Part shown: in pieces, positions 1-15,691 of the stretch | Numbering within the stretch: position 1 is the stretch's first letter | Layout of the letters: every line of letters begins with the position of its first letter | Assembly: GCA_039024295.1 (NCBI GenBank) | Contig: JBCDIQ010000100.1 | Location: forward strand, 1-15,691 | Direction of reading: 5' to 3' | Source of the DNA: Bacteroidota bacterium | GTDB lineage: Bacteria > Bacteroidota > Bacteroidia > J057 | DNA length: 15,691 bases | The notes under the pieces: generated by a model | Told to the model about the DNA's origin: nothing | The model's database searches: none | The model's input: only the letters and a program-made list of their open reading frames with translations | Translations under genes and position numbers: made by a program

Positions 1-24
1 CCATAACCAAAATACTTCTATCTT

Positions 25-510
25 ATGCAAGTTGTCATTGTTCAGGACTTTCTCGAAAAATTGTATGCTGCTGGAGTAATTCTTCGTAATGCCGAACACG
101 ATTATAAAGAATTAAGCCGCGACTACCCCTTTATTCAAAGCCGACAGCTTGCGCACTTTCGAAAACTTGCACACTTGGCAATTGAGAAAATTAATAAGTC
201 TCTTAGAGAAGAGAAAAAAATTGATTGGTACGCGTTTGAGCAGAAAGAGGTAACTCCAGTGTACGAATTCGCTGAACGCATTAGCGAAATTGGTACATCA
301 AGTTATATTGGAGATCCATATACCCAGAAGGGATATCAGTTGGATCGAGTATTGAATCTGGATGTGCTTTTTCCAACTGATTCTATCAATATGTCAATGC
401 TCCAATATTCCAGGGTATTGCGTACACAAGCCCTGATTGCTACGAGCAAACATAAGTTACATCAGGTAAAAACCCGGATTGATCTTCCGATGAGGAAAGT
501 ATCTGCCTAA
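25..510 (+). CDS. Hypothetical protein, 161 aa, no recognisable motifs
   Basis: ORF from the track. It uses the first ATG after an in-frame stop at 4-6. Composition is coding-like. Its stop overlaps the stop of the downstream - strand permease gene by 4 bp (convergent). Confidence 0.5.
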   Translation: MQVVIVQDFLEKLYAAGVILRNAEHDYKELSRDYPFIQSRQLAHFRKLAHLAIEKINKSLREEKKIDWYAFEQKEVTPVYEFAERISEIGTSSYIGDPYTQKGYQLDRVLNLDVLFPTDSINMSMLQYSRVLRTQALIATSKHKLHQVKTRIDLPMRKVSA

Positions 511-1325
511 CGCAGGTCACGCTTGGCCAACAACCAAAATGCCAACAGTCCCAAAATTACTGTATATCCTACTGCAATGCCCAGTTCTGGAAATTGAACA
601 GTGGTAAGGGTCTCCTTCAAAATGTATTTAGGGAATGGATTAGGAATAAAATTGTTAAGTGCATTTATGGGATATAAATCTGCCAACCAAGGCATTTTCC
701 ATCCATACTCTGTCACCCTAACAGCGATAAACTCTATAGGAAAAATATAAAATAGCAAAAGTGCTAAGGCAATCCCAGTTCGCTTGACGACCAGCCCTAC
801 GCACAAACACAGGAGTTGAAACGCACATAAATGGAAAAAGTAGGCGGGAAGGAACTCCAAGTGCTTCACAATAAAGGCTACCTCTGTTACTGGAGACCAT
901 AGGTATCCACATGCCAGCCCAATCAGAAATACCGCGACCGTAGCAATAAGGGACATGGCCCCAATAAAGCTCAGTTTACTCAGGAAGAGTTCTGTAGGGC
1001 TGAGTCCATCAATGACATTTTGCTTAATGGTTCCATAGGAAAACTCATTCCCGATGGAAATCAGCATAATGAATCCCAGGAAAACAGAAAAGCTGGAATA
1101 AACCCAGGTCAGGTTTTGCCAGAGGTCAATAAAATCGTACAAAGGAATCTGGTTGGCATCAATCCCGATGTTAATGGGGCTTTCGCCGATATCGGTTAAA
1201 TAGTCGAGAAACTCATGTGCGCCCACCGGAATTGCAATGAGCAATACCAAAAACAGCCCGGCCAGTGCCCAGAAGTAACGCGTATACCGCAGTTTGAAAA
1301 ATTCAATTGAGATCAGTCTAAGCAT
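507..1325 (-). CDS. ABC-2 family transporter permease, 272 aa, multi-pass membrane protein
   Basis: Highly hydrophobic protein with about six predicted TM segments. It overlaps the upstream ABC ATPase gene by 8 bp (1318-1325), which suggests translational coupling. This is the typical ABC-2 exporter arrangement. Confidence 0.8.
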   Translation of the reverse strand: MLRLISIEFFKLRYTRYFWALAGLFLVLLIAIPVGAHEFLDYLTDIGESPINIGIDANQIPLYDFIDLWQNLTWVYSSFSVFLGFIMLISIGNEFSYGTIKQNVIDGLSPTELFLSKLSFIGAMSLIATVAVFLIGLACGYLWSPVTEVAFIVKHLEFLPAYFFHLCAFQLLCLCVGLVVKRTGIALALLLFYIFPIEFIAVRVTEYGWKMPWLADLYPINALNNFIPNPFPKYILKETLTTVQFPELGIAVGYTVILGLLAFWLLAKRDLR

Positions 1326-2211
1326 GCTGTGCCAGAATTTCGATGAATTGTTGTTCGAGGTTTTTGGTAAGGGTGCTCAAATGCGCGACATGAATTCTAC
1401 GCTCACATAAAAACTTATTCAGCTCTGCGGCATTGGTGCCTTTGTCGCAGACCAGCTCCACCACATCTTTTAAGACTTTGTGGGTTTGATAGCCGGGAAA
1501 CATGGATAAATGTGGCACCAACAGTGAAAGATCCTCTATACCTACGTGCAGGATAACGTCCTCCCCAAAACTGACTTTTACTTTTCCTGTATGAATGAGT
1601 TGACCACTCTTCAGAATGGCAAAATCGGTACACACTTTCTGTACCTCATCCAGCAAGTGACTGGCAAGGATAATGGTTTTTCCGCTCTGTGCGATTTCCC
1701 GGATCAGGTCCCGAATTTCCGCTATCCCTTGTGGGTCTAAGCCATTTGTAGGTTCGTCCAAAATGAGCACCTCTGGATCTGCCAATAACGCTGATCCAAT
1801 GGCAAGACGTTGTTTCATTCCCAGGGAATACGTTTTGAAGGCATCATGTTCCCGACCGACTAGCCCGACCAGCTCCAGCACTTCATGAATCCGACTTTCA
1901 GAGACCTCTTTGATTTTGCATACCAGTTGGAGATTTCTCCAGGCTGAATAGGTAGGATAAAAATTGGGCTGCTCCAAGATGGCCCCAACTATTTTGCGCA
2001 CATGATGAGAAGGCGGCCGCCCAAACCATTCAAATGTGCCCTTAGTCGGGCGAATCACTCCCAGCACCATTCCTAAGGTTGTAGTTTTCCCACTCCCGTT
2101 GGGGCCCAACAAGCCAAATATTGAGCCTGAAGGGATGTCCAGGCTCAATTCGTTTACCGCTGTAATTCTTCCGTAGGTTTTGTGTAGGCCTTTAATACTG
2201 AGGGTGTTCAT
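1318..2211 (-). CDS. ABC transporter ATP-binding protein, 297 aa
   Basis: Walker A GLLGPNGSGKTT, ABC signature YSLGMKQRLAIGSALL, Walker B VLILDEPTNGLD, and H-loop IILASHLL are all read directly from the translation. It is the first gene of a two-gene operon with the permease. Confidence 0.9.
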   Translation of the reverse strand: MNTLSIKGLHKTYGRITAVNELSLDIPSGSIFGLLGPNGSGKTTTLGMVLGVIRPTKGTFEWFGRPPSHHVRKIVGAILEQPNFYPTYSAWRNLQLVCKIKEVSESRIHEVLELVGLVGREHDAFKTYSLGMKQRLAIGSALLADPEVLILDEPTNGLDPQGIAEIRDLIREIAQSGKTIILASHLLDEVQKVCTDFAILKSGQLIHTGKVKVSFGEDVILHVGIEDLSLLVPHLSMFPGYQTHKVLKDVVELVCDKGTNAAELNKFLCERRIHVAHLSTLTKNLEQQFIEILAQHA

Positions 2212-2221
2212 GGAGGGAAGA

Positions 2222-2338
2222 GGTTTTAGGTGTTGGGTTTTAGGCGTTAGGGAGAAGGTTTTAGGTGTAAGGCATTAGGTATTAGAGCTTTTGCATGTTT
2301 ATGCGTTCCCCCTAACACCTAACAGCTATTACCTAAAG
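2222..2338. promoter_or_regulatory. Cluster of TTAGG(T/C)GT-type motifs in both orientations in the 5' region of the ABC operon. On the - strand these read as CACCTAAAACC direct repeats.
   Basis: GGTTTTAGGTGT at 2222-2233, GGTTTTAGGCGT at 2236-2247, GGTTTTAGGTGT at 2257-2268, then ATTAGGTATT. Inverted copies are TAACACCTAAC at 2313-2323 and ACCTAAAG at 2331-2338. The element sits in the 135-bp gap between the ABC ATPase start (2211) and the DUF4252 gene stop (2347). Confidence 0.3.
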
Positions 2339-2346
2339 CCTTATTC

Positions 2347-2841
2347 TCAGTTTTTCTCCAGCGGCACCAGCTCCTGCAACTTATCCATATCAAGGCTGGA
2401 GAATGCCCGGAAGTACTTCACGTCCAATGAGCCTTTCATCTCAATGATGCCTGCTGCATCGTTCATGTAAAGGGTCGCCACCCAGGTGGATTTATTACCA
2501 CTCGTGGCTAACTCATACACATGACAGCGGTAATCCTTATTGTCAAAAGTCATAATTTCTTCGAATCCCTCTGCTTGCACGCCTTTGTCCAGGGACTTGA
2601 ACGTAGATTTAGGGTCTCCTGCTCCAGGCTCGGTGGTCAGCACCCGAATGTGGTCCAGGTTACGGATCAGCATGTTGAAGTCCGGATTTTTGTCCTTGTT
2701 CATCATGCGAATCACGCTCTGGTAAAGAAATGCTGTATAGCCGTCTGCTTTTTTGGAGAAATTCTCTACGGTTTTACTTTGGGCAAATCCCTGGCTCCCA
2801 AATGCCATTACGAGTATTGAGATCAACAGGTATTTTTTCAT
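2347..2841 (-). CDS. Secreted DUF4252-like protein, 164 aa, Sec signal peptide
   Basis: N-terminal signal peptide MKKYLLISILVMAFGSQGFAQ. Its size and position downstream of the ECF sigma/anti-sigma pair are typical of DUF4252 paralogs. It shows distant similarity to the 2838-3359 product. Its start overlaps the upstream gene's stop by 4 bp. Confidence 0.65.
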   Translation of the reverse strand: MKKYLLISILVMAFGSQGFAQSKTVENFSKKADGYTAFLYQSVIRMMNKDKNPDFNMLIRNLDHIRVLTTEPGAGDPKSTFKSLDKGVQAEGFEEIMTFDNKDYRCHVYELATSGNKSTWVATLYMNDAAGIIEMKGSLDVKYFRAFSSLDMDKLQELVPLEKN

Positions 2842-3359
2842 TGGTCTACGTTTTGAAAGTGTTCAAATCCATCAATGTCCATTTTCTGGCTCAGCCGAGA
2901 GATATCCCGAAGGGAAATCTGGCCCACCAGGCTCATCACCATGAAGGATTTTCCCTCATAGCCTACCATCATCAATTCTGAAATGGTGCCATTGGCCTCG
3001 GTGATGAAAAACTTAAATTCTTGATCCCCGTCCTTAATGCTCATGAGCTCCTCCATGGCCTTAGCAGGCTTTTGGACTGCGGCGGTATAGAGGGACTTGG
3101 CATCTTCGACCTCCTCGCCTATCAACATCTTAAGGCCTTTTAGCTTGGAGATGGCTTCGACCAAGTCTTGCTCATCGGGGTCATCCATGTCGAATTCGGC
3201 AAAAAGGCCAAACATGCGACTTGAAACGGTAATGGAGGTAAACCTATCGTCCTCCTGGTATTGTTCAAAATAGCGATCTATCCCGCTACTTTGCGCCTGA
3301 AGGGCCACGCTGGCCAGCATCAGGAGGGAACATAAAAAAACTGATATCCTGTTCATCAC
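2838..3359 (-). CDS. Secreted DUF4252 domain protein, 173 aa
   Basis: Signal peptide MMNRISVFLCSLLMLASVALQAQ. The central block EELMSIKDGDQEFKFFITEANGTISELMMVGYEGKSFMVMSLVGQISL is clearly homologous to the 4460-5221 product (EELMSVKDDEETYGFYINENNGIVKELVMVGMGGTGFILMSLSGDMRL). Confidence 0.7.
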   Translation of the reverse strand: MMNRISVFLCSLLMLASVALQAQSSGIDRYFEQYQEDDRFTSITVSSRMFGLFAEFDMDDPDEQDLVEAISKLKGLKMLIGEEVEDAKSLYTAAVQKPAKAMEELMSIKDGDQEFKFFITEANGTISELMMVGYEGKSFMVMSLVGQISLRDISRLSQKMDIDGFEHFQNVDQ

Positions 3360-3374
3360 AATTGATTAAAAAAG

Positions 3375-3872
3375 TTAATGCTTGGTTAATTCCTTTTGGC
3401 TCTGGTGAAAGTTGACCATGATCCGGGTGTGCTTCATGCCGCTGTTCATTTTGCTGGAAACCTTCATAAGGGCTTTTTTTACTTCCATGTAGGCAATCTC
3501 GGGATCCTCGTAGGTATCAACGAATTCGTCTTCAATGACCTGGGCATTTCGGTTGGAATACTCATAGAAGCCCCAACTGAATCCGACCACCAAGGCGACT
3601 GCCGCGGCAGCCCTTCCAAGCCAAGCGGAATTCAGCCTTCGAACGGGATTGGGTTCCTTAATCTTGGCCATGAACTGCTGGTCAAATTCATCTCCAAGGC
3701 TAACCTCTGAACGTTCGGCATCCAGAAATCCTGCATATGCCCTTAACGGTTCCAGTTCGGGAGAAAGGTTTTCGGCATCCCGTACATATTCAAGCAGCAT
3801 CTGCTCTTCCCGATCGGTACAGGTACCTTTCCAGTATTTTTGGGCCAGTTGATGTAAAGTTTCAGGATTCAT
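3375..3872 (-). CDS. Putative anti-sigma factor, 165 aa, single-pass membrane protein
   Basis: It lies immediately downstream of the ECF sigma gene and overlaps it by 11 bp. It has one hydrophobic TM segment (AWLGRAAAAVALVVGFSWGFY) and a charged N-terminal cytoplasmic domain. This layout is typical of small anti-sigma partners. Confidence 0.6.
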   Translation of the reverse strand: MNPETLHQLAQKYWKGTCTDREEQMLLEYVRDAENLSPELEPLRAYAGFLDAERSEVSLGDEFDQQFMAKIKEPNPVRRLNSAWLGRAAAAVALVVGFSWGFYEYSNRNAQVIEDEFVDTYEDPEIAYMEVKKALMKVSSKMNSGMKHTRIMVNFHQSQKELTKH

Positions 3873-4374
3873 GACGATACTGATCTAAGAGGTATTTTTT
3901 TATGCGGGTCCGAGCACGGTGCAGCAGCACTTTGACATGGTTGACTTCGAGCTGGAGCAGTTCAGCTATTTCTTTGTAGCTGTACTGCTCCACATCCCGA
4001 AGCTGGATTACGGCACGCTGTTGTTCCGGCAAGGTGGCAATGACTGCCCGAACCTGCTTCAGGGTTTCACGGGCTACCGTTTGCCTCAAGGGTCCGGCTT
4101 CATGGGTGGGCAGATCAACTTGCTCATCTACCTGAACATAATGCCGGCCATGCTTGCGCAGTTTGTCTAAAGAACGGTTTCTGGTAAGGGTCATACACCA
4201 GGCTTCCGGGTTTTGAATACCACTGTCTGGCTTTTGTAAGTTTTCCCAGGCTTTCAACAGTACGTCCTGCACGACATCCATTGCATCTGCCTGATTCCCC
4301 AAGAAGGTCATGGCAAATCGAAAAAGACGATCTTTAAGGGGTAATATGTGCTGCTGAAACTCTTCTGCCGTCAT
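3862..4374 (-). CDS. RNA polymerase ECF-type sigma-70 factor. The most plausible start is MTAEEFQQ at 4374. The longest ORF extends to 4446.
   Basis: Region 2 reads LFRFAMTFLGNQADAMDVVQDVLLKAWENL. Region 4 is a helix-turn-helix, AVIQLRDVEQYSYKEIAELLQLEVNHVKVLLHRARTRIKK. The 24-codon N-terminal extension (MEISLSATRIEPNIASNQLSALPA) has no counterpart in typical ECF sigma factors, so the internal Met was chosen. Confidence 0.85.
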   Translation of the reverse strand: MTAEEFQQHILPLKDRLFRFAMTFLGNQADAMDVVQDVLLKAWENLQKPDSGIQNPEAWCMTLTRNRSLDKLRKHGRHYVQVDEQVDLPTHEAGPLRQTVARETLKQVRAVIATLPEQQRAVIQLRDVEQYSYKEIAELLQLEVNHVKVLLHRARTRIKKYLLDQYRHES

Positions 4375-4459
4375 GGCTGGTAAAGCCGAAAGTTGATTCG
4401 AAGCAATATTGGGTTCTATTCGGGTTGCAGACAAGCTAATTTCCATACCAATAACTCTC

Positions 4460-5221
4460 CTACTGGATGGTTACGCGCTTCTTGATGCTGACCTTATCAT
4501 TTTCAAGTGAAATGATGTACATACCTGTTGCAAGGCCATGGGTAGAGATGGACCGCGAAGTACTTTCAAGTGAATAACTGCGGATGACTTCTCCTTTCAT
4601 CGTTATCAATTTTGCTGTGCCCCCAATCAGGCTTTCAGGTACGTCTACTGTAACTTTATTGCCAGCAGTGGTAGGATTAGGGTATACTTTGACTTTATCA
4701 ATTCCGCTTTCATTGAGTTTCTTCATCTGGGCATACTCGTCCGACTTGATAAAACGAGCCACTTTAAAAATCTGATTTAAGCGCATGTCACCAGACAAGG
4801 ACATTAAAATAAACCCTGTACCCCCCATTCCCACCATCACCAATTCTTTCACGATACCGTTGTTTTCATTGATGTAAAAGCCATACGTCTCCTCATCGTC
4901 TTTGACGCTCATAAGCTCTTCAAACTCTGGCTGAATTTTCTTTAACACAGCTTCATAGTCAGCAACAGGACGCTTCTCTTCCTTCTTTACAATCAAGTCA
5001 AGCGCTTTAATCGTGCTTAGAAAGTCACGCAACTCTTCCAAATCTGCATTTTCTTCTTCCACTTCAAGATAAGCAGCCATCTCGAACATCTTTTTAGGCA
5101 AATGGGCATAAACCACATCTTCCTGGTCTAGGTATTCTGGAAAGTGGTGTTCGATCACATTCTGACCAAAGGCAAACTGACATGCCAACAGGGCGATAAA
5201 GGTAATTGCTAAGGGTTTCAT
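4460..5221 (-). CDS. DUF4252-like domain protein fused to a T9SS C-terminal sorting domain. The start is at 5221 (MKPLAITFIALLACQFAFGQ). The longest ORF extends to 5284.
   Basis: A signal peptide begins at the internal Met. The central region is homologous to the 2838-3359 DUF4252 protein. The C-terminal ~80 aa (KVKVYPNPTTAGNKVTVDV...GMYIISLENDKVSIKKRVTIQ) carries the YPNP hallmark of Por/T9SS secretion tails. Confidence 0.7.
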   Translation of the reverse strand: MKPLAITFIALLACQFAFGQNVIEHHFPEYLDQEDVVYAHLPKKMFEMAAYLEVEEENADLEELRDFLSTIKALDLIVKKEEKRPVADYEAVLKKIQPEFEELMSVKDDEETYGFYINENNGIVKELVMVGMGGTGFILMSLSGDMRLNQIFKVARFIKSDEYAQMKKLNESGIDKVKVYPNPTTAGNKVTVDVPESLIGGTAKLITMKGEVIRSYSLESTSRSISTHGLATGMYIISLENDKVSIKKRVTIQ

Positions 5222-5274
5222 TTCGTTGAAATTAAATGATGGAAAGTAACCGATCCTTATCGGTTCGACAGCAA

Positions 5275-5299
5275 GACGAACCACGCGGCTATATGTTAC
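5275..5299 (-). promoter_or_regulatory. Candidate ECF-type promoter for the DUF4252/sigma operon (- strand), reading GTAAC, 16 nt, CGTC
   Basis: The - strand reads tGTAACatatagccgcgtggttCGTCtt. An AAC -35 and CGTC -10 with a 16-nt spacer match the general ECF promoter architecture. It lies about 55-80 nt upstream of the 5221 start. It was found by pattern only. Confidence 0.25.
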
Positions 5300-5333
5300 A
5301 GCTCCCTCAAAAAAATTACAGGATTACTTCTTT

Positions 5334-5668
5334 GTACCGCCGTTTTCCGAACGACGGGGAGGACCGGACACTCGGTAATATCCTACAGATAGAATCTGGA
5401 GGTACAAGTACGTACCGCCGTTTTCCGAACGGCGTAGAAGACCAAATACCCGGTAATACCCTCCAGACAGAGTCTGGAGGTACAAGTTCATACCGCTGTT
5501 GCCCGAACGGCGGGGAGGACCGGACACTCGGTAATATCCTACAGATAGAATCTGGAGGTACAAGTACGTACCGCCGTTTTCCGAACGGCGTAGAGGACCG
5601 GATACCCGGTAATATCCTCCAGACAGAATCTGGAGGTACAAGTTCGTACCGCCGTTTTCCGAACGGCG
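5334..5668. repeat. Tandem array of a 78-bp unit, four full copies plus a 23-bp partial. Two alternating unit variants (A, B, A, B) make a 156-bp higher-order period. Each unit carries two hairpin-forming inverted repeats.
   Basis: Unit starts (GTACCGCCG) fall at 5334, 5412, 5490, 5568 and 5646, exactly 78 bp apart. Hairpin 1 is CCGCCGTT-ttccg-AACGGCGG. Hairpin 2 is CCTCCAGAC-aga-GTCTGGAGG in the B variant and CCTACAGAT-aga-ATCTGGAGG in the A variant. The array is in the intergenic region between 5221 and 5704. All frames stay open because 78 is a multiple of 3. Confidence 0.9.
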
Positions 5669-5703
5669 GGGAAAAAGTAAATACAACAAAAGGGGGCTTC
5701 TCC

Positions 5704-6906
5704 TTAGAATAACGACAATTGATTATCCTCCGGCGGCTTGGGACGTCTTTCCACGGTCCGTCCACCATATTTCCAGGAATCCCTGTTTTCTTTTTCCAGT
5801 ACTTCCTCCAAGGTGCTGGTCTGTTGATCGGTTTCCTCCCGTTTTTGTGCCAATTGAGTCAATTTCTGGATCGCCTGCTGTTTGTCCGTTTCCCCAATCT
5901 TGGCCCTGTCAACTGCCTTTCGCAAGGTAGTGATCGTTTCGTCATACACTTTGGTCGGAACTGGGAACGGCCTGCCTCCTTTGCCGCCATGCGCAAACGC
6001 AAACCGCGCCGGGTCCGAAAACCGTGAAGGCGTTCCGTGAATAACTTCGCTTACCAACGTGAGGGACTGGAGGGTTCTCGGACCAAGTCCTTTTAGCAGG
6101 AGCAGTTCTTCAAAATTTTCCGTTTGCTGGTCCTGAGCAAGTCCAATGATGCTGTGCAGGCGTTTAAAATCCACGTCCTTCGGACGAATGCCATATTGCT
6201 GGGGCACCAATAGCTTGGGCACTTCTTTGAGCAGCTTATCCGGATTTTCTCCGGTGATGTCGATGATGCCTGCACGGGTCTCCTTTGCTTTTCCTGAAAC
6301 CAGATTTATAATCTCTCCCTGGGAAGGACCACAAACTGCGGCGTGAGGTTCGTTCACAAAGGATTCCACCAGTTCGGAATGCCAATGGTAACGCCGAGCA
6401 CTTTTGTCATCGGGTTTCATTCCCTGCTGAATGACCGTCCAATCACCTTTATCACTCACCAGAAAGTTGTGCAGATATAATTGGTACCCATCCTGGACGG
6501 CAGCGTTGTCTACCTTTGCCGTGAGTTTGCTATTCCGCACAAGTGCATCAGCGTCCAACCCTGTTGCATCCCCAATTCTCAATAACTCATGAGGCGTTTG
6601 CAGGGACTGTTTTCCTTTTCCTCCACAGATATACAAGCCCAATTCTTTCGAATGAGGAGAGATAGATTCCTTCAACGCACGCATCACAGCCGTGGTCACA
6701 CCGGATGAATTCCAATCCATGCCGATGACTGCGCCGAAGCTCTGAAACCAAAAGGGGTCCGACATCCGCGACAAAAAGCCTGCATGGCCATACTCAGTGA
6801 GGATTGCCTCCACAATGGCAAGGCTCAGCTTCCGCATCCGGTCAAAGAGCCAGTAGGGAATGCCTCCTCCCATGAGGGTAAGGTCTGCCGAGCCTGCGTG
6901 TTTCAT
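5704..6906 (-). CDS. DUF763 family protein, 400 aa, conserved protein of unknown function
   Basis: The N-terminus MKHAGSADLTLMGGGIPYWLFDRMRKLSLAIVEAILTEYGHAGFLSRMSDPFWFQSFGAVIGMDWNSSGVTTAV matches my recollection of the conserved DUF763 N-terminal block. This is recognition from memory, not a search. It is transcribed divergently from the glycosyltransferase gene. Confidence 0.65.
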   Translation of the reverse strand: MKHAGSADLTLMGGGIPYWLFDRMRKLSLAIVEAILTEYGHAGFLSRMSDPFWFQSFGAVIGMDWNSSGVTTAVMRALKESISPHSKELGLYICGGKGKQSLQTPHELLRIGDATGLDADALVRNSKLTAKVDNAAVQDGYQLYLHNFLVSDKGDWTVIQQGMKPDDKSARRYHWHSELVESFVNEPHAAVCGPSQGEIINLVSGKAKETRAGIIDITGENPDKLLKEVPKLLVPQQYGIRPKDVDFKRLHSIIGLAQDQQTENFEELLLLKGLGPRTLQSLTLVSEVIHGTPSRFSDPARFAFAHGGKGGRPFPVPTKVYDETITTLRKAVDRAKIGETDKQQAIQKLTQLAQKREETDQQTSTLEEVLEKENRDSWKYGGRTVERRPKPPEDNQLSLF

Positions 6907-7020
6907 GTTACCAGGTTGCGATTATTAGGAGGTGAACAGGTTAATGAATTAACCCAAATTAACTTAAATTGATTCGCGTTAAGTGATTTTTCTGGCCGGG
7001 TGCATGTGTGAATCACCTCT

Positions 7021-8502
7021 ATGAAACGAATTCCCACACTAATTCTCTTCTTCGCCACCATTAAGCTGGTGGTCCAATTACTGGGCAATCGCAATTATGG
7101 GTTTCATCGAGATGAACTACTCCACCTCTCCGTGGGTGAGCATCTCGACTGGGGGTTCATGGAGTTTCCGCCTGGTATCGCCTTCCTGGGAAAACTATCT
7201 CATGTCCTTTTTGATGCCTCATTGATGGGCACCCGCCTATTTCCCACGATTGCAGGCGTATTGATCTTGATCCTGTGCTGCCAAATGGCACTGGCATTGG
7301 GGGGTAAATACAGAAGTGTGTTATTAGCCGCGATGTGCATCCTGGCGTTTCTCCCCTTTTATCGAAATCATACCCTGTTCCAGCCGGTGGCCTTTGACCA
7401 ACTCTGGTGGACCCTCGGGTTTTACCTACTCATCAGGTATGTCAATTCCGAAAAACCTGTGTTTTTACTTTTGACAGGATTGGTTCTGGGCCTGGGATTG
7501 ATGACCAAGTACACCATGCTGGTGTGGGCCTTCGGGATTTTCATAGGTCTGCTTTTCCCTCCAACAAGAAAAGTGTTCCGATCCCCCTGGCTGTATGCAG
7601 GAGGAATCCTCGCTTTGGTGATCTGGCTCCCCAACCTCCTGTGGCAGTGGGAACATGAATTTCCTTTATTCCGTCATTTACAGGCCTTGCAAACCGGGCA
7701 GGAAGGAAGTAGCCCGCAAGTCGATTTCATGCTAAACCAATTGATCCTGCCGGCAACCTTTGTAGTGAGCGTGATCGGAGCAGGTGCCTTACTGAGTTGG
7801 CAAAAGTACCGATCTCTCGGAGTTGCGGCCCTGATCATCTTTTTTACCCTGCTGATGCTTGGTGCTAAGTCTTATTATGTGTTTGCCGTTTATCCTGTAC
7901 TCTTTGCAGCAGGCAGCGTCAAACTTGAACAATGGATGATGCAGAAAAAGATGACCTGGACCTATCTGCTGGCAGCCTCTATTTTGGTTCCTTTTATTCC
8001 TTTCATTCCTCAATTGACCCCCATTTTACCCATTGAAACCTTTGTAAAGTATGAGGGATTGGAACCACAAAATTGCCGTTATGAGCTCACAAGTGATTAT
8101 GCGGATATGTTTGGATGGGAAGAACAGGCTCAGTTGGTAGATAGCGTATACCGTTCCCTTTCGCCGGAAGACCAAGTCAGCTGTGTGATTTGGGCAGAAA
8201 ATTATGGAGAGGCAGGCGCCATCAAAATTCTTGGTAAATCATATGGCCTACCCAATCCCATCAGTCGTCATGGAAGCTTTTGGAACTGGGGCTATGGAAA
8301 TCCGGACGCAAGTGTTTGGATCAGCCTCGGAAATGAGTTCCCTGCTGTAAATGATGTTTTTGAGGAAGTACTATTGATCAAAATGATTTACCATCCTTAC
8401 GCCATCGACGAGGAACATAACATTCCCCTTTACCTGTGCAGGAACCCCAAAGTGGATATCCCTAAATGGTGGCAGGAATATAAACCCTACGTATTTCAAT
8501 GA
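7021..8502 (+). CDS. GT39/ArnT-like (PMT_2) integral-membrane glycosyltransferase, 493 aa
   Basis: About 10-12 TM segments. The N-terminal motif YGFHRDELLHLSVGEHLDWGFMEFPPGIAFLGK resembles the DE..Y...A..L.WGY.D.PP signature of ArnT/PMT-family lipid-linked sugar transferases, with the catalytic DE dyad near the first periplasmic loop. Confidence 0.75.
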   Translation: MKRIPTLILFFATIKLVVQLLGNRNYGFHRDELLHLSVGEHLDWGFMEFPPGIAFLGKLSHVLFDASLMGTRLFPTIAGVLILILCCQMALALGGKYRSVLLAAMCILAFLPFYRNHTLFQPVAFDQLWWTLGFYLLIRYVNSEKPVFLLLTGLVLGLGLMTKYTMLVWAFGIFIGLLFPPTRKVFRSPWLYAGGILALVIWLPNLLWQWEHEFPLFRHLQALQTGQEGSSPQVDFMLNQLILPATFVVSVIGAGALLSWQKYRSLGVAALIIFFTLLMLGAKSYYVFAVYPVLFAAGSVKLEQWMMQKKMTWTYLLAASILVPFIPFIPQLTPILPIETFVKYEGLEPQNCRYELTSDYADMFGWEEQAQLVDSVYRSLSPEDQVSCVIWAENYGEAGAIKILGKSYGLPNPISRHGSFWNWGYGNPDASVWISLGNEFPAVNDVFEEVLLIKMIYHPYAIDEEHNIPLYLCRNPKVDIPKWWQEYKPYVFQ

Positions 8503-8661
8503 TCCAAAAGTCAGGAATCAACGAGAAAAAACAGAGACTGACTGTAATAAAAAACTTACCTTTACTACAGATAAATTGAGCTGCTAAATGATTAATCAAT
8601 TGGAGGCGATGAATCTCTAAAAATCTGTAGCAGTGAGCTTTATATTTTATCATGTTATGCC

Positions 8662-9306
8662 ATGAAAGAACTACTGGATGCTGCCGTATCTCCAGCAAAT
8701 ATTATCATCACCGGGCTACTCATCTTTATCCTGCTATATTGGATCACCGTCATCCTTGGCGTGATCGACCTGGATGCAGTCGACTTTGATGTGGACGTCG
8801 ATGTAGATGCAGACGTGGACATTGATGCCGATGTAGATGCCAGTGGTGTCAGTTGGTTTAACTCCGTCTTAGCATTTTTTAACCTGGGGCATGTACCGTT
8901 TATGGTGTTCATGACTTGTTGGATCGTGCCTGCCTGGGCCATTTGTATCATAGCCAATGACAAATTGGGCATTAGCAGTTTTGGGGTAGGATTAGGCATC
9001 ATGGCAGGGGGACTTTTTGCAAGTCTATTTATTGCCAAGATCGCGACACAACCTTTTGTGAGAATCTTTGCCAAAATTGACCAGGAAGCGAAGGAAAACC
9101 AGCGAATTAGAGGCAAGATATGCACGGTCACCATTGGTACGACTGCTACCTCAACGGGGCAAGCCACCATTAATACCTCCGGTGCGCCCCTGCTGATTAA
9201 TGTCCGAACTTCGGAAGGCGTAGAAATGCAAAAAGGAGACACCGGACTTGTACTTGAACTTATCGATAACCAGAATATTTACCTCATAGAACCCTTTAAT
9301 GATTAA
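8662..9306 (+). CDS. NfeD-like (YqiJ-type) membrane protein, 214 aa, flotillin-associated
   Basis: N-terminal TM helices, an acidic DVD-repeat loop, further TM helices, and a C-terminal beta-rich soluble domain (ICTVTIGTTATSTGQATINTSGAPLLINV...GDTGLVLELIDNQNIYLIEP) typical of the NfeD OB-fold. It ends 3 bp before the flotillin start. Confidence 0.75.
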   Translation: MKELLDAAVSPANIIITGLLIFILLYWITVILGVIDLDAVDFDVDVDVDADVDIDADVDASGVSWFNSVLAFFNLGHVPFMVFMTCWIVPAWAICIIANDKLGISSFGVGLGIMAGGLFASLFIAKIATQPFVRIFAKIDQEAKENQRIRGKICTVTIGTTATSTGQATINTSGAPLLINVRTSEGVEMQKGDTGLVLELIDNQNIYLIEPFND

Positions 9307-9309
9307 TCC

Positions 9310-11478
9310 ATGGGAGAATACATTGTACTTGTCATGTTGATTTCTGCTGTTGTCCTAGTGTTAGGATTAATAGTACTGTTCATTCGAATGTACCGGAAGG
9401 CGGTACAAGGTGAAGCCTTGGTGCGAACTGGATTGGGCGATGTCAAGGTATCTTTTTCAGGTCTATTAGTTATTCCAGTGGTCCACAAGCTGGAAGTGAT
9501 GGACATTACCCTCAAAACGCTGACCATTTCTCGCCTGGGGAAAGATGGCCTGATTTGTAAGGACAATATGCGAGCGGACATCAAGGTAAGCTTCTTTGTC
9601 CGGGTAAATAAAACCCGTGACGATGTGGTCCATGTGGCACAATCTATCGGCTGCCACCGGGCATCCGAAATTCAGGAGCTGGAAATGCTGTTTGATGCCA
9701 AATTTTCAGAAGCCCTGAAAACAGTAGGAAAGCATTTTGACTTTGTGGAGCTCTATAACTCCCGTGCAAATTTCAAGGAAAAGATCATCCAGGAAATTGG
9801 TACAGACCTCAACGGATATGTACTCGACGACTGCGCCATTGACTACGTGGAGCAAACTTCTCTCAGTGACTTGAATGAAAACAACATCTTGGATGCCCAG
9901 GGCATCAAGAAAATCATTGAGCTGACTGCTGCGGAAAAAGTAAAGTCCAACTTGATTAAGCGGGAGCAGGAAAAGACCATCAAAAAGCAAGATGTAGAAG
10001 CCCGAGAAACCATCCTCGAACTGGAACGCCAGTTGGCTGAAAAGGAAGAGCAACAAAAACGTGAAGTTGACAACATCAAAGCCCGCGAAGCGGCCGAAAT
10101 AGAAAAAGTCCGTCAGGAAAACGAACTCAAGGCGCAACAGGCGCGCATTGAAAAGGAAGAAGAACTGGGCATTGCAGAAGAGAATAAGCTGCGCCAGATC
10201 ATTGTCGCCAAAAAGAACAGGGAAAAAGCACAGGCAGTTGAAACGGAGCGCGTAGAGCAGGCACGGGCATTGGAAGAAACCGAGCGTGAGCGCGTGGTTG
10301 AATTGGCTCAAATCGACAAGGAAAAAATCTTGGAAGTAGAACGCAGGAACATCCAGGAAGTGATCCGCGAGCGGGTAACGGTTGAAAAAGCTACCGTAGA
10401 GGAAGAAGAGAAGATCAAGGATACCCGAGCCACTGCCGAGGCAGAGCGGAATAAGCTGGTGGCCATTACTGTAGCTGAGCAAAAAGCCCAGGAAGCCCTG
10501 GTGCAGGAAATCAAAATGGCAGAAGCTGCCAAGCAGGCATCTGAAGAGCTGGCGAAAAAAGCTTTGATTGATGCAGAAGCGGAACAAGCTGCCGCAGTTC
10601 ACAAGGCTGAAGCCATGAAAACCCTGGCAGAAGCAGAGGCGGCACAGAAAGCAGCTATCGGTATGTCCGAGGCACAAGTGATGTCTGCGAAAGCAGAAGC
10701 CCGTGAAAAAGAAGGAGAAGCCGAGGCATCTGTAATTGAAATGCAGTCTGAGGCAGAAGCCAAAGGCATCAAGATGAAAGCCGCGGCACAGGCCGAAGCT
10801 GACGAGAAGCTTGGTATCGTAGCTGCCAAGGTTGCCCTGGAGCAAGGGAAGGCCGAAGCGGAAGTGATCGAAATACAAGCGCAGGCCAATGAGAAACAAG
10901 GGTTGGTAGAAGCCCGTGTGATCACGGCCAAGCTCAAAGCCGATGCCGATGGCATCACCGAAAAGGCAGCGGCCATGAAGGCCCTCGATGGCCCTGGAAT
11001 GGAGCACGAAGAGTTCAAACTTCGTCTGGAAAAAGCGCGTGAGGTAGAACTTGCCCAGATTGAGGTGAACAAATCCATCGCAATGGCACAGGCTGAGGTA
11101 CTCGCCGAAGCCATGAAGTCAGCCAACATTGACATCATCGGTGGAGAGTCTGCCTTCTTTAAGCAAATTACAGGGGCAGTGGCCAACGGTAAATCCGTGG
11201 ATGGCTTGGTGAACGGCAGCCATGTGCTTTCTGACGTCAAGCGTGCCTTCCTGGACAATGGCGGAGGAGATTCCTTCAAAGAGAATATCTCTCAACTGAT
11301 CCGGTCGCTGAATGTCTCTTCCGAGGACATCAAGAACCTGTCAATCTCTGCCTTGCTGTATAAGTTGCTTAACAGCACCCAGGAAGACCACCTCAAGCGG
11401 AACTTGCGCCAATTACTTGGTGTAGCTGAAGCCAGCGGCCTACAGGGAGAGACCTTACACTCCCTCGGTATTAAGTAA
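9310..11478 (+). CDS. Flotillin family protein, 722 aa, with an SPFH/band-7 domain
   Basis: N-terminal TM anchor, then an SPFH domain (about 30-210 aa). A long A/E/K-rich coiled-coil region follows (EA-repeat flotillin domain), then the conserved flotillin C-terminus. It is paired with the NfeD gene as in yqiJ-yqiK and yuaF-floT operons. Confidence 0.85.
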   Translation: MGEYIVLVMLISAVVLVLGLIVLFIRMYRKAVQGEALVRTGLGDVKVSFSGLLVIPVVHKLEVMDITLKTLTISRLGKDGLICKDNMRADIKVSFFVRVNKTRDDVVHVAQSIGCHRASEIQELEMLFDAKFSEALKTVGKHFDFVELYNSRANFKEKIIQEIGTDLNGYVLDDCAIDYVEQTSLSDLNENNILDAQGIKKIIELTAAEKVKSNLIKREQEKTIKKQDVEARETILELERQLAEKEEQQKREVDNIKAREAAEIEKVRQENELKAQQARIEKEEELGIAEENKLRQIIVAKKNREKAQAVETERVEQARALEETERERVVELAQIDKEKILEVERRNIQEVIRERVTVEKATVEEEEKIKDTRATAEAERNKLVAITVAEQKAQEALVQEIKMAEAAKQASEELAKKALIDAEAEQAAAVHKAEAMKTLAEAEAAQKAAIGMSEAQVMSAKAEAREKEGEAEASVIEMQSEAEAKGIKMKAAAQAEADEKLGIVAAKVALEQGKAEAEVIEIQAQANEKQGLVEARVITAKLKADADGITEKAAAMKALDGPGMEHEEFKLRLEKAREVELAQIEVNKSIAMAQAEVLAEAMKSANIDIIGGESAFFKQITGAVANGKSVDGLVNGSHVLSDVKRAFLDNGGGDSFKENISQLIRSLNVSSEDIKNLSISALLYKLLNSTQEDHLKRNLRQLLGVAEASGLQGETLHSLGIK

Positions 11479-11526
11479 AGAATCTATCAGGGGTCAGGCC
11501 CTGCTCTGGCCCCCATTCTTATCCTT

Positions 11527-11543
11527 CACCTTCGTACAAGGTG
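11527..11543 (+). other. Short perfect hairpin CACCTT-cgtac-AAGGTG between the flotillin gene and the giant ORF. It has no following U-tract.
   Basis: A 6-bp stem with a 5-nt loop, read directly from the sequence. It is followed by aaaattcaacttt rather than a T-run, so it is unlikely to be an efficient intrinsic terminator. Confidence 0.2.
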
Positions 11544-11584
11544 AAAATTCAACTTTGAGTTAGCATACCATCTAATATATCCGA

Positions 11585-14500
11585 ATGGCAGCGCCTACTG
11601 CATCAGAAATTCAACTGGAGGGGGGCACTTATGAGGTGTTGAAAAACCGTCTGGAGAAAAGTGCCAATCAACTTACCTCAGCCACCAAAAAGCTGGATGA
11701 GCGTCGGAAAGAAGTATTTGGCGGCATCGAAACCCGCCTGATTTCTGCTGAACGCATCACCACCGCTCATAACTGTGTGCCGCGGGACATGGTGCCCATC
11801 GGGGAGCAATTTATTTTTGGGTACAATGTCCACCTGGGCCTGAAAACGCATGTGGAACTGGAAGATGTGTTCAGCTTCCATGCCTACCGCGACCACCATT
11901 TCCCGATACTGGAAAAACCCCTGCTGCAAGACGAGCAGTTCATCTCGGACTTTGAGAAACTCTATAAATACTATAAAAACACCCAGTTTTCACGATTTGA
12001 CCGAAAAGGGCCGCACCTGTACATGGTGTTCCAAATCGGCAAGACCGCCAAAGAAATCAAAGCTTTCAAATGGCTGGTATCGGGAGATGGTTTGACCTAT
12101 TTGGATAACCGGAGCGACCACGAAGTTCGTCCGCCGGAGCAGTACGCCTTCCGGTGGAAACGCACCAACCGCGAAGCCCAACGACTGGGAGAATTCTCTC
12201 ATATATCGGTAGAGGATCAGGTATTCGTGGAGGTGTCTCGCGGTAGGCTGACCTTGAAAGTGGAGGACAATACCGATTCAGGTCAGGGAATCTTTGTGGA
12301 GGAGGTGGAGCAAGTTGAGCAAAGCCTGGACGATGTAGAGGTGCAATATTCCCTCATGGGGAACTTGGTGCTGCTCAAAATTAAGCCCTACCTGGAAAAG
12401 ACATATCGGTACTATGTCTTTAACCGGAAGCTCCAGGAGGCCCAAAACATTCCGGCCCTGGCGCAAAGCTGTATCCTCTTGCCAGAAGACCAGGGAATCA
12501 TGTTTCCCAACGGATATTATTTGCAAAATGGCGCCTACAAACTGTTTGACAGTGACCTGGGCGAAATGCGCTACCAGCGGATGATCCCCTCTCCCAATGG
12601 CGAGGACTACCTCTATATTTTTTATCAGCCTGATCACGGCATTTACCAACTGCTTCCCTATAACCTGATCAGCCAGCAGGTGGAAACGCCCATTATGTGT
12701 CATGGATACGCCATCTTTGATAACGGGGAGTTGTGCTTTTTCAATTCTGATGAGGAACCCAAAAAGCACCATGCCACCAAAATCTGGCAAACCCCTTTTA
12801 CCGGCCCTGATTTCCAATCCAGTGTACGCAGCGATTCCTACCTGTTTAAGATTGGCAATAAAGAACTGGTCCGGGCGCTTTCAGAATGCAACGAACTACT
12901 TACCCTGGTTGCGAAGGGAGAAAATTACGAGGGCCTATATGTAGACCTGCAAAAACTGGCTACCGACATCACGGACAGCTACCACTGGCTGGGACACGAG
13001 GAATCAGGCAACCTCCTGGAGCCCTTGAGCGATATTCGCCAGACCTCGGAGTTGGCCATTGAGGAGTATGAGAAGGTGGTCAGCATAAAAAAGAATACTA
13101 GCCAGCAACTGGAGGAGGTTACGGAGCGCATTACCTCCTTGCTGAATAAGATTAGCCGGGAATCACAGCCCAGCATAGAGAAGTTTGTAGCAAACCTGGC
13201 CAGCCTGCGGACCATGAGGGGGGAATTGGAAACCCTCAAGACCCTTCGCTACATTGACGAGGCCACGGTACAATCCTTTCAGGAAAAGCTTGCAGATGAA
13301 AACCAACGGTATGCAGAACGCTGTGTGGTATTCTTGCTGCGCGAAGATGCCCTGCGTCCTTATGAGAAACGAATCGAGGACCTGGAGCAGGAAATCATCG
13401 AGGTAAGTAAAGTCGTTGATGCCGATACCCTGGGGGTAAAAATTGCCCAGGTGTCGGAAGATTTAGAGATGCTCATTGAAATTGTGGGCAACCTCAAAAT
13501 TGCAGATGCCACCCAAACTACTCAGATCATTGACAATATTTCCCTGCTGTTTTCCCGGCTGAACCAGGGACGTGCGACCCTGAACAACCAACGGAGATCG
13601 CTCCTGCGAGTAGAGGGAGAAGCCGAATTTAATGCCCAAATAAAGCTAATCGAGCAAGGCCTGACCAACTTCCTCGACCTTTCGGATACGCCAGAAAAAT
13701 GCGACGAGTACCTTGCCAAGCTGATGGTACAGTTGGAGGAGTTGGAAGCTAAGTTTGTAGAGTTCGATGATTTCATTGAAAAAATCAGTGAAAAGCGGGA
13801 GCAGGTGTACAGCAGTTTTGACACCCGGAAGGTTTCCTTGATCGAGGCCAAAAACCGCAGGGCCAATTCCCTGCAGACTGCAGCGAACCGAATTTTGAGC
13901 GCGGCCAAAAACCGTACCCTGAGGATGAAATCCGAAGAAGAGGTGAATACCTATTTCACTTCTGATCTCATGGTGGAAAAGCTCCGCACCATTGTTGCGG
14001 ACTTGCAGGAGCTCGGAGACACCATCAAGGCCGATGACCTACAGGGAAAAATGAAGTCCCTCCGTGAGGATGCCCTTCGCCAACTGCGGGACAAAAACGA
14101 ACTGTTCGCCGACTCGGATCAAGTCATCAAATTTGGCAAATACCACTTCTCGGTGAATACCCAGCCCATGGAGGTTACGGTGGTTCGGCGAGAGGAGCAG
14201 TTGTGGTACCACCTCACAGGCACCAGCCTGTATGAGGCCATTCCGGAAGCACATATCGGTCCAGCCACGCCTATTTGGGAGCAGGAATTGGTATCAGAAA
14301 ATGCACAGGTATATCGCGCTGAATACCTCGCTTACCAATTGCTGAAAGCGGCAGATGCCCCCGATGTATCTGGCATTTCGGTAGACGGGCTGATCCAGCT
14401 TACGCCCAAACAGTTGGAAGCGCGGGTCCAGGAATTCATGGCCGTGCGCTACAATGAGGGGTATGTCAAAGGAATTCATGACCATGATGCAGCCAAGCTG

Positions 14501-15691
14501 CTGACCAGCTTGCTGATCTTTTTCCGGTCGGGGGACCTGCTCAAATATGCTGCTGATGCCCGCGCATTTGCCCTGTATTTCTGGGAATTTTGCCTGGAAG
14601 CGTCAAAACGAGAAGCCCTCGTCAACCAGATTACGGGCCTGAGCAGCATCCTTGACATATTTCCGGACTCCCGGGCCTACCACGAATTGATTGCCTCGCT
14701 TACGGAGCAAATAGCAGCGGTGCGTACAGGTGAGTTTGAGCGGACCTCTGCCACAGCAGCAGCAAATTACCTCTTCCACGAACTCAGCAATCCGCAAGAT
14801 TATTCCCTTTCGGAGAATGCGGCTGCCCTGGCCCAGGCATTTAATGACTTCTTGAAGCAACAAAAGGGCGAACAGAAATTCGCGCAGTCCCTGGAATTAT
14901 TGCCAGATGCCACGTCTCAATTTGCCCTGGTGGTCAAATGGCTCAGTGCCTTTGTGGCCCATACCCAGCAGGCGGATGACCGTCCGTTTATTCGGGAGGC
15001 GGCCTTCCACCTTACCGGCAAAGACCTTGCTTTCCACACCCTTAACCTGCCGATGATTGAAGAAATCGGCGGACTGCTGGGGACACATGGCGTCATCCAC
15101 GATGGGAATTACCACATGAACTTCAACGAGTTCCTTTCCAAGCTGGACCATTTTGAGCAGGCGGTGGTGCCCGCTTATCAGCAGTTCCAGGAAGGCAAAC
15201 GCAAGCTGGTGGCTGATTTCTCAACCGAGTTGCGCATCTCCGAATTCCAACCTCGGGTGATGGCTTCCTTTGTCAGGAATAAACTCATCAATGATGTGTA
15301 CCTGCCATTGATCGGAGCCAACCTTGCCAAGCAAATCGGGGAAGTAGGCGAAGGCAAACGAACCGATCTCATGGGCATGCTGTTGTTGGTATCTCCTCCA
15401 GGATACGGTAAGACTACCCTCATGGAATACATCGCCAACAGGCTGGGGCTTATTTTCATGAAAATAAATGGCCCCGCCCTTGGGCATGAGCTACGCTCCC
15501 TCGACCCAGCAGACGCGCCCAATGCTGCCGCCAGAGAGGAGGTCAACAAGCTCAACCTGTCTTTTGAGATGGGAGACAATGTGATGATCTACCTGGACGA
15601 CATCCAGCATTGCCACCCGGAGTTTTTGCAGAAGTTTATCTCCTTGTGTGATGCCCAGCGTAAAATTGAGGGGGTGTACAAAGGACAAACC
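11585..15691 (+). CDS. Large multidomain protein with a C-terminal AAA+ ATPase domain. The CDS is partial, with at least 1369 aa in-window and the 3' end beyond the window. It is not present in the supplied ORF track.
   Basis: Manual translation starts at ATG 11585, which is preceded by an in-frame TAA at 11573-11575. The frame stays open for 4107 nt, exactly 1369 codons, to the last base of the window. The product begins MAAPTASEIQLEGGTYEVLKNRLEKS and ends at ...KIEGVYKGQT. The middle is strongly coiled-coil (about aa 470-860). The AAA P-loop LLLVSPPGYGKTTLMEYIANRLG has its Lys at codon 1276 (nt 15410-15412). The Walker B VMIYLDDIQHCHPEFLQKFISLCDAQRKIEGV (nt 15581 onward) resembles MoxR/AAA_5-type ATPases. 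The track shows only short ORFs in the other frames across these 4.1 kb. Confidence 0.85.
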   Translation, partial: MAAPTASEIQLEGGTYEVLKNRLEKSANQLTSATKKLDERRKEVFGGIETRLISAERITTAHNCVPRDMVPIGEQFIFGYNVHLGLKTHVELEDVFSFHAYRDHHFPILEKPLLQDEQFISDFEKLYKYYKNTQFSRFDRKGPHLYMVFQIGKTAKEIKAFKWLVSGDGLTYLDNRSDHEVRPPEQYAFRWKRTNREAQRLGEFSHISVEDQVFVEVSRGRLTLKVEDNTDSGQGIFVEEVEQVEQSLDDVEVQYSLMGNLVLLKIKPYLEKTYRYYVFNRKLQEAQNIPALAQSCILLPEDQGIMFPNGYYLQNGAYKLFDSDLGEMRYQRMIPSPNGEDYLYIFYQPDHGIYQLLPYNLISQQVETPIMCHGYAIFDNGELCFFNSDEEPKKHHATKIWQTPFTGPDFQSSVRSDSYLFKIGNKELVRALSECNELLTLVAKGENYEGLYVDLQKLATDITDSYHWLGHEESGNLLEPLSDIRQTSELAIEEYEKVVSIKKNTSQQLEEVTERITSLLNKISRESQPSIEKFVANLASLRTMRGELETLKTLRYIDEATVQSFQEKLADENQRYAERCVVFLLREDALRPYEKRIEDLEQEIIEVSKVVDADTLGVKIAQVSEDLEMLIEIVGNLKIADATQTTQIIDNISLLFSRLNQGRATLNNQRRSLLRVEGEAEFNAQIKLIEQGLTNFLDLSDTPEKCDEYLAKLMVQLEELEAKFVEFDDFIEKISEKREQVYSSFDTRKVSLIEAKNRRANSLQTAANRILSAAKNRTLRMKSEEEVNTYFTSDLMVEKLRTIVADLQELGDTIKADDLQGKMKSLREDALRQLRDKNELFADSDQVIKFGKYHFSVNTQPMEVTVVRREEQLWYHLTGTSLYEAIPEAHIGPATPIWEQELVSENAQVYRAEYLAYQLLKAADAPDVSGISVDGLIQLTPKQLEARVQEFMAVRYNEGYVKGIHDHDAAKLLTSLLIFFRSGDLLKYAADARAFALYFWEFCLEASKREALVNQITGLSSILDIFPDSRAYHELIASLTEQIAAVRTGEFERTSATAAANYLFHELSNPQDYSLSENAAALAQAFNDFLKQQKGEQKFAQSLELLPDATSQFALVVKWLSAFVAHTQQADDRPFIREAAFHLTGKDLAFHTLNLPMIEEIGGLLGTHGVIHDGNYHMNFNEFLSKLDHFEQAVVPAYQQFQEGKRKLVADFSTELRISEFQPRVMASFVRNKLINDVYLPLIGANLAKQIGEVGEGKRTDLMGMLLLVSPPGYGKTTLMEYIANRLGLIFMKINGPALGHELRSLDPADAPNAAAREEVNKLNLSFEMGDNVMIYLDDIQHCHPEFLQKFISLCDAQRKIEGVYKGQT

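Follow-up and report, generated by a model that had tools for sequence, protein, structure and literature searches.

A 340-bp intergenic segment of the DNA analysed here (positions 5334–5673 of a stretch of 15,691 nt, the window) is made up of 4.3 copies, head to tail, of a 78-bp unit that forms hairpins, and each unit reads as a quasi-dyad in which two related palindromes with 8-bp stems and 5-nt loops face in opposite directions, a GTA(C) ahead of each, on either side of a small central hairpin. This arrangement, which was absent from an earlier note on this DNA, has the layout of BIME-2 and REPIN elements. We tentatively favour, with slightly less than even confidence, the reading that the array is a non-coding BIME-2/REPIN-like palindrome cluster that acts, as we infer from this resemblance, as a passive 3′-end barrier or insulator.

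Tandem Repeats Finder reported the array (5334–5669) with a period of 78 and 4.3 copies (84% matches, 0% indels) and, as a second solution, with a period of 156 and 2.2 copies (92% matches). The exact 78-bp spacing of four and a bit copies, and the alternation of two variants with a true period of 156 bp duplicated once, both of which the earlier note had proposed, are therefore borne out, the latter by a repeat search that gave a self-identity of 94% at offset 156 vs 81% at offset 78. Because the A and B variants alternate, the array is a 156-bp dimer duplicated once (92–94% identity). By alignment, the four full units are unit 1 (variant A, 5334–5411), unit 2 (variant B, 5412–5489), unit 3 (variant A, 5490–5567), and unit 4 (variant B, 5568–5645); they are followed by a 28-bp partial fifth unit (5646–5673). 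We place the end of the array at about 5673, a few bases past the 5668 given previously, because the partial copy matches through GGGGA. No strand is assigned to the array or to its units. There are 17 variable columns in all, with 5 differences between units 1 and 3, 5 between units 2 and 4, and 8–16 between A and B units. The module was duplicated first, its two copies then diverging into A and B (about 83–90% identity), and the A-B dimer was duplicated afterwards (94%), either by unequal recombination or slippage or by a reaction of the Y1-transposase (TnpAREP/RAYT) type; the copies have since drifted with no detectable constraint on pairing.

The source is a MAG contig, and the copy number or arrangement could in part be an artefact of short-read metagenome assembly, in which, for example, strain variants are unrolled into tandem copies. 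An independent Logan assembly of SRR22824304 (L030) agrees with the window without a difference over 5296 nt and ends in unit 1 at 5402; this break lies inside the array, which marks the repeat as a branching point of the assembly graph, as an artefact would have it. However, the 5 differences found both between units 1 and 3 and between units 2 and 4 show that the copies did not arise from one simple loop run through twice. The two dimers also have no uninterrupted stretch in common longer than ~84 nt, a length that large k-mers or read pairs can resolve, and the two assemblies agree exactly over the flank and the first 69 nt of unit 1. We consider such an artefact quite improbable.

Within the unit, the basic module of ~72 bp comprises a palindrome read on the plus strand (H1), a 24-nt linker that contains a small palindrome (H2), and a palindrome read on the minus strand (H3), and AAGTAC joins the modules head to tail. 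H1, CCGCCGTT-TTCCG-AACGGCGG with GTA in front, lies at 5337–5357, with more copies at 5415–5435, 5493–5513, 5571–5591, and 5649–5669. H3, the inverted relative of H1, reads GTA-CCTCCAGA-TTCTG-TCTGGAGG on the minus strand and lies at 5382–5402, with more copies at 5460–5480, 5538–5558, and 5616–5636. Two small palindromes, neither of them assigned a strand, go beyond those of the earlier note. The first, ACCGG-N4-CCGGT (H2; ACCGG-N4-YCGGT across the copies), is central and sits on the dyad axis of the unit (5363–5376, 5441–5454, 5519–5532, and 5597–5610), with 90% of its cells paired; the second, GGTAC-N6-GTACC (H4, GGTAC-AAGTAC-GTACC), spans each junction (5401–5416, 5479–5494, 5557–5572, and 5635–5650) and holds three GTAC sites.

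The palindromes exceed chance. Across the array, 90.9% (plus strand) and 92.0% (minus strand) of stem cells are paired, vs 27–52% in controls in which the partners were slid. Patterns for the main hairpins, allowing up to 3 mismatches, matched 5 times for H1 and 4 times for H3, with no match in any of 200 shuffles, and in a hairpin scan of the window all GC-rich perfect hairpins of at least 8 bp fell within the array. The 8-bp and 9-bp hairpins that the earlier note had assigned to every unit are present, though not perfect in every one. The 8-bp CCGCCGTT/AACGGCGG stem has its one perfect copy in the partial fifth unit (GTA, then H1 at 5649–5669, then GGGGA); its outer pair is lost in the B units (C.T), unit 1 has an internal C.A, and unit 3 shows a U.G. 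Unit 2 alone has a perfect 9-bp CCTCCAGAC/GTCTGGAGG stem, which is reduced to 8 bp in unit 4 and carries a mid-stem A.G mismatch in both A units. Of the units, those of type B alone are well formed.

The relatedness of the two main palindromes is what gives the unit its quasi-dyad character. In the best units, H1 on the plus strand and H3 on the minus strand are identical at 13–14 of 24 positions, vs 3–5 of 24 when compared in the same orientation, and a count by eye on their consensus sequences gives 15 of 24 shared positions (3/3 in the tag, 4/5 in the loop, 4/8 in the arm). The binomial P of 0.0003–0.0016 becomes about 0.002–0.01 after correction for the ~6 alignments made, a significance that is moderate only. 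The unit also matches its own reverse complement at 42 of 78 positions, a value reached by 45 of 5000 shuffles.

BIME-2 are built of a REP and an inverted REP of another type, joined by short linkers and repeated in tandem multiple times; copies at one locus are well conserved, and their number varies among strains (PMC3333891). REP stems are mostly 6–9 bp long, clusters are frequent, and heterodimers are common (PMC3733652). With the BIME-2 and atypical BIME of Escherichia coli and other Proteobacteria, and with the REPIN of Pseudomonas, the array shares an extragenic position close behind a gene; palindromes that are short, imperfect, and rich in GC, with stems of 8 bp and loops of 5 nt; two palindromes, distinct yet related, that face opposite ways across short linkers; reiteration of the module head to tail at a fixed period, with well-conserved copies at one locus; and an unpaired GTA-type tag that every palindrome, read in its own direction, carries at its 5′ foot. 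H1 and H3, at 21 nt with 8–9-bp stems, fall within the 20–40 nt of an extragenic imperfect palindrome of the REP type and lie between genes that end at 5704 and begin at 5221; the alternation of a REP-like and an inverted REP-like sequence is found in 4.3 modules at an exact 78-bp period, with the moderate significance given above. The array differs from these elements in its tag, which is GTAC (ATAC in unit 3) rather than GTAG or CGTC, CGTC occurring in unit 1 only, by a point change. Published degenerate GTAG tags vary at positions 2–3 and keep the final G (PMC3733652). The array differs also in a linker that holds a third small hairpin, in its host, a Cytophagia-like Bacteroidota MAG and not a proteobacterium, in being known from a single locus in 15.7 kb with no copy in the collections searched, and in that no RAYT/TnpAREP gene is seen in its window. 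What defines REP and BIME is a high number of copies scattered over one genome.

Neisserial intergenic mosaic elements (NIME) and pneumococcal BOX elements are modular intergenic arrays with 45–150-bp units, strong hairpin potential, and variable copy number, and what defines these families is their many dispersed copies together with specific boundary repeats (dRS3; boxA/boxC). The array resembles them as an intergenic modular hairpin array, and to our knowledge shares no sequence similarity with them. CRISPR arrays likewise have palindromic repeats at regular spacing, but the units here abut with 0% indels and without spacers, there is no leader, and the window encodes no cas genes or cas domains, which upholds the earlier view that this is not a CRISPR. 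As to features of a MITE, no direct repeat flanks the array (left ...TACTTCTTT, right GGAAAAAGTAAA...), and the ends of the unit, GTACC...GGTAC, are inverted.

The whole array folds better than shuffled sequence on both strands (z = −5.6 and −5.1), which would suit a structured non-coding or cis-regulatory RNA that is tandemly reiterated and selected for its fold. Folded unit by unit on both strands, the B-type units beat shuffles: unit 2 gave z scores of −4.8 (plus) and −2.5 (minus) as RNA and of −5.4 and −6.1 as DNA, and unit 4 gave −3.8 and −3.6 as RNA and −6.3 and −6.6 as DNA. The A-type units do not; they fold like shuffled sequence (z of −0.8 to −1.9), unit 1 at about −1 and unit 3 at −1.9 (plus) and −0.8 (minus). 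Because the type A units, half of the total, have degraded hairpins, any structural role is not maintained in all copies. The switch of the loop-closing pair of the second hairpin from T-A in units 1 and 3 to C-G in unit 2, on which the earlier note had based a case for selection on structure, is real and passes through a possible intermediate, since unit 4 has C.A at the same site on the plus strand, equivalent to U.G on the minus strand. It is, however, the sole double change, and one double-changed pair is what shuffles give (mean 1.0; 382–390 of 500 shuffles reach the observed value). Substitutions are as frequent in stems as in loops, with 10 of the 17 variable columns in stems that make up ~60% of the unit. 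We see no sign of selection for an RNA fold.

Transitions compatible with wobble pairing are somewhat commoner on the minus strand (5 vs 2 on the plus strand), which also leans towards an RNA reading, but this bias is not significant, and an assignment of strand from G.U pairs was dropped for the same reason. A search of Rfam 15 returned nothing at gathering thresholds for the window and nothing down to E = 10 for 5200–5800, and no homologue that could attest conservation was found in any collection. A scan for sigma-70 promoters and terminators gave no consensus in the array or next to its units, so that a promoter-like or terminator-like site is absent both per unit and at the flanks. One minimum free energy fold closes GUACC/GGUAC round three arms in the manner of a tRNA-like cloverleaf; the arm geometry is wrong, ARAGORN detected no tRNA or tmRNA, and this candidate was rejected. 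Taken together with A units that fold like random sequence, these results speak against the structured RNA suggested earlier, which we regard as highly improbable.

No relative of the array came to light in any collection that could be searched, so that the array appears to be an orphan. The remaining 15.3 kb of the contig contain no other copy by pattern search, blastn-short, nhmmer, or a hairpin scan. The exact H1 20-mer had no Bacteroidota match among 185,579 species genomes, which do not include the source MAG; its 9 matches were single chance hits in unrelated phyla, none extending past the pattern. The junction pattern in one scan of JGI metagenome contigs and H3 plus its tag in another gave zero matches, as did H3 in viral contigs, where a degenerate H1 pattern gave 18 chance singletons only, and blastn against plasmid and phage collections gave no match. 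The loci of the closest DUF763 proteins (74–75% identity) and of the only two relatives of the neighbouring DUF4252-Por protein show no similarity to the unit, and have different neighbours or short gaps in its place.

These negative searches bring forward a simpler account, in which slippage during replication or unequal crossing-over duplicated an intergenic segment rich in palindromes, which has been drifting as a local, functionless minisatellite, with no dispersed family, dedicated enzyme, or role. The single known copy and the related loci that are without an array are as this account predicts, and so are the degraded A units, the stem substitutions at chance level (10 of 17 columns), and covariation that does not rise above shuffles; bacterial minisatellites and VNTR are likewise head-to-tail, with periods of tens of bp, dimer periodicity, and neutral-looking substitutions. 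Ordinary units of that kind, however, are not almost all palindrome in an inverted doublet, and the account leaves unexplained both the near-complete palindrome make-up of the unit and the geometry, loop, and GTA tag that the inverted main palindromes share; the ~6% divergence between the dimers, moreover, implies long persistence although such an array is recombinogenic. We consider it unlikely on balance, though it keeps appreciable weight.

The BIME-2/REPIN-like reading can be extended to an origin. TnpAREP subclasses 2.4 and 2.6 have been found in Bacteroidetes, where the flanking structures are repeated elsewhere in the genome (PMC6006769). The array may accordingly be one locus of an undescribed, GTAC-tagged REP/BIME system of an uncultured Cytophagia-like Bacteroidota, amplified by a Bacteroidetes-type TnpAREP (subclass 2.4 or 2.6) with a non-GTAG cleavage or recognition tetranucleotide and put to use by the host as an insulator made of hairpins that separates a housekeeping gene from an autoregulated ECF-sigma operon; we regard this fuller version as speculative and doubtful. 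No Y1 transposase (RAYT/TnpAREP) gene is encoded in the 15.7-kb window.

The array is non-coding. Three overlapping ORFs run across it (5236–5712 on the plus strand, 5316–5768 and 5324–5689 on the minus strand), and these three frames stand open because the period is divisible by 3, as the earlier note had argued; that one of them encodes a 26-residue repeat is a reading to which we give almost no credence. A Pfam search of the three ORFs gave no match, and their concatenated translations had no relative among 5.8 billion proteins. The plus-strand ORF drew 8 weak matches from 1.84 billion representatives, by repeat composition only: the 3 whose sequences were examined prove to be repeat proteins of no relation, and the others are long proteins aligned at 22–31% identity in several stretches. 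In the three open frames 14, 12, and 12 of the 17 variable columns change the amino acid, third codon positions show no excess of variation, and the ORFs run into the DUF763 stop and into the promoter region on the other side.

On the minus strand, the array follows a DUF763 gene (5704–6906; Pfam PF05559, E = 5.7e-128; a 100% match to an NCBI MAG protein), whose stop lies 34 nt upstream of the array's first palindrome. Downstream of the array, a motif TGTAACA-N16-GTCTT (5273–5300, minus strand) begins 33 nt past the array end and lies 52 nt ahead of the ATG at 5221 of the first downstream gene, which encodes a DUF4252 protein with a Por (T9SS) C-terminal sorting domain (4460–5221, minus strand; Pfam) and is in an operon with an ECF sigma factor gene (3862–4446, minus strand; Pfam Sigma70_r2 and Sigma70_r4_2). 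The motif is a putative ECF promoter, as judged from the common ECF −35/−10 pattern, and both of its blocks are conserved in the region upstream of a 42%-identical operon (L031); the gene order, DUF4252-Por and then ECF sigma, is shared by L030 and L031. The gene calls and the conserved motif thus confirm the position noted earlier, with the DUF763 stop on one side of the array and the promoter region of the ECF-sigma operon on the other.

Because the palindromes (8-N5-8 and 9-N3-9) are strand-symmetric, with both strands pairing equally well, and because 33 nt separate the end of the array from the conserved ECF-type −35 box that follows it, they could also be sites for dimeric regulators of the adjacent ECF-sigma operon or of DUF763. 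We find an array of operators improbable: in the related operon L031 the 213 nt of upstream sequence at hand contain the promoter motif and none of these palindromes, degradation is greatest in unit 1 (type A), whose sites lie closest to the promoter, 4–5 reiterations of two long GC-rich sites would be an unusual operator layout, and, the sigma factor aside, no regulator with a DNA-binding domain is encoded beside the array.

Given the location of the array between the DUF763 stop and the ECF-type −35 box, the 3′ end of the DUF763 mRNA, on the minus strand, is the one obvious transcript to cross it. On neither strand do the array and its immediate surroundings contain a terminator-like site, with a hairpin and then a T-run; the sole T-run (5310–5316, minus strand) sits 21 nt past the last hairpin, GC skew is flat, and no obvious Rho-type signal is visible. 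Because no hairpin has a T-run after it, the array does not qualify as an intrinsic terminator. Among the roles that the earlier note had listed, the REP-like one agrees best with the anatomy, each unit being an inverted pair of related palindromes. In enterobacteria, REP and BIME sequences are reported to impede 3′-to-5′ exonucleases and to dampen read-through. On the BIME-2/REPIN-like reading, the row of GC-rich hairpins on the DUF763 mRNA would likewise impede 3′-to-5′ exonucleases and would dampen read-through into the autoregulated ECF-sigma operon, and at the DNA level the array may also bind nucleoid proteins or gyrase.

If the BIME-like reading is true, clusters of the REP/BIME type, with a different foot tetranucleotide, extend to a poorly sampled lineage of Bacteroidota, and the array offers a concrete case of such a cluster as a buffer ahead of an ECF-sigma promoter; this would be relevant to the evolution of REP and RAYT and to 3′-end RNA stability in Bacteroidota, and would leave the general picture unchanged. 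If the array is a local minisatellite only, its main practical use would be as a length-polymorphic strain marker, together with the caution that repeats with a period divisible by 3 create spurious ORFs. As a separate matter, restriction-site avoidance or clustering was considered for GTAC and dropped, the tetranucleotide showing no depletion outside the array (48 observed vs 60 expected); the array itself holds 10 GTAC sites.

The tandem array at 5334–5673 of the window has a period of 78 bp (4.3 copies, 84% matches, no indels) by Tandem Repeats Finder, which also reports a second period of 156 bp (2.2 copies, 92% matches), and a repeat search gave a self-identity of 94% at an offset of 156 and 81% at an offset of 78. 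Alignment of the four full units, which are followed by a fifth copy that ends after 28 nt, revealed 17 variable columns. Within each type the units differ at 5 columns (1 versus 3 in type A, 2 versus 4 in type B), whereas pairs of an A with a B unit differ at 8–16. This pattern indicates that a 78-bp unit was doubled, that its copies diverged to A and B, and that the A-B dimer was then doubled, so that the array is the product of two duplications. The two hairpin motifs that an earlier note had described in each unit, here termed H1 and H3, occur far beyond chance, with 5 and 4 matches in the array at up to 3 mismatches and 0 in 200 shuffles; that note's tandem repeat, with its two periods and two unit types, is confirmed. 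Run SRR22824304, assembled independently in Logan, yields a contig, L030, that agrees with the window at every base across 5296 nt and ends within unit 1, at window position 5402, a break expected where a de Bruijn graph reaches a repeat.

In addition to H1 (CCGCCGTT-TTCCG-AACGGCGG) and H3 (CCTCCAGAC-AGA-GTCTGGAGG), each unit has a small central palindrome, H2 (ACCGG-N4-CCGGT), and a palindrome that spans the unit junctions, H4 (GGTAC-AAGTAC-GTACC). Read on the plus strand H1 is GTA-CCGCCGTT-TTCCG-AACGGCGG, and read on the minus strand H3 is GTA-CCTCCAGA-TTCTG-TCTGGAGG; common to both are the GTA tag, a stem length of 8 and a loop length of 5, with identity at 4 of the 5 loop positions and 4 of the 8 arm positions. 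Overall, the consensus sequences agree at 15 of 24 positions and the best units at 13–14, compared with only 3–5 of 24 when H1 and H3 are placed in the same orientation. The likeness amounts to 11 matches at 16 independent positions (binomial P of 0.0003–0.0016, uncorrected for the approximately six possible alignments). Moreover, comparison of the unit with its own reverse complement gives 42 identities over 78 positions around an axis inside the H2 loop, a value reached by only 45 of 5000 shuffles. The likeness of H1 to inverted H3 and the self-match of the unit indicate that each unit is an inverted doublet of related palindromes with a short linker between them, repeated head to tail.

The palindromes are real, as 90.9% (plus strand) and 92.0% (minus strand) of stem cells are paired compared with 27–52% in slid controls, in which partners were shifted by 1–3 columns. 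When each unit was folded as a single strand in both orientations, as the earlier note had advised, type B units folded far better than shuffled sequence both as RNA (z of −3.6 to −4.8, except for unit 2 on the minus strand at −2.5) and as DNA (−5.4 to −6.6), whereas type A units, as RNA, folded no better than shuffles (−0.8 to −1.9). Type A units carry an A·G mismatch in H3, and unit 1 additionally a C·A mismatch in H1. The T-A to C-G switch that the note had called apparently compensatory is present at the loop-closing pair of H3, with unit 4 intermediate (C·A on the plus strand, U·G on the minus strand). It is the only pair changed on both sides; shuffles average 1.0 such change and 382–390 of 500 reach the observed value, and the selection on structure with which it had been held consistent is not supported. 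Covariation scores do not exceed those of shuffles on either strand, and transitions leaving a G·U pair (5 on the minus strand versus 2 on the plus strand) do not differ significantly. Stems hold 10 of the 17 variable columns and occupy approximately 60% of the unit, and so are not spared. Unspared stems, shuffle-level covariation and poorly folding A units together show that the palindromes were inherited by duplication and are now drifting. Our data do not support maintenance of an RNA fold by selection, nor do they tell DNA palindromes from RNA hairpins. The structured non-coding RNA raised earlier as a possible role is not supported, given the covariation, the folding of the A units and a search of Rfam that returned nothing, whether at gathering thresholds or relaxed to E = 10; ARAGORN found nothing.

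A protein-coding repeat was considered and rejected, in agreement with the earlier view that the array is not credibly coding. None of the three open frames that cross the array has a Pfam match, their concatenated translations have no relative among 5.8 billion proteins, and the longest frame, run with HMMER against all of 1.84 billion representatives, gave only 8 weak matches, the 3 inspected being unrelated repeat proteins. Among the 17 variable columns, 14, 12 and 12 change the amino acid in the respective frames, and third-position excess is absent.

Relatives of the array are absent from the remainder of the window. The H1 20-mer found only 9 chance singletons in 185,579 species-representative genomes, with 0 in Bacteroidota and none extending past the pattern, and two patterns had zero matches in JGI metagenome contigs. 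Viral contigs held no true match to the array, and plasmids and phages no match. Around the nearest homologues of DUF763 and of the DUF4252-Por protein, the adjoining genes differ or the gaps are short, and nothing there resembles the unit. The array is therefore lineage-specific, and the copies that the earlier note had suggested seeking in related genomes were found in neither species genomes, metagenomes nor homologous loci.

The window spans in full one contig of 15,691 bp, which belongs to an NCBI MAG with the label Bacteroidota bacterium, and the closest DUF763 proteins elsewhere are only 74–75% identical, the named relatives being Cytophagia-type genera. Genes flanking the array all lie on the minus strand: by Pfam, DUF763 (5704–6906), a DUF4252 protein with a Por/T9SS sorting tail (4460–5221) and an ECF sigma factor (3862–4446), followed by an ORF without assignment and two further DUF4252 proteins. 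The operon's gene order recurs in a related locus, L031, where the first genes are 42% identical, and alignment of the two upstream regions revealed a conserved TGTAACA-N16-GTCTT (window 5300–5273, minus strand; L031 approximately 113–142), which is probably an autoregulated ECF promoter. The array starts 34 nt past the DUF763 stop and ends 33 nt ahead of the −35 box of this putative promoter, placing it in the DUF763 3′ region and outside the ECF-operon transcript. The array consists of non-coding, hairpin-forming modules that directly follow DUF763 and precede the putative ECF-type promoter. On the other side of DUF763, an overlapping HhH-GPD gene precedes DUF763 in the closest relatives (L010 and L011); this partner is absent in the window, where a PMT_2 glycosyltransferase gene (7021–8502) diverges from DUF763 in its place across 6907–7020. 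The locus has undergone rearrangement to either side of DUF763.

Among known systems, the architecture comes nearest to that of the REP-sequence clusters termed BIME-2 or atypical BIME. In these, a REP and an inverted REP of different type recur several times in tandem with short linkers between, the copies being well conserved within one locus and strain-variable in number (PMC3333891; PMC2817692). In published REP families, stems measure 5–13 bp, clustering is frequent and different palindromes form heterodimers (PMC3733652), and Bacteroidetes are among the hosts of TnpAREP subclasses 2.4 and 2.6, whose flanking structures recur at other places in the genome (PMC6006769). The REP-like role raised in the earlier note is strengthened by the head-to-tail inverted doublets; the tag does not follow, the foot tetranucleotide being GTAC whereas REP/BIME sequences have GTAG or CGTC. 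The array, a single locus on one contig and not a proven member, resembles a BIME cluster in construction and probably in behaviour, a reading that is the best fit, although unproven. The only obvious transcript through the array would be the 3′ end of DUF763 on the minus strand, in which the hairpins would, as reported for REP/BIME sequences, block 3′-to-5′ exonucleases and reduce read-through, so protecting the autoregulated ECF operon against transcription entering from upstream. The terminator suggested earlier lacks its intrinsic signal: in or beside the array no terminator-like hairpin is followed by a T-run, and the array has no C-over-G bias, so that it can be credited neither with intrinsic termination nor with an evident Rho-utilisation signal. 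A sigma-70-like promoter is likewise missing from the array and its edges. It is equally possible that the array has no function at all. Its novelty is modest, as it adds one orphan case to a kind of intergenic palindromic repeat cluster that is already known.

A second lineage-specific intergenic insertion, at 2212–2346, lies between a DUF4252 gene and an ABC transporter gene, a gap of 135 nt in the window versus 13 nt in L031. It contains heptamer-type repeats (GGTTTTAGGTGTT GGGTTTTAGGCGTTAGGG...; 2221–2285 and 2311–2336 by Tandem Repeats Finder) and an inverted partner, CCCTAACACCTAAC, making a long imperfect hairpin possible. Perfect tandem heptamers occur in intergenic DNA at 15115–15245 of L033, a 546-kb contig of a relative, as (GGGTATA)x11 then (TTACTAC)x4, and at 7873–7900 of L031 as (GTCAGAG)x4. 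These recall the short tandemly repeated heptamers known from cyanobacteria, and intergenic heptamer repeats may characterise this clade of Bacteroidota. L033 also carries, at 14789–15079, inside or beside a MauE-like gene, a 144-bp segment duplicated perfectly in tandem (2.0 copies, 100% identity), which may reflect a recent event or faulty assembly. Finally, a three-gene cluster on the plus strand of the window (8662–15691) encodes a YqiJ_N-like membrane protein (8662–9306), a 722-aa protein without a Pfam match (9310–11478) and a protein of >1372 aa (11576–15691, running past the contig end) that carries an AAA domain at its C terminus together with DUF7902 and DUF3686 ('ATPase involved in DNA repair').

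What the first reader, a model, noticed from the sequence alone, without database searches (positions are those of the whole stretch)
11585..15691. A large gene missing from the ORF track: an open frame of at least 1369 codons running off the window edge, with a C-terminal AAA+ ATPase
The track is missing the CDS:
- The supplied ORF track shows only short, scattered ORFs in the last 4.1 kb.
- One + strand frame is completely stop-free from 11585 to 15691.
- That frame translates into a coherent protein. It has a roughly 470-aa N-terminal region with no motif I recognise. It has a roughly 390-aa heptad-rich coiled-coil segment. It then has a helical region and a canonical AAA P-loop (PPGYGKTT) followed by hhhhDD Walker B.
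- After the Walker B comes DDIQHCHPEFLQKFISLCDAQRKIEGV, which resembles the DEIN.A.P..Q.ALL..M.E.R.V..G segment of MoxR/AAA_5 ATPases.
- The track appears to drop ORFs lacking an in-window stop.

Why it matters:
- This is a very large (probably over 1500 aa) ATPase of unassigned family.
- It is encoded 106 bp downstream of an NfeD-flotillin pair.
Basis: seen in the sequence. Interest (0 to 1): 0.85.

Follow-up and report, generated by a model that had tools for sequence, protein, structure and literature searches.

The report
Known flotillin-linked giant AAA+ ATPase gene
The stop-free stretch is a real gene cut off by the end of the contig, already in GenBank as a partial "DNA repair ATPase"; it belongs to a widespread but untested family of giant ATPases that almost always sit next to a membrane-scaffold (flotillin) gene, so the DNA-repair name is probably wrong.

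Summary
Frame 11585-15691 (+) has 1369 codons and no stop, and it starts at an ATG three codons after an in-frame stop. It was missing from the ORF list only because ORFs that run off the sequence end are not listed.

The window is the whole contig. GenBank already holds this exact protein as "MAG: DNA repair ATPase, partial [Bacteroidota bacterium]". Full-length relatives are about 1610-1660 aa, so roughly 265 residues are missing.

The family is not unassigned:
- Pfam DUF3686 covers aa 30-467 (E=5e-176). It is modelled as a divergent beta-propeller.
- Pfam DUF7902 covers aa 588-672.
- A long helical region and a truncated AAA+ core follow.

In 61 of 64 genome loci from at least seven phyla the gene order is YqiJ-like, then flotillin-like, then this ATPase. 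Popp et al. 2024 already described this operon computationally. I found no experimental work.

The best inference, which is untested, is an ATP-driven remodeller of flotillin cages. Nothing supports a DNA-repair role.

The parts
11585..15691 (+). Partial CDS: the first 1369 codons of a gene of about 1635 codons, cut by the contig end. It encodes the DUF3686-DUF7902-AAA+ ATPase that GenBank names 'DNA repair ATPase, partial'.
   Evidence: No stops. A 100 % identical GenBank protein sits on a 15691-base contig. The protein is collinear with 1600-1660 aa homologues. It has no hydrophobic TM segment.
11672..12985 (+). DUF3686 domain (aa 30-467): an N-terminal helix followed by a divergent beta-propeller of about 6-7 blades.
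12986..14164 (+). Long helical, partly heptad-like region (aa 468-860) that contains DUF7902.
   Evidence: Pro+Gly content is 3-9 %. Amphipathic periodicity of 3.5-3.67 residues reaches z=7.3 in the family alignment. No structure was modelled for this stretch.
13346..13600 (+). DUF7902 (aa 588-672).
   Evidence: Pfam PF25472, E=2.2e-27.
14165..15259 (+). Mixed region before the ATPase core (aa 861-1225): a small beta unit followed by a helical bundle.
   Evidence: AF2 model of the homologous part of P0008, pLDDT mostly 80-93 in this stretch.
15260..15691 (+). N-terminal part of the AAA+ core. It holds Walker A SPPGYGKTT (15392-15418), Walker B VMIYLDD (15581-15601) and the start of the pre-sensor-1 hairpin (15659-15691). 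Sensor 1, the Arg finger and the lid lie beyond the contig.
   Evidence: Pfam AAA 29.6 bits; AAA_5 18 bits, below its cut-off in this truncated copy. The motifs are invariant in diverse homologues.
9310..11478 (+). Flotillin-family (YqiK-type) gene: an N-terminal TM helix, an SPFH domain, a long E/A/K-rich coiled coil and a conserved C-terminal region.
   Evidence: 32 % identity over 447 aa to E. coli YqiK, E=3e-47. One TM segment at aa 1-32. Found directly upstream of the ATPase in 61/64 loci.
8662..9306 (+). YqiJ/NfeD-like membrane protein: about 3 TM segments, an acidic DxD repeat and a C-terminal beta domain.
   Evidence: Pfam YqiJ_N E=3.7e-4, below the cut-off. A profile of 60 syntenic orthologues against E. 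coli YqiJ gives hhalign probability 96.6 %, E=7e-10 over 183 columns. Present in 60/64 loci.
11479..11584 (+). Spacer between the flotillin gene and the ATPase gene, with a GC-rich stem-loop at 11490-11513.
   Evidence: Terminator-like hit. RNA fold z=-2.4. Strong hairpins recur in this spacer in 25/33 related loci.

Best explanation
Shown:
- The open frame is the 5' ~84 % of one intact gene that the end of a 15.7-kb metagenomic contig truncates.
- It encodes a soluble protein of about 1635 aa. Its parts, in order, are a DUF3686 beta-propeller-like domain, a long helical region with DUF7902, a helical bundle, an AAA+ module and a helical tail.
- The gene is the third member of a cassette conserved across phyla: YqiJ/NfeD-like membrane protein, then YqiK-type flotillin, then this ATPase.
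- The window carries the short form of the cassette. It lacks the CesT-like/PspA pair that many Bacteroidota have upstream.

Inferred:
- The ATPase forms an AAA+ ring in the cytoplasm.
- Its propeller and long helical arm dock onto the cytoplasmic flotillin (SPFH) cage held at the membrane by the N-terminal anchor.
- ATP turnover is used to assemble, open or take apart that cage. In the long operons the same would apply to PspA polymers. The analogy is Vps4 acting on ESCRT-III or NSF acting on SNARE bundles.
- The 'DNA repair' name is a legacy label with no support here.
For: Gene reality and family:
- no stops, coding signature.
- DUF3686 E=4.6e-176, DUF7902 E=2e-27, AAA.
- a 100 % GenBank match plus more than 5184 homologues.
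- 1358 clusters at 50 % identity, collinear down to ~27 % identity.

Architecture:
- propeller-like N-terminal domain.
- AAA+ core with a pre-sensor-1 hairpin.
- MoxR-type CbbQ/NorQ and midasin are the top structural matches.
- Walker A, sensor-1 Asn and a candidate Arg finger are invariant or nearly so, which points to a working nucleotide site.
- no TM segment.

Linkage to flotillin:
- 61/64 loci have the flotillin gene and 60/64 have the YqiJ-like gene directly upstream on the same strand, with a median gap of 128 bp. The loci come from Bacteroidota, Planctomycetota, Verrucomicrobiota, Clostridia, Desulfobacterota, Kiritimatiellota and Fibrobacterota.
- the two neighbours are true YqiK and YqiJ homologues.
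- 24/64 loci add CesT-like plus PspA.

Literature:
- PMC11237479 describes the same operon and proposes roles in sub-membrane assembly.
- PMC7619361 notes that bacteria appear to lack a Vps4-like ATPase.
- PMC11260169 and PMC13000311 show that flotillins form closed 44-mer cages.
Against: - No experiment on any family member was found. The mechanism rests on gene order and fold alone.
- A strong hairpin usually separates the flotillin and ATPase genes. Co-transcription is therefore not shown.
- Three of 64 loci lack a nearby flotillin gene.
- Walker B is an invariant DD rather than DE. Hydrolysis may be slow, and the protein could act as a switch rather than a motor.
- No aromatic pore-loop motif is evident from reading the sequence.
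- MoxR-type ATPases usually work with a VWA partner. None of the gene clusters shared between the loci beyond the cassette was widespread; these were not screened for VWA domains.
- The P-loop strand region of the AAA+ model has low confidence, pLDDT below 50.
Confidence: 0.5

Rival explanations
1. It is what its database name says: an ATPase acting in DNA repair, for example an SMC/Rad50-like coiled-coil ATPase working on DNA.
For: - The Pfam description of DUF3686 is 'ATPase involved in DNA repair', and GenBank names the protein 'DNA repair ATPase'.
- There are weak RuvB_N P-loop matches, and RuvB is among the Foldseek hits.
- In Bacteroidota the long operon is preceded by an HTH_3 + Peptidase_S24 (LexA/CI-like) regulator.
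Against: - No DNA-binding, nuclease or SMC/Rad50/RecN domain matched at E<=1.
- The RuvB matches cover only ~45 residues around the P-loop and score far below the curated cut-offs: 22 bits against 282.
- No NCBIfam model supports the name.
- The conserved neighbours are membrane proteins, and no repair gene recurs nearby.
- No paper links the family to repair.
Confidence: 0.04
2. It is a MoxR-type maturation chaperone or nucleotide-dependent scaffold that is recruited to flotillin microdomains. It acts on some other client, such as a membrane complex housed in the cage, and does not remodel flotillin itself. It may work as a slow ATP switch.
For: - The top structural matches are the MoxR ATPases CbbQ and NorQ, which are named in those entries as a Rubisco activase (CbbQ) and as the partner of the VWA protein NorD (NorQ).
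- The invariant DD Walker B and the lack of an obvious aromatic pore loop fit a non-threading or slow ATPase.
- The beta-propeller is a typical protein-binding platform.
- S. aureus FloA/NfeD is reported to stabilise unfolded clients, as cited in PMC13086221.
Against: - No VWA/MIDAS partner and no conserved client gene appears in the cassette.
- The only universally linked genes are flotillin and YqiJ.
- Pfam AAA_3 (MoxR proper) does not match.
Confidence: 0.25
3. The adjacency is conserved but the ATPase is an independent transcription unit, with a role unrelated to flotillin.
For: - A terminator-like hairpin lies in the 106-bp spacer.
- Strong hairpins recur in this spacer in 25/33 loci.
- Three of 64 loci have the ATPase without a nearby flotillin gene.
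Against: - 95 % same-strand adjacency holds across at least seven phyla. That is hard to maintain without functional coupling.
- Internal hairpins are also a common way to set unequal expression within an operon (established knowledge).
- ATPase and flotillin divergence are correlated, r=0.80, although this is not independent of phylogeny.
Confidence: 0.12
4. It is part of an anti-phage defence or abortive-infection system: a large ATPase plus membrane effectors.
For: - Large multi-domain ATPases next to membrane proteins are common in defence islands (general knowledge).
- There are weak nSTAND3 P-loop matches.
- A CI/LexA-like regulator is present in the long operons.
Against: - None of the three proteins hit PADLOC.
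- The nSTAND matches cover ~23 residues and fall below the cut-off.
- The surrounding genes are housekeeping or envelope genes, not defence genes.
Confidence: 0.04

Closest known systems
[quoted passage not shown] 2024, mSystems, PMC11237479)
   Same: - The domain order is the same: propeller, helical region, AAA+.
[quoted passage not shown]
- The window matches what that paper calls the 'abbreviated operon', without PspA.
   Different: Nothing substantive. That paper gives no Pfam name and no experiment. Here the domains are tied to DUF3686/DUF7902 and the AAA+ clade is examined.
MoxR-family AAA+ ATPases (CbbQ, NorQ, RavA; Pfam AAA_3/AAA_5)
   Same: - A beta-hairpin sits between helix 3 and strand 4.
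- The motif layout after Walker B resembles hhhDE..P..Q..LL....R.V..G....viaTqNP...lp.Al.dRF. This last point is a comparison from memory.
   Different: - No VWA partner was seen among the shared neighbours.
- There are about 1220 extra N-terminal residues.
- Walker B is DD, not DE.
- There is no AAA_3 match, and AAA_5 and PF00004 score equally.
- A profile comparison with RavA aligns only the P-loop.
Vps4 acting on ESCRT-III
   Same: This is a functional analogy only: an AAA+ ATPase encoded next to a membrane-remodelling polymer. PspA is an ESCRT-III relative and is in the long form of the operon.
   Different: - It is not homologous beyond the AAA+ fold.
- There is no MIT domain.
- It has a pre-sensor-1 hairpin, which I recall classical-clade Vps4 lacks.
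FtsH with the HflK/C cage (an SPFH cage paired with an AAA+ machine)
   Same: An SPFH-family cage is genetically and functionally paired with an AAA+ ATPase (literature cited).
   Different: FtsH is a membrane-anchored classical AAA protease. This protein has no TM segment and no protease domain. The flotillin here is YqiK-type.

Membership tests
Pfam DUF3686/DUF7902 'DNA repair ATPase' family | Match to PF12458 above the gathering score | tested here: met
   586 bits against a cut-off of 25, aa 30-467, covering profile positions 2-448 of 448.
Pfam DUF3686/DUF7902 'DNA repair ATPase' family | Match to PF25472 (DUF7902), and a collinear full-length architecture ending in an AAA+ domain | tested here: met
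   DUF7902 scores 95.5 bits against a cut-off of 26. The protein is collinear with 1600-1660 aa homologues at 50-62 % identity over 99-100 % of the query, and with members down to ~27 % identity.
Flotillin-YqiJ-AAA+ operon of Popp et al. 2024 | An adjacent gene for a TM + band-7/SPFH + coiled-coil + flotillin protein | tested here: met
   Gene 9310-11478 is 32 % identical to E. coli YqiK over 447 aa, E=3e-47. It has one N-terminal TM segment. Pfam itself gives no hit.
Flotillin-YqiJ-AAA+ operon of Popp et al. 2024 | An adjacent YqiJ/YuaF-type multi-TM protein | tested here: met
   Gene 8662-9306: the orthologue profile against E. coli YqiJ gives hhalign probability 96.6 %, E=7e-10. Pfam YqiJ_N alone is below its cut-off, 21.1 against 23 bits. 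Pairwise BLAST is not significant.
Flotillin-YqiJ-AAA+ operon of Popp et al. 2024 | A CesT/Tir-like + PspA dyad upstream (the long form) | tested here: not met
   The upstream gene is a PMT_2 glycosyltransferase at 7021-8502. No PspA or CesT-like gene is in the window. The window therefore holds the short form; 24/64 related loci have the long form.
MoxR / AAA_5 clade of AAA+ | A pre-sensor-1 beta-hairpin between helix 3 and strand 4 | tested here: met
   The AF2 model of homologue P0008 has two strands, RKIEGV and TYDFRG, before strand 4. This is a prediction, not a solved structure. The window sequence stops inside this hairpin.
MoxR / AAA_5 clade of AAA+ | A helix-2 insert (beta-hairpin) and a repositioned lid (pre-sensor-2 insert) | tested here: inconclusive
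   The model shows a conserved ~18-residue loop between strand 2 and helix 2 but no hairpin. The geometry of the lid was not analysed.
MoxR / AAA_5 clade of AAA+ | Closest by sequence profile and by fold to MoxR/AAA_5 members | tested here: inconclusive
   By fold, CbbQ, NorQ and midasin rank first, but by only 1-2 Z units. By sequence, AAA_5 and PF00004 match all 21 members with equal best E-values of 3e-9. PDB profile hits cover only the P-loop. In the window copy AAA_5 scores 18 bits against a cut-off of 22.
MoxR / AAA_5 clade of AAA+ | A VWA/MIDAS partner protein encoded nearby | tested here: not met
   The only conserved neighbours are YqiJ-like and flotillin, with CesT/PspA/HTH-S24 in the long form. 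No other cluster is shared by more than 10 loci. The minor clusters were not scanned for VWA domains.
Classical AAA clade (PF00004: Vps4, p97, FtsH) | No pre-sensor-1 hairpin; a second region of homology with two arginines; Walker B hhhhDE | tested here: not met
   A hairpin is predicted. A single conserved Arg sits in ANRAD and Walker B is an invariant DD. PF00004 still scores above its cut-off, 29.6-34 bits, so the Pfam hit reflects the general AAA+ core.
DNA-repair ATPases (SMC/Rad50/RecN/RuvB-type) | A DNA-binding or repair-specific domain, or linkage to repair genes | tested here: not met
   No such Pfam or NCBIfam match was found. The RuvB equivalog scores 22 bits against a cut-off of 282. 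No repair gene is conserved nearby.
Known anti-phage defence systems | A match to a PADLOC model | tested here: not met
   None of the three cassette proteins gave a hit at E<=0.01.

The most novel reading that the evidence does not exclude
This ATPase family is the missing ATP-driven machine that opens or dismantles bacterial flotillin (SPFH) cages and, in the long operons, PspA/ESCRT-III-like polymers. It would be a non-homologous bacterial counterpart of Vps4, built on a MoxR-like AAA+ core with a propeller-and-helical-arm substrate adaptor. The recurrent hairpin before the gene would keep its dosage low relative to the scaffold.
Probability: 0.3. Interest if true: 0.75.

Novelty: already known. 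Interest (0 to 1): 0.3.

Why it matters
As a discovery it matters little:
- The gene is already in GenBank.
- Its domains are in Pfam.
- Its operon has been described.
- The 'missing ORF' is an edge artefact.

It is still useful in two ways:
- The automatic name 'DNA repair ATPase' sits on thousands of database entries and has no support. The near-universal context is YqiJ-flotillin, which argues for a membrane role.
- How bacterial flotillin and PspA assemblies are taken apart is an open question; a 2025 review notes that bacteria appear to lack a Vps4-like ATPase (PMC7619361). This conserved giant ATPase is an obvious candidate, and it can be tested in cultured Pontibacter, Hymenobacter, Fulvivirga or Flavobacteriia.

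Tried and rejected
- **Extending the contig.** A look-up of the flotillin protein found no record. The GenBank contig is exactly the window.
- **Other protein libraries.** PADLOC gave nothing. NCBIfam gave only sub-threshold RuvB/CDC48 P-loop hits.
- **Placing the AAA+ domain by sequence.** phmmer against the PDB and a 21-sequence profile against the PDB aligned only ~35-70 residues around the P-loop. They mixed midasin with classical AAA. hhalign against E. coli RavA aligned 22 columns at probability 19 %. The Pfam census was a tie between AAA and AAA_5.
- **The flotillin gene in Pfam.** There was no hit even at E<=10, and a PDB sequence search gave none. It was resolved by direct comparison with E. 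coli YqiK.
- **The YqiJ-like gene.** Pairwise BLAST of the 214-aa protein against YqiJ was not significant. A profile comparison resolved it.
- **Other conserved partners.** All-against-all clustering of ORFs in 82 loci found none shared by more than 10 loci. The other large clusters are antisense shadow ORFs.
- **Literature.** Searches for DUF3686, PF12458, 'DNA repair ATPase' with flotillin or with phage shock protein, and flotillin with AAA and disassembly found no experimental study.
- **Two genes, a frameshift or a pseudogene.** Rejected.
- **Divergence correlation.** The ATPase-flotillin correlation was computed but is not independent of phylogeny, so it carries little weight.

Full report
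**Observation.**
- Translating window 11585-15691 on the + strand gives 1369 codons with no stop. The other five frames of the same stretch carry 17-71 stops.
- From base composition, the chance of such a run is about 6e-29. GC at the three codon positions is 58/33/62 %, as expected for a coding frame.
- An in-frame stop sits at 11573-11575, so the ATG at 11585 is the first available start.
- The ORF listing reports only 80-179 aa ORFs here. Its stated rule is that ORFs running off an end are not listed. The 'missing gene' is therefore an edge artefact of ORF listing.

**Identity.**
- A search of 5.8 billion proteins returns a 100 % identical, 1369-aa entry named 'MAG: DNA repair ATPase, partial [Bacteroidota bacterium]'. 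It lies on a contig of 15691 bases, so the window is the whole deposited contig.
- More than 5184 relatives pass E<=1e-10. The nearest are 54-62 % identical, cover 99-100 % of the query and are 1617-1661 aa long (Fulvivirga, Mangrovivirga, Pontibacter, Hymenobacter and others). About 265 residues are therefore missing, and there is no frameshift.
- A filter-free search of 1.84 billion cluster representatives finds 1358 clusters at E<=1e-3 and 420 at E<=1e-30. They stay collinear over the 1200 residues searched, in proteins of about 1600-1800 aa, down to ~27 % identity. Members include Fibrobacterota and a Vibrio.

**Domains.**
- Pfam places DUF3686 (PF12458, 'ATPase involved in DNA repair') on aa 30-467 with E=4.6e-176. 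It places DUF7902 on aa 588-672 with E=2e-27, and a truncated AAA domain from aa 1266. The family is therefore not unassigned, although both N-terminal domains are of unknown function.
- NCBIfam gives only sub-threshold RuvB/CDC48 P-loop matches, for example 22 bits against a cut-off of 282. PADLOC gives nothing.
- An AlphaFold2 model of aa 1-480 (pLDDT 82, pTM 0.82) shows a long N-terminal helix, six to seven four-stranded beta repeats and a C-terminal helical pair.
- Residues ~440-860 are poor in Pro/Gly and show patches of strong 3.5-3.67-residue amphipathic periodicity in the family alignment, with z up to 7.3. This fits long helices. I could not model the region, so a continuous coiled coil is unproven.
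- The protein has no hydrophobic transmembrane segment.

**The ATPase module.**
- I modelled aa 860-1639 of the complete homologue P0008, encoded in L001 (pLDDT 78.6). Mapped onto its sequence, the model shows in order:
  - strand 1 and the P-loop SPPGYGKTT;
  - strand 2;
  - a conserved ~18-residue loop;
  - helix 2;
  - strand 3 with VMIYLDD;
  - helix 3;
  - a two-stranded hairpin (RKIEGV / TYDFRG);
  - strand 4 ending in AGNP;
  - the segment PDMLANRAD;
  - a helical lid and tail.
- The strand-1 segment just before the P-loop has pLDDT below 50.
- The window sequence stops inside the hairpin.
- Walker A, the DD of Walker B, the sensor-1 Asn and the Arg of ANRAD are invariant or nearly so across 21-28 diverse members.
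- Foldseek gives its highest target-normalised TM scores to NorQ and CbbQ, 0.47-0.56.
- Sequence-only methods are equivocal:
  - AAA and AAA_5 match all 21 members with equal E-values.
  - PDB profile hits cover only the P-loop.
  - RavA aligns over 22 columns.
The margin is small, and membership is not established: no AAA_3 match, no VWA partner, DD instead of DE.

**Context.**
- The 722-aa upstream protein gives no Pfam hit even at E<=10. It is nonetheless 32 % identical over 447 aa to E. coli YqiK (E=3e-47) and has one N-terminal TM helix.
- The 214-aa protein before it has about three TM segments. A profile of its 60 syntenic orthologues matches E. coli YqiJ over nearly its full length, hhalign probability 96.6 % and E=7e-10.
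- A scan of one genome per species found at least 580 stretches that encode a relative. I fetched 80 of these loci.
- Among the 64 loci with at least 3.2 kb of upstream sequence:
  - 61 have the flotillin gene directly upstream on the same strand;
  - 60 have the YqiJ-like gene there too;
  - the median flotillin-ATPase gap is 128 bp.
- These loci span Bacteroidota, Planctomycetota, Verrucomicrobiota, Clostridia, Desulfobacterota, Kiritimatiellota and Fibrobacterota.
- Twenty-four loci, all Bacteroidota, also carry PspA further upstream. Twenty-two of these have a CesT/YbjN-like gene and a divergent HTH_3-Peptidase_S24 regulator.
- The window has the short form. A PMT_2 glycosyltransferase gene precedes the cassette, and no PspA is present.
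- No other partner is shared by more than 10 loci.

**What is already known.**
- Popp et al. 2024 (PMC11237479) describe exactly this. [quoted passage not shown]
- They also note abbreviated operons without PspA that are widely distributed. They propose roles in the assembly of sub-membrane complexes.
- I found no paper that mentions DUF3686 or PF12458, and no experimental study of the ATPase.
- A 2025 review notes that bacteria appear to lack a Vps4-like ATPase for PspA (PMC7619361).
- Eukaryotic flotillins form closed 44-mer cages on membranes (PMC11260169 and PMC13000311, listed).

**Mechanism.**
- Shown:
  - one intact, strongly conserved gene for a soluble AAA+ protein with preserved nucleotide-site residues;
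  - obligate-looking adjacency to a YqiK-type flotillin and a YqiJ-type partner.
- Inferred:
  - the protein forms an AAA+ ring;
  - its propeller and helical arm engage the cytoplasmic flotillin cage, or its YqiJ partner;
  - it uses ATP to assemble, open or dismantle that cage, and PspA polymers in the long operons.
- I give this specific mechanism about 0.3-0.4. I give 'acts with or on the flotillin/YqiJ assembly in some way' about 0.7.
- Points against:
  - the invariant DD Walker B and the lack of an obvious aromatic pore loop would also fit a slow switch or a MoxR-like chaperone for another client;
  - a strong hairpin in the spacer (11490-11513) means co-transcription is unproven. Such a hairpin recurs in 25/33 related loci.
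- The DNA-repair reading has no support beyond the inherited name.

**Verdict.** It is a contig-edge partial CDS that is already annotated, belongs to a catalogued family and sits in a published operon type. The remaining interest lies in the probably wrong 'DNA repair' label and in the untested possibility that this family is the ATP-driven remodeller of bacterial flotillin/PspA assemblies.

Noticed in passing
window 11479-11584 (hairpin 11490-11513); also the flotillin-ATPase spacers of L001, L025, L034, L039, L040, L047, L059, L065 and others: A strong stem-loop lies just after the flotillin stop codon in the window. One recurs in 25 of 33 related loci (best 40-nt hairpin z<-2 against mononucleotide shuffles; median z -3.3). 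The sequence is not conserved, and some copies have a T-rich tail. It may be an internal terminator or attenuator that keeps ATPase dosage below flotillin dosage.
   Followed up: partly
window 9310-11478: The flotillin-like protein gets no Pfam hit even at E<=10 and no PDB sequence hit, yet it is clearly homologous to E. coli YqiK (E=3e-47). The E/A/K-rich coiled coil probably triggers HMMER's bias filters. Automated annotation could miss such genes.
   Followed up: yes
window 9706-11007 (-), 10599-11279 (-); composition 9500-11000: Long antisense ORFs (433 and 226 aa) lie inside the flotillin coiled-coil region, together with extreme AT skew (up to 0.45) and GC skew. Similar antisense ORFs form a large spurious cluster across 79 loci. 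They are shadow ORFs of the repetitive E/A/K coding sequence.
   Followed up: partly
window 15581-15601; family alignments A2 and A4: Walker B is hhhhDD, with both Asp residues invariant across the diverse members aligned, instead of the usual DE. The consequence for hydrolysis is unknown.
   Followed up: partly
L001 4976-7106; L002 4709-6851; 22-24 Bacteroidota loci: The long form of the operon starts with a divergently transcribed HTH_3 + Peptidase_S24 (LexA/CI-like, self-cleaving type) regulator, followed by a CesT/YbjN-like gene and PspA. This hints at induction by repressor cleavage. It is absent from the window.
   Followed up: partly
L002 1-4323 (- strand): A second PspA-CesT dyad lies beside the cassette, together with DUF4178, DUF350 and a spermine-synthase-like gene. 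This matches the polyamine-linked PspA operon class of Popp et al. 2024.
   Followed up: no
L012, L014, L020, L023 (Planctomycetota) compared with L040-L066 (Flavobacteriia): The Planctomycetota ATPases are 48-51 % identical to this Bacteroidota protein. That is as close as or closer than the Flavobacteriia copies (44-47 %). It suggests either cross-phylum transfer of the whole cassette or very strong constraint.
   Followed up: no
L037 9859-15253: In this Rubripirellula MAG the ATPase is recovered only as an 887-aa ORF that starts 2.7 kb after the flotillin gene. This is probably a frameshift, an assembly error or a pseudogene.
   Followed up: no
L015, L029, L046: Three loci with 7.6-10 kb of upstream sequence carry the ATPase without a nearby flotillin or YqiJ-like gene. 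Their different neighbours were not characterised.
   Followed up: partly
window 2347-5284 (-): This stretch holds an ECF sigma factor gene (3862-4446), a 165-aa ORF with no family (3375-3872) and three DUF4252 paralogues. One paralogue (4460-5284) carries a Por_Secre_tail (type IX secretion sorting) domain.
   Followed up: no
window 5704-6906 (-): A 400-aa DUF763 protein (E=6e-128) is transcribed divergently from the PMT_2 glycosyltransferase gene at 7021-8502.
   Followed up: no
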